Origin: Anaerorhabdus sp.
GTDB taxonomy: Bacteria > Bacillota_I > Bacilli_A > Erysipelotrichales > Erysipelotrichaceae
DNA: 64,000 nucleotides
NCBI RefSeq assembly: GCF_036637135.1
Contig: NZ_JAVWNC010000003.1
Coordinates: 1,024 to 65,023, forward strand
Direction: 5' to 3'
The notes beneath the pieces are model-generated. The model saw only the letters and a program-made list of their open reading frames with translations. It was not told the DNA's origin and did not search any database. This document shows positions 1 through 64,000 of this stretch, in pieces. A program made the position numbers and the translations under genes. Numbering within the stretch: position 1 is the first letter of the stretch; each line of letters starts with the position of its first letter.

Positions 1-2
1 TT

Positions 3-473
3 GATTCATTTATAAGTGGTGCTGCTGATATCGTATCTGTAGTATTAATTATCGCAGTAGCTCGTGGAGCTTCTGTATTAATGACTCAAACAGGATTAGA
101 CTTATACTTATTGAATGCTGCTGCAAATGCATTGAATGGTTTAAGTGCTACAATCTTCGCTCCATTAGCTTATGTTATCTATATCGGATTATCATTCTTA
201 ATCCCATCAACTAGTGGATGTGCTACAGTTACAATGCCTATTATGGGTCCATTAACTGCAAATCTAGGTTATAATCCAGCTGTTATGGTTATGATTTTCT
301 CTGCTGCAAGTGGAATCGTTAACTTATTTACTCCTACATCTGGTGTTGTTATGGGTGGACTAGCTATTGCTAAGGTTGAATATTCAACTTGGTTGAAATG
401 GGCTGGAAAACTTATCATAGTATTAGCTCTTGTATCTTGCGTCATTCTTACTGTCGCAATGATGATTCTATAA
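3..473 (+). CDS. YfcC/DcuC-type anaerobic carrier family membrane protein, C-terminal part (5' end outside window)
   Basis: Frame is open from nt 3 into listed ORF 81..473. Polytopic hydrophobic sequence with TSGCATVTMPIMGPL and FTPTSGVVMGGL segments typical of YfcC-family C-termini. A hairpin terminator follows. Confidence 0.65.
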   Translation, partial: DSFISGAADIVSVVLIIAVARGASVLMTQTGLDLYLLNAAANALNGLSATIFAPLAYVIYIGLSFLIPSTSGCATVTMPIMGPLTANLGYNPAVMVMIFSAASGIVNLFTPTSGVVMGGLAIAKVEYSTWLKWAGKLIIVLALVSCVILTVAMMIL

Positions 474-490
474 GAACATTAGATTTATGC

Positions 491-521
491 AAGACCTTGC
501 TCAATTGATGCAAGGTCTTTT
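491..521 (+). terminator. Rho-independent terminator
   Basis: Perfect 10-bp stem AAGACCTTGC/GCAAGGTCTT with a 9-nt loop, followed by TTTTG. Confidence 0.7.
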
Positions 522-603
522 GTAACGTTTAAAAAAATATAAATGATAACACTTTTATCTCTAATAAAAGGTGCTATAATAAAACAGTAAGGAATTTAAT
601 GAA

Positions 604-1914
604 ATGACTAACGACATAACAACAATACAAGATAAATTTGCATCAGCACTTGACCGACGACAAGTTTGCTCTTTTGATGTTGAATTCGTTGATAATCAAA
701 CCTCACCACTGATACATAGCGCGGCGAGGTTTTTATATTTTCTAGAGGGTGTTTGCACTTTTTCACTCAATGGGATTGATTATGAAATCATACCAAATAC
801 GTTAGTTTCAATCATGCCGTGGGACATCACAGTGATTAAAGATGTTAAGGAACCACTGACTTTTCAAAAAGTAGTTTATAATTCAGACTTTATTAATGGG
901 TATTTAAGAACTATTTATAATCCAAAAAACATCGTTATTAATTTACATGAAACGATTAAAGAGAATCCAGTATTGTATTGCAATGATGATATGGCTGAAA
1001 GAATTCAAACTTTTATTACACACCTCCAAGTTGAACTTGGAGATGATAGTTTAAATCCTGATTATGCTAAACTCCCAGAGTTATCAGATGCTTATGTGAC
1101 AAGTATGATTGTGGGAATACTCGTTTTGTTTAATCGTTTTTGTCAAAAATCAAAGCAAATAAAAGAAGTTGAAAATAATGAACTTGAAATTACGAATCAA
1201 ATCCTGCGGTATATTAACACACATTTACAATCTAAAATTACTTTGGATAAACTTTCTAAAATATTCTATATTAGTGAATCAACGATTGCGAAGTATTTAC
1301 AGGAAAATATCGGGTATTCGTTTACTGAAATGTTAAATGAAATACGTATTTCTAAATCATTTGATTTGTTACTTTATTCAGATTTAAGTTTAAATATCAT
1401 TGCACAACTTGTTGGATTTACAGATGCATCACATTTCATAAAGGCATTTACTACTAAAGTTGGATGCACTCCAAATGAATATCGTAAGAATTATCAAAGT
1501 GATGAAGAAGTATTGAAGAAAAAAGAGAATGAAGTAATTTATAAAGTGTTAAACTTCATCAATGAACATTATCTGAATGATAAGATTAGTGGTTCTATGG
1601 TTTCAAGAAAATTTGGTATTACAATGATGGAATTAAATCATATCATGGTCTTCCAAGTAGAAAAAACATTTGATGAATATGTTGATTGGTTGCGTGTCTC
1701 TCGTGCAAGTGAGTTACTGATTACAACAGAATTAGCAATTACTGATATTGCAATTGAAGTAGGCTATAATACGACAAAAACATTTACAAGAACATTCACA
1801 AATATAAGAAAAATGACACCTGGAGCATTTAGAAAAACAGTGAATTTACAAAAGAATAATGGTGAAATTGTATCAACAAAGAAGGAAAAACCAATACATT
1901 TAGAGAATCTTTAG
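604..1914 (+). CDS. AraC-family transcriptional regulator with N-terminal cupin-like domain and two tandem AraC-type HTH modules
   Basis: The N-terminus (FLYFLEGVCTFSLNGIDYEIIPNTLVSIMPW) looks like an AraC ligand-binding cupin. Two separate HTH_AraC-like blocks follow: ...LDKLSKIFYISESTIAKYL...FTDASHFIKAFTTKVGCTPNEYRK and ...MVSRKFGITMMELNHIM...GYNTTKTFTRTFTNIRKMTPGAFRK. Confidence 0.8.
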   Translation: MTNDITTIQDKFASALDRRQVCSFDVEFVDNQTSPLIHSAARFLYFLEGVCTFSLNGIDYEIIPNTLVSIMPWDITVIKDVKEPLTFQKVVYNSDFINGYLRTIYNPKNIVINLHETIKENPVLYCNDDMAERIQTFITHLQVELGDDSLNPDYAKLPELSDAYVTSMIVGILVLFNRFCQKSKQIKEVENNELEITNQILRYINTHLQSKITLDKLSKIFYISESTIAKYLQENIGYSFTEMLNEIRISKSFDLLLYSDLSLNIIAQLVGFTDASHFIKAFTTKVGCTPNEYRKNYQSDEEVLKKKENEVIYKVLNFINEHYLNDKISGSMVSRKFGITMMELNHIMVFQVEKTFDEYVDWLRVSRASELLITTELAITDIAIEVGYNTTKTFTRTFTNIRKMTPGAFRKTVNLQKNNGEIVSTKKEKPIHLENL

Positions 1915-1959
1915 ATATTGATTTTAATGTCTATGATATAATTTCTTTGAGGTGTAATC

Positions 1960-4260
1960 ATGCTTAAAGGATTAACAAAAGATGAAGTTCAACAACGAAT
2001 TCAAGAAGGTAAGATCAACGCTTTAGAAGTTAAAATTACTCGATCTTACAAAGATATTTTCAAATCCAATGTATTCACATTCTTTAATTTAATGAATGTT
2101 ATTTTATTTGTGCTCATTGTAATGGTTAAGTCCTATCGCAATGGGTTGTTTTTTTTGACAATCATCGCGAATACATGTGTAGGTATATTTCAAGAAATTC
2201 GTTCTAAGCGAGTTTTAGATCGACTTGCGATTATCACTATGAATAAAATAGAAGTACTACGTGATGAGGAACGTATCATATTACCAATTGATCAACTCGT
2301 TTTAGATGATGTAGTAATTATCAAAGCAGGGATGCAGGTACCAAGTGATGCAATGATTTTAGATGGCAAACTGGAAGTGAATGAATCACTTTTAACAGGT
2401 GAAAGTGTTCCACAATTAAAAACGATTAATCAAGAATTATTTAGTGGGAGTGTTGTAACTTCAGGTGAAGCAACATGCCAAATTATTCATGTAGGTAAAG
2501 ATAATTATTCTTCAAAAATCATTCAAGAAGCAAAAAAATTTAAAGGAATTACATCTGATTTGAAGAAAAGCATTGATTCGATACTTAAAATTATTAGTAT
2601 AATTATTATTCCTTTAGGTTCATTATTGTTTGCGAATCAATATTTCATGTTGCATTTTACTCTAAAAGAAGCAGTAGTTAAAACAGTTGCAGCATTAATT
2701 GGTATGATACCTGAAGGACTTGTATTTCTTACAAGTGTTGCATTGGCAATTAGTGTAATACGTCTAGCTCAAAAGAAAACATTAGTACAGGATTTATATT
2801 GCGTTGAAACTCTAGCGCGTGTAGATACATTGTGTTTAGATAAAACAGGTACTTTAACCGAAGGTAAAATGAAAGTCATTGAATCATTTAAAATAGAAGA
2901 CATTAATCTTGATGAAATTATGGGTAATTATTGTTCGATTTTTCCGGATGGGAATGCGACATCATTAGCTTTAAGTGCTTCCTATAAAACCTTTAATAAT
3001 TATACATGTGTGGATAAGTTGGATTTTTCAAGTGATCGTAAGTATAGCGCAATTACATTTGAAAAAGAAGGTACATATTGTTTAGGCGCAGCACAATTCT
3101 TGTTTCCACAACAAAATGAAATTATTGAAATAGCTCAGAAATATGCAAGTCAGGGATTCCGTGTTATTTTCTTAGGTAAATCAGAAAAAGGAATTATAAA
3201 TAACCAAATTAGTGATGCAATACCATTAGCTTATATGCTGATAAGAGATCAAATACGACCAACAGCTAAAGCTACAATTGAATATTTCTATAAACAAGAT
3301 GTAACATGTAAAATCATATCAGGGGATGATCCGGCAACTGTTTCAAATATTGCCAAAAGTGTTGGTGTTAAGGATACAGATAATTATGTGGATGCATCAC
3401 AATATACAGATGAAGAATTATCAAAACTTATATTAGAGAGAACTATTTTTGGAAGGGTTACACCCTATCAAAAGAAACTGTTTGTGGAATCACTACAAAA
3501 AGCAGGACATGTTGTTGCGATGACGGGTGATGGTGTTAATGATGTACCAGCTTTAAAAAAGGCAAATGCTTCCATTGCAATGGCATCAGGTAGTGATGCA
3601 GCAAAAAATGCTTCTAATATTGTGTTACTTGATTCTGATTTTAGTAGTTTACCTTCTGTGGTAAATGAGGGAAGACGAGTAATTAATAATATACGTAGTG
3701 CATCATCGATGTTTTTAATCAAAACTGCTTTCTCAGTTGTGTTATCTATATTAACAGTATTATTATCGCAAGCATATCCATTCCAACCCATTCAATTAAC
3801 AGTCATTGGTATCTTCTCAATTGGGGTGCCAACATTCTTATTACAATTTGAACCTAATTTTCAACGAGTTGATGGAAAGTTTCTTAGAGTTGCGTTCAGA
3901 AATGCAATACCATCTGCAATGGCTATCGTCTTTGGGATATTATTAGGAATGATACTTCATTCATTTTTCAATATACCAGCAAATATGGTGTCTACATTTA
4001 ATGCGATACAAACAGGCATCATCTATACTTTTACTCTCTATATGGTTTATTCACCATTGACTAAGTATCGCCTTGTTGTGATTGTATCAATGCAAATATT
4101 ACTCGCATTTGCATTTGTATTTGGTGCAAATTTCTTAGGATTAACATCCTTAACACCTGAAATAATCATTACAATATTTATCTATTCTATTATCTCAATA
4201 GGGTTAGTAAAAGGATTTAAAGTAATATTTGAATCAATAATCAAGTCGCTCGGATACTAA
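1960..4260 (+). CDS. Cation-transporting P-type ATPase (P2-like, substrate not assignable)
   Basis: Contains the DKTGTLT phosphorylation motif, TGES actuator motif, PEGL in TM4, MTGDGVNDVPALKKA hinge, and about 10 predicted TM segments. Confidence 0.9.
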   Translation: MLKGLTKDEVQQRIQEGKINALEVKITRSYKDIFKSNVFTFFNLMNVILFVLIVMVKSYRNGLFFLTIIANTCVGIFQEIRSKRVLDRLAIITMNKIEVLRDEERIILPIDQLVLDDVVIIKAGMQVPSDAMILDGKLEVNESLLTGESVPQLKTINQELFSGSVVTSGEATCQIIHVGKDNYSSKIIQEAKKFKGITSDLKKSIDSILKIISIIIIPLGSLLFANQYFMLHFTLKEAVVKTVAALIGMIPEGLVFLTSVALAISVIRLAQKKTLVQDLYCVETLARVDTLCLDKTGTLTEGKMKVIESFKIEDINLDEIMGNYCSIFPDGNATSLALSASYKTFNNYTCVDKLDFSSDRKYSAITFEKEGTYCLGAAQFLFPQQNEIIEIAQKYASQGFRVIFLGKSEKGIINNQISDAIPLAYMLIRDQIRPTAKATIEYFYKQDVTCKIISGDDPATVSNIAKSVGVKDTDNYVDASQYTDEELSKLILERTIFGRVTPYQKKLFVESLQKAGHVVAMTGDGVNDVPALKKANASIAMASGSDAAKNASNIVLLDSDFSSLPSVVNEGRRVINNIRSASSMFLIKTAFSVVLSILTVLLSQAYPFQPIQLTVIGIFSIGVPTFLLQFEPNFQRVDGKFLRVAFRNAIPSAMAIVFGILLGMILHSFFNIPANMVSTFNAIQTGIIYTFTLYMVYSPLTKYRLVVIVSMQILLAFAFVFGANFLGLTSLTPEIIITIFIYSIISIGLVKGFKVIFESIIKSLGY

Positions 4261-4274
4261 TTCGAGCGATTTTA
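4246..4274 (+). terminator. Terminator overlapping the ATPase stop codon
   Basis: Stem TCGCTCG/CGAGCGA followed by a TTTT run. Confidence 0.5.
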
Positions 4275-4309
4275 CATAGATTTAACAATATTTGCATACA
4301 AACTTAATA
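4271..4309 (+). promoter_or_regulatory. Candidate Pho box array (four direct hexamers at 11-bp periodicity) upstream of pstS
   Basis: TTTACA (4271), TTAACA (4282), TGCATA (4293) and TTAATA (4304) are each 11 bp apart. Three fit the Bacillus-type PhoP consensus TT(A/T/C)A(C/T)A and one has a single mismatch. They lie 50-85 nt upstream of the pstS ATG. Confidence 0.4.
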
Positions 4310-4357
4310 ATTATTTTCTATTCTATACATGTACCGAGATGGTATGGGAGGAAATTT

Positions 4358-5296
4358 ATGAAAAAATTATTAAGTTTATTACTAGCGGGGTTATTGATTG
4401 CAGGATGCTCATCAACTCCAACAAATAATGAAAATGGGGGAGAAGCAACTCCAGGTGCTTCAACTGCAACAGTAAATGTTTACACTCGTGATGGAAGTAG
4501 TGGAACAAGAGAAGCATTTGAAGGTGCTATCGGACTTGAAGAATTAACTCAAAATGCAATTGAAGTTAGTTCAAATGGCGATATGGCTACAAAAGTAGGA
4601 AATGATACAGCAGGTATCGGATATGTTTCATTATCAACTGACTTTGAAGCAAACAACATTAAGGCATTATCATTTGAAGGTGTAGTACCAACAGTAGAAA
4701 CAGTATTAGATGGTACATATACAATGCAACGTCCATTCGCATTTGTTACACGTTCAGCTGGTGACTTTGGATCAGATGAAAAAGAACAATTAGTTGCCGC
4801 ATTTATCGATTTCTTACAAAACTCAACAGAAGGTATGGCAATCGTTGAAAGTGCTCATGGTATTGTAGATATAACAAAAGGAACACCTTGGGCTGAATTA
4901 GCTAAAAATCACCCAATCGTTACTCAAGATAATTCAGCAATTACAGTCGTAACTGCAGGATCAACTTCAGTTAGTAAAACATTACAAGCAGCTTTAGAAG
5001 CATTCCAACCAATGGCTGGTAACTTCCAAATCTCAATGAATCAAACAGGTTCAGGTGATGGTTACAAACGTGTATTAGGCGAAGAAAAAGATGGAGCTAA
5101 TGCTGCAGATATCGGATTTGCATCAAGAAACTTCAAAACTGAAGAAGACATTACAACAGCAATGGCTACAGGCGTTTATTGTATCGATGCAGTAGTTGCA
5201 GTAGTTAATAAAACAAATGAATTAACTAACGTAACAAAACAAAACTTATTCGATATTTTCTCAGGAACAGTAACATCATTCACTGACGTTAAGTAG
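4358..5296 (+). CDS. pstS: Phosphate ABC transporter substrate-binding lipoprotein PstS (segment order appears circularly permuted)
   Basis: ATG at 4358 lies 6 nt after RBS GGGAGG. Lipobox LLIAGCSS. Phosphate-binding motifs TRDGSSGT, AGSTSV, TGSGDG and DIGFASR are present. First gene of the pstSCAB-phoU operon. Confidence 0.85.
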   Translation: MKKLLSLLLAGLLIAGCSSTPTNNENGGEATPGASTATVNVYTRDGSSGTREAFEGAIGLEELTQNAIEVSSNGDMATKVGNDTAGIGYVSLSTDFEANNIKALSFEGVVPTVETVLDGTYTMQRPFAFVTRSAGDFGSDEKEQLVAAFIDFLQNSTEGMAIVESAHGIVDITKGTPWAELAKNHPIVTQDNSAITVVTAGSTSVSKTLQAALEAFQPMAGNFQISMNQTGSGDGYKRVLGEEKDGANAADIGFASRNFKTEEDITTAMATGVYCIDAVVAVVNKTNELTNVTKQNLFDIFSGTVTSFTDVK

Positions 5297-5302
5297 GTTG
5301 TT

Positions 5303-6223
5303 ATGCAAGTAAATAAGAAGTATATCAAAAAAAATAAAACGATTGATACGATTTATAAATACTTCTTTATGGCGATGGCTATTCTAGCAAGTAGCTTCAT
5401 AGTATTACTAGTTCTCTTTGTTTTCACAAAGGGAATTTCGCCATTTTTAAGTGGATATGAATATGGTCAAGTTAATTTATTTGATTTTCTATTTGGATTA
5501 ACTTATCGACAAGATAAAGGAATATACGGGGTTGGGTTTATTGTTATTAATACATTTATTAGTGCTTTTGCAGCTCTAATCATTTCGTTCCCAATTTCAG
5601 TATTGACTGCTTTATTTATTGTGAAAATTGCACCAAAGAAAATTAGTTCCATTATGCAAACAATTGTAGAATTACTGGCAAGTATTCCAAGTATTGTTTA
5701 TGGGGTTTTTGCAGGGGGTGTGATTACAGGGATTGTAAAGGATTTAGCGTTATTGTTTGGTGTTTCTACAGCCGGAGGTTCAAGTTTATTAGCGGTTGTA
5801 ATACTATTGGCAATCATGATTTTCCCAACAATTACATCACTATCCATTTCAGCAATTCAAGCAGTTGATAAAGATTTAGAACAAGCATCACTTGCATTAG
5901 GGGCAACAAAAACTCAAACCAATTTTAAGATTGTATTGATCGCTGCTAAATCTGGAATCTTTGCAGGTGCAATACTTGGTATTGGACGTGCTTTTGGTGA
6001 AGCAACAGCTGTTGCGATGGTGGCAGGTAATAAATTATTTGGACCTACATTTAATCCATTTGATATTACACGTACCCTTACTACAACAATGCTTGCAGGA
6101 TTAAAGGAAACATCTGGTCTTGATTATGATATTCGTTTCTCAGTTGGATTAGTCTTGATGGTTGTTATCTTTATAAGTAACTACATTCTCAATCTTGTGA
6201 AAAGGAAAGTAGGTAATATGTAA
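5303..6223 (+). CDS. pstC: Phosphate ABC transporter permease PstC
   Basis: Six-TM permease with the EAA-like loop DKDLEQASLALGATKTQT. Operon context. Confidence 0.9.
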   Translation: MQVNKKYIKKNKTIDTIYKYFFMAMAILASSFIVLLVLFVFTKGISPFLSGYEYGQVNLFDFLFGLTYRQDKGIYGVGFIVINTFISAFAALIISFPISVLTALFIVKIAPKKISSIMQTIVELLASIPSIVYGVFAGGVITGIVKDLALLFGVSTAGGSSLLAVVILLAIMIFPTITSLSISAIQAVDKDLEQASLALGATKTQTNFKIVLIAAKSGIFAGAILGIGRAFGEATAVAMVAGNKLFGPTFNPFDITRTLTTTMLAGLKETSGLDYDIRFSVGLVLMVVIFISNYILNLVKRKVGNM

Positions 6224-7425
6224 TGAGTACAAAATTAAAAGATAAAATATTAAATACAATTACTTATTTCGCAAGTGGTATTAGTGTATTCGTATTAGGC
6301 GCAGTATTATTATTTCTATTTTCAAAAGGTTTCTCAACTTTAAACTGGAATTTACTAGTTAATAATTATTGGAGTCAAAATTTATTGGGTACTGTTGATT
6401 CAATAGGTGGTGATTACAATATCACTGAAGAAGTAGAAGGAATATATTCTAATAGATGGGGAATCGCGTTAAAAGATGATGTAAATTCCCAAAAAGAAAA
6501 AGTAATTGAAGTAACATATATTCATCCAGACTCACCTTTAAAAACGATGATCAGCTCATCAGCTGGTGATAATAATAAAGAAATTGTATTGGAAAATGGA
6601 TATACGATACAAAAAATTGACATCATTACAAGTGAAGGTATTCCAACGTTTACTGGGAAAATCATGTCACAGGATGCTCAAACAGTAATTCAAAATATAG
6701 ATACTGCTGAAGAAATCACAAGTATTTATTATAAAACTACGGGTGGAGGTATACGTAGTAGTTTAATCACAACCTTATATTTAATTGTAATCTCATTGGT
6801 AATTGCATTACCAATTGGAGTATGTAGTGCTATCTATTTACATGAATATGCATCAAAATCAAAATTTAATAAAATGATTCGTCAAGGGATTGAAACACTT
6901 ACTGGTGTGCCAAGTATTGTATATGGATTAATGGGTGTTACTGTATTATTCCCAGTTACTCAATTATTTGGTGCTACAACTACAAGTATTCTCCTTGGAG
7001 GATTAACCATGTCGATTATCTTACTTCCAACCATCATGAAATCGACAGAAGAAGCACTCATTGTTGTACCTCAAAGTTTAAGAGATGGAAGTTTATCGCT
7101 AGGTGCAACTAAATCACAAACCATTTTCAAGGTAGTTTTACCTTGTGCTGTTAATGGAATATTAACAGGTGTATTATTATCAATAGGTAGGGTCATCGGT
7201 GAGTCTGCAGCGTTAATATACACAATGGGAACATTCATTAATGATTCTCCATCATTACTATCTCAAGGAACTTCACTGTCACTTATGATTTGGTCATTTA
7301 TGTCAGGTGAACAACCTAACTTTGAATTAGCTAGTGCTATTTCAATCATAATTTTAGTTATTGTATTAATATTAAACTTTGTGGTAAAAGCAATCGCAAA
7401 GAAATTCACGAAGAAATTTGCGTAG
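6223..7425 (+). CDS. pstA: Phosphate ABC transporter permease PstA with enlarged extracytoplasmic loop
   Basis: Start overlaps the pstC stop (ATGTAATG). Permease core with PQSLRDGSLSLGATKSQT. About 130 non-hydrophobic residues sit between TM1 and TM2. Confidence 0.9.
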   Translation: MSTKLKDKILNTITYFASGISVFVLGAVLLFLFSKGFSTLNWNLLVNNYWSQNLLGTVDSIGGDYNITEEVEGIYSNRWGIALKDDVNSQKEKVIEVTYIHPDSPLKTMISSSAGDNNKEIVLENGYTIQKIDIITSEGIPTFTGKIMSQDAQTVIQNIDTAEEITSIYYKTTGGGIRSSLITTLYLIVISLVIALPIGVCSAIYLHEYASKSKFNKMIRQGIETLTGVPSIVYGLMGVTVLFPVTQLFGATTTSILLGGLTMSIILLPTIMKSTEEALIVVPQSLRDGSLSLGATKSQTIFKVVLPCAVNGILTGVLLSIGRVIGESAALIYTMGTFINDSPSLLSQGTSLSLMIWSFMSGEQPNFELASAISIIILVIVLILNFVVKAIAKKFTKKFA

Positions 7426-7437
7426 AAAGGTAAACTT

Positions 7438-8193
7438 ATGGAAACAAGTTTTAAAGTAAAAGATTTAGATTTATTCTATGGTGATAAACAAGCACTAAAG
7501 AAAATCAATATGGACTTATATAGAAATAAAGTTACAGCATTCATTGGTCCTTCTGGTTGTGGTAAGTCAACTTTCTTACGCTGTTTAAATCGTATGAATG
7601 ACTTAATTGAAGGTTGCAAAATTGTAGGAACAATTGAAAAAGATGGAGAAAATATATATTCATCGAAAACAGATATTGTCGACTTAAGAACGAAAGTGGG
7701 AATGGTATTTCAAAAACCAAACCCATTTCCAATGAGTATCTATGATAATGTGGCATATGGTCCACGTTGCCAAGGTCTTAAAGATAAAAAAGAATTAGAA
7801 GAAATTGTTACAAAAGCTCTTAAACAAGCAGCTCTTTATGAAGAAGTAAAAGATCGTTTGCACGAATCAGCTCTTGGTTTATCAGGTGGTCAACAACAAC
7901 GTTTATGTATAGCACGTTGTATCGCAATGGAACCTGAAGTAATACTTATGGATGAACCAACTTCAGCATTAGATCCAATTGCGACTGCGAAGATAGAAGA
8001 GTTGATTGAAGAATTAAAAAAAGACTATACTATTATTATTGTTACTCATAGTATGCAACAAGCTTCACGTATTAGTGATTACACTGCTTTCTTCTTATTG
8101 GGAGAAGTAGTAGAATTTGATAATACGAAACTGGTATTTAGTACACCACAAGATAAAAGAACAGAAGATTATATTACAGGGAGATTCGGATAA
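7438..8193 (+). CDS. pstB: Phosphate ABC transporter ATP-binding protein PstB
   Basis: Walker [10 protein letters not shown], signature LSGGQQQR, Walker B ILMDEP, and the characteristic PstB C-terminus [10 protein letters not shown]. Confidence 0.95.
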
Positions 8194-8834
8194 TGACAAA
8201 ACTTGATGAAAAATGTACTTTAATTAAAGAATGTGTAATGAAAATGGCAAAACGTGTTGAAGACATGTATGCTTTATCACTTGAAATAATTGAAACAGGA
8301 AATACTGAAACTGCCCTTAAAGTAATTGAAATGGACAGTTTTGTAAACAGTGCAGAAGAAGAAATCAATGATTTAGCCATTGAAGCATTGTGTTTATTAT
8401 CACCAGTTGCAAGTGATTTACGTAAAGTAATAAGCGCAATTAAGATTGCTTCGGATTTGGAACGTATTGGAGATTATGCAAAAAGCATTGCAGGATTTGT
8501 AGTGCGTAATGGAAAACTAGATCCTGAATTAGCACTTAAGGCAAAAGATTTAGGTGACGCATTCCTCACGATGATTGACCATGCAATGGACAGCTATAAT
8601 AAATCTGATGCAGTTTGGGCAATGAGTATTCCTGAAGAAGATCTTCAAATTGATCGCATTTATGATGAGATTGTTAAGTACTTACAAGCTAAGATTAAGA
8701 AGCAAGAAGTATCGGATGATATTATCCCAGTATTAGGTATGTTACGCAATTTAAAGCGTGCAGGTGAGCACACTAAAAATATTTGTGAACATACTATATT
8801 TGAAGTAAAAGGACAACATATTGAATTTAACTAA
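8193..8834 (+). CDS. phoU: Phosphate signalling complex protein PhoU
   Basis: Two PhoU repeats (DLERIGDYAKSI and NLKRAGEHTKNICE). Translationally coupled to pstB (TAATG). Confidence 0.9.
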   Translation: MTKLDEKCTLIKECVMKMAKRVEDMYALSLEIIETGNTETALKVIEMDSFVNSAEEEINDLAIEALCLLSPVASDLRKVISAIKIASDLERIGDYAKSIAGFVVRNGKLDPELALKAKDLGDAFLTMIDHAMDSYNKSDAVWAMSIPEEDLQIDRIYDEIVKYLQAKIKKQEVSDDIIPVLGMLRNLKRAGEHTKNICEHTIFEVKGQHIEFN

Positions 8835-8858
8835 GATACCTGTAAGGGTATCTTTTTA
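8834..8858 (+). terminator. pst-phoU operon terminator
   Basis: Stem AGATACC/GGTATCT with a 6-nt loop, then a T run. Confidence 0.7.
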
Positions 8859-8899
8859 AAATCCAATTACTTGACTTAATTAAGTAAAAGAGTTATAAA

Positions 8900-9060
8900 G
8901 AAGATAGAATCAGTAGGTGAGGCTACCTTAGGGATACGGATTGCTGCCGCGAAATTGTGGAGACACAATGAGTTGGTCAACAGTCTATGTCGCGTCAAGG
9001 CATAGAATAATGTAATAACATTGCCCTAAGAAGTTAAAGCTTGAATGATATAGAACGTTT
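8900..9060 (+). promoter_or_regulatory. M-box (ykoK leader) Mg2+ riboswitch
   Basis: Conserved M-box blocks occur in the correct order: GTAGGTGAGGCTACC, GGGATACGG, TGCTGCCGCGAAA, GGTCAACAG, GTCAAGGCATAG, GTTAAAGCT. It lies upstream of a Mg2+ P-type ATPase gene. Confidence 0.9.
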
Positions 9061-9064
9061 TTTT

Positions 9065-9094
9065 AAGTCCTTGTCTAACTGATGAGGACTTTTA
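9065..9094 (+). terminator. M-box expression-platform terminator
   Basis: Stem AAGTCCT/AGGACTT followed by TTTTAT, immediately 3' of the aptamer. Confidence 0.7.
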
Positions 9095-9114
9095 TATTGA
9101 AGGAGGTGAGTTGT

Positions 9115-9207
9115 ATGAGTAGTGGTCATCCGTGTATTGAAGACATATGGCTGAATTATAATAAATTGAATAGCTTATACAGCTCATTTCGTATTTCTAT
9201 GAATTAA
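9115..9207 (+). CDS. Candidate 30-aa leader/small ORF between the M-box terminator and mgtA
   Basis: AGGAGG (9101-9106) lies 8 nt before ATG 9115. Translation is MSSGHPCIEDIWLNYNKLNSLYSSFRISMN, with TAA at 9205-9207. Too short for the supplied ORF track, and I recognise no homology. Confidence 0.3.
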   Translation: MSSGHPCIEDIWLNYNKLNSLYSSFRISMN

Positions 9208-9247
9208 GATTTATTGTAAGGATGCCTCTAAAAGAGGAGGATCTATT

Positions 9248-11917
9248 ATGGTAAAGAGAATAGTAAGTTTTTTCATGCAACAATCAATTGTTGTTGAAGA
9301 AAAAATGAAAAAAATGATTCAATTATCTGTAAATGAAGTATTAAGAGAAGTTGGTAACAATCTTAATGGTTATACAGAAAATGAAGTTAAGAAACAACGT
9401 GAACATTTTGGAGAAAATGTTTTAATACAAAAGAAAAAAGAATCCATGATTAAATTAGTTTTTGATACAATCAAAAATCCTTTTTCACTTGTATTATTAA
9501 CTCTTGCGGTTATTTCTTTAATAACACAAGATTATGCAGCAGTAACAATTATTGTCTTGATGGTTAGCTTAAGCAGTATTTTAGGAATTACTCAAGAGTT
9601 AAAAAGTTCAAAAGCAGTTGAACAACTCACTGAAATGGTAGAAACAACTGTTGATGTACAAAGAAAATTAGATAACGAAATTTCTAAGCGAATTGAAATT
9701 CCAATGGATGAATTAGTTGTAGGTGATATTCTCTATTTATCTGCAGGTGATATTATTCCTGCAGATGTAAGACTAATTCAAACAAAAGATTTCTTTGTTA
9801 CCCAATCATCACTTACTGGTGAAAGTGAACCATTAGAAAAATTTAGTGAAGCTATCCTTGATGATACAACACCAATTCTTCAATCAAATAATCTTGTGTT
9901 TATGGGATGTAATGTCGTATCTGGTTCAGCTACAGGAGTTGTGCTTGCTGTAGGTAATGAAACAATGTTTGGTCATATCGCAAAATCTTTACAAGAAAAG
10001 GACACAGTAACAAACTTTGAAAAAGGAATTAACTCTGTATCCATGGTTTTTGTACGATTCATGTTGATCATGGCACCAATTGTTTTTTTGATGAATGGGT
10101 TTACAAAAGGAAATTGGTTAGAAGCTTTCTTATTCGCAATTTCAATTGCAGTAGGATTAACACCAGAGATGTTACCCATGATTGTGTCTGTTAACCTTGC
10201 AAAAGGTGCGATGGAAATGTCAAAGAAAAAAGTAATTGTTAAGAAATTAAATGCCATTCAAAATTTTGGTGCAATGGATGTATTGTGTACAGATAAAACA
10301 GGTACAATTACACAGGATAAAGTTACACTTAAATATTATTTAAATATCCATGGTGATGAAGATGATCGTATTTTAAGACATGGATTTCTTAATAGTTATT
10401 ATCAAACAGGATTGAGAAACTTGATGGACAATGCAATCATTGCGCATGTGGATGCACTCGAGAAGAAAGATTTATTTGATAACTATCGTAAGATAGATGA
10501 AATTCCATTTGACTTTAATCGACGTCGTATGAGTGTTGTGGTTGAGAATATAAATACAGAAAATTATCAACTAATAACAAAAGGGGCTATTGAAGAAATG
10601 TTGTCTATTTGTAGCTATGCAGAATATCATGACACAATTGAACCTTTGGACAATACGCTTCGAACTGAAATACTTGATCGTTGTTATCAATATAATGAAA
10701 AAGGATTTAGAGTCTTGGGTATAGCTCATAAGAAATTAGATTTATCATCCACAACAATCTCGGTAGAGGATGAGAAAGAGATGGTTCTATTGGGATTTCT
10801 TGCCTTCTTTGACCCTCCAAAAGGTAGTACAAGAGAAGCGCTTTCTGTTTTAAAAGAATATGGTGTAAGTGTAAAAGTTTTAACGGGCGATAATGACGCA
10901 GTAACAAAATACATTTGCAGCGAAGTAGGATTGAATGTTAAAAACTTCATGCTAGGCGAAGTTGTTGAATCAATGAATGATGAGGAATTAAGTAGAGCCG
11001 TAGAAGTAGTCGATGTATTTGCTAAACTATCTCCATCACAAAAAACAAGAATTGTTAAAATGCTTCATCACAATGGTCATACAGTTGGTTTTATGGGTGA
11101 TGGAATCAATGATGCATCAGCGATGAAAGCAGCAGATGTGGGTATCTCTGTTGATTCTGCTGTAGATATTGCAAAAGAGAGTGCATCAATTATTCTACTA
11201 GAGAAAGATTTAATGGTATTGGAACAAGGATTAGTAGAAGGTCGTAAGACATTCACAAATATATTGAAGTATATTAAGATTACTGCTAGTTCTAATTTTG
11301 GAAATATGTTTTCAGTGTTGGCAGCTAGTATTTTGTTACCATTTCTACCTATGATGCCTTTACAAATTTTAATCTTAAATTTGATATATGATATTTCGTG
11401 TACTGCAATACCTTGGGATAATGTAGATGAAGATTATCTAAAAGAACCTAGACAATGGGATGCAAATAGTATATCTAGATTTATGGTTTATTTTGGACCG
11501 ACAAGTTCAATCTTTGATCTTTTAACTTATTTGATTTTATTCTTTGGAGTATGTCCGTTTGTTTTTGGAGGGAATTTCAATTCACTAACTCCGGAAATGA
11601 AAGTATTGTTTATTAGTTTGTTTCAAACGGGCTGGTTCATCGAAAGTTTATGGACACAAACTTTTATCATTCATATGCTAAGAACTCAAAAAATACCTTT
11701 TATTCAAAGCGTAGCTTCGTGGAAATTAATCTTGGGTACTACATTTGGAATAATTGTTGGAACACTTATTCCGTTTACAATGATAGGTACAACGTTGGAT
11801 ATGATGAGTTTACCTGGGTTCTATTTCATCATTCTTGTTGGTATTATCATTTTATATAATCTTCTCACATCATTTGTAAAAATAATATATATCAAAAAAT
11901 TTAGCAGGTTATTATAA
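9248..11917 (+). CDS. mgtA: Magnesium-translocating P-type ATPase MgtA/MgtB family
   Basis: Contains DKTGTITQD, TGESEP and MGDGINDASAMKAADVGISV, with the MgtA-like C-terminal TM region. An M-box lies upstream. Confidence 0.9.
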   Translation: MVKRIVSFFMQQSIVVEEKMKKMIQLSVNEVLREVGNNLNGYTENEVKKQREHFGENVLIQKKKESMIKLVFDTIKNPFSLVLLTLAVISLITQDYAAVTIIVLMVSLSSILGITQELKSSKAVEQLTEMVETTVDVQRKLDNEISKRIEIPMDELVVGDILYLSAGDIIPADVRLIQTKDFFVTQSSLTGESEPLEKFSEAILDDTTPILQSNNLVFMGCNVVSGSATGVVLAVGNETMFGHIAKSLQEKDTVTNFEKGINSVSMVFVRFMLIMAPIVFLMNGFTKGNWLEAFLFAISIAVGLTPEMLPMIVSVNLAKGAMEMSKKKVIVKKLNAIQNFGAMDVLCTDKTGTITQDKVTLKYYLNIHGDEDDRILRHGFLNSYYQTGLRNLMDNAIIAHVDALEKKDLFDNYRKIDEIPFDFNRRRMSVVVENINTENYQLITKGAIEEMLSICSYAEYHDTIEPLDNTLRTEILDRCYQYNEKGFRVLGIAHKKLDLSSTTISVEDEKEMVLLGFLAFFDPPKGSTREALSVLKEYGVSVKVLTGDNDAVTKYICSEVGLNVKNFMLGEVVESMNDEELSRAVEVVDVFAKLSPSQKTRIVKMLHHNGHTVGFMGDGINDASAMKAADVGISVDSAVDIAKESASIILLEKDLMVLEQGLVEGRKTFTNILKYIKITASSNFGNMFSVLAASILLPFLPMMPLQILILNLIYDISCTAIPWDNVDEDYLKEPRQWDANSISRFMVYFGPTSSIFDLLTYLILFFGVCPFVFGGNFNSLTPEMKVLFISLFQTGWFIESLWTQTFIIHMLRTQKIPFIQSVASWKLILGTTFGIIVGTLIPFTMIGTTLDMMSLPGFYFIILVGIIILYNLLTSFVKIIYIKKFSRLL

Positions 11918-11950
11918 AACAAGCAGGTCATTGACCTACTTGTTTATTTT
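11918..11950. terminator. Bidirectional terminator between mgtA and the convergent histidine kinase gene
   Basis: Stem AACAAGCAGGTCA/TGACCTACTTGTT (one mismatch), flanked by an A run on one side and a T run on the other. Confidence 0.7.
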
Positions 11951-13222
11951 TATTACAAATTTTGTACCATGATTGAGATAATCGAAGACCTCAATTGTAC
12001 CGTTGTGAAAATCAACACCATGTTTTACGATGGCTAATCCAAGACCAGTTCCTTCGATTTGTTTACTATGTGATTTATCGCTGCGGTAAAATCGCTCGAA
12101 TACACGTTCTTTATCCTTGTCATGGATTCCTATGCCATCATCTTTTACAATGATTTCAATGTAAGAAGTACGATCCCTAAGACTAACCCAAACATGTCCA
12201 TTTTCATAATTATACTTAATTGCATTTTGAATGAGGTTATACATGATTTCGTAGATAATTTGTCTTACTGCTAAACCTTTTACTGGAAGTGTTTCATCAA
12301 TTAATGCAACATTTGCATTTCCAGCATAGTTTTCAAGATTACGTAATACATTTTGAATCACTTCTTGATAATCAATAGTTTCATAATCAAGCTGTACATT
12401 ACCTTCATCTAGTTTAGATAATTTAATGATATCCTCAATTATACGTAATAATTGTTTAGATTCATCCACAATCTTTCTAGAGAATTCTTGAGTGTTATCA
12501 CCTTGTAAGTTATTTGCCATGATTTCAGCGTATCCAGAAATACTAGTTAAGGGTGTTTTTAATTCATGAGATACATTGGCACTAAATTCTTTACGTATTT
12601 TATTGTGGTAGCTCATATTTTCTAAAAGTGGTTGAAGTTCAGGATATGTTTTGTTTGAAAGGGGTATATCCAAATTCAAATGATTAATAGGGTCAACTAT
12701 TTTTTGTGTTAATATACGCGCAATAATTAAACTTATTACAATTACTGATGCGAAGATCAATAGTATGGGCATGAATGAGGAACCCAATGTACTAATAAGC
12801 GTATTCGATGTGGTACTCAAACGAAGTATATTTCCATTATCTAATTTCAATGCATAATAATAAGTTGATTCATTCAATGTATCGGAATAACGTGTTGATG
12901 CCGCTTGTCCTTTTTTAACGGCTTCAATAAACTCAGGGCGCGTTGAATGATTACTCAAACTATTTAAATTGTATCTAGAATCAAGTAAAACTTTACCATC
13001 TGCCTGAATGAGGGTGATTCTTGATTCGGAATAAAATTTAGTTTGCAAGAAGTCATCTGGATTTTTGTTATAGAGTTGCGCTAATGAATTTGTTTCATTA
13101 ATTAGAGTTTGTTTTGTTGTTTTTTCTAAATCAGTATAGATTATGAAAGTACACAAAAAATAAGAAATCGCAACAAGTACGATTGAAGTTAATGCGATAC
13201 TTTGAAAAATCTTTTTTTTCAT
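11936..13222 (-). CDS. phoR: Sensor histidine kinase, PhoR-like
   Basis: Two TM segments flank an extracytoplasmic domain. H-box SHELKTPLTSISGY, N box NAIKYN, G boxes DDGIGI and GTGLGLAIV. Overlaps the upstream response regulator gene and lies near the pst operon and Pho-box-like repeats. Confidence 0.6.
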   Translation of the reverse strand: MKKKIFQSIALTSIVLVAISYFLCTFIIYTDLEKTTKQTLINETNSLAQLYNKNPDDFLQTKFYSESRITLIQADGKVLLDSRYNLNSLSNHSTRPEFIEAVKKGQAASTRYSDTLNESTYYYALKLDNGNILRLSTTSNTLISTLGSSFMPILLIFASVIVISLIIARILTQKIVDPINHLNLDIPLSNKTYPELQPLLENMSYHNKIRKEFSANVSHELKTPLTSISGYAEIMANNLQGDNTQEFSRKIVDESKQLLRIIEDIIKLSKLDEGNVQLDYETIDYQEVIQNVLRNLENYAGNANVALIDETLPVKGLAVRQIIYEIMYNLIQNAIKYNYENGHVWVSLRDRTSYIEIIVKDDGIGIHDKDKERVFERFYRSDKSHSKQIEGTGLGLAIVKHGVDFHNGTIEVFDYLNHGTKFVIKINK

Positions 13223-13893
13223 TCTTTATCCACCATCTTATAACCAACACCACGAATTGTTTCGATGTAATCACTGGCATGTTCGAGTTTAGAACGTAAT
13301 GTACGAATATGAACATCAACAGTTCGTGTTTCACCATAATAATCATAACCCCAAATTTGTTCAAGTAATTGATCACGTGTTAAAACAATACCTTGATTTT
13401 CCATCAAAAGTTTTAATAATTCAAATTCTTTTAAAGTTAAAATGATTCGTTTATCTTGTAACAAGACAAAATGACGTTGTGTATCGATTGTTAAATCCTT
13501 AAAGGAAATTGTTTTTGAAGGAGTTGGTTTATCAGTTCTACGAAGAACTGCTTTCACTCTTGCGACAAGTTCCATGATACCAAACGGTTTTGTGATATAA
13601 TCATCGGCACCAAGATCAAGGCCTTGTACCTTATCATATTCACTATTTTTTGCCGTCAACAAAATAACGGGTATATTCTTCGTAGTAATTGAAGTTTTCA
13701 ATTGTTTTAAAATTGATAATCCACTTTCCCCAGGAAGCATAATATCTAATAGTATTAATTCTGGTTTTTCATCAGCAATAGCTGGATAAAATGATTTCGC
13801 ATCACTAAAACCTCTGGCTTGAAAACCAGTGTTATTGAGAGTATAGACAATCAGTTCTTGAATATTTTGTTCATCTTCTACGCAGTATATCAT
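13219..13893 (-). CDS. phoP: OmpR/PhoB-family response regulator, PhoP-like
   Basis: Start moved to the ATG at 13893 (MIYCVEDEQNI...), which has RBS GGTAGGTGA. Receiver residues DE...LLDIMLP...K are present, with a winged-helix C-terminus (RTVDVHIRTLRSKL, GVGYK). Confidence 0.65.
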   Translation of the reverse strand: MIYCVEDEQNIQELIVYTLNNTGFQARGFSDAKSFYPAIADEKPELILLDIMLPGESGLSILKQLKTSITTKNIPVILLTAKNSEYDKVQGLDLGADDYITKPFGIMELVARVKAVLRRTDKPTPSKTISFKDLTIDTQRHFVLLQDKRIILTLKEFELLKLLMENQGIVLTRDQLLEQIWGYDYYGETRTVDVHIRTLRSKLEHASDYIETIRGVGYKMVDKE

Positions 13894-13953
13894 ATCATCA
13901 CCTACCCATAGTTTACGTGTTTTATGCGCTAACTTCAATCACTCATCCTTTAT

Positions 13954-13970
13954 TTAACACAAAATTAACA
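13954..13970 (+). promoter_or_regulatory. Pair of TTAACA direct repeats (11-bp periodicity) in the phoP-like/zinc-ribbon intergenic region
   Basis: TTAACA at 13954 and at 13965 are the same hexamer as box 2 upstream of pstS. They lie 61-77 nt upstream of the response-regulator start. Confidence 0.35.
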
Positions 13971-14038
13971 ATTTATCATCTTTGTATAAATATGTTATTT
14001 TCTAAGAAAGATGATATAATTGGAATCGGTGATAAAAA

Positions 14039-14443
14039 ATGAATAAAATTAAATATGCTTTACTTCGATTTATGCAAGGACGATATGGAGTAGATAGTCT
14101 TAACAATTTCATTTTGTATACTTCTATTGGGATATACATAATTGATATCTTCTTTGTTAAGGATTTCTATTTGTCTATTGTTTCTCAATTGATGGTAATT
14201 GTGGTTATTTTTCGTATGTTTTCTAAGAATTGGATGGCAAGGCAAAAGGAAAATGCAACGTTCTTAAAACTTACAAAAGGAATTCGTCGATATTTTGTTT
14301 GTCTTCAAAAACAAATGAAAGATCGTGAACATGCTTATTTCTTGTGTCCAAACTGTAAACAAATTGTACGTGTACCTAGAGGCAAAGGTAAAATTGAATT
14401 GATATGCCCAACATGCAAAACTAAATTTGAAAGAAAGTCATAA
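14039..14443 (+). CDS. Membrane-anchored zinc-ribbon protein (function unknown)
   Basis: Two N-terminal hydrophobic segments. C-terminal CPNC-x17-CPTC zinc ribbon. An extended -10 TGATATAAT lies upstream. Confidence 0.6.
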   Translation: MNKIKYALLRFMQGRYGVDSLNNFILYTSIGIYIIDIFFVKDFYLSIVSQLMVIVVIFRMFSKNWMARQKENATFLKLTKGIRRYFVCLQKQMKDREHAYFLCPNCKQIVRVPRGKGKIELICPTCKTKFERKS

Positions 14444-14471
14444 AAAAATGTAGGTAAACTACATTTTTTTT
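14441..14471. terminator. Bidirectional terminator
   Basis: A7-ATGTAG-loop-CTACAT-T8, shared by the convergent zinc-ribbon and serA genes. Confidence 0.75.
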
Positions 14472-15628
14472 AATGCTCGAACTTTTGAAATACCCTCTAT
14501 TGAATTCAATTCTTGTATTAAAGTTTCGTTTATTTCGTTTTCTAAGTCAATTAATGTATATGCAAATTGACCTTTTGAATTGTTCATCAAGTTGGATATA
14601 TTCAGACTGTATTTTGCAAGTGTTTGAGTGATTTGGCCAATCATGTTGGGAATGTTTTTATGCAAAATCGCAAGACGGCTTGTTACAGAACAAATTCCCA
14701 TATCACAGCTTGGATAGTTTACTGAATTTTTAATATTTCCGTTTTCGATATAGTCCATCATTTCTAAAACAGCCATATGAGCACAATTATCTTCTGATTC
14801 TTCGGTTGAAGCACCAAGGTGAGGAATCACAATAGTATTTTTCATTTTCATGATTGTCGGATTTGGAAAGTCAGTAATGTATTTTCTAACGATACCACTT
14901 TCAATTGCAGCATGTAAATCCTCTTCATTGACTAAGGTATCTCTTGAGAAATTAAGCAATACTGTTCCTACTTTCATTTTACTTATAATTGAAGAGTTAA
15001 TCATACCCTTCGAATCACTTGTTAGTGGTAAATGTAGCGTAATGAAATCTGATTTTTCTAATAGAGCATTAATATCAGTTGCATGTTCAACTTTGGATGA
15101 TAAACTCCATGCCGCATGAATTGATATGAAGGGATCATAACCGATTACTTTCATGCCTAATGAGATAGCTACATTCGCAACTTTTGCACCAATTGCTCCA
15201 AGACCAATAACTCCTAACGTTTTTCCTTGAATTTCAGTACCAGCGAAATTCTTTTTTTCTTTCTCTGTAGTTTTTGTAATGTTTGCATCTTGTGCGTTAT
15301 TTCGGCACCATTCAATACCACCGACTAAATCACGGCATGCTAATAACATACTGGCGATAACTAATTCCTTTACACCGTTGGCATTTGCACCAGGTGTATT
15401 GAAAACTACAATACCTTGTTCACTACAAACATCAAGAGGAATATTGTTGACTCCAGCACCTGCTCTTGCAATACAATTAAGTTCTTTTGAAAATGTTAAA
15501 TCCAACATAGGAGCACTACGCACAAGTATACCTTGAGCTTCATCAACAGTATCAGTAATTACATAAGAATCTGTTAGCTCATCTAGTCCTTTTGGTGAAA
15601 TTGGATTAAGGCAATGGATTTTAATCAT
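14459..15628 (-). CDS. serA: D-3-phosphoglycerate dehydrogenase SerA (with C-terminal ACT-like domain)
   Basis: NAD-binding GVIGLGAIGAKVA and catalytic HLGASTEE. Start set at ATG 15628 (MIKIHCLNPISPKGL), which overlaps the serC stop. Confidence 0.85.
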   Translation of the reverse strand: MIKIHCLNPISPKGLDELTDSYVITDTVDEAQGILVRSAPMLDLTFSKELNCIARAGAGVNNIPLDVCSEQGIVVFNTPGANANGVKELVIASMLLACRDLVGGIEWCRNNAQDANITKTTEKEKKNFAGTEIQGKTLGVIGLGAIGAKVANVAISLGMKVIGYDPFISIHAAWSLSSKVEHATDINALLEKSDFITLHLPLTSDSKGMINSSIISKMKVGTVLLNFSRDTLVNEEDLHAAIESGIVRKYITDFPNPTIMKMKNTIVIPHLGASTEESEDNCAHMAVLEMMDYIENGNIKNSVNYPSCDMGICSVTSRLAILHKNIPNMIGQITQTLAKYSLNISNLMNNSKGQFAYTLIDLENEINETLIQELNSIEGISKVRALKKM

Positions 15629-16715
15629 ACGGATGACCTTTTCTTTCTTCAAAGTCTTTCATCAAGTTTATAAGCGCTTGTATACCATCAATAGGCATAG
15701 CGTTATAAATGCTTGCACGCATACCACCTACAGAACGATGACCTTTAATATTCTCGATACCAACTGCTTTAGCTTCTTTGATAAACTGTGTATCAAGTTC
15801 ATCATTTCCTGTTATAAATGGAACATTCATGATTGAACGATAGTTTACATCTACAGGACATTTAAATAGCGTACTTTCCTCAATAGCGTCGTAGAGTAAC
15901 TTAGCTTTATCTCTATTTCTTTGCTGAAGTACTTCAAGACCACCTTGTTTTTTTATCCATTTGAATACTTTGCCACACATATAAATTGTAAAGGTAGGTG
16001 GGGTATTGTACATAGAATCATGATCAGCATAAGTTTTATACTTCAATAGAGTAGGAGTAGGATTAAATGTTGTTTCTTGAATCAAATCTTTTCTAATGAT
16101 TACGACACATACACCTGAAGGTCCTATATTTTTTTGAGCACCCGCAAAGAGTAATCCATATTTTGATACATCAATTGGTTCTGATAAGAAACAAGATGAT
16201 ACATCTGCAACTAGTGGTATACCATTTGTATTAGGTAAGTCTTTGAATTTTGTACCATAAATTGTGTTATTTTCACAAAGGTATACATAATCAGCATCGG
16301 GACGAATCTCTAGATTTTCGACGTTAGGAATTGTCGTGAAGTTAGAATCTTTCGATGAAGCGATTATTTTTGCATCTAGAAATAACTGTGCTTCTTCATA
16401 TGCTTTCTTTGAAAATTGTCCAGTAATCAAATAATCTGCTTTACCGTTTTTAATCAAATTCATAGGTACCATTGAAAATTGCAAAGATGCACCACCTTGA
16501 ATAAATAGAATTTCATAATTATCAGGTATATTTGCAATGTCTCTCAAGTCTTGTTTTGCTTCATTTAGTATAGTTTCGAATACCTTTGAGCGATGTGACA
16601 TTTCCATAACAGACATGCCTGAATCTGAGTAGTTCTGTAACTCGATTTGTGCTTCTTTTAACACTTCTTTTGGTAGAACAGCAGGACCTGCAGAAAAATT
16701 ATAAATTGTTTTCAT
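15621..16715 (-). CDS. serC: Phosphoserine aminotransferase SerC
   Basis: N-terminus IYNFSAGPAVLPKEVL, PLP-lysine region GAQKNIGPSG, C-terminal GGMRASIYNAMP. Confidence 0.92.
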   Translation of the reverse strand: MKTIYNFSAGPAVLPKEVLKEAQIELQNYSDSGMSVMEMSHRSKVFETILNEAKQDLRDIANIPDNYEILFIQGGASLQFSMVPMNLIKNGKADYLITGQFSKKAYEEAQLFLDAKIIASSKDSNFTTIPNVENLEIRPDADYVYLCENNTIYGTKFKDLPNTNGIPLVADVSSCFLSEPIDVSKYGLLFAGAQKNIGPSGVCVVIIRKDLIQETTFNPTPTLLKYKTYADHDSMYNTPPTFTIYMCGKVFKWIKKQGGLEVLQQRNRDKAKLLYDAIEESTLFKCPVDVNYRSIMNVPFITGNDELDTQFIKEAKAVGIENIKGHRSVGGMRASIYNAMPIDGIQALINLMKDFEERKGHPYD

Positions 16716-16910
16716 GATAACCCTCCATTTTCACCTATTATACAATTAATAGGAAGAAGGACAAGTACTTCTTCTTTTTAGTAGCTTATCGATGATGATT
16801 TAATTAAGGTAAGAATTACTTAATATTTCATTATTTTAATATTTTTATCATTTTTTGCACGAAATGTTTAATTGTAATCGTTTTAGTAGTGAGAGAAGGA
16901 GGAAATGATT

Positions 16911-17171
16911 ATGAAAAAATTACTCTCAGTAGTAGCGATTATAGGTATGTTAGCACTTGGTACCTCAAATGTTTTTGCAGCACAAGATACAGTAGATTGT
17001 CCAAGAAATGGAGAAGACTGTCCAAGAAGTAGTGAAGAATGTTTGAACAACAGCGAAGATTGTCCAATGTTATACCAAGGTCGTCGTTATTCGAATCAAT
17101 CTAAGAGTTCAAAAAACACAGGAAGTGTAAAAAATGTTAGAATGGGACAAGGAAGAAACTGTCATAACTAA
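16911..17171 (+). CDS. Secreted Cys-heptad-repeat mini-protein (86 aa precursor)
   Basis: ATG 16911 lies 8 nt after AAGGAGG. Signal peptide ends NVFA/AQ. Four 7-residue repeats follow: DCPRNGE, DCPRSSE, ECLNNSE, DCPMLYQ (21-nt DNA periodicity from 16995). Basic tail ends GQGRNCHN. Lies 12 nt upstream of the ECF sigma gene. Confidence 0.6.
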   Translation: MKKLLSVVAIIGMLALGTSNVFAAQDTVDCPRNGEDCPRSSEECLNNSEDCPMLYQGRRYSNQSKSSKNTGSVKNVRMGQGRNCHN

Positions 17172-17183
17172 AAGTAGGTAAAT

Positions 17184-17684
17184 ATGTTAAATGAAGAACA
17201 ACTTGAAAAAGCGATCGATTTGTACGCAAACGATGTAAGAAGAATTTGCTTTATATATAGTAAGTCAGAGGCAGATGTCGATGATATTTTTCAAGATGTC
17301 TTCATAAAGTATTACAAACTTAATCAACCTTTCCTTGATCCGCAACATGAAAAGGCGTGGATACTTCGAGTTACAATTAATTCATGCAAAGATTTCATTA
17401 AAAGTTGGTTTCGGAAGAATGTTGAACTAACGGATGATTTCAGTCAGTTTTCAATCAATCCCGATAAAGATGACGGGGAACTTATCCTTGAGGTAAGGAA
17501 ACTCAAGAAAGACTATGCCACTGTTATTTATTTGTATTATTATGAAGAATACAGTTTAAAAGAAATTGCATCCATATGTGAATGTAGTATTAATACAATA
17601 TCATCAAGACTTCAGCGTGCAAGAGCGGAGTTGAAAAAAAGACTAGGAGGTGATGTGTTAAATGAAGAGAATGAAACAACTTGA
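17184..17684 (+). CDS. ECF-type RNA polymerase sigma-70 family factor
   Basis: Region 2 (DIFQDVFIKYYK...AWILRVTINSCKDF) and region 4 (YEEYSLKEIASICECSINTISSRLQRARAELKK). Confidence 0.85.
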   Translation: MLNEEQLEKAIDLYANDVRRICFIYSKSEADVDDIFQDVFIKYYKLNQPFLDPQHEKAWILRVTINSCKDFIKSWFRKNVELTDDFSQFSINPDKDDGELILEVRKLKKDYATVIYLYYYEEYSLKEIASICECSINTISSRLQRARAELKKRLGGDVLNEENETT

Positions 17685-18357
17685 TCAAATTCAAGTCAGT
17701 GATATGAAGAAAGAAGAAATCTTTCGAAAAGTTATAAAACCTAAACACTCAAACAATGTACGATATGGATTTGCTTTTGCGATGATTCTTGTTTTGGTTG
17801 TGACATCATTATCTTTCTTTAGTCAATCACCATCTTCTATTGTAGTGAGTTCAATCGCAATGGAAGTTAATCCTAGTATTGTTTTGAACTTAGATAAGAA
17901 TAATCGTGTTGTTGAAGTTGTGGATGTTAATGGCGATGCCACTAATTTGCTTAGTGAAATACATGTGATTGGTTTAGATATTCAAGAAGCAATGGATATG
18001 ATTATTGATTCACCAGTGTATCAAGCTAACTATATCAATAACTATTTAGAAGTGAGTGTCTATTCAGAAAATTTAGCTATATCAAATTCATTAGATCAAC
18101 TAGTAAATGGAGTACTTCAAAAGAATTTTAATGGTAAAAACTGTCATAGCCAACAAGTGGATAAAGAGACTTGGGAAAACGCAAGGAAAAGAAACATGGG
18201 TGTTGGAAAATACCAAGCGATAACTAATATTATTGAAACAACTGATGAATACACATTTGATGAGTTAGAACATTGTTCTATGAATGAGTTAAATGAGATA
18301 CAAGGACATTGTCAAAAAGGAAACGGCAATGGATATAGAAAAGGGTGCAACGATTAA
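17662..18357 (+). CDS. Putative single-pass anti-sigma factor with extracytoplasmic domain and Cys/His/Gly-rich tail
   Basis: Overlaps the sigma gene by 23 nt. Short cytoplasmic N-terminus, one TM (FAFAMILVLVVTSLSFF), an extracytoplasmic domain, and a C-terminus ending GHCQKGNGNGYRKGCND. Confidence 0.6.
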   Translation: MKRMKQLDQIQVSDMKKEEIFRKVIKPKHSNNVRYGFAFAMILVLVVTSLSFFSQSPSSIVVSSIAMEVNPSIVLNLDKNNRVVEVVDVNGDATNLLSEIHVIGLDIQEAMDMIIDSPVYQANYINNYLEVSVYSENLAISNSLDQLVNGVLQKNFNGKNCHSQQVDKETWENARKRNMGVGKYQAITNIIETTDEYTFDELEHCSMNELNEIQGHCQKGNGNGYRKGCND

Positions 18358-18376
18358 GTTGCATCCTTTATTTTTA
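18343..18376. terminator. Bidirectional terminator (anti-sigma / asnA)
   Basis: 9-bp stem GGGTGCAAC/GTTGCATCC (one G-U pair) followed by TTTATTTTT. Confidence 0.65.
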
Positions 18377-19381
18377 GAGTATATGAATTTTATGTTTTTC
18401 GCATTCATCAATCATAGCTTGTGGCCAAGTACTTGCCTGAACCTCACCAACATGAGCTTTATTTAGAAGAAGCATGCATAGGCGAGATTGACCAATACCT
18501 CCACCAATTGTATAAGGTAATTCCTTATTCACAATCATTTTGTGATATGGAAGATTTAAACGATCTAAGCAGTTTGCTTTCTTACATTGTTCAACAATGG
18601 CAGTTTCATCCACACGTATACCCATACTGGATAATTCTAAACCCATTTGTAATGTTTCATGCCAAATGAAGATATCTCCATTTAATGACCAATCATCGTA
18701 GTCAGGAGCTCTACCATCATGAGGTGTACCACTATTCAATGGTTCACCGATTTTCATAATAAAGACACAACCTAATTCTTTTGAAATGGCATTTTCTCTT
18801 TCTTTAGGTGTGAAGTTAGGATATTTATCTTCAAGTTCTTGTGTCGTAATAAAATGAATTTTATTTGGTAAGTGGTTCACTGCGTTAGGATATTTATACC
18901 AAACTTCATGCTCCATGTGCTTAATTACTTTAAAAATATCTTGTACAGTCTGTTTTAGAACATCGATTGTTCTTTCTTCTTTTGAAATAATCTTTTCCCA
19001 ATCCCATTGGTCCACATAGCATGAATGGGTATTATCTACCTCTTCATCACGACGGATAGCGTTCATGTTTGTGTATAAACCTTCGTGCATTTTGAAGTCA
19101 TATTTTTTAAGTGCTAGACGTTTCCATTTCGCAAGGGATTGAACAACCTCTATCTCTTCGTTTGGTAATTCTTTCATATCAAAGCTTACAGGGCGTTCTA
19201 TACCGTTTAAATTATCATTTAAACCAGAACTCTTCTCCACGAATAAAGGCGCTGAAATACGCGATAAACCGAGTACTTTACCTAATTCTTTTTGAAATGT
19301 ATCACGAATATACTTGATAGCTTCTTGCGTTTCTCTCACTGATAAGACAGGATCATAGTTTTCTGGAATATATAATTTCAT
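18374..19381 (-). CDS. asnA: Aspartate-ammonia ligase (asparagine synthetase A)
   Basis: AsnA-type class II synthetase-like sequence: [34 protein letters not shown]. Confidence 0.9.
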
Positions 19382-19502
19382 ATTGAATACCTCACATAAT
19401 CATTAATTATATATGATTTAATCAGTATCGTGAAGAAAAAGTTCTATCCTACTGCATAAGATAAGGGATTATGATACAATACTGTCGGAAAGTAGGTAGG
19501 TT

Positions 19503-20804
19503 ATGAAAATAGGAATTATATCATTAGGATGCTGTAAAAACTTAGTCGATACGGAAAACTTAATTGGAATGCTTCAACAATCCAATCAAGAAATTACATA
19601 TAACTTAAATGAAGCAGAAGCAATAATTGTCAATACTTGTGGATTTATTGATCCAGCTAAAGAAGAAGGAATTAATACAATTCTGGAAATGGCTGAATAT
19701 AAAGGAAAGAAGTGTAAAAAATTAATCGTGATGGGATGTTTGTCTGAACGTTACTATGATCAATTAGTAGAGGAATTACCGGAAGTTGATTGTTTTATTA
19801 CCCTTAAGCAATACAATCAATTAGGACCTATTCTTACCGAAGTATTGGGTGAAAAGATTGCCAATGATTATGGCAAATGTCCACAAGTACTTACAGGTAA
19901 ACCGTGGATGGCATACTTGAAGATTGCGGATGGCTGTGATAATCGTTGTTCATACTGTGCGATTCCACTAATTCGCGGAGGGTATCGTTCATTTGATATT
20001 GAAGTTTTAGTTGAACAAGCTAAAGAACTTGCGAAACGTGGAGTTAAGGAATTAAATCTAATTGCACAAGATACAACACGTTATGGATTAGATAACTATG
20101 GGGAAAGACGCTTGTTGGAATTATTGAAACGATGTAATGAAATTGAAGGGCTTCACTGGATTCGAGTACTTTATATGTATCCTGATGAAATTGATTATGA
20201 GTTAATTGAAGGTATGGCAAAGCTTGAAAAGGTATTACCTTACTTCGATATACCAGTTCAACATGGTTCAAATCGTATGTTGAGTATCATGAATCGTCGA
20301 GGCACTAGTGAAAGTATCATAGATTTAGTCAATAAAATTAGAGAAACGTATCCATTACCCGCTTTGCGTACGACGATGATTGTAGGATTCCCAACAGAAA
20401 CATTGGAAGATGTAGACATGAATCTAGAATTTATGAAAACGATCAAATGGGATCGTTTAGGTGGATTTACATATTCTAAAGAAGAAGATACTCCATCATA
20501 TGAGATGGTAGATGATGTAACACAAGAAGAAAAAGAAAGACGATATGAATTGATGATGAAACTTCAAGAAGAGATTGTTGAAGCTAAGAATCAAGAATTG
20601 ATTGGTAAAACACTAGAAGTACTTGTGGAAAAACAAGATGGGCTTACTGGTTTTTATCGCGGTAGAAGTGTTTTTAGTGCTCCGGATGGTATTGATGGGG
20701 AAGTTATATTTAAGAGTGAAACACCCATTGAATTTGGAACTTTTGTACCTGTAACGATTAATAGAATCAAAGCACACGATTTTTATGGGAATTGCATGAA
20801 GTAG
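19503..20804 (+). CDS. rimO: Ribosomal protein S12 methylthiotransferase RimO
   Basis: UPF0004 N-terminal domain (LGCCKN...NTCGFI), radical-SAM CDNRCSYC, C-terminal TRAM domain. Confidence 0.9.
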   Translation: MKIGIISLGCCKNLVDTENLIGMLQQSNQEITYNLNEAEAIIVNTCGFIDPAKEEGINTILEMAEYKGKKCKKLIVMGCLSERYYDQLVEELPEVDCFITLKQYNQLGPILTEVLGEKIANDYGKCPQVLTGKPWMAYLKIADGCDNRCSYCAIPLIRGGYRSFDIEVLVEQAKELAKRGVKELNLIAQDTTRYGLDNYGERRLLELLKRCNEIEGLHWIRVLYMYPDEIDYELIEGMAKLEKVLPYFDIPVQHGSNRMLSIMNRRGTSESIIDLVNKIRETYPLPALRTTMIVGFPTETLEDVDMNLEFMKTIKWDRLGGFTYSKEEDTPSYEMVDDVTQEEKERRYELMMKLQEEIVEAKNQELIGKTLEVLVEKQDGLTGFYRGRSVFSAPDGIDGEVIFKSETPIEFGTFVPVTINRIKAHDFYGNCMK

Positions 20805-20833
20805 AACTTTGAGAAATCAAAGTTTTTCTTTTG
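20805..20833 (+). terminator. rimO terminator
   Basis: Stem AACTTTGA/TCAAAGTT with loop GAAA, then a T run. Confidence 0.7.
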
Positions 20834-20908
20834 CATAAAACGTTTGTAAGCCTTTTCTTTTTGTTTTAAAAACTCTATAATAATGAATATATACTAAAGG
20901 AGATATGC

Positions 20909-21808
20909 ATGAAAACAGTTATCGGAATCGATTTAGGCGGTACAAATGTACGTATTGCAAAAGTTAGTGACTCTGGAGAAGTACTACAAGAGTTAAAAAG
21001 TCCTTCTTATGGATTAGAAGGGCCTGAAAAGGTTGTACCTAACATTATTTCATTAATTAAGCAAATTGACGGTTATAAAGACTGTGTAGGTATTGGAATT
21101 GGTGTTCCAGGACCTGTAGATACAGTAAATAAAGTCATGAAATTATCTAGTAATTTAACTGGATTCACAGATTATCCAATGGCTAAAATGATTGAAGAAG
21201 CAACGGGATTACCTACATTTATGGATAATGACGCTAATTGTGCAGGTCTTGCTGAGGCGATTATTGGTGCAGGAAAATTATATCCAATTGTTTATTACAC
21301 AACTGTTTCTACTGGAATTGGTGGAGCACTTATTGTGAATGGTAAATTGGTTTCAGGTAAATCTGGGTATGCGGGTGAAGTAGGGAATTTAATTGTTGAT
21401 CCATATCGCGAACCATTTAATAATTTAAATCCAGGAGCTTCTGAGAGTGAAGCGAGTGGACGTGCACTTACACGTAAAGGACAAGAAATTTTTGGCGATA
21501 AGATTCAAAGTGCGAGAGACGTATTTGAATTATATGTTGAAGGTGATGCGGAAGCTAAGAAATTAGTTGATCAGATGACAACAGATCTTGCGATTATGTA
21601 TAGTCATATTGCGCATATCGTAGACCCACATATTTTTGTAATCGGTGGTGGCGTTATGAAATCAAAGGATATTTGGTTACCAATCATGCAAGAAAAATTC
21701 AAAAACTATGTACATAAAGGTATGAGAGACGTAATTTTCACCGAAGCTGAATGTAGTGAACCTGGAATTTTAGGTGCAGCAATGTTACCGATTTCCAATG
21801 GTTTATAG
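20909..21808 (+). CDS. ROK-family sugar kinase (glucokinase-like) lacking the Cys zinc motif
   Basis: N-terminal IGIDLGGTNVR and DNDANCAGLAE are present. GYAGEVGN is followed by no CxCGxxGC motif. Confidence 0.75.
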   Translation: MKTVIGIDLGGTNVRIAKVSDSGEVLQELKSPSYGLEGPEKVVPNIISLIKQIDGYKDCVGIGIGVPGPVDTVNKVMKLSSNLTGFTDYPMAKMIEEATGLPTFMDNDANCAGLAEAIIGAGKLYPIVYYTTVSTGIGGALIVNGKLVSGKSGYAGEVGNLIVDPYREPFNNLNPGASESEASGRALTRKGQEIFGDKIQSARDVFELYVEGDAEAKKLVDQMTTDLAIMYSHIAHIVDPHIFVIGGGVMKSKDIWLPIMQEKFKNYVHKGMRDVIFTEAECSEPGILGAAMLPISNGL

Positions 21809-21821
21809 GGAAGTGAAATGA

Positions 21822-23051
21822 ATGGATAACCGTTATCAAAAGTATGCGGAACTTGCCATAAAACAAGGAGTAAATATTCAAAAGGGACAAATGTTAGTGA
21901 TTAGCGCACCCGTTGAAGCATTTGAATTTGTTCGTCTATGTACCCTTGAAGCATATAAAGTTGGAGCATCAATTGTGGATGTTGTTTGGAATGATGATTT
22001 AATTACAAAATTGCACTATGAGCATGTAGAAACAGATTTACTTAAAAAAGTTTCACCTTGGGAAATTGAACGTCGTAAAGAAGCAGTTGATGCAAAATGC
22101 GCATTCTTGAATATACGTAGTAGTATTCCGGGTAATTTAAAACACATTGATCCAAATAAGCTACAAGAAGTGAATTTAGAAGTATCAAAAGCAATGGAAC
22201 CTTTCCGTTACTACACAATGTCAAATGTAGGACAATGGTCTATTGTTGCGCTTCCAAATGTTACTTGGGCAGAAACAATTTTCAAGAATCTAAAAGGCGA
22301 AGAAGCAGCTACTGCATTAAGAGATGCCATATTTAAATCAGTTCGAATTACTGAAGATAATGATCCAGTAAAAGAGTGGGATGAACATAATCTAGAATTA
22401 CGTAAACACAATGACACATTAAATAACTATAACTTTAAATCACTCCATTTCCAAAATGGAATCGGAACAGATTTAGTTGTAGGATTAGTTGAAAACCATA
22501 TTTGGGCTGGTGGATGCGACCCAACTTTAGGGGGTATTGAATTTAATCCAAATATGCCAACTGAAGAAACATTCACGACACCACTTCGTACAGGAGTTAA
22601 TGGTATTGTGTATGGAACAAAACCACTAAACTATCAAGGAAAGTTAATTGAAAACTTTTGGATTAAGTTTAAAGATGGAAAAGCAGTGGAATATCATGCA
22701 GAAAAACAAGAAGATGCGTTATCAAATTTAATCAATCTAGATGAAGGATCTTGTTATTTAGGTGAAGTTGCCCTAATTTCTCATGATTCTCCTATCTCGA
22801 ATATGAATATTTTATTCTATGACACGTTGTTTGATGAGAATGCCTCTTGTCATTTAGCACTAGGCGCAGCATATTCAAACAATATTAAAAATGGAGAAAA
22901 CATGACTAAAGAAGAATTACTTGCGCATGGATGTAATGTTTCTATGGCTCACTCCGATTTCATGTTTGGTAGTAGTGATATGAATATTGTGGGAACGACT
23001 CATGATAATCAAGAGATTCAAATCTTTAAAGATGGAAATTTCTGTATATAA
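21822..23051 (+). CDS. Aminopeptidase, M29 (AmpS/PepS) family
   Basis: The N-terminus YAELAIKQGVNIQKGQ and the ...HLALG...HSDFMFG... pattern are typical of thermophilic-metalloprotease M29 aminopeptidases. Confidence 0.85.
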   Translation: MDNRYQKYAELAIKQGVNIQKGQMLVISAPVEAFEFVRLCTLEAYKVGASIVDVVWNDDLITKLHYEHVETDLLKKVSPWEIERRKEAVDAKCAFLNIRSSIPGNLKHIDPNKLQEVNLEVSKAMEPFRYYTMSNVGQWSIVALPNVTWAETIFKNLKGEEAATALRDAIFKSVRITEDNDPVKEWDEHNLELRKHNDTLNNYNFKSLHFQNGIGTDLVVGLVENHIWAGGCDPTLGGIEFNPNMPTEETFTTPLRTGVNGIVYGTKPLNYQGKLIENFWIKFKDGKAVEYHAEKQEDALSNLINLDEGSCYLGEVALISHDSPISNMNILFYDTLFDENASCHLALGAAYSNNIKNGENMTKEELLAHGCNVSMAHSDFMFGSSDMNIVGTTHDNQEIQIFKDGNFCI

Positions 23052-23075
23052 CCTCATTTTATGAGGTTTTTATTT
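23050..23075 (+). terminator. Terminator
   Basis: Stem AACCTCAT/ATGAGGTT followed by TTTTATTT. Confidence 0.7.
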
Positions 23076-23136
23076 GACTTCATGATTTACTTTAGCTATT
23101 CTATTTAGTGATGTATAATGAATTTAGGTGATTACG

Positions 23137-24618
23137 ATGTATCATATATCAGATGTAAAAAAATATTTAAGATGTCCAAAATTATTTTGGTTGAGTCATT
23201 ATGAAAAATCTCTCCCATTTAATTCATATGTTCGTCTTGATGAAGCTGTAACAACTTTAGCTTGTGAGAAACTAGGAGTTACAGATTGTTTTTTAGGTGC
23301 TCGTGGCGATGAAGCGAGTAAAGCCCTTTTAGCGATGAATGACAATGAATGGATTGTTAAAGGAAGATTTGAAGCGAAACAATTACGTGCAAAAATACCA
23401 TTCCTCCATAAAACAAACAATGGGTGGGATGTCTATTTCTTATTTTGTGGTAATCGTCCAAAAGATGATGACATGAATTTTTATTGCAGTAGTATTTGGG
23501 TATTAGAAGAAAATGATATTAAAATCAATCAAATCTATATCTTACACTTTGATGAAAACTATGTTCGTTCAGATGAGTTAGATCCACATCAACTATTCCA
23601 AATTACGGCGGATTTTTTCAATGATAAAGGAAATCCGAGTAAAAATGTAAAGGATACAATCTTTAAGCGGTTACGTAATTTAGAAGATATCCTTAACGGC
23701 ATGGATGAAGTACTTCAATTAGATAAAGTAGAATGTACACGTCAAAATAAATGTACGAAAAAGAATAAGTGTCGTTTCTACGACAAGTGTTTTCCTAATG
23801 AAATAGAAGTTGAGGCAGATTCAATTTTAACATTGGTTTCTTCTCAACATAAATATGACATGCATCACGAAGGAAGACTCAAACTAAAAGATGTTGACTT
23901 GGAACGAATTGAAGGTTCAAGGCAACAATTTGCACAAATTCGTGCAAGTCAAAATGATGGACTTTATGTAGATTATTATTCACTTAAGATTTGGATTGAG
24001 AAAATTAAATTTCCAATCACTTTCTTGGATTTTGAATGGGAGACTTATGCAATTCCACCATTTAAGGGAATGAAACCATATGATGTATTACCATTCGAAT
24101 ATTCTATTCATATTCTCTATGAAGATGGAACAATCGAACATAAAGAATACTTAGGTACTCGAGATTGTCGTAGACATCTTGCGGAGAACTTAATGAAAGA
24201 TATTCCTGCAAATGGAACTATTGTTGCCTATAATGCTGAAGGTGCAGAGAAAATACGATTAAAAGAAATGGCTGCACAATTTCCTGAATATGCAAAAGAG
24301 TTAATGATTCTCTATAAGCGATTAGTTGACTTAGCTTTTCCATTTGTGATTGGTACAGTGTATGATGTAAGAATGCGTGGATATTATTCGTTGAAAGTAT
24401 TAATGTCATTAATGGAAAATCAAAGTGGTTATCAAGATTTAGATATTCACCAAGGGATGGATGCGGTATTCCAATGGCGTTTATTGGATCAAGAAAATGA
24501 TGATGTTGATCCTGAGGCAATTAGAAATCATTTAATTGAATATTGTAGTATGGATACATATGCAATGGTAGTGGTATATAAATGGTTGATGAGTTTAGTC
24601 GATAATTATGAAAAATAA
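23137..24618 (+). CDS. DUF2779-like protein: Cas4/RecB-type N-terminal nuclease with Cys cluster plus C-terminal DEDD-like exonuclease domain
   Basis: ATG 23137 lies 6 nt after AGGTGA. An N-terminal Cys (YLRCPKLFW) plus CTRQNKCTKKNKCRFYDKC resembles the Cas4/AddB 4-Cys arrangement. The C-terminal half has FLDFEWET, YNAEGAEK and CSMDTYAM acidic motifs. Confidence 0.6.
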   Translation: MYHISDVKKYLRCPKLFWLSHYEKSLPFNSYVRLDEAVTTLACEKLGVTDCFLGARGDEASKALLAMNDNEWIVKGRFEAKQLRAKIPFLHKTNNGWDVYFLFCGNRPKDDDMNFYCSSIWVLEENDIKINQIYILHFDENYVRSDELDPHQLFQITADFFNDKGNPSKNVKDTIFKRLRNLEDILNGMDEVLQLDKVECTRQNKCTKKNKCRFYDKCFPNEIEVEADSILTLVSSQHKYDMHHEGRLKLKDVDLERIEGSRQQFAQIRASQNDGLYVDYYSLKIWIEKIKFPITFLDFEWETYAIPPFKGMKPYDVLPFEYSIHILYEDGTIEHKEYLGTRDCRRHLAENLMKDIPANGTIVAYNAEGAEKIRLKEMAAQFPEYAKELMILYKRLVDLAFPFVIGTVYDVRMRGYYSLKVLMSLMENQSGYQDLDIHQGMDAVFQWRLLDQENDDVDPEAIRNHLIEYCSMDTYAMVVVYKWLMSLVDNYEK

Positions 24619-24694
24619 CTGAACAATGATGTATTGATATACCAAACTCGCAGCGAATCATTTATAATGTAATTAAGAAGAGGAGGTTTCGAGT

Positions 24695-25222
24695 ATGAGA
24701 TTTGAAATCGTTGGACAACATGTTAGTATCACAGATGGAATGAGAGCGAAAATTGAAAATAAATTATCATTCCTAGACAAGTATTTCTTAATTGATGAAG
24801 ACACAATTGCACGTGTTGTTGTGAAAATCTATCCGACAACTCAAAAAATAGAGGTGACAATTCCAAGCAAAATTGGATTGTTACGTGCAGAAGTCGAGCA
24901 TGAAGATTTATATGCTGCAATCGACTTGGCGATTGATAAACTAGAAGATCAAATTCGTCGTCAAAAAACAAGATTATCACGTAAACACAAAGATAAACTT
25001 GCGATGAGTTTTATTGAAATTGATGAAGAAAAATTAAGCACAGGAGACATTCCTGTAAAGACGAAAACAATTCAAGCAAAATCGATGGATTTAGAAGAAG
25101 CAATTCTTCAAATGGAAATGTTAGGACATAGTTTCTTTATCTACACAGATACTGAAACTGAAACAATTAGTGTTGTTTACCGTCGTAATAACGGTGGATA
25201 TGGTTTAATTGAAACAGAATAA
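24695..25222 (+). CDS. hpf: Ribosome hibernation promoting factor (long HPF)
   Basis: S30AE N-terminal domain with a C-terminal dimerisation domain (MDLEEAILQMEMLGHSFFIY...VVYRRNNGGYGLIE). Confidence 0.92.
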   Translation: MRFEIVGQHVSITDGMRAKIENKLSFLDKYFLIDEDTIARVVVKIYPTTQKIEVTIPSKIGLLRAEVEHEDLYAAIDLAIDKLEDQIRRQKTRLSRKHKDKLAMSFIEIDEEKLSTGDIPVKTKTIQAKSMDLEEAILQMEMLGHSFFIYTDTETETISVVYRRNNGGYGLIETE

Positions 25223-25230
25223 ATAAATGA

Positions 25231-25260
25231 AAAGGATGTTCGTATTTGAACATCCTTTTT
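25231..25260. terminator. Bidirectional terminator
   Basis: Stem GGATGTTC/GAACATCC, flanked by AAA and TTTTT. Confidence 0.8.
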
Positions 25261-25921
25261 ACATGCCTAAGTAATTTAATAAATTGAATAAGAACAATAC
25301 AAATCCAAAACTAATCATTCCAGGTAAGAATGAGTGTGTTTGGTTGTACAAATAAGAAATAATAACTGTAATTATAAAATAAAACAAATAACCTTTTAGC
25401 CAAGCAATTACATCAAATGGTATATACGTAACCGTAAATAATAATGCGAATAGAAATCCTGACAATAGAATTACAACAGCTTCTGCATGTTTTAACTTCA
25501 AACGATCTGTAACACATTTGAATACAAGAACATAATTCATAGCGAAGACAAATGTATTAACCAAGAAGATTGGAATAATAAACCATGTGAATGAAGATAG
25601 GATTTCAGGATCAATAAATGGTAAGAATGCTTTTAAGTAAGTATGATTAGCCCAAACAATAAATGATAAAACTAAAATACCAAGAATAGTAAAGAAGGTT
25701 GCTTCTTTAGAATCATCTTTAAATCGCTTGCCATGAATTTCGAGTAAATCCCAGTTCTGAATCATTAATAGTAAACCAGAAAGACTTACGGTAAAAGTAT
25801 ATGCAATTAATTGATTTTGTATAACCATATTTATCAATGGTGAAAAAATGGGGACGATAAGAAAGAAACAAATTGATAATATGATTCGGCTATAGGGTAA
25901 AGTTGTAGACTGATTACTCAT
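25259..25921 (-). CDS. Polytopic membrane protein, possibly a degenerate CPBP (Abi)-like fold
   Basis: About 7 TM segments. The layout resembles CPBP proteases, but the expected EExxxR, FxxxH and HxxxN motifs read NYVLVFK, FALLF and FGFVLFLFN (alignment by eye). Confidence 0.4.
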   Translation of the reverse strand: MSNQSTTLPYSRIILSICFFLIVPIFSPLINMVIQNQLIAYTFTVSLSGLLLMIQNWDLLEIHGKRFKDDSKEATFFTILGILVLSFIVWANHTYLKAFLPFIDPEILSSFTWFIIPIFLVNTFVFAMNYVLVFKCVTDRLKLKHAEAVVILLSGFLFALLFTVTYIPFDVIAWLKGYLFYFIITVIISYLYNQTHSFLPGMISFGFVLFLFNLLNYLGM

Positions 25922-26076
25922 AATCTAACCCCCTTCGAGTGTACTTGAAAATTATATCAAGAAAGCAATAAAAATCAAGCCACAATATAGGTGAGAAAAA
26001 AATAGTATCTATAGTTACGAGAGAAATGGATGGTTTTAGTGAAATTTGTCATATAAATGGATTAGGAGGATACAGG

Positions 26077-26403
26077 ATGCTTACTAAAACATGGAGTGAT
26101 AAAGAAAAAATTACATTTATAACCTTTTTAGCGAAAGGATATATGAATTCGATGAGACGAGTTCACTTATATCGTATTTTTGGTGTGCAAGAAGGGCATA
26201 TGCAATACGAGGGGGAATTAGGCTCACTGTATTTAGTGGATTCTGCATTACGATTATGTAGTTCAACAAGTGAGTTTATTTTAAGAAATGAGTTTTTTGG
26301 ATATTCAAAACCAAACTGGTATCGTGATTATTATTCGAAAAGTAGTTTTTATCGACTTAAAAAGCAAGCAATTGATGAATTTATTGATTGTCTTAACCTC
26401 TAA
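26077..26403 (+). CDS. Small hypothetical protein (108 aa) with a possible C-terminal HTH/sigma-region-4-like helix
   Basis: ATG 26077 lies 6 nt after AGGAGGA. The C-terminus SFYRLKKQAIDEFIDCL is reminiscent of small sigma-like/ArpU-like regulators. No firm family assignment. Confidence 0.45.
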   Translation: MLTKTWSDKEKITFITFLAKGYMNSMRRVHLYRIFGVQEGHMQYEGELGSLYLVDSALRLCSSTSEFILRNEFFGYSKPNWYRDYYSKSSFYRLKKQAIDEFIDCLNL

Positions 26404-26434
26404 AAAATGATAAAATCTCCGTGAGGTGTGAGAC

Positions 26435-26662
26435 ATGGAGACATTCAACACAATTAAAAGTTACCTTGAAAAATCAATAGATAAGAGATGTGAAATCAAG
26501 GAAGAAACAACTTTTGAAGAATTAGGGCTAGATTCTTTCGGGGTTGTTGATTTTGCGCTTGGCTTGGAAGAAGCATTGGGGATTACTTTTTTTGATGAAG
26601 AATTACATGATATTAACACTATCAAAGATATGGCTGATATAGTAGATCGTCATATAATTTAA
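26435..26662 (+). CDS. Acyl/peptidyl carrier protein (ACP/DltC-like)
   Basis: 75 aa, acidic, with the phosphopantetheine attachment motif LGLDSFGVVDFALGLEEAL. Confidence 0.75.
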   Translation: METFNTIKSYLEKSIDKRCEIKEETTFEELGLDSFGVVDFALGLEEALGITFFDEELHDINTIKDMADIVDRHII

Positions 26663-26674
26663 GGAGGGATATCT

Positions 26675-28381
26675 ATGTTGAAAGGTATTGCAGCATCATC
26701 GGGAGTAGCAATTGCAAAGGTTTATAAATTGCAACAACCTGAGCTTAAAATTGAAAAAGTACAAAGTTCTTCGGACGAAGAAATTGCAAAGCTAGAAAAA
26801 GCGTTTGAAAAAACAATCGCAGACATTGAAGTAATCAAAGCAAGAGCAGCAGGTAACTTATCTGAAGAAGAATTAGCTATCTTTGATGCCCATTTGATGA
26901 TGGCAAATGACCCAGAATTAAAAGGTCAAATCGAAGAAATGATTAAATCAGAAGGTATTAATGCTGAATATGCTACTGAACAAGTAGCTAACATGATGGT
27001 TGGTATGTTTGAAAGTATGGATGACGCATATTTCAAAGAAAGAGCAGCTGATGTTAAGGATGTTACTTTCCGCCTACAATGTAATCTTGCTGGCGCAATC
27101 ATCCCTGATTTAACAACTATAAATGAAGAAGTAATTATTGTTGCAGAAGATTTAACACCTTCTGATACAGCACAATTAAATAAAAAATATACACTAGGTT
27201 TCGCTACTGCAATTGGTGGTAGAACTTCACATTCAGCTATTATGGCTAGAAGTTTAGAAATTCCAGCGGTTGTAGGATGTGGCGTAATCATGGAAGAAGC
27301 TAAACAAGGAGATATACTTATCCTTGACGCTATTGATGGCGTAGTTATTCTAAATCCATCTCAAGATCAAATCGATGAATACAGTGCTAAACGCGCTAAA
27401 TTTAGCGAAGAAAAAGAAGCTCTTAAAATTTTAATTAATGAAAAGAGTGTTACATTAGATGGTCATGAAGTTGAACTTGCAGGTAATATTGGTACACCAA
27501 AAGATGTTGTTGGTGTTCTTGCAAATGGTGGAGAAGGGGTTGGTTTATACCGTACAGAATTCTTGTACATGGATAGCGAATCTGATTTCCCAACAGAAGA
27601 TGAACAATTTGAGGCTTATAAAACAGTTTTAGAAGCAATGGATGGTAAGAAAGTAGTTATTCGTACTTTGGATATTGGTGGAGATAAGAAATTAAGCTAC
27701 TTCACATTCCCTGAAGAAATGAATCCTTTCTTAGGATACCGTGCTATTCGTCTATGTTTAGACAGAACAGATATCTTTAGAACTCAATTACGTGCATTAA
27801 TTCGTGCGAGTGCTTATGGACGTCTATGTATTATGTTCCCAATGATCGCAACTTTAAAAGAATTTAGAGCTGCAAAAGAGTTATTCAATGAAGAAAAAGC
27901 TAAATTGATTGCTGAAGGCGTTAAAATTGGTGAAAAAATTGAAGTTGGTATCATGGTTGAAATTCCAGCTGCAGCAGTTCTTGCTGATCAATTTGCTAAA
28001 GAAGCTGATTTCTTCTCAATCGGGACAAACGATTTAGTACAATATTCAATGGCTGCAGATAGAATGAGTGAAAAAGTATCATATCTATACCAACCTATGA
28101 ACCCATCATTATTACGTCTTATCAAGATGGCTATCGATGGAGCTCATAAAGAAGGTAAATGGTGTGGTATGTGTGGAGAAATGGCAGGGGATGAACTTGC
28201 TGCTCCAGTATTGCTAGGACTTGGTCTTGATGAATTCTCAATGAGTGCTTCAAGTATTCTTCGTGCTCGTAAGATGATTCGTTCATTAAAGAAATCTGAT
28301 ATGGAAGAACTTGCTGCTAAAGCACTTGCAAGTGAAACTATGGAAGATGTCGTTGAACTAGTGAAAAATAGTTTAAAATAA
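26675..28381 (+). CDS. ptsI: Phosphoenolpyruvate-protein phosphotransferase (PTS enzyme I)
   Basis: Active-site His region [24 protein letters not shown]-binding domain LYRTEFLY and GTNDLVQY, and CGEMAGD. Confidence 0.95.
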
Positions 28382-28390
28382 GTTAAAATA

Positions 28391-28422
28391 AGAGTGTGAG
28401 TGTTCACACTCTTTCTTTTTTT
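28391..28422 (+). terminator. ptsI terminator
   Basis: Stem AGAGTGTGA/TCACACTCT followed by TTCTTTTTTT. Confidence 0.8.
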
Positions 28423-28435
28423 GAGGAGAATTCAA

Positions 28436-28906
28436 ATGAAAAAAGTAATTTTTATATCAAGTACAGGAGGACATCTGACTGAATTGATGCAACTTGCACC
28501 AATGTTTGAACGTGTAGATGCAACCTTAATTACAGAAAATACCGCATCTAATAAATCATTAAAGGATAAATATGGAGATAAGTTTACAACTCTTGCTTAT
28601 GGTACTAAACAACATTTATTCTCATATTTATTTATCTTTTCTTTCAATATTTTAAAATCACTTTTTCTTTTTATTAAAATTAGACCTGACTATATAATTA
28701 CGACAGGAACACATACGGCTGTACCGATGTGCAAAATTGCTCATATGTTTAAAAAGAAAGTTATTTATATTGAAACATTTGCGAATGCGAAAACACCAAC
28801 TCAAGCAGGAAGGATGATTTATCCAATTGCTGATTTATTCATTGTGCAATGGGAAAGTATGCTTGAGTTTTATCCAAATGCTGTATATGGGGGGTGGATT
28901 TTCTAA
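28436..28906 (+). CDS. Alg14-like glycosyltransferase membrane-anchoring subunit (CpsF/PssD type)
   Basis: ATG 28436 follows GAGGAG. The N-terminus KKVIFISSTGGHLTELMQL and ...VIYIETFANAKTPTQAGRM are typical of the oligosaccharide-biosynthesis Alg14-like family. Confidence 0.75.
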   Translation: MKKVIFISSTGGHLTELMQLAPMFERVDATLITENTASNKSLKDKYGDKFTTLAYGTKQHLFSYLFIFSFNILKSLFLFIKIRPDYIITTGTHTAVPMCKIAHMFKKKVIYIETFANAKTPTQAGRMIYPIADLFIVQWESMLEFYPNAVYGGWIF

Positions 28907-29385
28907 TGATACTAGTTACTTTAGGAACACAGGATAAATCGTTTCATCGATTGCTTGAGTCAATTGAAAAACAAATAGAACAAGGGTTGATTCAAGATAA
29001 GGTCATTGTACAAGCAGGCTATACTAAATTTGAATCTAAACACATGGAGATATTTGATTATATTGATCGCGATGAATTTGCGAAATTGTTATTAGAGGCA
29101 GATTATATTATCACCCATGGTGGTGTTGGAACGATTATGACAGCATTAAAAAGTGGCAAAAGAGTTATCGGTGCTGCAAGACTTGCACAGTTTGGTGAAC
29201 ATCATAATGATCATCAGACACAAATATTAGAAAGCTTTGATGAACAAGGAAATTTGATTTATGCCAAGGATTTAGAACACTTGGATGAATATATTAAAAG
29301 AAGCAACACGTTTAAGCCGAAAACGCTTGTGAGTAATACAGATTCATTTATCAAACTAATTGAAGATTTTATGGAAAAAAACTAG
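28906..29385 (+). CDS. Alg13-like glycosyltransferase catalytic subunit (Glyco_tran_28_C; CpsG/PssE type)
   Basis: TAATG overlap with the Alg14-like gene. MILVTLGTQDKSFHRL and ...ITHGGVGTIMTAL... match the family. Confidence 0.75.
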   Translation: MILVTLGTQDKSFHRLLESIEKQIEQGLIQDKVIVQAGYTKFESKHMEIFDYIDRDEFAKLLLEADYIITHGGVGTIMTALKSGKRVIGAARLAQFGEHHNDHQTQILESFDEQGNLIYAKDLEHLDEYIKRSNTFKPKTLVSNTDSFIKLIEDFMEKN

Positions 29386-29412
29386 AAAACATCTATTAAA
29401 TCAAAATGAATA

Positions 29413-29517
29413 TGATATAATGTCAATGGCTTTAATGAAATGCGTGACGTTTCGAAGAAATCAATTTTTTATAGTAACTACTGATAACCTTCGAACGCAT
29501 GTTTTGAAGGTTTTTTT
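29413..29517 (+). promoter_or_regulatory. pyr operon promoter and transcription-attenuation leader
   Basis: Extended -10 TGATATAAT (29413-29421). Terminator CCTTC(G)AA...TTGAAGG plus T7 (29488-29517). An upstream ATGCGT/TCGAAG (29440-29457) is complementary to CTTCGAACGCAT (29489-29500), giving an alternative antiterminator. Confidence 0.6.
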
Positions 29518-29528
29518 ATGGAGGTTAT

Positions 29529-30809
29529 ATGGGAAGATTATTTCAAAATGGAACTGTATATATCAAAGGAAAATTTGAAGAGAAGGATTTTATTATCGAT
29601 GATGATGGTTGTATTGTCACTGCAGATAAGATTGATGTTGATGATGTAGAAGAGATCATTGACTGTGCAGGATTGCATATTTTTCCAGGCTTCATTGATC
29701 CACATGTACATTTAAGAGAACCTGGTTATTCTTATAAAGAAACAATGAGTGCAGGCACAAAAGCGGCAGCACACGGTGGATATACCACAGTATTTGCGAT
29801 GCCAAATATTAATCCTGTACCAGACAGTGTTGAAAATATAAAACAATTAGAACAACACATCGAACAAAATGCTTGTATCCATGTATTACCCATTGCATCA
29901 ATAACAAAAGGACAAAAAGGTGTTGGAGAACTGGTAGATTTTGACCAATTAATCAAACATACTTATCTATTTTCTGATGATGGTAAAGGTGTACAAGAAG
30001 ATGACATGATGAAAGTAGCTATGCAAAGTTGTGCTAAGAATAATGCAATTGTGATAGCGCATTGTGAGGATGAAAGATTATTAAAACCAGGTGGTTGTAT
30101 TCATGATGGTAGTAAGGCTAAGGAATTTGGCTTAATAGGAATATCTAGTGCTTCTGAATATGAACAAGTAAAACGTGATATTGATTTGGTTCGAGAAACA
30201 AAATGCCAATATCACATTTGTCATATATCAACGAAAGAATCAGTTGAATTGTTAAGACAGGCAAAAAAAGAGGGATTGCCTGTAAGTGGTGAAGTGACTC
30301 CACATCATTTGTTCTTATGTGAAGATGATATTGTGGAGAATCATGGACGTTTTAAAATGAATCCTCCTCTTCGTTCAAAAGAAGATCAAGAAGCTTTGAT
30401 ACAAGGATTACTGGATGGAACGATTGATTGTATTGCGACAGATCAAGCACCTCATAGTGCTGATGAAAAGAACTGTACAATGGATAAAGCGATGATGGGT
30501 ATTGTAACAAATGAAATCGCATTTCCATTAGTTTATACAAAATTAGTTAAAGAGAAAAAATGTAAACTTGAAGATGTGATGGAATGGATGAGTGGAAGAG
30601 CAGCAGATGTATTTGGTGTTGATGGTGGTGAAATTGTGAATTTTGAAAAAGCGAATATCACAATATTCAATCTGTTAGATCGCCAATTTGTTCGACCTCA
30701 AGAATTTGAATCAAAAGGAAAAAGTACTCCGTTTGAAGGACAATGGTTACAAAGTAAATGCTATATGACTATCTGTGATGGAGAAGTAGTTTATAGAAAG
30801 GGCCTGTAA
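29529..30809 (+). CDS. pyrC: Dihydroorotase
   Basis: Metal ligands DPHVHLREPG. Amidohydrolase fold with ...ATDQAPHS.... Confidence 0.92.
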   Translation: MGRLFQNGTVYIKGKFEEKDFIIDDDGCIVTADKIDVDDVEEIIDCAGLHIFPGFIDPHVHLREPGYSYKETMSAGTKAAAHGGYTTVFAMPNINPVPDSVENIKQLEQHIEQNACIHVLPIASITKGQKGVGELVDFDQLIKHTYLFSDDGKGVQEDDMMKVAMQSCAKNNAIVIAHCEDERLLKPGGCIHDGSKAKEFGLIGISSASEYEQVKRDIDLVRETKCQYHICHISTKESVELLRQAKKEGLPVSGEVTPHHLFLCEDDIVENHGRFKMNPPLRSKEDQEALIQGLLDGTIDCIATDQAPHSADEKNCTMDKAMMGIVTNEIAFPLVYTKLVKEKKCKLEDVMEWMSGRAADVFGVDGGEIVNFEKANITIFNLLDRQFVRPQEFESKGKSTPFEGQWLQSKCYMTICDGEVVYRKGL

Positions 30810-30810
30810 T

Positions 30811-31554
30811 ATGAAATCTGTACAAACCTATCGAATAATACAAAATGTGATGTTAACTAAAAATGTTTACAAAATGATTCTTGAAGGGGATACAAGTTGG
30901 GTTGAAAAACCTGGACAGTTTATCAACATTACTGTAGATAATGGATATCTCAAGAGACCTATTAGCATAAGTGATTGGAATGATACAACACTTACAATTA
31001 TCTATAAAATAGTTGGTGATGGAACAGAGTGGATGTCACATCAACAACCTCAACAAATCCTTGAGGTACTTGTGGGATTAGGAAATGGGTTTGATTTAGT
31101 TTCGTCTAAAAAAGCATTGATTGTTGGTGGTGGGGTAGGAGTACCGCCATTATATCGATTATGTAAAGAATTAATTAAACAAGGAACTCAAGTTGAAGTT
31201 ATTCTTGGATTTAATACATTGAATGAGAGTTTCTATGAAGAAGAGTTTAAACTACTAGGTGCAAATGTAACTGTTTGTACGGTAGATGGAAGTTATGGAG
31301 TTAAAGGATATGTATCCAATGCAATACAGGGTGAGTTAAAGCATTATCCATATTATTCTTGTGGTCCATTACCGATGCTAAAAGCAGTATTTGATTCATC
31401 TAATACCCAAGGGCAACTCTCGTTTGAAGAAAGAATGGGATGTGGATTTGGTGCGTGTATGGGATGTAGTTGTAAAACATTGACAGGATATAAAAGAATT
31501 TGTGTTGAAGGACCAGTCATGAAAAGTGAGGAAATCTTATGGACAAAAGACTAA
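30811..31554 (+). CDS. pyrK: Dihydroorotate dehydrogenase B electron-transfer subunit
   Basis: FAD/NAD-binding ferredoxin-reductase-like domain and a C-terminal 2Fe-2S motif CGFGACMGCSC...C. Confidence 0.9.
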   Translation: MKSVQTYRIIQNVMLTKNVYKMILEGDTSWVEKPGQFINITVDNGYLKRPISISDWNDTTLTIIYKIVGDGTEWMSHQQPQQILEVLVGLGNGFDLVSSKKALIVGGGVGVPPLYRLCKELIKQGTQVEVILGFNTLNESFYEEEFKLLGANVTVCTVDGSYGVKGYVSNAIQGELKHYPYYSCGPLPMLKAVFDSSNTQGQLSFEERMGCGFGACMGCSCKTLTGYKRICVEGPVMKSEEILWTKD

Positions 31555-32456
31555 AGGTAAATTTATCAGGGTGGGAGTTAGATAACCCAGTAATTCCTGC
31601 GAGTGGTACTTTCGGATTTGGTTATGAGTTTGCTCAATTCTATGACATCAATGAACTTGGAAGCATTGCAACAAAAGGAACGACAAGAGAAGCGAGATTT
31701 GGAAATCCAACACCACGTATAGCAGAATGTGATCGCGGTATGATCAATGCAGTTGGATTACAAAATCCTGGAATCGATGAAGTCATACAAACAGAATTTA
31801 AAAAATTACAAGAGGTGTATCATAAAAAAGTAGTAGCAAACATTTCTGGATTCTCCGTTGATGAGTATGTTGAATGTGCCAAGAAAATGGATAAAGAAGA
31901 GATAGTAGGTATACTTGAAATTAATATTTCATGTCCAAATGTAAAACATGGTGGTATGAGTTTTGGTACCAATCCTGAAAATGCTGCAGAAGTTACAAGA
32001 GCAGTGAAAGCAGTAACAACCAAACCGGTATATATTAAATTATCACCTAATGTAACAGACATTGTAGAAATCGCTAAAGCGGTGGAAGATGCAGGTGCTG
32101 ATGGAATAAGCATGATTAATACATTGCTTGGTTCACGTTTTGATTTAAAAACAGGAAAACCAATCATTGCAAATGTAATGGGAGGATTTAGTGGACCTGC
32201 AATTAAACCAGTTGCCTTACGCATGGTTTATCAAGTCTATAAAGAAGTAAAAATTCCAATCATTGGTATTGGCGGAATCGCAACAGCTGAAGATGTAATT
32301 GAAATGATGTATGCAGGTGCTACCGCAATAGAGGTAGGGGCAGAAAATTGCCGTAATCCATATGCATGTAAAGAAATTATCGATAACTTACCAAAATTAA
32401 TGGATAAGTTAGGAATAAATAAATTAGAAGACATAATAGGGAGGGCTCATCAATGA
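31539..32456 (+). CDS. pyrD: Dihydroorotate dehydrogenase B catalytic subunit
   Basis: NPVIPASGTFGFG, NISCPNVKHGG, GIGGIATAEDV. Confidence 0.93.
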   Translation: MDKRLKVNLSGWELDNPVIPASGTFGFGYEFAQFYDINELGSIATKGTTREARFGNPTPRIAECDRGMINAVGLQNPGIDEVIQTEFKKLQEVYHKKVVANISGFSVDEYVECAKKMDKEEIVGILEINISCPNVKHGGMSFGTNPENAAEVTRAVKAVTTKPVYIKLSPNVTDIVEIAKAVEDAGADGISMINTLLGSRFDLKTGKPIIANVMGGFSGPAIKPVALRMVYQVYKEVKIPIIGIGGIATAEDVIEMMYAGATAIEVGAENCRNPYACKEIIDNLPKLMDKLGINKLEDIIGRAHQ

Positions 32457-33157
32457 GAGAAAGAGATGTCATTATCGCTTGTGATTTTTCAACAAAAGAA
32501 GAAACATTAAATTTCCTAGATTTATTCAAAGAAGAAAAACCTTATGTTAAGATTGGTCAAGAATTATTCTATTCTGAAGGACCAAGTATTGTGCATGAAA
32601 TCAAACGTCGTGGACACAAAATTTTCTTAGATTTAAAACAACATGATATTCCAAATACTGTTTATAAAGCAATTAAAAATCTAGCAACACTTGGGGCAGA
32701 TATGTTAAATGTGCATGCAGCAGGAACAATTGAAATGATGGCTGCAGCTCAAAAAGCAGTGAATGAAATAAATCCAAACATTAAATTAATAGCGGTAACA
32801 CAACTTACTAGTACATCAGAAGAGAAAATGAAAGAAGAACTTTGGATTGATCATAGCATCAATGATACAGTTGTTCACTATGCAAAGAATGCAGAGAAAG
32901 CAGGACTTGCAGGTGTTGTTTGTAGCCCGCTTGAAGCTGGTTTGATTCGTGAAGCTTGTTCAGAAAATTTTATTACAGTAACTCCGGGTATTCGTTTCAA
33001 TGATGCAACAAAAGGTGATCAAGTCCGTGTTACAACACCTGCATTAGCAAGAGAAATTGGTAGTGATTATATTGTTGTGGGTCGTCCAATTACAGGTGCA
33101 GAAAATCCTGTTGAAGCATATCGTCGTTGTGTAAAAGAATTTGTAAAAGGAGAATAG
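32453..33157 (+). CDS. pyrF: Orotidine 5'-phosphate decarboxylase
   Basis: IIACDF, KIFLDLKQHDIPNTV, VVGRPIT. Confidence 0.93.
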   Translation: MRERDVIIACDFSTKEETLNFLDLFKEEKPYVKIGQELFYSEGPSIVHEIKRRGHKIFLDLKQHDIPNTVYKAIKNLATLGADMLNVHAAGTIEMMAAAQKAVNEINPNIKLIAVTQLTSTSEEKMKEELWIDHSINDTVVHYAKNAEKAGLAGVVCSPLEAGLIREACSENFITVTPGIRFNDATKGDQVRVTTPALAREIGSDYIVVGRPITGAENPVEAYRRCVKEFVKGE

Positions 33158-33160
33158 TTA

Positions 33161-33793
33161 ATGGAAAAGTTAATAGCTAAAGATTTATTAGATATTCAAG
33201 CTGTATTTCTAAAACCAGATGATCCATTTACTTGGGCTAGTGGAATCAAGGCTCCTATATATTGTGATAATCGTCTGACTCTTTCGAGTCCAAAAGTAAG
33301 AAGAGATGTTGAAAATGCATTAGCTGAAATTATTAAAAAACATTATCCTGAATGTGAAGCGGTAATGGGAACTGCAACTGCAGGTATTGCACACGCTGCT
33401 TTAGTTTCGGAAATCCTTGATTTACCAATGGGTTATGTTCGTGCTAGTGCTAAAGACCATGGACGTACAAATCAAATTGAAGGTAAATGTGAACCTGGTA
33501 CAAAGGTTGTTGTAGTTGAGGACTTAATTTCAACTGCAGGATCTAGTATTGAAGTTGTTAAAGTACTACAAGATGCTGGTGCTGAAGTATTAGGGATTGC
33601 ATCAATCTTCACTTATGGTATGAAAAAAGGATTAGACCGTCTTGCTGAAGCGAATGTAAAAAATGTATCCGCAAGTAATTTAGATGTACTTGTTGAGGTA
33701 GCAGCTGAAACAGGATATATTCAACCTGAAGATAAAGAGAGATTAATTAAATTTAGAAATAATCCGAGTGATGAAAGTTGGATGATTAAGTAG
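33161..33793 (+). CDS. pyrE: Orotate phosphoribosyltransferase
   Basis: PRPP-binding motif VVVVEDLISTAGSS. FTWASGIKAPIYCDNR. Confidence 0.93.
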   Translation: MEKLIAKDLLDIQAVFLKPDDPFTWASGIKAPIYCDNRLTLSSPKVRRDVENALAEIIKKHYPECEAVMGTATAGIAHAALVSEILDLPMGYVRASAKDHGRTNQIEGKCEPGTKVVVVEDLISTAGSSIEVVKVLQDAGAEVLGIASIFTYGMKKGLDRLAEANVKNVSASNLDVLVEVAAETGYIQPEDKERLIKFRNNPSDESWMIK

Positions 33794-33794
33794 A

Positions 33795-33818
33795 AAACCA
33801 CATTTGTGGTTTCTTTTA
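33795..33818 (+). terminator. pyr operon terminator
   Basis: Stem AAACCAC/GTGGTTT followed by CTTTTAT. Confidence 0.7.
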
Positions 33819-33855
33819 TCCTATAATTCTATCGAAGTGAGTAGAGGTGAAATTG

Positions 33856-34278
33856 ATGGAGAAAGAAATAATTGGAAGTTGTCTACTAATTGCTTTAGTG
33901 GTGATTGGCTATTATTCTCAATCAATTCAAATGAGTAATACTATTTTAAAATCATCACAATCATGCATTATAAAATGCAATTATACTGCATCTAATACTG
34001 AATGTTATCGTGTCGATTTTGCAAATGAAAATGAGATACAAGAACTGGCAAATACTTTGAATAATCAAAGACTGTTTCCAAACCCTTTTCAAACTAACAG
34101 CCATGCATATCCATTAACTACATATCACTTAATCACAAATGAGAATGAAGAGTGGATTGAACTTTATTCCGACAATACTTTGTTGGTGGATGGAAAGGGA
34201 TACTTTAGTTTTGACTTTGATGATTTATTCAAAAAAATTGAAAAAAGCTATATGTCTAAAGTGCCAGTGAAAGTATAA
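33856..34278 (+). CDS. Hypothetical membrane-anchored protein (140 aa)
   Basis: ATG 33856 lies 5 nt after AGAGGTGA. One N-terminal TM segment. No recognisable motifs. Confidence 0.5.
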   Translation: MEKEIIGSCLLIALVVIGYYSQSIQMSNTILKSSQSCIIKCNYTASNTECYRVDFANENEIQELANTLNNQRLFPNPFQTNSHAYPLTTYHLITNENEEWIELYSDNTLLVDGKGYFSFDFDDLFKKIEKSYMSKVPVKV

Positions 34279-34309
34279 AATGAGTCCAATTTGGACTCAT
34301 TTTTGTTTT
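34277..34309. terminator. Bidirectional terminator
   Basis: Stem ATGAGTCCA/TGGACTCAT, flanked by AAAA and TTTTGTTTT. Confidence 0.8.
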
Positions 34310-35154
34310 GATGTTCGTGATAAATTTAAAACTGCAAGGATGAAGAAGATAATGGTAATCGCAATCATATATACAATATGATGAATGGGTTCGAATGTAA
34401 AATCACCTATCTTAAACACAACACCAACACTTTCTTTAAACCCATTTAAATATTCTATTGGTAAATTGTTGAAACTTACTTTAATAGGATCTACTAAGAA
34501 AACTTGTCTAAGTAATGCGGCAGAATGAGCGTTAGGAAAGAATTTGATAATTGTTTGTACGTAATTAGGAAGTGCACCAATGGGTAAGTATACACCGGTA
34601 AGAAATCCAATGAGTGTACCGAGAATTGTACTTGCAGTTGACATCGCACTTAGGCTATAGAAGAAACTAACGATAAAGAATATCATTGTACTCGACATAA
34701 AACTAGATATTAGAATAATTCCAATCGTTTGAATGATTCCAGTTAAGTTAAGAAGAGTTGCACCCTGACTTATGAGAAAGGCTTCACCTAGAATGAAGGC
34801 TACAAAACTCATTAAACTACCTACAATGAATGCACAAAGTATATAACTACCTACAAGCTTGTATTGAGCTATTGGAGAGGTGTTAAAGTCTTTACTAATG
34901 TGATTAGCTCTATCTTCTACAAAGAGTTCAAAAGCGCCCATTGTGGTTGTAATAGAGGTAACCGCAACGATGCCCGCAATAACCCAACTGTACATGAGTA
35001 TATCAACTTCAGCTACATCGAATCCACTTTTGAATTGATCACCAAGGAATACCGCATATAGTATGATGATAATAAGTACACCAAGTAAAGAAAAGAATAC
35101 AGTACTTTTTTGTCTAAAATAAATTTTGCAATTTCTCATCATTAAATTAATCAT
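34297..35154 (-). CDS. ABC-2 type transporter permease
   Basis: Six hydrophobic segments. Start set at M14 (ATG 35154), 8 nt after GGAGG, overlapping the ATPase gene's stop. Confidence 0.8.
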   Translation of the reverse strand: MINLMMRNCKIYFRQKSTVFFSLLGVLIIIILYAVFLGDQFKSGFDVAEVDILMYSWVIAGIVAVTSITTTMGAFELFVEDRANHISKDFNTSPIAQYKLVGSYILCAFIVGSLMSFVAFILGEAFLISQGATLLNLTGIIQTIGIILISSFMSSTMIFFIVSFFYSLSAMSTASTILGTLIGFLTGVYLPIGALPNYVQTIIKFFPNAHSAALLRQVFLVDPIKVSFNNLPIEYLNGFKESVGVVFKIGDFTFEPIHHIVYMIAITIIFFILAVLNLSRTSKQK

Positions 35155-36064
35155 TGATTTGACCTCCGGATGTAATTTGGATAAAGGCATCATTCATGGA
35201 ACCATGAATTACTTCAAAACTCTCTATGTAAGGTTCACATACATGAAGCAAAGGTATAATGATTTTAGACTCTTTGATTGGTATAATAATTAAATTGTTT
35301 GCGATAGTAAACGAATACGATTTTTGCGATAATATACTACAAATCTGGTTGACATCAAGTGCCTTTATACGTAATGTATCTTGACTATATTCTTCTTTCA
35401 AGTCATATGGAGTACCTCGTGCAACAATTTTTCCATGGTCAATAATAACGATGTAATCAGATGTTGCAGCTTCTTCCATATAGTGTGTTGTCAGGAAGAT
35501 TGTCATTCCTAATTCTCTTTGTAAATTAGAGATGGTGTTCCACACAAGTTCTCTAGTTTTAGGATCTAATCCAGTTGTCGGTTCATCTAAAAATAAAATA
35601 GTAGGTTTGTGTATTAAAGCACGCGCTATATCGGCACGTCTTTTTTGACCGCCAGAGAGTTTACCGTAAGGACGATTAATAAACTCTTGAATATCTGTAG
35701 CTTTTACTACGAAATCTAATGCGTCTCTTAATTGCTTTCCTTTTAAGCCATATAATCTACCACGAGTTAGAATATTCTCTTTTACAGTTAATAGTGGATC
35801 TAAAACACTATCTTGAAAAACAACACCAATTTTATTGCGTATTTTTTTGTCATCTTTACCTAACACACAATCATCAATGATAACTGTGCCACTATCTTTT
35901 TCAAGTAGAGTGCACATCATATTTATCGTTGTAGATTTACCTGCACCATTCGTTCCTAAGAAAGAAAATAGTTTTCCTTTCTCAACATAGAAACTGATAT
36001 CTTGTACTGCTTTTATATCTTTAAATGCTTTTTTTAGATTCTGTATTGAAATAATTTTTTCCAT
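35147..36064 (-). CDS. ABC transporter ATP-binding protein (DrrA/CcmA-like, pairs with the ABC-2 permease)
   Basis: Walker A GTNGAGKST, signature LSGGQKRR, Walker B ILFLDEPTTGLD. ATG 36064 lies 6 nt after GAGGTG. Confidence 0.9.
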   Translation of the reverse strand: MEKIISIQNLKKAFKDIKAVQDISFYVEKGKLFSFLGTNGAGKSTTINMMCTLLEKDSGTVIIDDCVLGKDDKKIRNKIGVVFQDSVLDPLLTVKENILTRGRLYGLKGKQLRDALDFVVKATDIQEFINRPYGKLSGGQKRRADIARALIHKPTILFLDEPTTGLDPKTRELVWNTISNLQRELGMTIFLTTHYMEEAATSDYIVIIDHGKIVARGTPYDLKEEYSQDTLRIKALDVNQICSILSQKSYSFTIANNLIIIPIKESKIIIPLLHVCEPYIESFEVIHGSMNDAFIQITSGGQIND

Positions 36065-36123
36065 TTCTATCACCTCAACTAGAGTCTAACGAATGTCGTG
36101 TCATTAAACAATGGCTATTGAAG

Positions 36124-36153
36124 TAAGATGACATAGTAACTATTTAAGTTGAC
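36124..36153 (+). promoter_or_regulatory. LytTR-type paired direct repeats upstream of the ABC operon
   Basis: TAAGATGAC (36124-36132), a 12-nt spacer, then TAAGTTGAC (36145-36153). They lie 60-89 nt upstream of the ABC ATPase start on the minus strand. Confidence 0.55.
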
Positions 36154-36154
36154 C

Positions 36155-36187
36155 AAAAAGAAAAATAAGATGGTTTACATCTTATTT
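36155..36187 (-). terminator. Terminator after the DUF3021 gene
   Basis: Minus-strand hairpin ATAAGATG/CATCTTAT overlaps the stop codon and is followed by TTTTTCTTTTT. Confidence 0.65.
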
Positions 36188-36588
36188 CTTTTCTTAATTG
36201 CTTTGTTTATCGATTCTGCTAATTCACTATTCATGAAGACAGCATATGCATAGGTCAATGGAAAGCAAAATAACAATGTAGGTGTTATCTCCCATAACCC
36301 AAATAATGAAAATGAAACAAAGCCGAAATTTGCACAGGCTATAAATACAACGGTATAACATATTATGACACGAATAATTAAATCACCCCAAAATGAAGAG
36401 TAATCAAAATGTTCTTGAATTTTATCGGATATCTCCATTAAAACTGCGATACTTGTGGATATAATTAAAACTTGTATCACTACTTCATTATCAATTGCTG
36501 GTGCTAAATCAAATTGTCTAAAAAATGTGAAAAGTAGCATCATGATTGTAAAACTTCCAAAAATAATATTTAGTATTTTTTTTATCAT
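36175..36588 (-). CDS. DUF3021-type small polytopic membrane protein (LytTR partner)
   Basis: Start at M21 (ATG 36588), 6 nt after GAGGTGAG. Four TM segments. The position immediately downstream of a stand-alone LytTR gene is the usual DUF3021 context. Confidence 0.65.
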   Translation of the reverse strand: MIKKILNIIFGSFTIMMLLFTFFRQFDLAPAIDNEVVIQVLIISTSIAVLMEISDKIQEHFDYSSFWGDLIIRVIICYTVVFIACANFGFVSFSLFGLWEITPTLLFCFPLTYAYAVFMNSELAESINKAIKKRNKM

Positions 36589-36598
36589 TATTCTCACC

Positions 36599-37036
36599 TC
36601 AAAATACAAACTTTCTTTTAAAATCCTGAATATAATGCTTTGATACAATTAACTTTTCATTGTTTTCTAATGTTGTTTCAATTCTCCCGTTAAAATGGGC
36701 TTTAACTGAAGTGACGTAGTTTGTGTTTACAATGCAACTTTTACTTATGCGAATAAAGGGAGAATTAGTAAGGAATTCCTCTAGTTCATATAATTTTTTG
36801 TCAGATGTATAAACCTTATTTGAAGTATAGATAAACACATTGTTATCAACAGTATCAAAGTAGTAAATATCTTCTAAAGCAATAGGTGTAGTTACGCCGT
36901 CAAGATATCCAACTAATGAGAATGAAAATAGTTTGATTTGTTCAATAAGTCGTTTGAGTCGATCATCCATATAGCCACAAGTAATTTTAATTTCGACTTC
37001 TTGCACATCGTTGGATTGTTCGATTAGTAATTTCAT
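36599..37036 (-). CDS. Stand-alone LytTR-domain DNA-binding protein (no receiver domain)
   Basis: The C-terminal half has FIRISKSCIVNTNYVTSV...LIVSKHYIQDFKRKF, typical of LytTR. Confidence 0.8.
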   Translation of the reverse strand: MKLLIEQSNDVQEVEIKITCGYMDDRLKRLIEQIKLFSFSLVGYLDGVTTPIALEDIYYFDTVDNNVFIYTSNKVYTSDKKLYELEEFLTNSPFIRISKSCIVNTNYVTSVKAHFNGRIETTLENNEKLIVSKHYIQDFKRKFVF

Positions 37037-37099
37037 GAAATATCCCCACCTTTAAAATCATTCTAACAAGAAGAATATAAGTTAACAAATATTATCTAG

Positions 37100-37129
37100 T
37101 AAGATGACTAAAAACAAATGTAAGATAAC
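37100..37129 (+). promoter_or_regulatory. LytTR-type paired direct repeats upstream of the LytTR-DUF3021 operon
   Basis: TAAGATGAC (37100-37108), a 12-nt spacer, then TAAGATAAC (37121-37129). They lie 64-93 nt upstream of the LytTR gene start. Same orientation and spacing as the pair at 36124-36153. Confidence 0.55.
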
Positions 37130-37151
37130 AAAAAAGACAGCGTTTGCTGTC
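37129..37151 (-). terminator. Terminator of the atypical response regulator gene
   Basis: Minus-strand hairpin GACAGC-AAAC-GCTGTC followed by TTTTTTG. Confidence 0.75.
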
Positions 37152-37861
37152 TATAGATTGACATGTTCGATTCGCGTTAATGCATCCTTTACATGTGGTA
37201 AGTAATTTCTTCCAACTGGAATTAGGTGACCGTTGTATAAACTAATCTCGGTGGAATTAACATCTTTTATAAATAACATATTGACTAAAAAAGCTCGATG
37301 GCATTGAACAAAGATGTGGTTTGGTAAAGCACCAAGTATTTCTTCTGTTGAACGATATGTTTCGTAATTACCTTGTGTTGTATAAAATAACGCCTTTCTT
37401 AATGATTTTTCAATGTAAACGATATTTTTAAAAGGAATAATTGATGTTTTTCCTTTAAATGATAGTGATAGGCAATTTGTGTTGTTGTCGATTGAATCGA
37501 AGTATTTTTGCATTGCATTGGATAATTGAGAAATATTACTTCTAAAAACAGAATATAGGTGGTCAACTGTATAAACATCTGTAGTAAATTGATTTTCTTC
37601 CATAACAAAAATGATCCTTGTTTTAGGATAAAGTATGTTTATCTTACGAGCTAAATCGATGCCACTAACTTTTTCTAAATGTGTATTTGTGATTAAGATT
37701 TGGAATTCGGTTTTAATGAAATCTTTAAGCAGTTGTGTATGCTCTCTATATGTACTTACAGTAGGCTTTACATCAATTGATTTACAAAATTTCATCACTT
37801 CAGATAAGGTTTCGTTTAGATGATACGGATTTATGTCGCATATGGCTATATTTAAACTCAT
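37151..37861 (-). CDS. LytR/AlgR-type regulator with aspartate-less (pseudo-)receiver domain and C-terminal LytTR domain
   Basis: The LytTR C-terminus is FVQCHRAFLVNMLFIKDV...IPVGRNY. The N-terminal receiver-like fold has ILITNTHL where the phospho-acceptor LDI motif is expected (Asn for Asp). No kinase gene is adjacent. Confidence 0.7.
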   Translation of the reverse strand: MSLNIAICDINPYHLNETLSEVMKFCKSIDVKPTVSTYREHTQLLKDFIKTEFQILITNTHLEKVSGIDLARKINILYPKTRIIFVMEENQFTTDVYTVDHLYSVFRSNISQLSNAMQKYFDSIDNNTNCLSLSFKGKTSIIPFKNIVYIEKSLRKALFYTTQGNYETYRSTEEILGALPNHIFVQCHRAFLVNMLFIKDVNSTEISLYNGHLIPVGRNYLPHVKDALTRIEHVNL

Positions 37862-38054
37862 TTTAATCACGTCCCTATAATAATAATATCAAATCTACGA
37901 TAATAAAAATATTATACACATTGTTTTTGTTACATTATAGATGACGCTCATTACAATAACTCTTAATTGAGACAATGAACAATTAGTTTTTATAAACATG
38001 TGAAGTTATATTCATGTTTAGTAAAATTATCTGGACTAGATTTGTAAACAAGTA

Positions 38055-38591
38055 CTAGTTTTTTAATTCGATATATAGCTTATTACAAAAGTTGATAAGT
38101 TCTTTTTGATTTGATTTATCTTTGAGCCAAGCTATACATTTTGATGCAACATCATTCGCAAAATTATATTGATCCAATGTGATTTCTGTATGATTTAAAG
38201 CTTCTTTTAATTCATCTTCATCAAGTAGTTCAATTGTTCCATCTGGAAAGAAGACTATATCTAAATACAAATCTTCAAAATAAGAATTACCATCAGGCAA
38301 TATGTTATTTTGAAGAGTAACATCAAAATAACACTCAACTAGTGTTTCTGTATCATCAAACATGGCAGTACACCATAAATTATGATTTCTAAAACCTATT
38401 TGTAACCATGAGTATCCATTATCCGCAATACATTTGGATTGGTTTGTAAGTGGGTAAGAAATATACAAAGCTTCTTTCAAATTAATCATTTGTATTAATC
38501 CAGCTTCAGTTTGTGAGTCGATGGTTCTTGATGAAAATTTATACTCGTTTAACCGCCACCATTCTTGTCGTTTCATTGTTTTTGTTTTCAT
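38055..38591 (-). CDS. DUF402-domain protein (Ntdp-like nucleoside tri/diphosphatase family)
   Basis: Start at ATG 38591 after GAGGGA. The core YFDVTLQNN...FEDLYLDIVFFPDGTIELLDEDEL is typical of DUF402. Confidence 0.65.
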   Translation of the reverse strand: MKTKTMKRQEWWRLNEYKFSSRTIDSQTEAGLIQMINLKEALYISYPLTNQSKCIADNGYSWLQIGFRNHNLWCTAMFDDTETLVECYFDVTLQNNILPDGNSYFEDLYLDIVFFPDGTIELLDEDELKEALNHTEITLDQYNFANDVASKCIAWLKDKSNQKELINFCNKLYIELKN

Positions 38592-38607
38592 ACTTAGTCC
38601 CTCATCG

Positions 38608-38623
38608 TGATATAATAATATCA
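38608..38623. promoter_or_regulatory. 16-bp perfect palindrome within overlapping divergent promoters
   Basis: TGATATAATAATATCA carries the plus-strand TATAAT. A minus-strand extended -10 TGTATAAT lies at 38622-38630. Confidence 0.45.
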
Positions 38624-38642
38624 TTATACAGGAGGAGTATTT

Positions 38643-39512
38643 ATGATTAAAGATTTTCATATGCATTCTCTATACAGTGATGATGGTGAGTATTCACCAA
38701 AAGAATTGTGTCAAATGGCTAAGGATAATGGTATTAGTCAAATCGCTCTAACAGACCATGATAGTGTTCATGGCGTTTCAGAGATGATTGAAGAGGGTAC
38801 AAAATTGGGATTAAAAGTCATTCCAGGAATAGAGGTTGATTGTAGTTTTGAAGGGACTAATTTCCATTTGTTAGTTTATCATATGGACTATCGTGACCCG
38901 CGTTATGAGGATATCAAACAGTTTTATTTAAAACAAAATCAAGAAATTGCAATGAAGCAAGTTGAATTATTGGAGTCATATCTTCACATTCATATCGATC
39001 GTGATGCATTGAAATCAATTGAAAAAAATGGTGTTCTTGTACCTGAAGATATTGGGGAACTTTTACTTGAATTACCAGAATTCAAAGATAGTGAGTTTTT
39101 ACTCCCGTATCGTGAAAATGGTAATCGTTGTGATAATCCGTTCTTAAATATTTACTTGGATTTCTTCTCGCAAGGTAAACCAGCATATGTTTCTGGGGAA
39201 ATGCTAACGGTGCAATCGGTGCTTGATATAGCCAAAGAAACACATGGGGTAACAGTTGTTGCACATCCGGGATTGAATTTCAAAGGCAAAGATGATATTT
39301 TCTTGCGCCTACTTGATTTAGGTATACAAGGGATAGAGGTTGAAAGTAATTATCATGCCCTTGAACAAACTAAGTTCTATTATGATATTGCGAAGGCACG
39401 AAATCTTATTATGACAAGTGGTAGTGATTTTCATGGTAAAAATAAACCTGCAATAAAAATGGGTACATTTGGTTGTGAGATTGAAGATTTTGTAAATAAC
39501 TTAACAGAATAA
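38643..39512 (+). CDS. PHP-domain phosphoesterase (TrpH/YciV-like)
   Basis: N-terminal DFHMHSLYSDDG, TDHDSVHG, and later VAHPG and SGSDFHG metal-binding motifs. Confidence 0.8.
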   Translation: MIKDFHMHSLYSDDGEYSPKELCQMAKDNGISQIALTDHDSVHGVSEMIEEGTKLGLKVIPGIEVDCSFEGTNFHLLVYHMDYRDPRYEDIKQFYLKQNQEIAMKQVELLESYLHIHIDRDALKSIEKNGVLVPEDIGELLLELPEFKDSEFLLPYRENGNRCDNPFLNIYLDFFSQGKPAYVSGEMLTVQSVLDIAKETHGVTVVAHPGLNFKGKDDIFLRLLDLGIQGIEVESNYHALEQTKFYYDIAKARNLIMTSGSDFHGKNKPAIKMGTFGCEIEDFVNNLTE

Positions 39513-39583
39513 GTAATTGAACTTTAATTTTATAGAGCTTTTTGATATAATAAACCAGTAAAAAACGAAGGGTGGAATAAATT

Positions 39584-40303
39584 ATGGGTCGTGCACATGA
39601 AGTGCGAGCTGCGTCAATGGCAAAAACTGCAGCATTAAAAACTAAACTTTATTCAAGATTTGGTAAAGAATTGTATATGGCTGCGAAGGCAGGTGTTCCT
39701 GATCCGGATATGAATCAAGGGCTTAAACGTAAAATTGCAGAAGCAAAGGCAAATCAAATACCTGCGGACGTTGTTAAACGTGCAATTGAAAAAGCGAAGG
39801 GAGCATCAAATGAAAACTATGATCCAGTTCGTTATGAAGGATTTGGTCCTGGTGCTTCAACAATCGTAATTGATTGCTTAACTGATAACGTAAATCGTAG
39901 TGTAAGTGCTGTAAAGACATGTTTCAATAAAGCTCATGCAAAAATGGGAGTTGCTGGATGTGTTTCACATAGCTATGATACGGTTGGATTGTTCTCATTT
40001 CCATATGAAGATGAAGAAACAATGTTAGATGCTTTAATCAATGCTGAAGTAGAAGTTACGGATGTTGAAATTGAAGATGGTATTATGTCAGTTTATACTG
40101 CTCCAACGGATTTTGGTAAAGCGCAAAAAGCGATTGAAGATTTAATTCCTGAGGTTAAATTTGATGTATGTGAAATTACATTATTTCCACAAGAATATGT
40201 TCAATTGGAAACTGATGAAGATAAAGAATTATGGGAACGTTTAATCACATTATTAAATGATTGTGAAGATGTTCAATCGATTTATCATAACGTAAAAAAT
40301 TAA
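39584..40303 (+). CDS. yebC: YebC/PmpR-family DNA-binding regulator
   Basis: MGRAHEVRAASMAKT... and YEGFGPGASTIVIDCLTDN are family hallmarks. Confidence 0.9.
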   Translation: MGRAHEVRAASMAKTAALKTKLYSRFGKELYMAAKAGVPDPDMNQGLKRKIAEAKANQIPADVVKRAIEKAKGASNENYDPVRYEGFGPGASTIVIDCLTDNVNRSVSAVKTCFNKAHAKMGVAGCVSHSYDTVGLFSFPYEDEETMLDALINAEVEVTDVEIEDGIMSVYTAPTDFGKAQKAIEDLIPEVKFDVCEITLFPQEYVQLETDEDKELWERLITLLNDCEDVQSIYHNVKN

Positions 40304-40325
40304 AAGGTGATTAGTCACCTTTTTA
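40302..40325. terminator. Terminator (likely bidirectional)
   Basis: AAAAGGTGA-TTAG-TCACCTTTTT. Confidence 0.8.
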
Positions 40326-40381
40326 ATTTGTATTTATACTGTAGATTTATATTTATGGATTAAAGTCTCGTTGAGATTCGA

Positions 40382-40951
40382 TTACAATAGGTTTATTTGG
40401 GTCTTAATTGCTTTTGTTAATGCGGCAAATAAATTATCTCCATCTTCAATAAACCAACCATCATCAGTTTTTATACATACAACATCAAAAGTTTTAACTA
40501 AACTTGGATTCGCACGCATATATGCTTTGTGATAAGCATCTGCTATTTTTTGATCGTAAACATCAGGATTCGCATGATCATCAAAAGCTTGGATAAAATA
40601 TTCAAGGTAGTTTTCTTTTAGCTCGATGCAACTGTAATAAGTAATGGTTAATTTATAAGTTACTTGATTAGCTTGGCTATCCACAAGATCAAAACTAGTT
40701 TCCATTTCTTTTAATATACGCATGACTTCTTTTGTTGTTTGTGTGCTGTTGGTATATTCTTGAAAACCTTCGAATTCTTCTTGTATATTTTGGTCTATAG
40801 GTTGGCTTAGATAGGTGTTCATTTTGTCAAAGTCAAATGTTTTGAATCCACTTAAAAATGCATGCATCGTCCCATCAGAAGTTGAAGGTCTAGGTGCACA
40901 TCCGACTAATAATAAACACAATGTTATTGCCAATAATTTCTTTATCTTCAT
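40382..40951 (-). CDS. Lipoprotein of unknown function
   Basis: Start at M7. Lipobox LLLVGCAP. Soluble acidic domain. Confidence 0.6.
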   Translation of the reverse strand: MKIKKLLAITLCLLLVGCAPRPSTSDGTMHAFLSGFKTFDFDKMNTYLSQPIDQNIQEEFEGFQEYTNSTQTTKEVMRILKEMETSFDLVDSQANQVTYKLTITYYSCIELKENYLEYFIQAFDDHANPDVYDQKIADAYHKAYMRANPSLVKTFDVVCIKTDDGWFIEDGDNLFAALTKAIKTQINLL

Positions 40952-41010
40952 ATTTTTTCCATTATCCATTTAATTTGATATAATAATTATACATGAATAA
41001 GGAGCTAACC

Positions 41011-41409
41011 ATGAAAAGAATTTTAACTTATGGAACTTATGATTTACTACATTGGGGTCATATTCGTTTATTAAAACGTGCTAAAGAAATGGGAGACTAC
41101 TTAATTGTAGCTTTATCAACTGATGAATTTAATGCGATTAAAGGTAAAAAGGCCTATCACCCATATGAAGAAAGAAAAATGATGTTAGAAGCTATTCGCT
41201 ATGTTGATTTGGTTATTCCTGAAAACACATGGGAACAAAAAAAAGACGACATACAAAATTATTTTGCTGACGCCTTGGTTATGGGGGATGATTGGGAAGG
41301 TAAGTTTGATGATTTAGAGAAATATTGTGAAGTTGTTTATTTGCCGAGAACAGAGGGCATATCAACAACTAAAATTAAACATGATTTAGAAAGTGCTACT
41401 GAGGAGTAG
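41011..41409 (+). CDS. tagD: Glycerol-3-phosphate cytidylyltransferase
   Basis: ATG 41011 follows AAGGAG. GTYDLLHWGHIRLLKRA (HxGH), RTEGISTT. Confidence 0.9.
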   Translation: MKRILTYGTYDLLHWGHIRLLKRAKEMGDYLIVALSTDEFNAIKGKKAYHPYEERKMMLEAIRYVDLVIPENTWEQKKDDIQNYFADALVMGDDWEGKFDDLEKYCEVVYLPRTEGISTTKIKHDLESATEE

Positions 41410-42526
41410 TACTTTTTATGTATTGAGGTCCACCTATTTCTTTTTTGATAAGTTCATCGCGTTTAGTTTCATCCATTTGAGATGTATAAAGGAGTGTTGT
41501 TCTAAATTCAAGTTTACGATAGGCTTCTGGGATTTGAGCAAACTTGCTTGCGACTTTTATTTCTTTTTCGGAAAGGAATTTTAAATAATTACGACCTGTT
41601 TCGTTAAATGCTAGTATTCTTAAAGTGTCTAATGGGGGGAGATTCTTAACTTCATCCTTGGTAACACGATTTAATAGTTGTATACAAGAACGTTGAATCC
41701 TAGATGTTGTATACCTTCTTGTAGTTGATTTATTCAAGAATTCTTCGAAAGTTGCACAATGCATTGCTTGGTTGATGAGGTGGTTTTCGATTCCTTCATT
41801 AAACAAAAAGATATTGGATAATTCTTTAGGATTACTTGTCAGTAATATTGTACGTAAGTAAGGATAAAAATCTTTAAGTTGCACGCAAACAGAGTTTTCT
41901 AACTCTTGTGTCATTGGTGTTGTGTCTTGGATATTAGTATGATTAAAGATTGCTTTGCGTATCGCGGAAGCACTCGCAATTTGTTGGTGAATCATTTGAT
42001 CGTGGTAATGAACTGTTCGTTGTATTGTATAAGGTTTAATTGCGGTGTTATTAAGTTCTTTCAAGTAGGCAACACCTAAAATATCATTTGGTTCCATTTC
42101 TTTGGCTAAAAGCCCGTAAGATTTAGGAAAACTATGACCAGCATGTAAAGATTCTTTTAGATGATCTACATGGATACATGAATCTGCCATTTCTTGGAGT
42201 TCTTCTAAGTTATTTGATTCACTACCGAATACTAAACTATCGATTTGCGCAAGCTTTAGACAATCTATAGCTCCTTTAGCAAAGTGGGATGCACTTTGTG
42301 TAGCGTAAATATAAGGTAACTCTATAACGCAATCGACACCATATTCAACGGCTTTTTTAGCGCGTTGCCATTTATCAATAATTGCAGGTTCACCACGTTG
42401 AACAAAGTTGCCAGACATAACCGCAACTAAAACATCACATTGGCTGATTTCTCTTGCTCTTTGAATGTGATGGTAATGTCCATTATGAAATGGATTGTAT
42501 TCAACGATAATTCCACATATTTTCAT
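41396..42526 (-). CDS. tmcAL: tRNA(Met) cytidine acetate ligase TmcAL (YlbM/DUF795 nucleotidyltransferase)
   Basis: N-terminus GIIVEYNPFHNGHYHHI, then MSGNFVQRGEPA. Confidence 0.85.
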   Translation of the reverse strand: MKICGIIVEYNPFHNGHYHHIQRAREISQCDVLVAVMSGNFVQRGEPAIIDKWQRAKKAVEYGVDCVIELPYIYATQSASHFAKGAIDCLKLAQIDSLVFGSESNNLEELQEMADSCIHVDHLKESLHAGHSFPKSYGLLAKEMEPNDILGVAYLKELNNTAIKPYTIQRTVHYHDQMIHQQIASASAIRKAIFNHTNIQDTTPMTQELENSVCVQLKDFYPYLRTILLTSNPKELSNIFLFNEGIENHLINQAMHCATFEEFLNKSTTRRYTTSRIQRSCIQLLNRVTKDEVKNLPPLDTLRILAFNETGRNYLKFLSEKEIKVASKFAQIPEAYRKLEFRTTLLYTSQMDETKRDELIKKEIGGPQYIKSTTPQ

Positions 42527-42606
42527 ATTATCACCTGCTTTATTCTATCATAATTCTTCTTGTTATTAATAAAAATATGTTATGATAGTTAAGCGAGGTG
42601 AAGCAT

Positions 42607-43512
42607 ATGAAAGTTGAATTATCTTACAACATATACCGTCCTCAAGAGTATGCTTTGGGTATTATTCAAATTATTCATGGGATGAGTGAATATGGACAAC
42701 GATATGAGAAGTTTGCTCAATACTTGTGTAAAAAAGGTTTTGTGGTAATTACTTATGACCATCGAGGCCATGGATCTACATGTTTAAATACAGAAGATCT
42801 TGGTTTTTTTGACTCGGAAGAGGGTTGGTTAAAGCTAATTGAAGATGCACATTTTATAACAGATATTGTAAAACGCGAATATCCACCTGAAGTTCCGTTT
42901 ATCTTGTTTGGGCATAGTATGGGATCGTTGGTGGCACGTAGCTATTTGAAACGCTTTGATTATGAATTGAATGGCTTAATACTTAGTGGAGCTCCAAATT
43001 ATCAACTTGCGGCTCGTGCTGGGGTTTTGCTTGCAAAGCATTACGTAAAGAAGAATGGCGAGAAGGGAAGAACACCTTTCCTAGAAGAATTATCTACAGG
43101 ACAGTTTGCCAAGAAATTTAAAAATGGTAAAACTGAATTTGATTGGTTAAGTAAAAACCCAGATAATGTACAATCGTATATTAACGACCCACTTTGTGGA
43201 TTTCCATTTACAAACAAAGGTTATGAAGATTTATTTAGATTAATGTGTGATATGCATTCAACTAAGGGATGGAAATGCACAAAAAAAGATTTACCGATAT
43301 TTTTTATAGCTGGTGAAGAAGATCCTTGTACCGGTGGAAATAAAGGATTATTGAGTTCAATTAATAGTCTAAAAAAGGCTGGATATAGTAATTTATCACA
43401 ACTTGTTTACCCTGAACTTAGACATGAAATATTAAATGAAAAGGAACAAGATACCATTTATGAAGATATTTATCGATGGATTTGTAAACATTGCTTGAAG
43501 AAGAATGGCTAA
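42607..43512 (+). CDS. Alpha/beta hydrolase (lysophospholipase/monoacylglycerol lipase-like)
   Basis: Nucleophile elbow GHSMGS. DHRGHG. C-terminal HEILNE carries the catalytic His. Confidence 0.8.
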   Translation: MKVELSYNIYRPQEYALGIIQIIHGMSEYGQRYEKFAQYLCKKGFVVITYDHRGHGSTCLNTEDLGFFDSEEGWLKLIEDAHFITDIVKREYPPEVPFILFGHSMGSLVARSYLKRFDYELNGLILSGAPNYQLAARAGVLLAKHYVKKNGEKGRTPFLEELSTGQFAKKFKNGKTEFDWLSKNPDNVQSYINDPLCGFPFTNKGYEDLFRLMCDMHSTKGWKCTKKDLPIFFIAGEEDPCTGGNKGLLSSINSLKKAGYSNLSQLVYPELRHEILNEKEQDTIYEDIYRWICKHCLKKNG

Positions 43513-43517
43513 AACGA

Positions 43518-43546
43518 TTGACTTTAGAGGTGTCTTTCTCTATAAT
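43518..43546 (+). promoter_or_regulatory. Sigma-A type promoter for yceD-rpmF
   Basis: TTGACT, a 17-nt spacer, then TATAAT. Confidence 0.65.
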
Positions 43547-43575
43547 TAATGCGTTAACGAATAGGAGTATAGCGT

Positions 43576-44088
43576 GTGAAATGGACAAGGGCTGAGCTGT
43601 TAAATTTGCAAGAGAATCAAATCCATTTTGATGAATTTGTAGAGTTTGATAAGAACACATTCAAAATGAATGAGCGTTTAAGAGATTTGCACGATATACA
43701 TGTAAGCGGGGTTGGATACTTTAGTTCTACATCAAATGAATTTGAAGTAGAATTAGAGATTACGGGAATCATGGAATGCCCATGTGCCATAACCAACGAA
43801 TCAGTGGATGTACCATTTGATACCTGTTGCCATGAAGTCTTCTCATTTGCAGAAACAGATGATGTTGACGTCCATGTAGTTAAGAATGAAATCATTGAAT
43901 TGATTCCTGTTATCTTCCAACTTATAAATCTTGAGGTACCTCTTAAGGTAGTAAAAGATGGTCCAATTGATTATCCTAAAGGTAATGGTTGGCAAATTAT
44001 GAGCGAAGAAGATTATGAAAAGTCGAAGGGCAGTCAGATTGACCCTCGATTAGCAAAACTAAAAGATTTCAAAATTGAAAATGATTAG
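43576..44088 (+). CDS. yceD: YceD-family (DUF177) protein
   Basis: GTG start after AGGAG. Cys pair CPCAITNE...C. Conserved position immediately upstream of rpmF. Confidence 0.8.
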
Positions 44089-44099
44089 GAGGTGCCAAA

Positions 44100-44246
44100 A
44101 TGGCTGTACAACAAAGAAGAAATTCTAAAACTAGAAAAAACAAACGTAGAACTCATTTCAAACTAGATGCTCCAACACTAGTTAAATGTCCTGCATGTGG
44201 GGAACTTAAAAAACCTCACTTCATGTGCGCATGTGGAAATAAATAG
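44100..44246 (+). CDS. rpmF: 50S ribosomal protein L32
   Basis: Not in the ORF track (48 aa). GGAGG lies 7 nt upstream. Translation is [48 protein letters not shown], with the CxxC...CxC zinc knuckle. Confidence 0.93.
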
Positions 44247-44268
44247 TAAGATTCTTACTATTTTTTTT
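44244..44268 (+). terminator. rpmF terminator 1
   Basis: Stem TAGTAAG/CTTACTA followed by T8. Confidence 0.6.
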
Positions 44269-44279
44269 ATGTTTAAAAT

Positions 44280-44305
44280 GACCGAAAAATTCGGTCTTTT
44301 ATTTT
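44280..44305 (+). terminator. rpmF terminator 2 (tandem)
   Basis: Stem GACCGA/TCGGTC followed by TTTTATTTT. Confidence 0.7.
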
Positions 44306-44384
44306 GTCAAAAAGTCCTTATTTAAAAGGCTAATTGAATGATTTTCAAGTAAGTGAAATAATTAACATTTTATGAAAAAAAGTG

Positions 44385-44413
44385 TTAACAAATACCTGGA
44401 TATGTATTATAAT
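44385..44413 (+). promoter_or_regulatory. dcw (mraZ) promoter
   Basis: TTAACA, a 17-nt spacer, then TATAAT (44408-44413). Confidence 0.6.
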
Positions 44414-44450
44414 GTGGGAGTAAGTGGTAAGAAGTGGTAGATAGTGGGAG
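44414..44450 (+). promoter_or_regulatory. MraZ operator: four GTGG(G/T)A direct repeats at exact 10-bp spacing
   Basis: GTGGGAG (44414), GTGGTAA (44424), GTGGTAG (44434) and GTGGGAG (44444) lie directly between the -10 box and the mraZ start. The last repeat contains the mraZ Shine-Dalgarno GGGAGG. Confidence 0.75.
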
Positions 44451-44456
44451 GTTCTT

Positions 44457-44885
44457 GTGTTTATAGGTGAATTCAGACACAATCTTGACTCAAAGAAAAG
44501 AGTAATTATTCCAGCTAAATTTCGTGAGGAATTAGGGGAGCTTTTCATTGTGACACGTGGATTGGATGGATGCTTAACTGTATACACTATGGAACAATGG
44601 ACACTATTACTTGAACAATTAAAAAAATTACCATCAACCAAAAAAGAAACTCGACTTTATGTACGTAGTATCACTTCTAAGGCAACTGAATGTGAATGCG
44701 ATGCACAAGGTAGAATTCAATTACCAAGTTATTTGATTAGTGAAGCTGCAATTGAAAAAGAATGTGTCATTGTAGGTGTTGCTGATCATGTAGAAATATG
44801 GTCTGAAACACGTTGGGAAGGCTATCAAGAGGGAAGCGAATCATTTGAAGATGTTGCTGAACAATTGACTGATTTCTTGTTGTAA
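44457..44885 (+). CDS. mraZ: Transcriptional regulator MraZ
   Basis: GTG start. Two SpoVT-AbrB-like repeats with DSKKRVIIPAKFR and DAQGRIQLPSYL. Confidence 0.93.
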   Translation: MFIGEFRHNLDSKKRVIIPAKFREELGELFIVTRGLDGCLTVYTMEQWTLLLEQLKKLPSTKKETRLYVRSITSKATECECDAQGRIQLPSYLISEAAIEKECVIVGVADHVEIWSETRWEGYQEGSESFEDVAEQLTDFLL

Positions 44886-45835
44886 TGGAACACATAAGCG
44901 TATTACTCCATGAGACAGTAGATGGATTAGCTGTTAAAGAAAATGGCTTATACATTGATGGAACTCTTGGAAGAGGTGGACACAGCTTACTTGTAGTAGA
45001 ACAATTGAAAGATGGACATTTATTTGCGTTTGATAAAGATCAAAAGGCAATTGAGGAGTCAAAGGTACGTCTTGAAGATTACTTAAATCACATAACATTC
45101 ATTCATGATGATTTCAAAAACATGAAAAAAGATTTAGAAGAAAAAGGTATCACAGAAGTTGATGGTATAATGATGGATCTTGGAGTTTCATCACCACAAT
45201 TTGACGATGCATCAAGAGGGTTTAGTTATCGATTTGATGCAAAACTAGATATGAGAATGGATCAAAGCCAAGAATTAACGGCATATGATGTAGTAAATAA
45301 ATATGATTTTCACGATTTAATGAGAATTTTATATCAATATGGCGAAGAAAAATTTGCAAAACAAATAGCTCGCAGTATTGAAAGAAATAGATTGATTAAG
45401 CCAATTGAAACAACATTTGAATTGGTGGATGTTATTAAACAAGCATTACCAATGAAAGTGTTAAGTAAAAAGGGACATCCTGCAAAACAAACATTTCAAG
45501 CTATTCGCTTAGAAGTAAATGGTGAACTTGAATCGTTGAAACAAGGATTAAGAGATGCGACAAGCATGTTAAAAGTTGGAGGAAGATGTTCCATCATCAC
45601 ATTCCACTCACTTGAAGACCGCATCGTAAAAGAATTATTTAATGAATTATCAACAGTTGAACAAATTGATAAAAGGATTCCATTACTACCAGAACAAATG
45701 GAAACGCCTGAATTTAAATTGATTAATAAAAAACCAATACTAGCTAGTGATGATGAATTGGCGATAAACAATCGATCACATAGCGCAAAACTTAGAGTAT
45801 TAGAGAGGGTAAAGAATAATGGCAAAGATTGTTAA
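44885..45835 (+). CDS. rsmH: 16S rRNA (cytosine1402-N4)-methyltransferase RsmH
   Basis: HISVLLHE, DGTLGRGGHS, DLGVSSPQ, SLEDR. Confidence 0.95.
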   Translation: MEHISVLLHETVDGLAVKENGLYIDGTLGRGGHSLLVVEQLKDGHLFAFDKDQKAIEESKVRLEDYLNHITFIHDDFKNMKKDLEEKGITEVDGIMMDLGVSSPQFDDASRGFSYRFDAKLDMRMDQSQELTAYDVVNKYDFHDLMRILYQYGEEKFAKQIARSIERNRLIKPIETTFELVDVIKQALPMKVLSKKGHPAKQTFQAIRLEVNGELESLKQGLRDATSMLKVGGRCSIITFHSLEDRIVKELFNELSTVEQIDKRIPLLPEQMETPEFKLINKKPILASDDELAINNRSHSAKLRVLERVKNNGKDC

Positions 45836-46124
45836 GAAGAAAAAAGTTAAAAAATTACGTTTACAAAATTTTACCGTTGTATTATTTTTGTTTGCAGGAT
45901 TAGCATCTTTGGGTTCTAGTTTATTCTTGCGTTCATACAACAATTCTTTAAGCGTAGCAAAACAAAAAATAGATGTTGAGATTGCTTCATATCAAACTGA
46001 AAATGAAGCTGTTAAGGTTGAAATCCAAACTTTAAGTTCTCGTGATCGTATTGAATCAATTGCGAGCGATGCTGGACTTGAATCTAACTCTAACAACATA
46101 GTAACTATCGCTAGCGGAGAATAG
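45819..46124 (+). CDS. ftsL: Cell division protein FtsL
   Basis: Basic N-terminus, one TM, a coiled-coil, and the dcw position after rsmH. Confidence 0.75.
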   Translation: MAKIVKKKKVKKLRLQNFTVVLFLFAGLASLGSSLFLRSYNNSLSVAKQKIDVEIASYQTENEAVKVEIQTLSSRDRIESIASDAGLESNSNNIVTIASGE

Positions 46125-46126
46125 AA

Positions 46127-48304
46127 ATGAAGAGAAGCAACCGTATGCTTCTATTTATCTTCACCATCACATTAGTAGTGTCGATTTTGATCGCTTCTAA
46201 TGTTTTTTTAGTATCTGTAGTTAAAGTTCATGCGGTGAGTAATACGGATTTAAATGAGTATGCAAACAGTGCGAACATGCGTACAGAAATTAAAAAAGCA
46301 ACTCGAGGTTATATTTATGATCGTAATGGGACGATTATTGCGCAAGATAATAAAACATATAATATTGTCTGCATTCTTGATAAGAATCGATTAGCAAAGA
46401 AGAATGAAGTAGCTTATGTTGATGATCCAGGAAAGACTGCAGATGTTTTATCAGTTCTTTTAGGTGGAGATCGGGAAACGATTTATAATTTACTTTCAAA
46501 AGATGTGTATCAAACTGAATTGGGGACTATAGGACGTAACTTATCAAAAGAGAAAAAAGAAGAAATTGAAAGTTATGATTTAAATGGAATTGAATTTACA
46601 TCATCTATTAAACGTTCTTATCCATTAGGACAATTTGCATCTAGTTTGATTGGGTTTGCACAATCTGATGAATCAGGTAGTACAGTTGGAAAAATGGGAA
46701 TTGAATTGATATTGGATGAAGCACTATCAGGGACAGATGGATATAGAACCTATCAAGCTGACAAGAATGGGTTTGTCTTACCGGGAATGAAAGTGACTGA
46801 GGTTAGTTCAATTAATGGTAATGATGTTGTTTTAACATTGGATAAGGATATTCAAGAATCTCTTGAACAAGCATTCTTACAAACAAATGAGATGTTTAAT
46901 GCTTCCCGTGTTTGGGGAGCGGTAATGGAAGTTGACACAGGTAAAGTGCTTGCATGGGGACAATCACCGTCATTTGATCCTAATGTATTAAATATTACTG
47001 ATTACAATAACTTTGGAGCACAATTACCTTATGAACCAGGTTCAACGATGAAATCATTTGTATGGGCTGCAGCAATCAATGAAGGCATGTATGATGGGAA
47101 TGCCCAAGTATATTCAGGACCATATTGTTATAAGTCAGATGGATTAAATCCATATCGTGTACAATCGGGTGGTCTTGGTTGTATTACCAATGCGAGTTAT
47201 AAAAACTGGGGTATGGTGGGTTATGATTATGGTTTAATTTTATCTTCCAACTCAGTTACAGCGGATTTATTAACACAGGTGATTAATCCAGATATTTACG
47301 AAGATTATCTTGATCGTTTCCATTTCTTTCAACCAGTAGAAACTGATGGTATTCGAGAAGAAATAGGAATCAAACATTATAAATGGCCTTCTGAGAAGAT
47401 TACAGCTGCATATGGACAAGGTTCAACAGTAACGATGCTGCAACTACTTCAAGCTTACTCAGCTATCTTTGGCGATGGCAAAATGATGAAACCCTATTTT
47501 ATTGAAACAGTTCGGGATTCATATGATAGTCAAAAAATAATTTATCAAGCAGAACCTGAAGTTGTTGGAGAGCCAATTACTGCAGAAACTGCTTCGCAAT
47601 TGAGAGATATCTTGTATCGCGTTGTTTATGATGATCAAGGTACAGGAAAACATTATAAAATACCAGAAATTGAAATTAGTGGTAAAACTGGAACAACACA
47701 AGTTTTAGTATCAGGGTCATATGCTTCAGGTAGAACAATTGCATCAGTTATGATGGGAATGCCTGCGAATGATCCACAATATATCGTTTATTATGCGTTT
47801 GAAGCAGCATATGATCGAAATGCGCACTATAAAACAGAGCCGATTAAGACATTATTAAGAAAGGTTGCAATGCTAACTAACCTAACCGCAACTACTCCAA
47901 ATGCAGAGTCAGTCGATTATCCAGAAGAAGAGGGTTACATTAAGCAAGAAATTAAGAGTTATGAAATGCCTAATTTAGTGAATCACTCTTATGATTATGC
48001 TACATCTAAACTAGATGGTATGGGTGTAAATACTTATATTTTAGGTTCAAGTGACACTGTTATTGATCAATTTCCTAAAGCAGGAGAGAGTGTTTCAACA
48101 GGTCAAAAAGTATTTGTATTAACTGATACAGGTGGATTCTATATGCCAGATTTAACGGGATGGACTAAAAAGGATGTTACTGCGTTGTGGGAAATTACGG
48201 ATTTTGGATTCAAAATATCAGGAAGTGGTCAAGTCATTTATCAAAATGTCCCAGTAGAAGCTTTCGTTACAAAGGACACTGAAATTGAAGTTGAACTTCA
48301 ATAG
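46127..48304 (+). CDS. Class B penicillin-binding protein (PBP2B/FtsI type) with two C-terminal PASTA domains
   Basis: N-terminal TM. Transpeptidase motifs STMK, SSN and KTGT. Two PASTA-like repeats at the C-terminus. Confidence 0.9.
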   Translation: MKRSNRMLLFIFTITLVVSILIASNVFLVSVVKVHAVSNTDLNEYANSANMRTEIKKATRGYIYDRNGTIIAQDNKTYNIVCILDKNRLAKKNEVAYVDDPGKTADVLSVLLGGDRETIYNLLSKDVYQTELGTIGRNLSKEKKEEIESYDLNGIEFTSSIKRSYPLGQFASSLIGFAQSDESGSTVGKMGIELILDEALSGTDGYRTYQADKNGFVLPGMKVTEVSSINGNDVVLTLDKDIQESLEQAFLQTNEMFNASRVWGAVMEVDTGKVLAWGQSPSFDPNVLNITDYNNFGAQLPYEPGSTMKSFVWAAAINEGMYDGNAQVYSGPYCYKSDGLNPYRVQSGGLGCITNASYKNWGMVGYDYGLILSSNSVTADLLTQVINPDIYEDYLDRFHFFQPVETDGIREEIGIKHYKWPSEKITAAYGQGSTVTMLQLLQAYSAIFGDGKMMKPYFIETVRDSYDSQKIIYQAEPEVVGEPITAETASQLRDILYRVVYDDQGTGKHYKIPEIEISGKTGTTQVLVSGSYASGRTIASVMMGMPANDPQYIVYYAFEAAYDRNAHYKTEPIKTLLRKVAMLTNLTATTPNAESVDYPEEEGYIKQEIKSYEMPNLVNHSYDYATSKLDGMGVNTYILGSSDTVIDQFPKAGESVSTGQKVFVLTDTGGFYMPDLTGWTKKDVTALWEITDFGFKISGSGQVIYQNVPVEAFVTKDTEIEVELQ

Positions 48305-48350
48305 GGTTCTTGGTATAATAAATAGGCTTTAAATAAGGGGGCTAAGAAAG

Positions 48351-49313
48351 ATGATAATCATGATGTTAGGCGCTTTTCTTGTCAGTGCAGGAATCGTTTT
48401 AATCTTAATGCCTTACTATATTAATTACTTAAAAAAAATTAGTTTTAATCAAGCTGTAAGTGAATACAGTTTAGAAGAATATCAAAAGAAAGCTAAAACA
48501 CCAACTATGGGTGGTGTTTTATTCGTTATAGTACCAGTTCTTGTAACATTCTTATTTATACCAAAAGCAGTATTTGATATGGATGTTGCAATTGTATTGT
48601 TGGCATTTATAGGGTATGGAGCAATAGGGTTTATTGATGATTACATTATTGTTATTAAGCAAGATAATCAAGGCTTATTAGCAAGTCATAAATTTCTATT
48701 ACAAGTTTTATTGGCAGTTATATTCTTTATTGTTTATCAAAGTCATACTTCACTTGATATTGTGATTCCTATATTTCATACTGTATTACCACTAGGTGGC
48801 TTATATGGAGTCTTGATCTTCTTTATGTTTGTAGGTGGAAGTAACGCCGTAAACTTAACTGACGGTATGGATGGATTGGCAGCCGGTTGTAGTGTGATTG
48901 CTCTTGTACCATTTTTATTGTTTGCGTTACAAGCAAGAAATATTGCGATTGTTGTATTCATTAGCTCACTTTTAGGAGCTCTAATAGGATATTTACGATT
49001 CAACATTCATCCAGCGAAAATCTTTATGGGTGATACTGGTTCACTGGCGCTTGGTGGATCACTTGCAGCGCTAGCTATGGTTCTAAAACAGGAAGTAGCA
49101 TTTTTGTTTATTGGTGGAGTTTTTGTTTGGGAAACATTATGTGTCATCATTCAAATTAGTTCTGTTAAATTAAGGGGTAAACGAGTGTTCCGCTATACCC
49201 CAATTCATTATAGTTTTGTATTACAAGGTATGAAAGAAACCAAAGTAGTACGTTCATTTTGGATACTATCAGTAATTTGTGCTGTTGTTGGCTTTATTAT
49301 TGCAGTATTGTAA
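48351..49313 (+). CDS. mraY: Phospho-N-acetylmuramoyl-pentapeptide transferase MraY
   Basis: KTPTMGG, DDYIIV, NAVNLTDGMDGLA, MGDTGSLALGG. Confidence 0.95.
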   Translation: MIIMMLGAFLVSAGIVLILMPYYINYLKKISFNQAVSEYSLEEYQKKAKTPTMGGVLFVIVPVLVTFLFIPKAVFDMDVAIVLLAFIGYGAIGFIDDYIIVIKQDNQGLLASHKFLLQVLLAVIFFIVYQSHTSLDIVIPIFHTVLPLGGLYGVLIFFMFVGGSNAVNLTDGMDGLAAGCSVIALVPFLLFALQARNIAIVVFISSLLGALIGYLRFNIHPAKIFMGDTGSLALGGSLAALAMVLKQEVAFLFIGGVFVWETLCVIIQISSVKLRGKRVFRYTPIHYSFVLQGMKETKVVRSFWILSVICAVVGFIIAVL

Positions 49314-49352
49314 AGAAATAGATAAAAATTGATTAAACTAAGGAGGGGTAAT

Positions 49353-49646
49353 GTGCAAGAATTTGATGTTCATAATTCGCAAATTGAATTGGCTATTGTA
49401 TTAAAATTACAACAAATTCAACGTGAAGAATTACCTAACTTAACTTATCAAAATATAGAGGATGTGTTGTTTCAATTTGTGTGGGTTCATCAACCCCCGA
49501 GGTCTTTACACGATGCTGTAAATGATATATTATCTTTAACGGCAGATAAAATTGTAAGATACTTGTCTAAAATGGCAATTATTGAAGGTTATAACAAGCA
49601 TTTATCAGATTATAGTGATCTAATAGGAGGAAAGAGACATGAATAA
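49353..49646 (+). CDS. ComN-like post-transcriptional regulator family protein
   Basis: GTG 49353 follows AAGGAGGGG. About 97 aa. Its position immediately upstream of and overlapping secDF matches B. subtilis comN(yrzD)-secDF. Family call is from context and size. Confidence 0.5.
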   Translation: MQEFDVHNSQIELAIVLKLQQIQREELPNLTYQNIEDVLFQFVWVHQPPRSLHDAVNDILSLTADKIVRYLSKMAIIEGYNKHLSDYSDLIGGKRHE

Positions 49647-51933
49647 AAATACAAAGACAAAACGTTTAGTTGTATTTTTCGTAACAATTGCAGTTATTGC
49701 AGCTGTTATCTTGGGCTTCTCAAAAGGAATTTCAAAGAATTTAACTTTGGGGCTAGACCTACAAGGTGGATTTGAGATTTTATATGAAGTAAGTCCATTA
49801 GAAGAAGGTGGAACATTACCGGATATGTCGGCTGTTGCGAAGAGTGTCAGCAAACGTGTCAATGTTTTAGGTGTAAGTGAACCACAAATTATTATTGAAG
49901 GTGATAACCGTATTCGTGTGCAACTTGCAGGTGTTGAAAATCAAGACCAAGCACGTCGTATGATTTCGGCTACCGCAAATCTTACATTTAGAGATATAAA
50001 TGATGAACTTCTAGGCGATGCTTCTATTATTCAAGAAGGCGGAGCTACACTGGGATTCCAAGAAGGAAATCCTGTTGTTTCTCTTAAAATTGCAGATACA
50101 ACTGCATTTGGTGATTTAACTGAAAAAGTTTCAAATATGGGTTCTGGTAATAATTTAATCGTTACTTGGTTAGATTATTCTGAAGGTGATTCCTACAAAG
50201 AAGAAGCTCTTAAGTTACAAAATGGTGGAGAAGCTAAGTACATCAGTGCTGCTCAAGTAACACAAAGATTAGATAGTGATGCCATTATTTCGGGAAACTT
50301 TACAGAAGCTGAAGCAAGAGAACTTGCTGATTTAATCAGTTCAGGATCATTGCCAGTTAAAATGACTGAAATTTCTAGTAACGTAGTTAGTGCTGATTAT
50401 GGATTAGGTGCTTTAGCATCTACAAGCTTTGCCGGTATTGTTGGTATATCCTTAGTATTTGCATTTATGATTTTCATTTATCGTTTACCAGGTGTCATCG
50501 CAAGTATTATGTTAACTGTTTATATCTTTGCAGTATTTGCTATCTATAGCGCAATGGGGGCGGTATTTACACTTCCTGGTATTGCTGCGTTAGTGCTTGG
50601 AGTTGGTATGACTGTTGATGCGAATATCATCACATTCGAACGTATTCGTGATGAATTATATAAAGGACGTAGTTTGCAAAATGCAGTTAAAGAAGGACAA
50701 AATTTGTCATTCTCTACTATATTTGATGCTCAATTTACTACGTTGTTAGCAGGATTAATTATGTATGTGTTTGGTAATGGGGCAGTAAAAGGTTTCGCTA
50801 CAATGTTGATGATTACTGTAATTTGTACATTGGTTATTAACGTAGCAGTATCTCGTTTCCTTATGAACCAACTTGTAAATTCTGGTGTGTTAGATAATAA
50901 AAAAGGTTGGTTTGGAGTAAAAGTTACAAAGATTCCTAATGTATCGAAAAATGAAAAACAAACATATTTTGGTCCATTTGATAAAATTGATTTCTTAAAA
51001 CATGCAAAGAAAATGATTATTGTAAGCTTATCTATCTTTGCGGTAGCAATTGCTTTAGCTGGATTTAATATGGCATCTGGTAAGGGTGCGCTTAATTTGG
51101 GAATTGATTTTTCAAGTGGAACGAAGATTACTGTTACTTCTCCAGATAAGATGAATATTGCTGATGTAGAAGCAACATTTAAAGATTTAGGCTATGACAA
51201 AGTTAAGTATCAAGCTTCAGGAGATAATGCAGTTTACGCAACAATTAAAGATGCATTGAATACTGAACAACTTGATGAAATTAAATCGACATTCATGGGT
51301 ATCTATGGTGAAGAACCAGGGGATAACGTGGTAACTCCAGTTGTTGGTAGAGATTTAGTAAAAAATGCAATTCTATTAAGTCTATTGGCTTGGGTTGCAA
51401 TGTTAGTTTATATTACATTACGATTTAAATGGGATTATGCTGTAAGTTGTATTGTTGCGCTATTACATGACGTGGGAATTGTTATTGCAGTCTTCGTAAT
51501 TTTCCGTTTAGAATTCAATACCGAACTTATTTCAGTTATCTTGGCTATCATTGGATATTCAATTAATAACTCAATTGTAGTATTCGATCGTGTTCGTGAA
51601 GATTTAAATAATGCGAAGAGTGCTAAACTTACACCTGATTTCTATCGAGGTGTAGTTAATGAAGCATTAGATAATACGATTGTTCGTTCAGTATATAGTT
51701 CAATTACAACTATTTTACCTATCATATGCTTATTGTTGTTAGGATCAAATGCAATCTTTACATTCACATTTGCAATGTTTGTCGGATTAATTGCAGGTAC
51801 TTTATCAAGTGTCTTCATTGCTCCACAAATTTGGTTCTATATCCGTACACATGTGAAAGACAAACCAAAGAAAAAATCAAAAGCAAAACGTGAAGAACTT
51901 GATGAATATACTATCAAAGGAATTAATGCGTAA
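49639..51933 (+). CDS. secDF: Protein translocase subunit SecDF (fused)
   Basis: SecD N-terminus (LGLDLQGG) with six TM segments, followed by a SecF repeat (LGIDFSSGT) with six TM segments. Confidence 0.93.
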   Translation: MNKNTKTKRLVVFFVTIAVIAAVILGFSKGISKNLTLGLDLQGGFEILYEVSPLEEGGTLPDMSAVAKSVSKRVNVLGVSEPQIIIEGDNRIRVQLAGVENQDQARRMISATANLTFRDINDELLGDASIIQEGGATLGFQEGNPVVSLKIADTTAFGDLTEKVSNMGSGNNLIVTWLDYSEGDSYKEEALKLQNGGEAKYISAAQVTQRLDSDAIISGNFTEAEARELADLISSGSLPVKMTEISSNVVSADYGLGALASTSFAGIVGISLVFAFMIFIYRLPGVIASIMLTVYIFAVFAIYSAMGAVFTLPGIAALVLGVGMTVDANIITFERIRDELYKGRSLQNAVKEGQNLSFSTIFDAQFTTLLAGLIMYVFGNGAVKGFATMLMITVICTLVINVAVSRFLMNQLVNSGVLDNKKGWFGVKVTKIPNVSKNEKQTYFGPFDKIDFLKHAKKMIIVSLSIFAVAIALAGFNMASGKGALNLGIDFSSGTKITVTSPDKMNIADVEATFKDLGYDKVKYQASGDNAVYATIKDALNTEQLDEIKSTFMGIYGEEPGDNVVTPVVGRDLVKNAILLSLLAWVAMLVYITLRFKWDYAVSCIVALLHDVGIVIAVFVIFRLEFNTELISVILAIIGYSINNSIVVFDRVREDLNNAKSAKLTPDFYRGVVNEALDNTIVRSVYSSITTILPIICLLLLGSNAIFTFTFAMFVGLIAGTLSSVFIAPQIWFYIRTHVKDKPKKKSKAKREELDEYTIKGINA

Positions 51934-51950
51934 TTGATTAAATATTAAAA

Positions 51951-51984
51951 AACAGCTATATATAAAATATAGTTGTTTTTTTTG
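51951..51984. terminator. Bidirectional terminator (secDF / MerR gene)
   Basis: 10-bp stem AACAGCTATA/TATAGTTGTT, flanked by A6 and T8. Confidence 0.8.
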
Positions 51985-51991
51985 TGCAAAT

Positions 51992-53008
51992 TTAAATTGT
52001 AGATTTTCTTTTAATGTCTTGTAATATGGGTTCTGGGCATGAACTAATAAAACTATAGCTAAACCAAAAAATGAGATACAAAGAAGAAGTCAGTTCTTGT
52101 AACGGACAAATTGTCATGATTTGTTCATAGAACAATGAATCACTTTTAATTTGTCTAGCTACATCATTTACGAGGATATTTAATTTTTTATTACATGACT
52201 CATATCGTGGACTATATGCAGACATTAATTCTGAGATATTTTTGTAGAACCCTTGTAATGGTAAAAGGATAGGCTGATATAATATAGTCCAACGCAATAA
52301 CAGGGACTGATTATTAATGAGTTCATGGCATCGTTGCATTAAATATTGTTGGAATTCTTCAAATGAGGAAGAGATGCTTAAATCCATGAAAAGTTTATAT
52401 GATTGGCTTGAAGTAGTATTAATTTCAATTGCAGATTGACTATATATAATTCGTTGTAAATAGATTAAATTATCTTTAAATTGTAGTTGTAATTCTGAAG
52501 AGATACGATCCCATAAAAACTTACGATATTCATCTACATGGATATCAAGAAATGGTGCAAGTATTAAGATAGCAATCATCCTTGCATCATTACATGGAAA
52601 TAAGGTTTCAATGTAGTTGTTTGTCGGTTCATCGAGTAATTTAGATATTGAATAATTATCACAAATATATTCTGGAGTTGCATTTGGAGGGATAGACTCT
52701 ATAATTGAACAAAGATTTTCCAGTTGCTTTTGATTTTCTATAATTTTATGCTTAAGTAGATTTACTTGTCGATGAAAAAAATAATTTGTCATTGTTGGAA
52801 AAGTGAATATTTCTTGTATAGTTTCTATTGAAAAACCAATCTGTCTAAATAAACAGATTAATTTAAGTTTCCGTAAGTCTTCATCATCCAAATCGTAATA
52901 ACCATTATTACTATTTTTAGTAGGATTGATCAAATTTTTCTCAATATAGAAGTGAATAGCTTTTTTAGTTAATCCTGTTATTTGTATTACTTCTTGTATC
53001 CGCATCAT
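51992..53008 (-). CDS. MerR-family transcriptional regulator with long (about 270 aa) C-terminal domain of unknown ligand
   Basis: N-terminal HTH IQEVIQITGLTKKAIHFYIEKNLINP...YYDLDDEDLRKLKLICLFRQIGFSIETIQ. Confidence 0.8.
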   Translation of the reverse strand: MMRIQEVIQITGLTKKAIHFYIEKNLINPTKNSNNGYYDLDDEDLRKLKLICLFRQIGFSIETIQEIFTFPTMTNYFFHRQVNLLKHKIIENQKQLENLCSIIESIPPNATPEYICDNYSISKLLDEPTNNYIETLFPCNDARMIAILILAPFLDIHVDEYRKFLWDRISSELQLQFKDNLIYLQRIIYSQSAIEINTTSSQSYKLFMDLSISSSFEEFQQYLMQRCHELINNQSLLLRWTILYQPILLPLQGFYKNISELMSAYSPRYESCNKKLNILVNDVARQIKSDSLFYEQIMTICPLQELTSSLYLIFWFSYSFISSCPEPILQDIKRKSTI

Positions 53009-53126
53009 TTATCACCTATTAAAGTATAACCTAAGGTAACGGTTTGAACAATGAAATCTTGTGATTTTCTTAACAAATTTATAATTATTTCACAAAGTAG
53101 CTTAAAAAGGCGTATTTTTTTCATAC

Positions 53127-53157
53127 TTGACTGTCCTTTAAGAGCTTCTTTTATAAT
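53127..53157 (+). promoter_or_regulatory. MerR-style promoter with 19-bp spacer for the flavoprotein reductase gene
   Basis: TTGACT (53127-53132), a 19-nt spacer, then TATAAT (53152-53157), with a divergent MerR gene adjacent. Confidence 0.55.
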
Positions 53158-53181
53158 TGAGTTACAAATGGAGGAAAGAAA

Positions 53182-55197
53182 ATGAAAAAACTGATTATTA
53201 GCTGTCTCGTCTTCTTGATGGCTGTATCAACGGTTGGATGTTCTAGCAAAGAAGTTGTTTTTGAAGGATCATCTAAGGGTTATGGTGGAGAAGTAGTAGC
53301 AAAAGTTACTTTCTCTGGTGACAAAATTAAAAGTATCGAGGTAACAGGTGATGGAGAAACTGAAGGTATTGGTTCTCTTGCAATTGAAGAGTTACCTGCA
53401 AAGATTGTGGAAGCAGGAAATACAGATATCGATGTAAAGACAGGAGCAACTGTCACATCAAAAGCAATATTCGCAGCAGTCAATAAAGCTATAGATTTAA
53501 AGAATGGTGTTACATCTAAACCTATTTCTTATACTGCAGGAACATATACAGGTGTTGGTGCAGGATATCATGGGGAAGTGAAAGTTGAAGTTGAATTTGA
53601 TGAAAAATCGATTTTATCGGTTAAGGTAGTTGAACAAGCAGAAACTCTTGGTATTGGGCAAGGGATGGATACATCTCCAGTTGAGTCTTTACCAATTAAA
53701 ATAGTGGAAACTCAGGGTTTAGGAGTGGATGTAGTTACAGGAGCAACAGTTACATCAAATGCAATTCTTACTGCTGTTAGTGATGCAGCAACACAAGCAG
53801 GTGCAGATTCAGAAGCATTAAAAGAGATAACAATGGAGAGCAAGGCAATCGATGAAACTTATGAAGTTGATGTTGTAATTGTGGGAGCAGGTGGTGCTGG
53901 TCTTGCAGCTGCGATACGTGCTTCTCAAGATGGTGCTGATGTATTGGTTGTTGAAAAACAAGGAATCATTGGTGGAGCAACAACACGTTCTGGTGGAAAA
54001 GTTATGGCGGCAGGAACTGACATTCAAAAAGAAGCAGGGATATCTGACAATGATGAAATGATGTATAACTATCTAAAAGAAATAGGTGGTGAATACATTG
54101 ATGATGTTAAGTTAAAAGCATTTACTGACAATGCGTTAGATGTTTACAATTGGATGATTGATTTAGGAGTTAATGTAATAAATGTAGAACCTATTCATAA
54201 ATCAATTGAGCCAAATCGTGTACATAACACTCTTGGTGGAGGCGGTATGACTGATGGTTTTGGTGGTAATATCACGGTGCCTTTATATGAGGAATATAAG
54301 GATTTAGATGGAGATATTGTTTACAATACAACTGTAAATGAAATAATTATGAATGATAAACAAGAAGCCGTTGGGGTAATAGGAGTAAAACCCGATGGTT
54401 CAAAAGTAACAGTTCATGCGAATGCAGTTATTATCGCAACAGGTGGATATGCACAAAATAAAGAAATGGTTCGATCATATGAAACTGAATTTCCTTTCTA
54501 TGTAACTTCAGTTCCAACGGGTAATGTTGGTGATGGAATCAAAATGGTTGAAAAAATTGGTGGACAAATTGAAGAATATCCAGCAACACAAACAGTTTTC
54601 TTAGATTTTAATTCTGGTACTGGAATTAATGAAGAAGCTGGATTAATTGTTACTATGGATGGAAAAAGATTCGTCAACGAATATAGCTATCAATATCATG
54701 TTGGAGATGCTTTGGCAAAAACTGGTAGTACAAATGGTTGGTATATCGCAACTGCAAATGATCCTACCCCAACTGTACAATATGCTATGACACAAGATAA
54801 GACATTAAAAGCTGCATCAATTGAAGAATTAGCACAGTTAATGGAAGTAGATGCAAAGGTTCTTCAAGAAACAATTGATCGCTATAATGGATTCGCAAAA
54901 AACCAAAAAGATGAAGATTTTGGTAAACCAGCGGAATTCTTATATCCAATTGAAGGAGAACAATATTACGCATTGAAATTGATGCCAGCAGTAACTGTTA
55001 CATTTGGTGGTATAGTGATTGATGAAAATGCTCAAGTTCTTGATCAAAATAATCAACCTATATCTAACCTATTTGCAGCAGGGGAAACTGCTTTTCCAGG
55101 CTTATTTGGAACAGAATACCCAGGTTGTGGAGTTGCGATTTCTGGAAGTGTTTATTTTGGGTTAGTTGCAGGTGAAAACGCTGCGAAGTTAAAATAA
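53182..55197 (+). CDS. Extracytoplasmic lipoprotein flavin reductase: two FMN_bind domains plus an FAD-dependent fumarate/urocanate-reductase-like domain
   Basis: Lipobox STVGCSS. Two flavinylation-type motifs, DVKTGATVTS (TGAT at 53440-53451) and DVVTGATVTS (53737-53748). FAD fold VVIVGAGGAGLAAAI. C-terminal FAAGE. Confidence 0.8.
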   Translation: MKKLIISCLVFLMAVSTVGCSSKEVVFEGSSKGYGGEVVAKVTFSGDKIKSIEVTGDGETEGIGSLAIEELPAKIVEAGNTDIDVKTGATVTSKAIFAAVNKAIDLKNGVTSKPISYTAGTYTGVGAGYHGEVKVEVEFDEKSILSVKVVEQAETLGIGQGMDTSPVESLPIKIVETQGLGVDVVTGATVTSNAILTAVSDAATQAGADSEALKEITMESKAIDETYEVDVVIVGAGGAGLAAAIRASQDGADVLVVEKQGIIGGATTRSGGKVMAAGTDIQKEAGISDNDEMMYNYLKEIGGEYIDDVKLKAFTDNALDVYNWMIDLGVNVINVEPIHKSIEPNRVHNTLGGGGMTDGFGGNITVPLYEEYKDLDGDIVYNTTVNEIIMNDKQEAVGVIGVKPDGSKVTVHANAVIIATGGYAQNKEMVRSYETEFPFYVTSVPTGNVGDGIKMVEKIGGQIEEYPATQTVFLDFNSGTGINEEAGLIVTMDGKRFVNEYSYQYHVGDALAKTGSTNGWYIATANDPTPTVQYAMTQDKTLKAASIEELAQLMEVDAKVLQETIDRYNGFAKNQKDEDFGKPAEFLYPIEGEQYYALKLMPAVTVTFGGIVIDENAQVLDQNNQPISNLFAAGETAFPGLFGTEYPGCGVAISGSVYFGLVAGENAAKLK

Positions 55198-55207
55198 ATT
55201 TTATAAG

Positions 55208-55247
55208 GTGAAGATTCTTTATACAAACTATCTTCACTTTTTCTTTT
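55208..55247 (+). terminator. Terminator
   Basis: Stem GTGAAGAT/ATCTTCAC followed by TTTTTCTTTT. Confidence 0.7.
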
Positions 55248-55315
55248 GAATATCGAATGCTTTATTATCAAAAAAACATGATTTTGAGGTATACTATAGT
55301 ACGAGAGGTATACTG

Positions 55316-56677
55316 ATGAATTATAGTGAACTAAGACAAATATATCCAAACTTTGTATATCGTGATTTTCATATTGAAGAGAATGATAACGAGTTTAAAA
55401 TAACTTATGATTTTGAGATTGAAGGTCTTGAAGCTTTCAACCCGACTTATAGCATTCCAAAAAGAGGGACGCAATCTTTTCATGATAAGAGAATTGTTCG
55501 TGAATTGGTTTTTTCGCTTGGATTAGTAGAATGTATTAGTTATTGGAAAATAACATGTTCTCCTAATTTGATAATTCAATGTGGGGCATTAAATCATGAA
55601 CAAATTCAATGGTGGAAGAAGTTATACTTCCATGGATTAGGAGAGTTCTTTTATATCAATCAAATTAATCCAAAGTTTGACGATTTTGTATCAATACAGA
55701 GCGTAGGGGATAAGATTAGTGGAAATCATCTTATTCAAAACTATGATGGTCAACTTGTACCAGTTGGTGGTGGTAAGGATTCTTTTGTTTCTCTTGAAAT
55801 CTTAAAATCACTTTATGATCAAAATGATGCTTTTGTTATTAATAAAGTAATGTCTGCAATTCATGCAAGTGAAGCGGCAGGATACAAAGATAAATTAATT
55901 TATGTAAGTAGAACATTGGATCCTAGAATGTTAGAACTGAACAAAAAAGGATACTTAAATGGTCACACTCCTTTTTCAGCAATGGTAGCCTTTGCATCGA
56001 CTCTTGCAGCAGTATTGAATCAAAAAAGATATATTTGTTTATCAAATGAAGCTAGTGCAAATGAATCAACGGTATTAAATGATACGGTAAATCATCAATA
56101 TTCTAAGAGTTATGAGTTTGAAAAAGACTTCAATGAGTATAGTCAAAAATATTTACTACCCGAGATAGAATATTTTAGTTTATTAAGACCATTATCTGAA
56201 CTTCAAATTGCAAAGATATTTTCTTTAACACCACAATATCATTCGGTATTTAAGAGTTGTAATGTGGGTAGTAAACAAGAAATTTGGTGTTGTCATTGTG
56301 CGAAGTGTTTATTTGTATACTTATTAATGGCTGCCTATTTAAGCGATGAAGAGTGTATTTCAATATTTAAAGAAGATATGTTAAATAATGCAGAGTTATT
56401 TCCGATATTCATGGAGCTATGTGGGTTAAGTGAAAACAAGCCATTTGAGTGTGTAGGAACACGTGAGGAAGTTGTAAGTGCAATTAGTTTAGGTATTGAA
56501 CAACGTCTACAAACAAATCAAAAGCTTGGAATCCTTTATCAAATGTATTTAGAAAAAGTAGGTGCAATTGATTTAGTATCATTAAATGATATTAAAGAAG
56601 AATGGAATGGGGAACATCAAATCCCTGAACATTTATTACAATTAGTTAAAAATAAAGTTGAGGAATCATTCAAATGA
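55316..56677 (+). CDS. PP-loop (adenine nucleotide alpha-hydrolase-like) protein, candidate MurL-type UDP-MurNAc-L-Ala-L-Glu epimerase
   Basis: PP-loop-like PVGGGKDS (55763-55783). Cys cluster WCCHCAKC (56284-56307). Also NHQYSKS and KPFECVG blocks. 453 aa. ATGA overlap with the downstream MurD-family ligase gene. Confidence 0.45.
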   Translation: MNYSELRQIYPNFVYRDFHIEENDNEFKITYDFEIEGLEAFNPTYSIPKRGTQSFHDKRIVRELVFSLGLVECISYWKITCSPNLIIQCGALNHEQIQWWKKLYFHGLGEFFYINQINPKFDDFVSIQSVGDKISGNHLIQNYDGQLVPVGGGKDSFVSLEILKSLYDQNDAFVINKVMSAIHASEAAGYKDKLIYVSRTLDPRMLELNKKGYLNGHTPFSAMVAFASTLAAVLNQKRYICLSNEASANESTVLNDTVNHQYSKSYEFEKDFNEYSQKYLLPEIEYFSLLRPLSELQIAKIFSLTPQYHSVFKSCNVGSKQEIWCCHCAKCLFVYLLMAAYLSDEECISIFKEDMLNNAELFPIFMELCGLSENKPFECVGTREEVVSAISLGIEQRLQTNQKLGILYQMYLEKVGAIDLVSLNDIKEEWNGEHQIPEHLLQLVKNKVEESFK

Positions 56678-57990
56678 TAAGTAATGAAATTAAGAACGAG
56701 TTTGAAGGTAAAAAAATCGCTATTTGGGGATTTGGTTTAGAAGGTAAATCAACTTTCAATTTTATTAGAAGTATTTTACAAAATCAATTAATCACAATTA
56801 TTGATGATAAAGAAATTTATCTCGATGATATAAATTGTGAAATTAAACTAACACAAGATACCAGTTTTGATGAATATGATTTAATAATGAAAAGTCCGGG
56901 TATTGTGATTACAGATGATCATTTTCCATTTGATAAATTAAGTAGTCAGTCTCAAATTTTTCTTAAATACTATAAGAAACAAACAATTGGAATTACAGGT
57001 ACTAAAGGAAAAAGCACAACAAGCTCGCTTTTGTATCACGTATTAAGTCGTGGTTATAGTTCAGTTTTTTTAGTAGGGAATATTGGTGTTCCTTGTTTCA
57101 ATATTATTCATGATTTGAAAGAGGATTCAATTGTCGTTTTTGAGATATCATGTCATCAATTAGAGTATGCAAAAGATTCACCACATATTGGAGTTCTTTT
57201 GAATCTATTTGAAGAACATTTGGATCATTATGGTACTTTCGAAAAATATTGTGCAGCAAAGGAAAATGTATTCTTGCATCAAGAGTCGGATGATATTGCG
57301 ATTATTAATGCTAACTGCATTGATCAAATAAATAAAGCAAAACATCCCCTCCTTGCGTCAATGGATGAAACTGGAGATATTTATGCAATTGAAAATAAAT
57401 TGGTTAATTCTATTGGCACATTGATAGTTGATACGACCCGTGTTTCATTAATTGGACACCACAATTACTACAATATGGCGATTGTATATGCAATAGCATC
57501 GAACTATTTTGATATAAGCAATCAAGATTTCTTAGAAGCAATCGCAACATTTCAAACGTTAAAACATCGATTAGAAAATATTGGAGTTCATAATGGGATA
57601 CGGTATATTGATGATTCCATATCAACGATTTGTCAATCAACAATACAAGCAATTACTTCGTTGAATGATGTAGATACTGTGTTAGTAGGTGGATTAGATC
57701 GAGGTATAGATTATGATGAACTTATTGATTTTTTGATTGAAAAAAAAGTTCCGCATGTCATCTTTATGTATGCATCAGGTGAAAGAATGTTTGGTTTATG
57801 GACTGATCGTACAGAAAGAGAAGCGATATGGGTAAAGGATTTAAAGGATGCAGTAGGGCTTGCGAAGAAGATTACGTCTCCAGGTAAATCATGTTTGTTA
57901 TCACCAGCTTCGGCAAGCTATGGATACTTCAAAAACTTTGAAGAACGTGGAGATGTATTTAAAGAATTGGTAGAAAATAATGAAATATAA
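56674..57990 (+). CDS. murD: Mur ligase, MurD family (UDP-MurNAc-L-Ala:glutamate ligase; D- versus L-Glu specificity open)
   Basis: N-terminal Rossmann IWGFGLEGKS, P-loop GITGTKGKSTT, LNLFEEHLDHYG, C-terminal SPASASYGYFKNFEERG. Not located in the dcw cluster. Confidence 0.8.
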   Translation: MISNEIKNEFEGKKIAIWGFGLEGKSTFNFIRSILQNQLITIIDDKEIYLDDINCEIKLTQDTSFDEYDLIMKSPGIVITDDHFPFDKLSSQSQIFLKYYKKQTIGITGTKGKSTTSSLLYHVLSRGYSSVFLVGNIGVPCFNIIHDLKEDSIVVFEISCHQLEYAKDSPHIGVLLNLFEEHLDHYGTFEKYCAAKENVFLHQESDDIAIINANCIDQINKAKHPLLASMDETGDIYAIENKLVNSIGTLIVDTTRVSLIGHHNYYNMAIVYAIASNYFDISNQDFLEAIATFQTLKHRLENIGVHNGIRYIDDSISTICQSTIQAITSLNDVDTVLVGGLDRGIDYDELIDFLIEKKVPHVIFMYASGERMFGLWTDRTEREAIWVKDLKDAVGLAKKITSPGKSCLLSPASASYGYFKNFEERGDVFKELVENNEI

Positions 57991-59569
57991 AAAAATAGAT
58001 GTAGATGCATCAAAAATTGAAGAACAATATAAAACCAGCACACTTGTAAGCAAGGTGTTGGCTTTTCGTGAATGTAATGATGATCAAATAAAACAATTAC
58101 TAGATCATCCGATAAAACTAACAGAGAACTCATCTGAAATATTGAAACTTGTGTGTGAACGAATACAACAAGCAAAAACAAACAATGAAAAAATATTTGT
58201 TGGTGGAGATTATGATGCTGATGGATTATGTGCTACATCAATTATGGTAGACACGCTTACAATTTTAGGTATTGAAAATGGATATTATATTCCAAATCGA
58301 TTTAAGGAAGGTTATGGATTACATCCAAATATTGTGCAACTTGCTTATGATAAAGGTTATAAAATTATAATTACTGTTGATAATGGTGTTAAAGCTTACG
58401 AAGCCTTAGAAAAAGCAAAACAATTAGGGATTGAAGTCATTATCATGGATCATCATGAAATTGAAGAGAAACCACAATGCACATATTGTTTACATCCAGA
58501 TTACTTTGATGAACCCTTTAAGGGATTGTCAGGAGCTGGTGTAACGTTACAAGTTGCAAATCAATTGATAGGTGCTAATCCAAAACACATTGCTTTAGCT
58601 TGTGTTGCAACTATGGGAGATATTATGAACCTATGGGGTGAAAACCGAATTATTGTTCGACTTGGCTTAGAGATTATTAATCAACATTTAGTACCACATC
58701 TAGATGCATTGTTGGATACAACTACAGTTGTAACGGAAAAAGATATCGCATATCAAGTCGTACCAAAGTTAAATGCTGTGGGAAGACTACAAGAAGTCGC
58801 AAATCCAAATAATGTAGTAAAATTCTTTCTACAAAATAACCCAACTGAAATTAAACAATTCGCAATGCAAATGAATGAATTAAACAATCAAAGAAAACAA
58901 ATAACTTTACAAATGAATGTCTTAGCTGAAAAGAAAAATTTAGATGATGATTTTATCATAGTTTCTGATGAACGTTTCCATGAGGGATTAGTTGGTCTAG
59001 TTGCAGGTAAACTTGCGAACAAATATCACAAACCTTCGCTAGTCTTTTGTGAAATGGATGAAGTGGTTAAGGGTAGTGGTAGAACTGCGAATGGATTCGA
59101 TTTATATAGTTTCTTTCAAAATGGATTTGAAGAGGAATTCGTGAACTTTGGTGGTCATAGTGGCGCAATCGGATGCACTGTCAAAAAAGATAAATTTGAA
59201 CAATTCAAACAAAAGATAAAGAATAAATTCGCAAATATTGACATACAAGAAGAATCATATGAAACTGCTTGTGTTATTCATGAATCTGACTTATCTTTAT
59301 CCGCAATTACTGAATATCTAAGTCTTGCGCCATTTGGGCAAGGATTCAATGAGGTTGTATTTGCAATAGAAGGCTTGAAAATTAAGAAGACACAATTAAT
59401 TAAACAAAAGTTCTTAAAAATTCAATTTGAAAATAACATTGAGGCCATTTGGTTTGAAGTAGATCCAAGTGTTAATGTAGAAAAATTAAAGACTGTGTAT
59501 GGAGAGTGCACAATCAATGACTTTTTAGGACGTAAAAAGTGTTCGTTAATTGTTAAAACAATAGAATAA
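57980..59569 (+). CDS. recJ: Single-stranded-DNA-specific exonuclease RecJ (short form)
   Basis: DHH motifs GGDYDADG, DNG and MDHHE. DHHA1 GGHSGAIG. Overlaps the murD stop by 11 nt. Confidence 0.85.
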   Translation: MKYKKIDVDASKIEEQYKTSTLVSKVLAFRECNDDQIKQLLDHPIKLTENSSEILKLVCERIQQAKTNNEKIFVGGDYDADGLCATSIMVDTLTILGIENGYYIPNRFKEGYGLHPNIVQLAYDKGYKIIITVDNGVKAYEALEKAKQLGIEVIIMDHHEIEEKPQCTYCLHPDYFDEPFKGLSGAGVTLQVANQLIGANPKHIALACVATMGDIMNLWGENRIIVRLGLEIINQHLVPHLDALLDTTTVVTEKDIAYQVVPKLNAVGRLQEVANPNNVVKFFLQNNPTEIKQFAMQMNELNNQRKQITLQMNVLAEKKNLDDDFIIVSDERFHEGLVGLVAGKLANKYHKPSLVFCEMDEVVKGSGRTANGFDLYSFFQNGFEEEFVNFGGHSGAIGCTVKKDKFEQFKQKIKNKFANIDIQEESYETACVIHESDLSLSAITEYLSLAPFGQGFNEVVFAIEGLKIKKTQLIKQKFLKIQFENNIEAIWFEVDPSVNVEKLKTVYGECTINDFLGRKKCSLIVKTIE

Positions 59570-59617
59570 GTATTTATAATAGTGTATAATTGTACTGTTA
59601 ATTAGGAGGCACAATCA

Positions 59618-60133
59618 ATGGATTTAAAAAAATATATTGCAGAGATTCCAAATTTCCCTATCGAAGGGGTACTGTTTCGTGACATCACACCATTAATGAA
59701 TGATGGAGAAGCATTTTTTGAAGCTACACGTTTAATTGAAGAGTTTGCCTTAAAATGTGGTGCAGAAATTATTGTAGGTCCTGAATCAAGAGGGTTTATC
59801 TTTGGATGTCCTGTTGCAGTAAATATGAAAATTGGATTTGTACCAGTTCGTAAACCTGGTAAACTTCCTCGTAAAACGATTAGCTATAAATATGACCTAG
59901 AATATGGTTCAAATGAATTACACATGCATGCAGACTCAATTAAAAAAGGACAAAAAGTTCTTATTGTTGATGATTTGTTAGCGACTGGTGGTACTGTTGA
60001 GGCAACAATTAAACTTGTTGAAGAAATGGGCGGAGAAGTTGTTGGATGTGCATTCTTAATTGAATTATTAGGTTTAGAGGGTCGTAAGGCATTGGGTAAT
60101 TATAATGTCTTTACGGTTATGTCTTATGAATAA
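59618..60133 (+). CDS. apt: Adenine phosphoribosyltransferase
   Basis: [18 protein letters not shown] motif [13 protein letters not shown]. Confidence 0.95.
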
Positions 60134-60138
60134 ATAAT

Positions 60139-60162
60139 CGAAGAGGAATCTTCGGTTTTTTT
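60139..60162 (+). terminator. apt terminator
   Basis: CGAAGA-GGAA-TCTTCG followed by GTTTTTTT. Confidence 0.75.
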
Positions 60163-60182
60163 ACAAGAAAGGAGGAACCAAT

Positions 60183-62393
60183 ATGTCAACTAATACTACT
60201 AAAATGGTGACAAAAGATGATATTTTAAATGCTTCAAAAGAGTATATTCATAATGAAGAAAGTTTAAGAATTATCGCGAAGTCAATTGATTATGCAACTG
60301 AAAAACATGATGGACAGTTTCGTAAAAGTGGTGAGCCATATATTATACATGCATTAAATGTAGGATATATTTTAGCTGTGCTTCATTGTGGACCAAGAAC
60401 AATAGCTGCAGGGTTATTGCATGATGTGTTAGAAGACTGTGATGTTCCTCGTGAAGAATTAGTAAGACAATTTGATGAAGAAGTAACTGGACTTGTTGAA
60501 AGTGTTACCAAGATTGGTAATATTCAATTCAAGGATGAGAAGGAATATTTAGCTGCCAATCACCGTAAGATATTTATTGCGATGGCAAGAGATATTCGTG
60601 TTATTTTAATTAAACTTGTGGATCGTTTGCACAATATGCGCACACTTCAATACATGCCAGAAGAAAAACAAAAACGAATCGCAGCAGAAACATTAGAAGT
60701 TTATGCACCAATTGCGCATCGTTTAGGTATTAGTGAAATCAAGAATGAATTAGAAGATTTAAGTTTCTTTTATCTGGATCGGGATATGTATTATCAAATT
60801 GCACATCTTGTTGAAGCAAAAAAAGCGGAACGTGATGAGCAAGTAAAACATATGATTCAAGATATATCAGACTTATTAACTTTAAATAAGATTGAGTTTA
60901 GAATATTTGGTCGTAGTAAACATTTGTATAGTATTTACAAAAAAATGAAAACCAAAGGGAAACGATTCGAAGAAATACTAGATTTATTGGCAATTCGTAT
61001 AGTTACAAAAACGGAATTAAACTGTTATGAAATATTAGGACATATTCATGCAACTTATCGACCAATACCGGGTAGGTTAAAAGATTATGTTGCGATGCCT
61101 AAGATGAACATGTATCAATCACTTCATACGACAATCGTTGGTGATGAGGGTAGAATCTTTGAAGTACAAATACGAACAGAGAACATGGACTCTATTGCTG
61201 AACAAGGGGTTGCTGCTCACTGGCGATACAAAGAAGGTTCTAAATATGATTCTCGTCGTGAACAAAAAGAAATTGAAGAAAAATTAACATGGTTCAAAGA
61301 CTTTGCAAATTTAACCAATGAACAAGAAGAAGACAGTCCTGTTGAATATATGGATCGTCTACAAAAAGATGTCTTTGAAGCCAATGTATATGTTATGACA
61401 CCAAATGGTCGAGTTATTGATTTGCCAAATGGTTCGACACCAATTGACTTTGCATATCGTGTTCATACCGAAGTTGGACACGCATGTGTAGGTGCAATTG
61501 TTAATGAAACATTGGTACCATTAAATACAGTCCTTAAAACAGGGGATGTCGTACAAATTAGGACATCCAAGCAATTCCCTGGACCAAGTGAAGACTGGTT
61601 GAAAGTAGTTAAAACTAATCAAGCAAAGAGTAAGATCAAGTCTTATTTGATGCGTAAAGAAGTAGAACGTCGTGAAGAAAAGGTTGAAGTTGGTGAAGGA
61701 ATCCTTCGAGATGAATTACGTAAGCGCGGTTTTGATGATAAAGAATTCATGGAAAAGAAGAAAATAGAAGCAATTTTCCAACAATTCCAAGTTAGTAGTT
61801 ATGTGGATTTTATGTATGCAATCGCGGTTAAGTCAATCTCACCTCAAAATGTTGTGGAAAAACTTACCAACCAAAAACGTAGCGTGCTGGAAACCAATGC
61901 ATTGTCGAGAATTTTAAATCGTGAACATACGCCAAAAAAGACAACATCGAAATCAGGATTAAAAGTGTCTGGTGTTGATTCGATGATGATGTCACTTGCA
62001 GGGTGTTGTAATCCTGTGTATGGGGATGAAATCATTGGATATATAACAAAAGGACAAGGAGTTAAGGTTCATCGAAAAGATTGTCCAAATATTCAAGGCG
62101 CAAAGAGTCGACTTATTGAAGTTGAATGGGATGATAATATCTCAAGACAACAATATGAGGCTAATTTAACTTGTTTATCACACGATCGTAATTTCTTAAT
62201 TACTGATATTGTGACTGTCGTGTCTCAATGTAAAGCTAATTTAATGGGAATCAACTCAGTTGTAAATAGTGAAGATTTGACCGCAACGACAAAAATGAAT
62301 ATACTAGTAGATGATATTGAACATTTACAAAATGTCATTGCTAACTTAAAAAAGGTCAATAGTGTCATTTCTGTAGAAAGACAGATATTATAG
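60183..62393 (+). CDS. relA: Bifunctional (p)ppGpp synthetase/hydrolase (long RSH, Rel)
   Basis: HD hydrolase domain (HDVLEDC), synthetase domain (YQSLHTTI...EVQIRT), then TGS, CC (CCNPVYGDEI) and ACT domains. Confidence 0.95.
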   Translation: MSTNTTKMVTKDDILNASKEYIHNEESLRIIAKSIDYATEKHDGQFRKSGEPYIIHALNVGYILAVLHCGPRTIAAGLLHDVLEDCDVPREELVRQFDEEVTGLVESVTKIGNIQFKDEKEYLAANHRKIFIAMARDIRVILIKLVDRLHNMRTLQYMPEEKQKRIAAETLEVYAPIAHRLGISEIKNELEDLSFFYLDRDMYYQIAHLVEAKKAERDEQVKHMIQDISDLLTLNKIEFRIFGRSKHLYSIYKKMKTKGKRFEEILDLLAIRIVTKTELNCYEILGHIHATYRPIPGRLKDYVAMPKMNMYQSLHTTIVGDEGRIFEVQIRTENMDSIAEQGVAAHWRYKEGSKYDSRREQKEIEEKLTWFKDFANLTNEQEEDSPVEYMDRLQKDVFEANVYVMTPNGRVIDLPNGSTPIDFAYRVHTEVGHACVGAIVNETLVPLNTVLKTGDVVQIRTSKQFPGPSEDWLKVVKTNQAKSKIKSYLMRKEVERREEKVEVGEGILRDELRKRGFDDKEFMEKKKIEAIFQQFQVSSYVDFMYAIAVKSISPQNVVEKLTNQKRSVLETNALSRILNREHTPKKTTSKSGLKVSGVDSMMMSLAGCCNPVYGDEIIGYITKGQGVKVHRKDCPNIQGAKSRLIEVEWDDNISRQQYEANLTCLSHDRNFLITDIVTVVSQCKANLMGINSVVNSEDLTATTKMNILVDDIEHLQNVIANLKKVNSVISVERQIL

Positions 62394-62403
62394 GAGAAGA
62401 TAT

Positions 62404-62853
62404 ATGAAAAAATTAATCGCAATTGCGTTAGTTGCACTTGTACTTGCAGGTTGTTCAACTGGTGGAGCTAAAACACAAACTTTAGCATGTAAGCAAGAAG
62501 CTGAAGGTGCTTCAATGGATTCGACATTTACATTTACTGATGCTGGTTTAACATCACTTAAACAAACAACAGTCATTGCAATCCCAGAAGACCAAAAAGA
62601 TAGCATTGATTCAATTACTACTGCATTAGATGCTTCAAAAGAGCAAATTAATGCAATTGATGGAGCAACTTATGAGTATTCAGTAAATGAAACTGCTGCA
62701 ACAATTACAGTAACTTACGATGTTACAAAAATGGATGATGAAACTTTATTAGGTTTTGGTTTCACTGACGATATGAAAGTTGATGGAAAATTCAACATCG
62801 ATAAAATCGCTGAAACATACAAAGCAATTAACATCAATTGCGAAGTTAAATAA
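62404..62853 (+). CDS. DUF1307 (YehR-like) lipoprotein
   Basis: Lipobox VLAGCST. A small acidic domain of about 130 aa. Family call by resemblance only. Confidence 0.55.
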   Translation: MKKLIAIALVALVLAGCSTGGAKTQTLACKQEAEGASMDSTFTFTDAGLTSLKQTTVIAIPEDQKDSIDSITTALDASKEQINAIDGATYEYSVNETAATITVTYDVTKMDDETLLGFGFTDDMKVDGKFNIDKIAETYKAININCEVK

Positions 62854-62904
62854 TACTTGTTTCATAAAAAAAGAAGTGATATAGTAATATAAATTCTAAG
62901 ATAA

Positions 62905-63106
62905 AGAGGTTATTTGGAAGAACTATTATAGAGAAAGAAACACATGGTGAAAGTTTCTATAGTTTTATAAATAATTGACACTTTTGAGAAGTATTTCTGA
63001 ACTAAGTAGGAGATATCGTATTCCGCGTTAAGGATTTAAGTGCATGGAAACATGAACTAAGGTGGTACCACGTAATTAAGCGTCCTTAGATTAGGGCGCT
63101 TTTTAT
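62905..63106 (+). promoter_or_regulatory. T-box leader (His specifier) controlling hisS
   Basis: AG-bulge AGAGA (62930), distal loop TGGTGAAAG (62945), His codon CAC (62979-62981) in the specifier-loop position, AGTA (63005), CCGCGTTA (63023), T-box core GGTGGTACCACG (63061-63072), and terminator AGCGTCCT/AGGGCGCT plus TTTT (63079-63104). Confidence 0.9.
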
Positions 63107-63132
63107 ATTCTAAAAAAGAAGGAGGAGAAATA

Positions 63133-64000
63133 ATGGCTTATCAAACAGCAAGAGGAACGTATGATATTTTAGCAACTGAGGTAAATCGTTGGCATCAAGT
63201 AGAAGATTTGATTCAAACTCTTTGTACTTTATATGACTACAAAGAAATAAGAACACCAATCTTTGAAGATACGAGTGTATTTAAAAGAGAAAATGACAGT
63301 TCTGATATGGTGAATAAAGAAATGTATTCATTTCAAATTAGTAGTGATTCATTGACCTTAAGACCAGAGGGGACTGCTGGTGTTGTACGTAGTTTTGTTC
63401 AACACAAATTATTTGGAAGTATGGAAATGCCTGCAAAATTTTACTATGTAGGACCTATGTTTAGATATGAACGTCCACAAAAGGGTAGGCAACGTCAATT
63501 TAATCAATTTGGTGTTGAAAACATTGGTGTTAAAAGTCCAATGGCTGATGTGGAAACAATTGCATTGGGATACACACTAGTGAAGACATTGGGTTTATCA
63601 TCAATTAAAGTATTATTAAATACATTAGGTGATGATGAAAGTAGAAATGCTTATCGCGAGGCATTAAGAGCGCATTTTAAAGACCATGTAGAAGAGTTAT
63701 GTGGAGATTGTAAACGTCGTTATGATCAAAATCCATTACGTTTACTTGACTGTAAGGTGGATAAAGATCATCCTTCGATGAAAGATGTGCCACAACTAAG
63801 TGATTATTTAACTCCTGAATCAAAAGCGTATTTTGAACAAGTTTGTGCAGGGTTAGATGCATTAGATATTCCATATGAAGTAGATCAACGACTTGTAAGA
63901 GGACTTGACTACTATACTCATACTGTATTTGAAGTCGTATCTACTCATGCTGAAGCAGGTAGTCAATCTACTATTTTTGCAGGTGGAAGATATGATGGAC
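63133..64000 (+). CDS. hisS: Histidine-tRNA ligase, N-terminal part (3' end outside window)
   Basis: ATG 63133 follows GGAGGAG. Translation is MAYQTARGTYDIL...LRPEGTAGVVRSF...GPMFRYERPQKGRQRQFNQFGVE (class II motifs 1 and 2). The frame stays open to the window end. Confidence 0.93.
   Translation, partial: MAYQTARGTYDILATEVNRWHQVEDLIQTLCTLYDYKEIRTPIFEDTSVFKRENDSSDMVNKEMYSFQISSDSLTLRPEGTAGVVRSFVQHKLFGSMEMPAKFYYVGPMFRYERPQKGRQRQFNQFGVENIGVKSPMADVETIALGYTLVKTLGLSSIKVLLNTLGDDESRNAYREALRAHFKDHVEELCGDCKRRYDQNPLRLLDCKVDKDHPSMKDVPQLSDYLTPESKAYFEQVCAGLDALDIPYEVDQRLVRGLDYYTHTVFEVVSTHAEAGSQSTIFAGGRYDG

Follow-up and report, generated by a model that had tools for sequence, protein, structure and literature searches.

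How Anaerorhabdus obtains the D-glutamate of its peptidoglycan is a question raised by the 64-kb stretch of its DNA analysed here (hereafter the window), in which the dcw cluster breaks off after mraY and the MurD-family ligase gene lies elsewhere, coupled to a second ORF. The preliminary description of this locus had proposed a MurL/MurD2-type route to D-glutamate, and we found this proposal supported by profile, synteny, fusion and residue evidence: the gene pair is clearly a relative of the Xanthomonas MurL/MurD2 system and, in our judgement, very probably encodes the alternative MurD2/MurL route to peptidoglycan D-glutamate. The system of X. oryzae was reportedly described by Feng et al. 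in 2017. It consists of MurL (XOO_1319) and MurD2 (XOO_1320), reviewed in PMC8788868 and PMC5808125; in it, L-glutamate is first added to the cell-wall precursor and only then turned into D-glutamate. The epimerase activity has been demonstrated in Xanthomonas, where MurL depends on ATP and Mg2+ and works in one direction only, from L to D, releasing AMP. The MurD2/MurL organisms described so far are without D-Glu-forming genes.

Both ORFs were present in the ORF list with the positions and lengths originally assigned to them (Table 1). The stop codon of murL (TGA, 56675-56677) and the start codon of murD (ATG, 56674-56676) share a joint ATGA, so that the overlap claimed earlier can be read directly from the sequence, and a GAGGA Shine-Dalgarno sequence is found about 10 nt 5' of the murD ATG. 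The two genes also overlap by 8 nt in A. furcosa and by 20 nt in X. sacchari, and Solobacterium, like the window, has a 4-nt overlap. On the upstream side, the terminator-like hairpin (RNA fold energy -11.7 kcal/mol, z-score -4.2 versus shuffles) would put murL at the head of a separate transcription unit; this hairpin was missed by the consensus terminator scan, was spotted by eye and was then backed by folding. The consensus promoter scan was uninformative, with fewer promoter-like sites than were present in shuffles. On the downstream side, the recJ-like gene is probably part of the same operon as murL-murD, and the order murL-murD-recJ-apt-relA is identical in A. furcosa and Solobacterium.

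Gene order likewise confirmed that murD is missing from its dcw place, since the gene next to mraY is a ComN-like Post_transc_reg ORF (49329-49646), with secDF (49639-51933) behind it; in A. furcosa and Solobacterium, mraY is also without a murD after it. Consistently with the description of a single MurD-family gene, tblastn searches using E. coli MurD and the window MurD retrieved no second one in the window. Because murD is absent from the dcw position, the window MurD is probably the sole MurD. Regarding genes for D-glutamate formation, a tblastn search with E. coli MurI gave no match within the 64-kb window, and an NCBIfam scan of ten mid-size window ORFs detected neither murI nor dat.

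Table 1 Features of the murL-murD locus and its surroundings (window positions, the first letter being position 1).
Feature	Position	Strand	Description
murL-type ORF	55316..56677	+	453 aa; MurL-family PP-loop protein
murD-family ORF	56674..57990	+	438 aa; MurD-family ligase
ATGA stop/start overlap of murL and murD	56674..56677	+	from the sequence itself; implies translational coupling
Hairpin with T-run, terminator-like	55205..55247	+	3' of the upstream flavoprotein gene; putative function
recJ-like gene	57980..59569	+	Pfam DHH, DHHA1, RecJ_OB; start overlaps the murD end by 11 nt
mraY	48351..49313	+	end of the truncated dcw cluster mraZ-rsmH-ftsL-pbp-mraY; no murD next; context only
PP-loop motif GGGKDS	55766..55783	+	MurL residues 151-156; predicted ATP pyrophosphatase (adenylation) site
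Cysteine cluster C315-x9-C325-x2-C328-x2-C331	56258..56308	+	probable structural zinc site, QueC-like
MurD Glu181	57214..57216	+	equivalent to E. coli Asp182 and X. oryzae MurD2 Glu197
MurD Ile316 in DDSIST	57619..57621	+	equivalent to E. coli Lys319 in NDSKAT
MurD Arg343	57700..57702	+	equivalent to E. coli Lys348 and X. oryzae MurD2 Arg358

Comparison with the MurL family profile NF041275 gave a match over the full length of the 453-aa protein (E 4.3e-73, 246 bits; residues 13-445 against model positions 10-444 of 447), in agreement with the suspected kinship. Compared with the curated cut-off of 700 bits and the 836 bits reached by X. sacchari MurL, this score is very low, which taken alone speaks against the MurD2/MurL reading; however, NF041275 is a narrow NCBIfam equivalog limited to Xanthomonadales, and a low score in it marks a diverged protein and does not place it outside the family at large. 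The blocks GGGKDS, NGH-P, VNHQ-SK, SLLRPLSEL, SCN...WC..C.KC and KPFECVG are common to the window and X. sacchari proteins. Our Pfam scan of the window MurL returned a weak DUF6395 match alone, from a Pfam set that contains no MurL models and leaves the annotated X. sacchari MurL unmatched too, and so provides no argument against MurL. In precomputed annotations, orthologues of the window MurL carry the Pfam domains MurL_N and MurL_epimerase_C (PF26299 and PF26298), and the A. furcosa orthologue (81% identical) bears the UniRef name UDP-N-acetyl-alpha-D-muramoyl-L-alanyl-L-glutamate epimerase. The MurL family to which the window protein belongs is already recognised by UniProt and Pfam, unlike NCBI, where murL is labelled 'hypothetical protein' and the ligase is labelled as a D-glutamate ligase.

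In relatives, murL and murD are conserved together: of the 80 best related loci (one per species genome), 78 have murD directly 3' of murL in the same orientation, and A. furcosa and Solobacterium (L001, L002) do so too. Moreover, the two proteins occur as fusions, both in the MurL-MurD order (P0134, P0147, P0158) and in the MurD-MurL order (P0177, P0191), and 35 of the 150 best representatives are at least 829 aa long. The same order and coupling had been asserted for Xanthomonas, and this is indeed what X. sacchari displays (L085): murL precedes murD in overlapping frames, the products measure about 450 aa and about 440-480 aa, and the MurL homology is full-length and includes all conserved blocks. 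The X. sacchari pair has no dcw genes within 4 kb, and the Xanthomonas dcw cluster is presumably also devoid of murD. In contrast, identity to the X. sacchari proteins is only 34% for MurL (E 5e-59) and 24% for the ligase, the window neighbours are secDF upstream and recJ-apt-relA downstream, and the pair sits in a Firmicute of low GC content (33%), beyond the host range published so far.

The preliminary description had guessed at a PP-loop protein, and structure prediction agreed with it. The AF2 model of the window MurL is a confident one (pLDDT 92.4) with the fold of a QueC-like PP-loop ATPase, and its best PDB fold matches are the PP-loop adenylating enzymes QatC, QueC, TtuA, MnmA and argininosuccinate synthase. 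Both motifs singled out earlier are present, GGGKDS at residues 151-156 and WCCHCAKC at residues 324-331. In the model, GGGKDS follows directly on strand 146-149 and opens helix 154-162, in agreement with an SGGxDS-type PP-loop, which lies where the first strand of a Rossmann-like fold ends. Across 41 diverse homologues there is no variation at G152, G153, D155 and S156, and conservation is at least 90% at G151 and K154; the motif reads GGGKDS in X. sacchari MurL and GGGRDS in a Pseudonocardia plasmid homologue. All four cysteines (315, 325, 328 and 331) are invariant in the 41 homologues and kept in X. sacchari MurL. The QueC cysteine cluster binds zinc, and by analogy the four invariant cysteines of MurL probably bind a structural zinc.

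The window MurL resembles QueC, QatC and Cap9 in its PP-loop ATP pyrophosphatase fold, in having a motif of the SGGxDS type and in the C-x(n)-C-x2-C-x2-C cluster near the C-terminus; these enzymes activate a carboxylate by adenylation with AMP release, as is proposed for MurL. It has no significant sequence similarity to these proteins, and a PDB sequence search with the window MurL gave no match even at E 10, the PDB containing no MurL structure. Unlike QueC, MurL has an extra N-terminal MurL_N domain of about 130 aa and a helical C-terminal extension, and its substrate would be UDP-muramyl dipeptide, with epimerisation as the expected outcome instead of nitrile formation or conjugation. The fold matches to QatC, QueC and TtuA, together with weak sequence hits to TtcA (PP-loop match at residues 128-169) and NcsA, might indicate a PP-loop enzyme of a generic QueC-like or tRNA-thiolation type that has no link to the cell wall and is only incidentally close to murD. 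We find this hardly credible, given that TtcA and NcsA reach only marginal E-values (0.0017 and 0.096) versus 4e-73 for MurL, that QatC gives a TM-score of only about 0.4 over the whole chain, and that adjacency to murD extends across phyla and is accompanied by fusions; the MurL profile match, the fusions and the 78/80 linkage effectively refute a generic identity.

The partner protein resembles the canonical ligases of MurD/MurI organisms (E. coli, S. agalactiae, E. rhusiopathiae) in its three-domain Mur ligase architecture, in its pass of the TIGR01087 murD profile (285.8 bits, cut-off 212) and in its catalytic residues, with N138, E157, H183, K198 and T321 all kept. Because a true Xanthomonas MurD2 passes as well (298 bits), TIGR01087 cannot separate MurD from MurD2. 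The window ligase differs from the canonical ligases in having Ile for Lys319 and Glu for Asp182, and in a gene coupled to murL instead of one placed after mraY. At E. coli positions 182, 319, 348 and 416 (D, K, K and L in E. coli), the window ligase has E181, I316, R343 and Y416, and the residues of X. sacchari MurD2 are E, I, R and F (the first three being Glu206, Ile339 and Arg367); the two thus agree in Glu, Ile, Arg and an aromatic residue. Among 81 MurL-linked MurDs, position 182 is Glu in 70, position 319 is Ile in 80 and Leu in the remaining one, and position 348 is Arg in every case, while each of the five canonical MurDs of solved structure (those of E. coli, S. agalactiae and T. maritima, 7sy9 and 7sir) keeps Lys319. 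The other 11 of the 81 have Asp at position 182, an observation against the MurD2/MurL reading. Mutational data exist for the same positions: the X. oryzae MurD2 double mutant E197D/R358K switches to D-Glu, and E. coli MurD K319T gains L-Glu acceptance (PMC8788868). The positions that are informative for the predicted chirality of the glutamate are Glu181, Ile316 and Arg343, and Ile for Lys319 splits putative MurD2-type from MurD-type ligases by sequence alone; this Lys319-loss signature (DSKxT to DSIST) was derived in the present analysis. Arg348 alone is insufficient as a marker, because the canonical S. agalactiae MurD has Arg at this position too.

A C-terminal segment had also been set against that of E. 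coli MurD. The motif SPASASYGYFKNF is found at residues 410-422 of the window ligase, and the E. coli MurD string given for comparison, SPACASLDQFKNF, was correct. As a specificity marker, the segment (SPASASY) was rejected: Arg348 is found in canonical D-Glu ligases as well, and so is an aromatic side chain at 416, which is Trp in the S. agalactiae enzyme and Phe in that of T. maritima, and these two shared residues count against the MurD2/MurL reading. The window ligase has Tyr at 416, aromatic as in MurD2 (Phe435 in X. oryzae), and Ala at 414, as in E. coli and not the Pro of MurD2 (Pro433), a further point on that side. Mutating Pro433 or Phe435 of X. oryzae MurD2 leaves specificity as is, P433A having no effect (PMC8788868).

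If the two proteins have the activities that their sequences predict, the ligase would join L-glutamate, not D-glutamate, to UDP-MurNAc-L-Ala using ATP. MurL would then adenylate the alpha-carboxylate of the terminal L-Glu, converting one ATP to AMP, and through this adenylation the alpha-proton would become acidic and the residue could be inverted to D-Glu; finally, MurE would extend the stem peptide. These chemical steps were put forward for Xanthomonas, there too as a hypothesis, and are carried over here. In contrast to the canonical MurD/MurI pathway, stereo-inversion would follow ligation, on the nucleotide-peptide and for an extra ATP, and the route would replace glutamate racemase in Anaerorhabdus.

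The universal loss of Lys319 in the linked ligases, common to true MurD2, points to a dedicated L-Glu enzyme, and the stable fusions in both orders suggest obligatory consecutive steps. Both observations make it unlikely that the pair has an auxiliary or proofreading role, in which the genome would also have murI or a D-amino-acid aminotransferase, the ligase would take D-Glu or both forms, and the MurL-like enzyme would rescue precursor into which L-Glu had been misincorporated. Some flexibility of this sort is seen in S. mutans MurD, which has Arg at 348 and takes a little L-Glu in vitro (PMC8788868), and the Asp182 kept in a minority of linked ligases fits with it. A murI gene elsewhere in the genome is possible, and, given how common the family is among Clostridia and Bacteroidales, some hosts may also carry MurI; against this stand the dcw place without murD, which makes the window MurD the probable sole MurD, and the described MurD2/MurL organisms, in which D-Glu-forming genes are missing. 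We retain the dedicated MurD2/MurL route as the preferred reading.

Erysipelothrix and some of its relatives have group-B peptidoglycan, cross-linked via the alpha-carboxyl of D-Glu. As an alternative, the preliminary description had considered a modification of the Glu alpha-carboxylate by the PP-loop protein, for example for B-type cross-links. In such a reading the MurL-like enzyme would adenylate this carboxylate for amidation or for the amino-acid attachment of B-type cross-links, as in some Erysipelotrichaceae, and not for epimerisation. This chemistry would open with the same proposed adenylation, the mechanism of MurL being so far a proposal, with no structure in the PDB. We regard this alternative as very improbable, since the same pair with the same invariant residues has demonstrated epimerase activity in Xanthomonas, and no amidotransferase or ligase partner is conserved beside the pair in the A. 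furcosa and Solobacterium loci. The pair is also widespread in Lachnospirales, Oscillospirales and Bacteroidales, which to our knowledge are not noted for B-type walls. Furthermore, murI is present in the classic B-type organism E. rhusiopathiae, and its murD comes next after mraY, as the evenly stepping locus tags of pbp, mraY and murD indicate (PMC9637936). Taxonomic spread and the E. rhusiopathiae data led us to set the cross-link idea aside in favour of the epimerase route.

The MurL family was found in at least 595 species genomes, from Erysipelotrichales, Lachnospirales, Oscillospirales and Bacteroidales; the hosts are mostly commensal gut Firmicutes and Bacteroidales, and murL is nearly always coupled or fused to murD. 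The published host range comprises Xanthomonadales, a few Alphaproteobacteria and rare actinomycetes, and the discoverers' accounts present the pathway as confined to relatively few genera and as a narrow-spectrum drug target against Xanthomonas and Stenotrophomonas. No report of MurL or MurD2 in Firmicutes was found in the literature searched, which covered few subscription papers. A pathway of this kind is already known, but its occurrence across gut Firmicutes and Bacteroidales is absent from that literature. The module is unusual, as first described, when measured against the literature only; sequence databases show it to be common in anaerobes of the gut.

It is a tentative extension, to which we give slightly less than even credence, that much of the anaerobic gut microbiota normally makes its peptidoglycan D-Glu by MurD2/MurL. 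This would apply to Erysipelotrichales, to many Lachnospirales and Oscillospirales and to some Bacteroidales, which would then lack glutamate racemase. If this is true, the published view of a confinement to few genera is overturned and the idea of a pathogen-specific narrow-spectrum drug target falls with it. The host range found changes the expected spectrum of any inhibitor, and the use of murI as a marker of D-Glu synthesis in metabolic reconstructions would be affected. The change from DSKxT to DSIST would, in the same case, provide a simple sequence marker for L-Glu-type ligases, all of which are now annotated as D-Glu ligases. For the window itself, these data suggest that the NCBI label of the ligase is wrong in its stereochemistry and that the label of murL is empty.

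We confirmed both ORFs, the murL-like ORF 1 and the murD-family ORF 2, at the positions read from the raw sequence in the preliminary description, together with the ATGA tetranucleotide in which the ORF 1 stop overlaps the ORF 2 start and the motifs reported in their products (GGGKDS, residues 151–156, and WCCHCAKC, 324–331, in ORF 1; SPASASYGYFKNF, residues 410–422, in ORF 2). A GAGGA ribosome-binding site lies ~10 nt 5' of the overlap, and window G+C is 33%. Exactly matching proteins assign the DNA to Anaerorhabdus sp. (Erysipelotrichaceae). As that description had also stated, murD was missing after mraY, the last gene of a short dcw block (mraZ-rsmH-ftsL-pbp-mraY), where a ComN-like Post_transc_reg ORF and secDF come next; tblastn over the 64 kb gave no second MurD-family gene, and found no murI within the window. 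In Erysipelothrix rhusiopathiae, the tags of pbp, mraY and murD are evenly stepped (NBX27_02795, 02800, 02805; PMC9637936), which places murD next after mraY, in contrast to the window, A. furcosa and a Solobacterium, which have none at that position. E. rhusiopathiae has murI (PMC9637936). The organism-level hallmark of the MurD2/MurL pathway is the lack of both glutamate racemase and D-amino-acid aminotransferase (PMC8788868).

Features of the murL-murD region (window coordinates)
Feature	Position	Strand	Product or remark
mraY	48351-49313		
MerR-family regulator gene	51992-53008	-	between secDF and murL
Flavoprotein gene	53182-55197		671 aa, lipoprotein-like; divergent from MerR gene
ORF 1 (murL-like)	55316-56677	+	453 aa
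ORF 2 (murD-family ligase)	56674-57990	+	438 aa
murD/recJ overlap	57980-57990		recJ-like gene starts 11 nt ahead of murD stop
Terminator-like hairpin	60136-60157		3' of apt

The flavoprotein carries two FMN_bind domains and one FAD_binding_2 domain of the fumarate-reductase type. Its gene and the MerR gene are missing at the equivalent A. furcosa site, and Solobacterium has a HAD hydrolase instead; the two resemble a lineage-specific insert that encodes an extracytoplasmic reductase module. Downstream, given the murD/recJ overlap and a first terminator-like hairpin of the murL-murD-recJ-apt string only past apt, recJ and apt may share a transcript with the cell-wall precursor genes.

The sole strong profile match of ORF 1 was NF041275 (NCBIfam 'MurL_Xanthomonadales, UDP-N-acetyl-alpha-D-muramoyl-L-alanyl-L-glutamate epimerase'), with E 4.3e-73 over residues 13–445 (model positions 10–444 of 447); its 246 bits are below the curated cut-off of 700 of this narrow equivalog, on which the annotated Xanthomonas sacchari MurL scored 836 and an actinobacterial homologue 322. 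Compared directly, ORF 1 and X. sacchari MurL were 34% identical (E 5e-59) and had all conserved blocks in common (GGGKDS, NGH-P, VNHQ-SK, SLLRPLSEL, SCN...WC-x2-C-x-KC and KPFECVG). Pfam and NCBIfam already have models for the MurL family, and a close orthologue is named by UniProt automatic annotation: MurL_N (PF26299) and MurL_epimerase_C (PF26298) are precomputed on the A. furcosa and Solobacterium orthologues, and the former (81% identical to ORF 1) is already called an epimerase in UniRef. Our local Pfam copy was judged to lack both models because even Xanthomonas MurL was unmatched there.

No sequence-related solved structure was found for ORF 1. Its confident AlphaFold2 model (43 homologues; pLDDT 92.4, pTM 0.91) bore out the PP-loop fold suspected from the motif: the best PDB matches were the adenylating PP-loop enzymes QatC, QueC, TtuA, MnmA and argininosuccinate synthase, and the GGGKDS loop lies between strand 146–149 and helix 154–162, as in the PP-loop superfamily. 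Four cysteines (C315, C325, C328 and C331), invariant in 41 diverse homologues, form a putative zinc site, their spacing resembling that of the QueC zinc site; acid/base catalysis may fall to the invariant residues Cys379 (in KPFECVG), His217 and His260. In the Xanthomonas route, MurL uses one ATP and yields AMP; adenylation of the Glu alpha-carboxylate by MurL has been proposed, whereupon the alpha-proton could be lost and re-added. The predicted fold of ORF 1 fits such an adenylation step. A review states that MurL 'lacks known conserved domains' (PMC8788868).

The order mraZ-rsmH-ftsL-pbp-mraY-comN-secDF-(0 or 1 gene)-murL-murD-recJ-apt-relA is common to A. furcosa and the Solobacterium, with murL/murD overlaps of 8 and 4 nt, respectively. 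X. sacchari likewise has murL then murD (20-nt overlap), in agreement with the Xanthomonas-like order and coupling first proposed. When one genome was scanned for each species, at least 595 encoded a MurL relative; in 78 of the best 80 loci, murD followed murL directly on the same strand. The two exceptions (L065, with recJ-relA neighbours kept and a 222-aa ORF in murD's place; L081, with murL alone) could reflect murD relocation or a MurL with another partner. At least three of the best 80 loci were MurL/MurD fusions. An exhaustive search of 50%-identity representatives gave 2659 MurL-family clusters at E <= 1e-3 (1186 at E <= 1e-30); 35 of the best 150 representatives had at least 829 aa, and all seven long proteins checked were MurL+MurD fusions, in both domain orders, one with an added amidohydrolase. 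Coupling conserved across phyla and fusion in both orders are strong genomic evidence that MurL and MurD would catalyse consecutive steps. The profile match, murD adjacency and fusions effectively exclude ORF 1 as an unrelated QueC- or TtcA-like enzyme. In the representative P0173 (1247 aa), MurL and MurD are fused to a third domain (residues 900–1241), an amidohydrolase or carboxypeptidase of the M20 type, a hint that some organisms link another step to the pair.

ORF 2 is a MurD-family ligase (TIGR01087, 286 bits; cut-off 212). True Xanthomonas MurD2 also passes this curated murD equivalog (298 bits), so the label 'D-glutamate ligase' says nothing about stereochemistry, and automatic annotation calls L-Glu-type ligases D-glutamate ligases. 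Near the Glu site, X. oryzae MurD2 and E. coli MurD differ at Glu197/Asp182, Arg358/Lys348, Pro433/Ala414 and Phe435/Leu416; the MurD2 double mutant E197D/R358K uses D-Glu, and E. coli MurD K319T gains L-Glu acceptance (PMC8788868). In an alignment, the window ligase was set against E. coli MurD, X. sacchari MurD2 and 79 murL-adjacent ligases of other genomes.

Residues near the Glu site in MurL-linked ligases
E. coli position	E. coli MurD	Window ligase	X. sacchari MurD2	81 MurL-linked ligases
182	Asp	Glu181	Glu	Glu 70, Asp 11
319	Lys	Ile316	Ile	Ile 80, Leu 1
348	Lys	Arg343	Arg	Arg 81
414	Ala	Ala414	Pro	Ala 61, Ser 17, other 3
416	Leu	Tyr416	Phe	Tyr 78, Phe 1, gap 2

Catalytic N138, E157, H183, K198 and T321 were invariant throughout the set. 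The change from DSKxT to DSIST plus Glu at 182 is the cleanest sequence marker of the MurD2 type, because Lys319 within DSKxT is present in all five canonical MurDs of solved structure (E. coli, S. agalactiae, T. maritima, 7sy9 and 7sir), some of which share Arg at 348 and an aromatic at 416. The C-terminal segment to which the preliminary description drew attention is not diagnostic, since that aromatic occurs in canonical enzymes. An auxiliary or proofreading role of the pair beside MurI is unlikely, being disfavoured by the dedicated DSIST signature and by the fusions. The profile match, linkage, fusions and ligase residues uphold the original call of a MurL/MurD2-type pair, and its best-supported account is the route established for Xanthomonas, carried over to Anaerorhabdus as predicted activities.

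This kind of pair is known from Feng et al. 2017 (reviews: PMC8788868, PMC5808125), with a distribution called limited: Xanthomonadales, three alphaproteobacterial genera and rare actinomycetes (PMC8788868). In the searchable literature we found no report of MurL/MurD2 in Firmicutes and Bacteroidota. The best 80 loci were from Lachnospirales (27), unspecified Clostridia (16), Oscillospirales (13), unspecified Bacilli/Bacillota (10), Erysipelotrichales (7) and Bacteroidota (7), mostly in metagenome-assembled genomes, so that single taxon labels may be wrong; Bacteroidota cases include long contigs (L049, 1.09-Mb Marinilabiliales; L078, 228-kb Bacteroidales). The alternative raised at the outset, in which the adenylated alpha-carboxylate has another fate such as B-type cross-links, is improbable, given that Xanthomonas, Lachnospirales, Oscillospirales and Bacteroidales have this pair too.

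MurL-family genes were also seen on plasmid records. Plasmid pFRP1-2 of Pseudonocardia sp. EC080625-04 carries one (L086, 3962-5356), whose product retains every motif and scores 322 bits with NF041275, and two further Pseudonocardia plasmids had matches (H3 and H4); these plasmids are mobilizable and actinobacterial. The Pseudonocardia plasmid MurL has no adjacent murD, its neighbours being a large WD40-repeat protein and integrases, and the substrate of this orphan MurL-like enzyme may be another one. The X. sacchari R1 locus (L085) lies on NZ_CP010410.1 (508,653 bp, labelled 'plasmid unnamed') with murL, a MurD2-type murD and a bifunctional aspartate kinase/diaminopimelate decarboxylase; because these cell-wall genes are presumably essential, a chromid or a chromosome piece is a likelier reading of the record than an ordinary plasmid.
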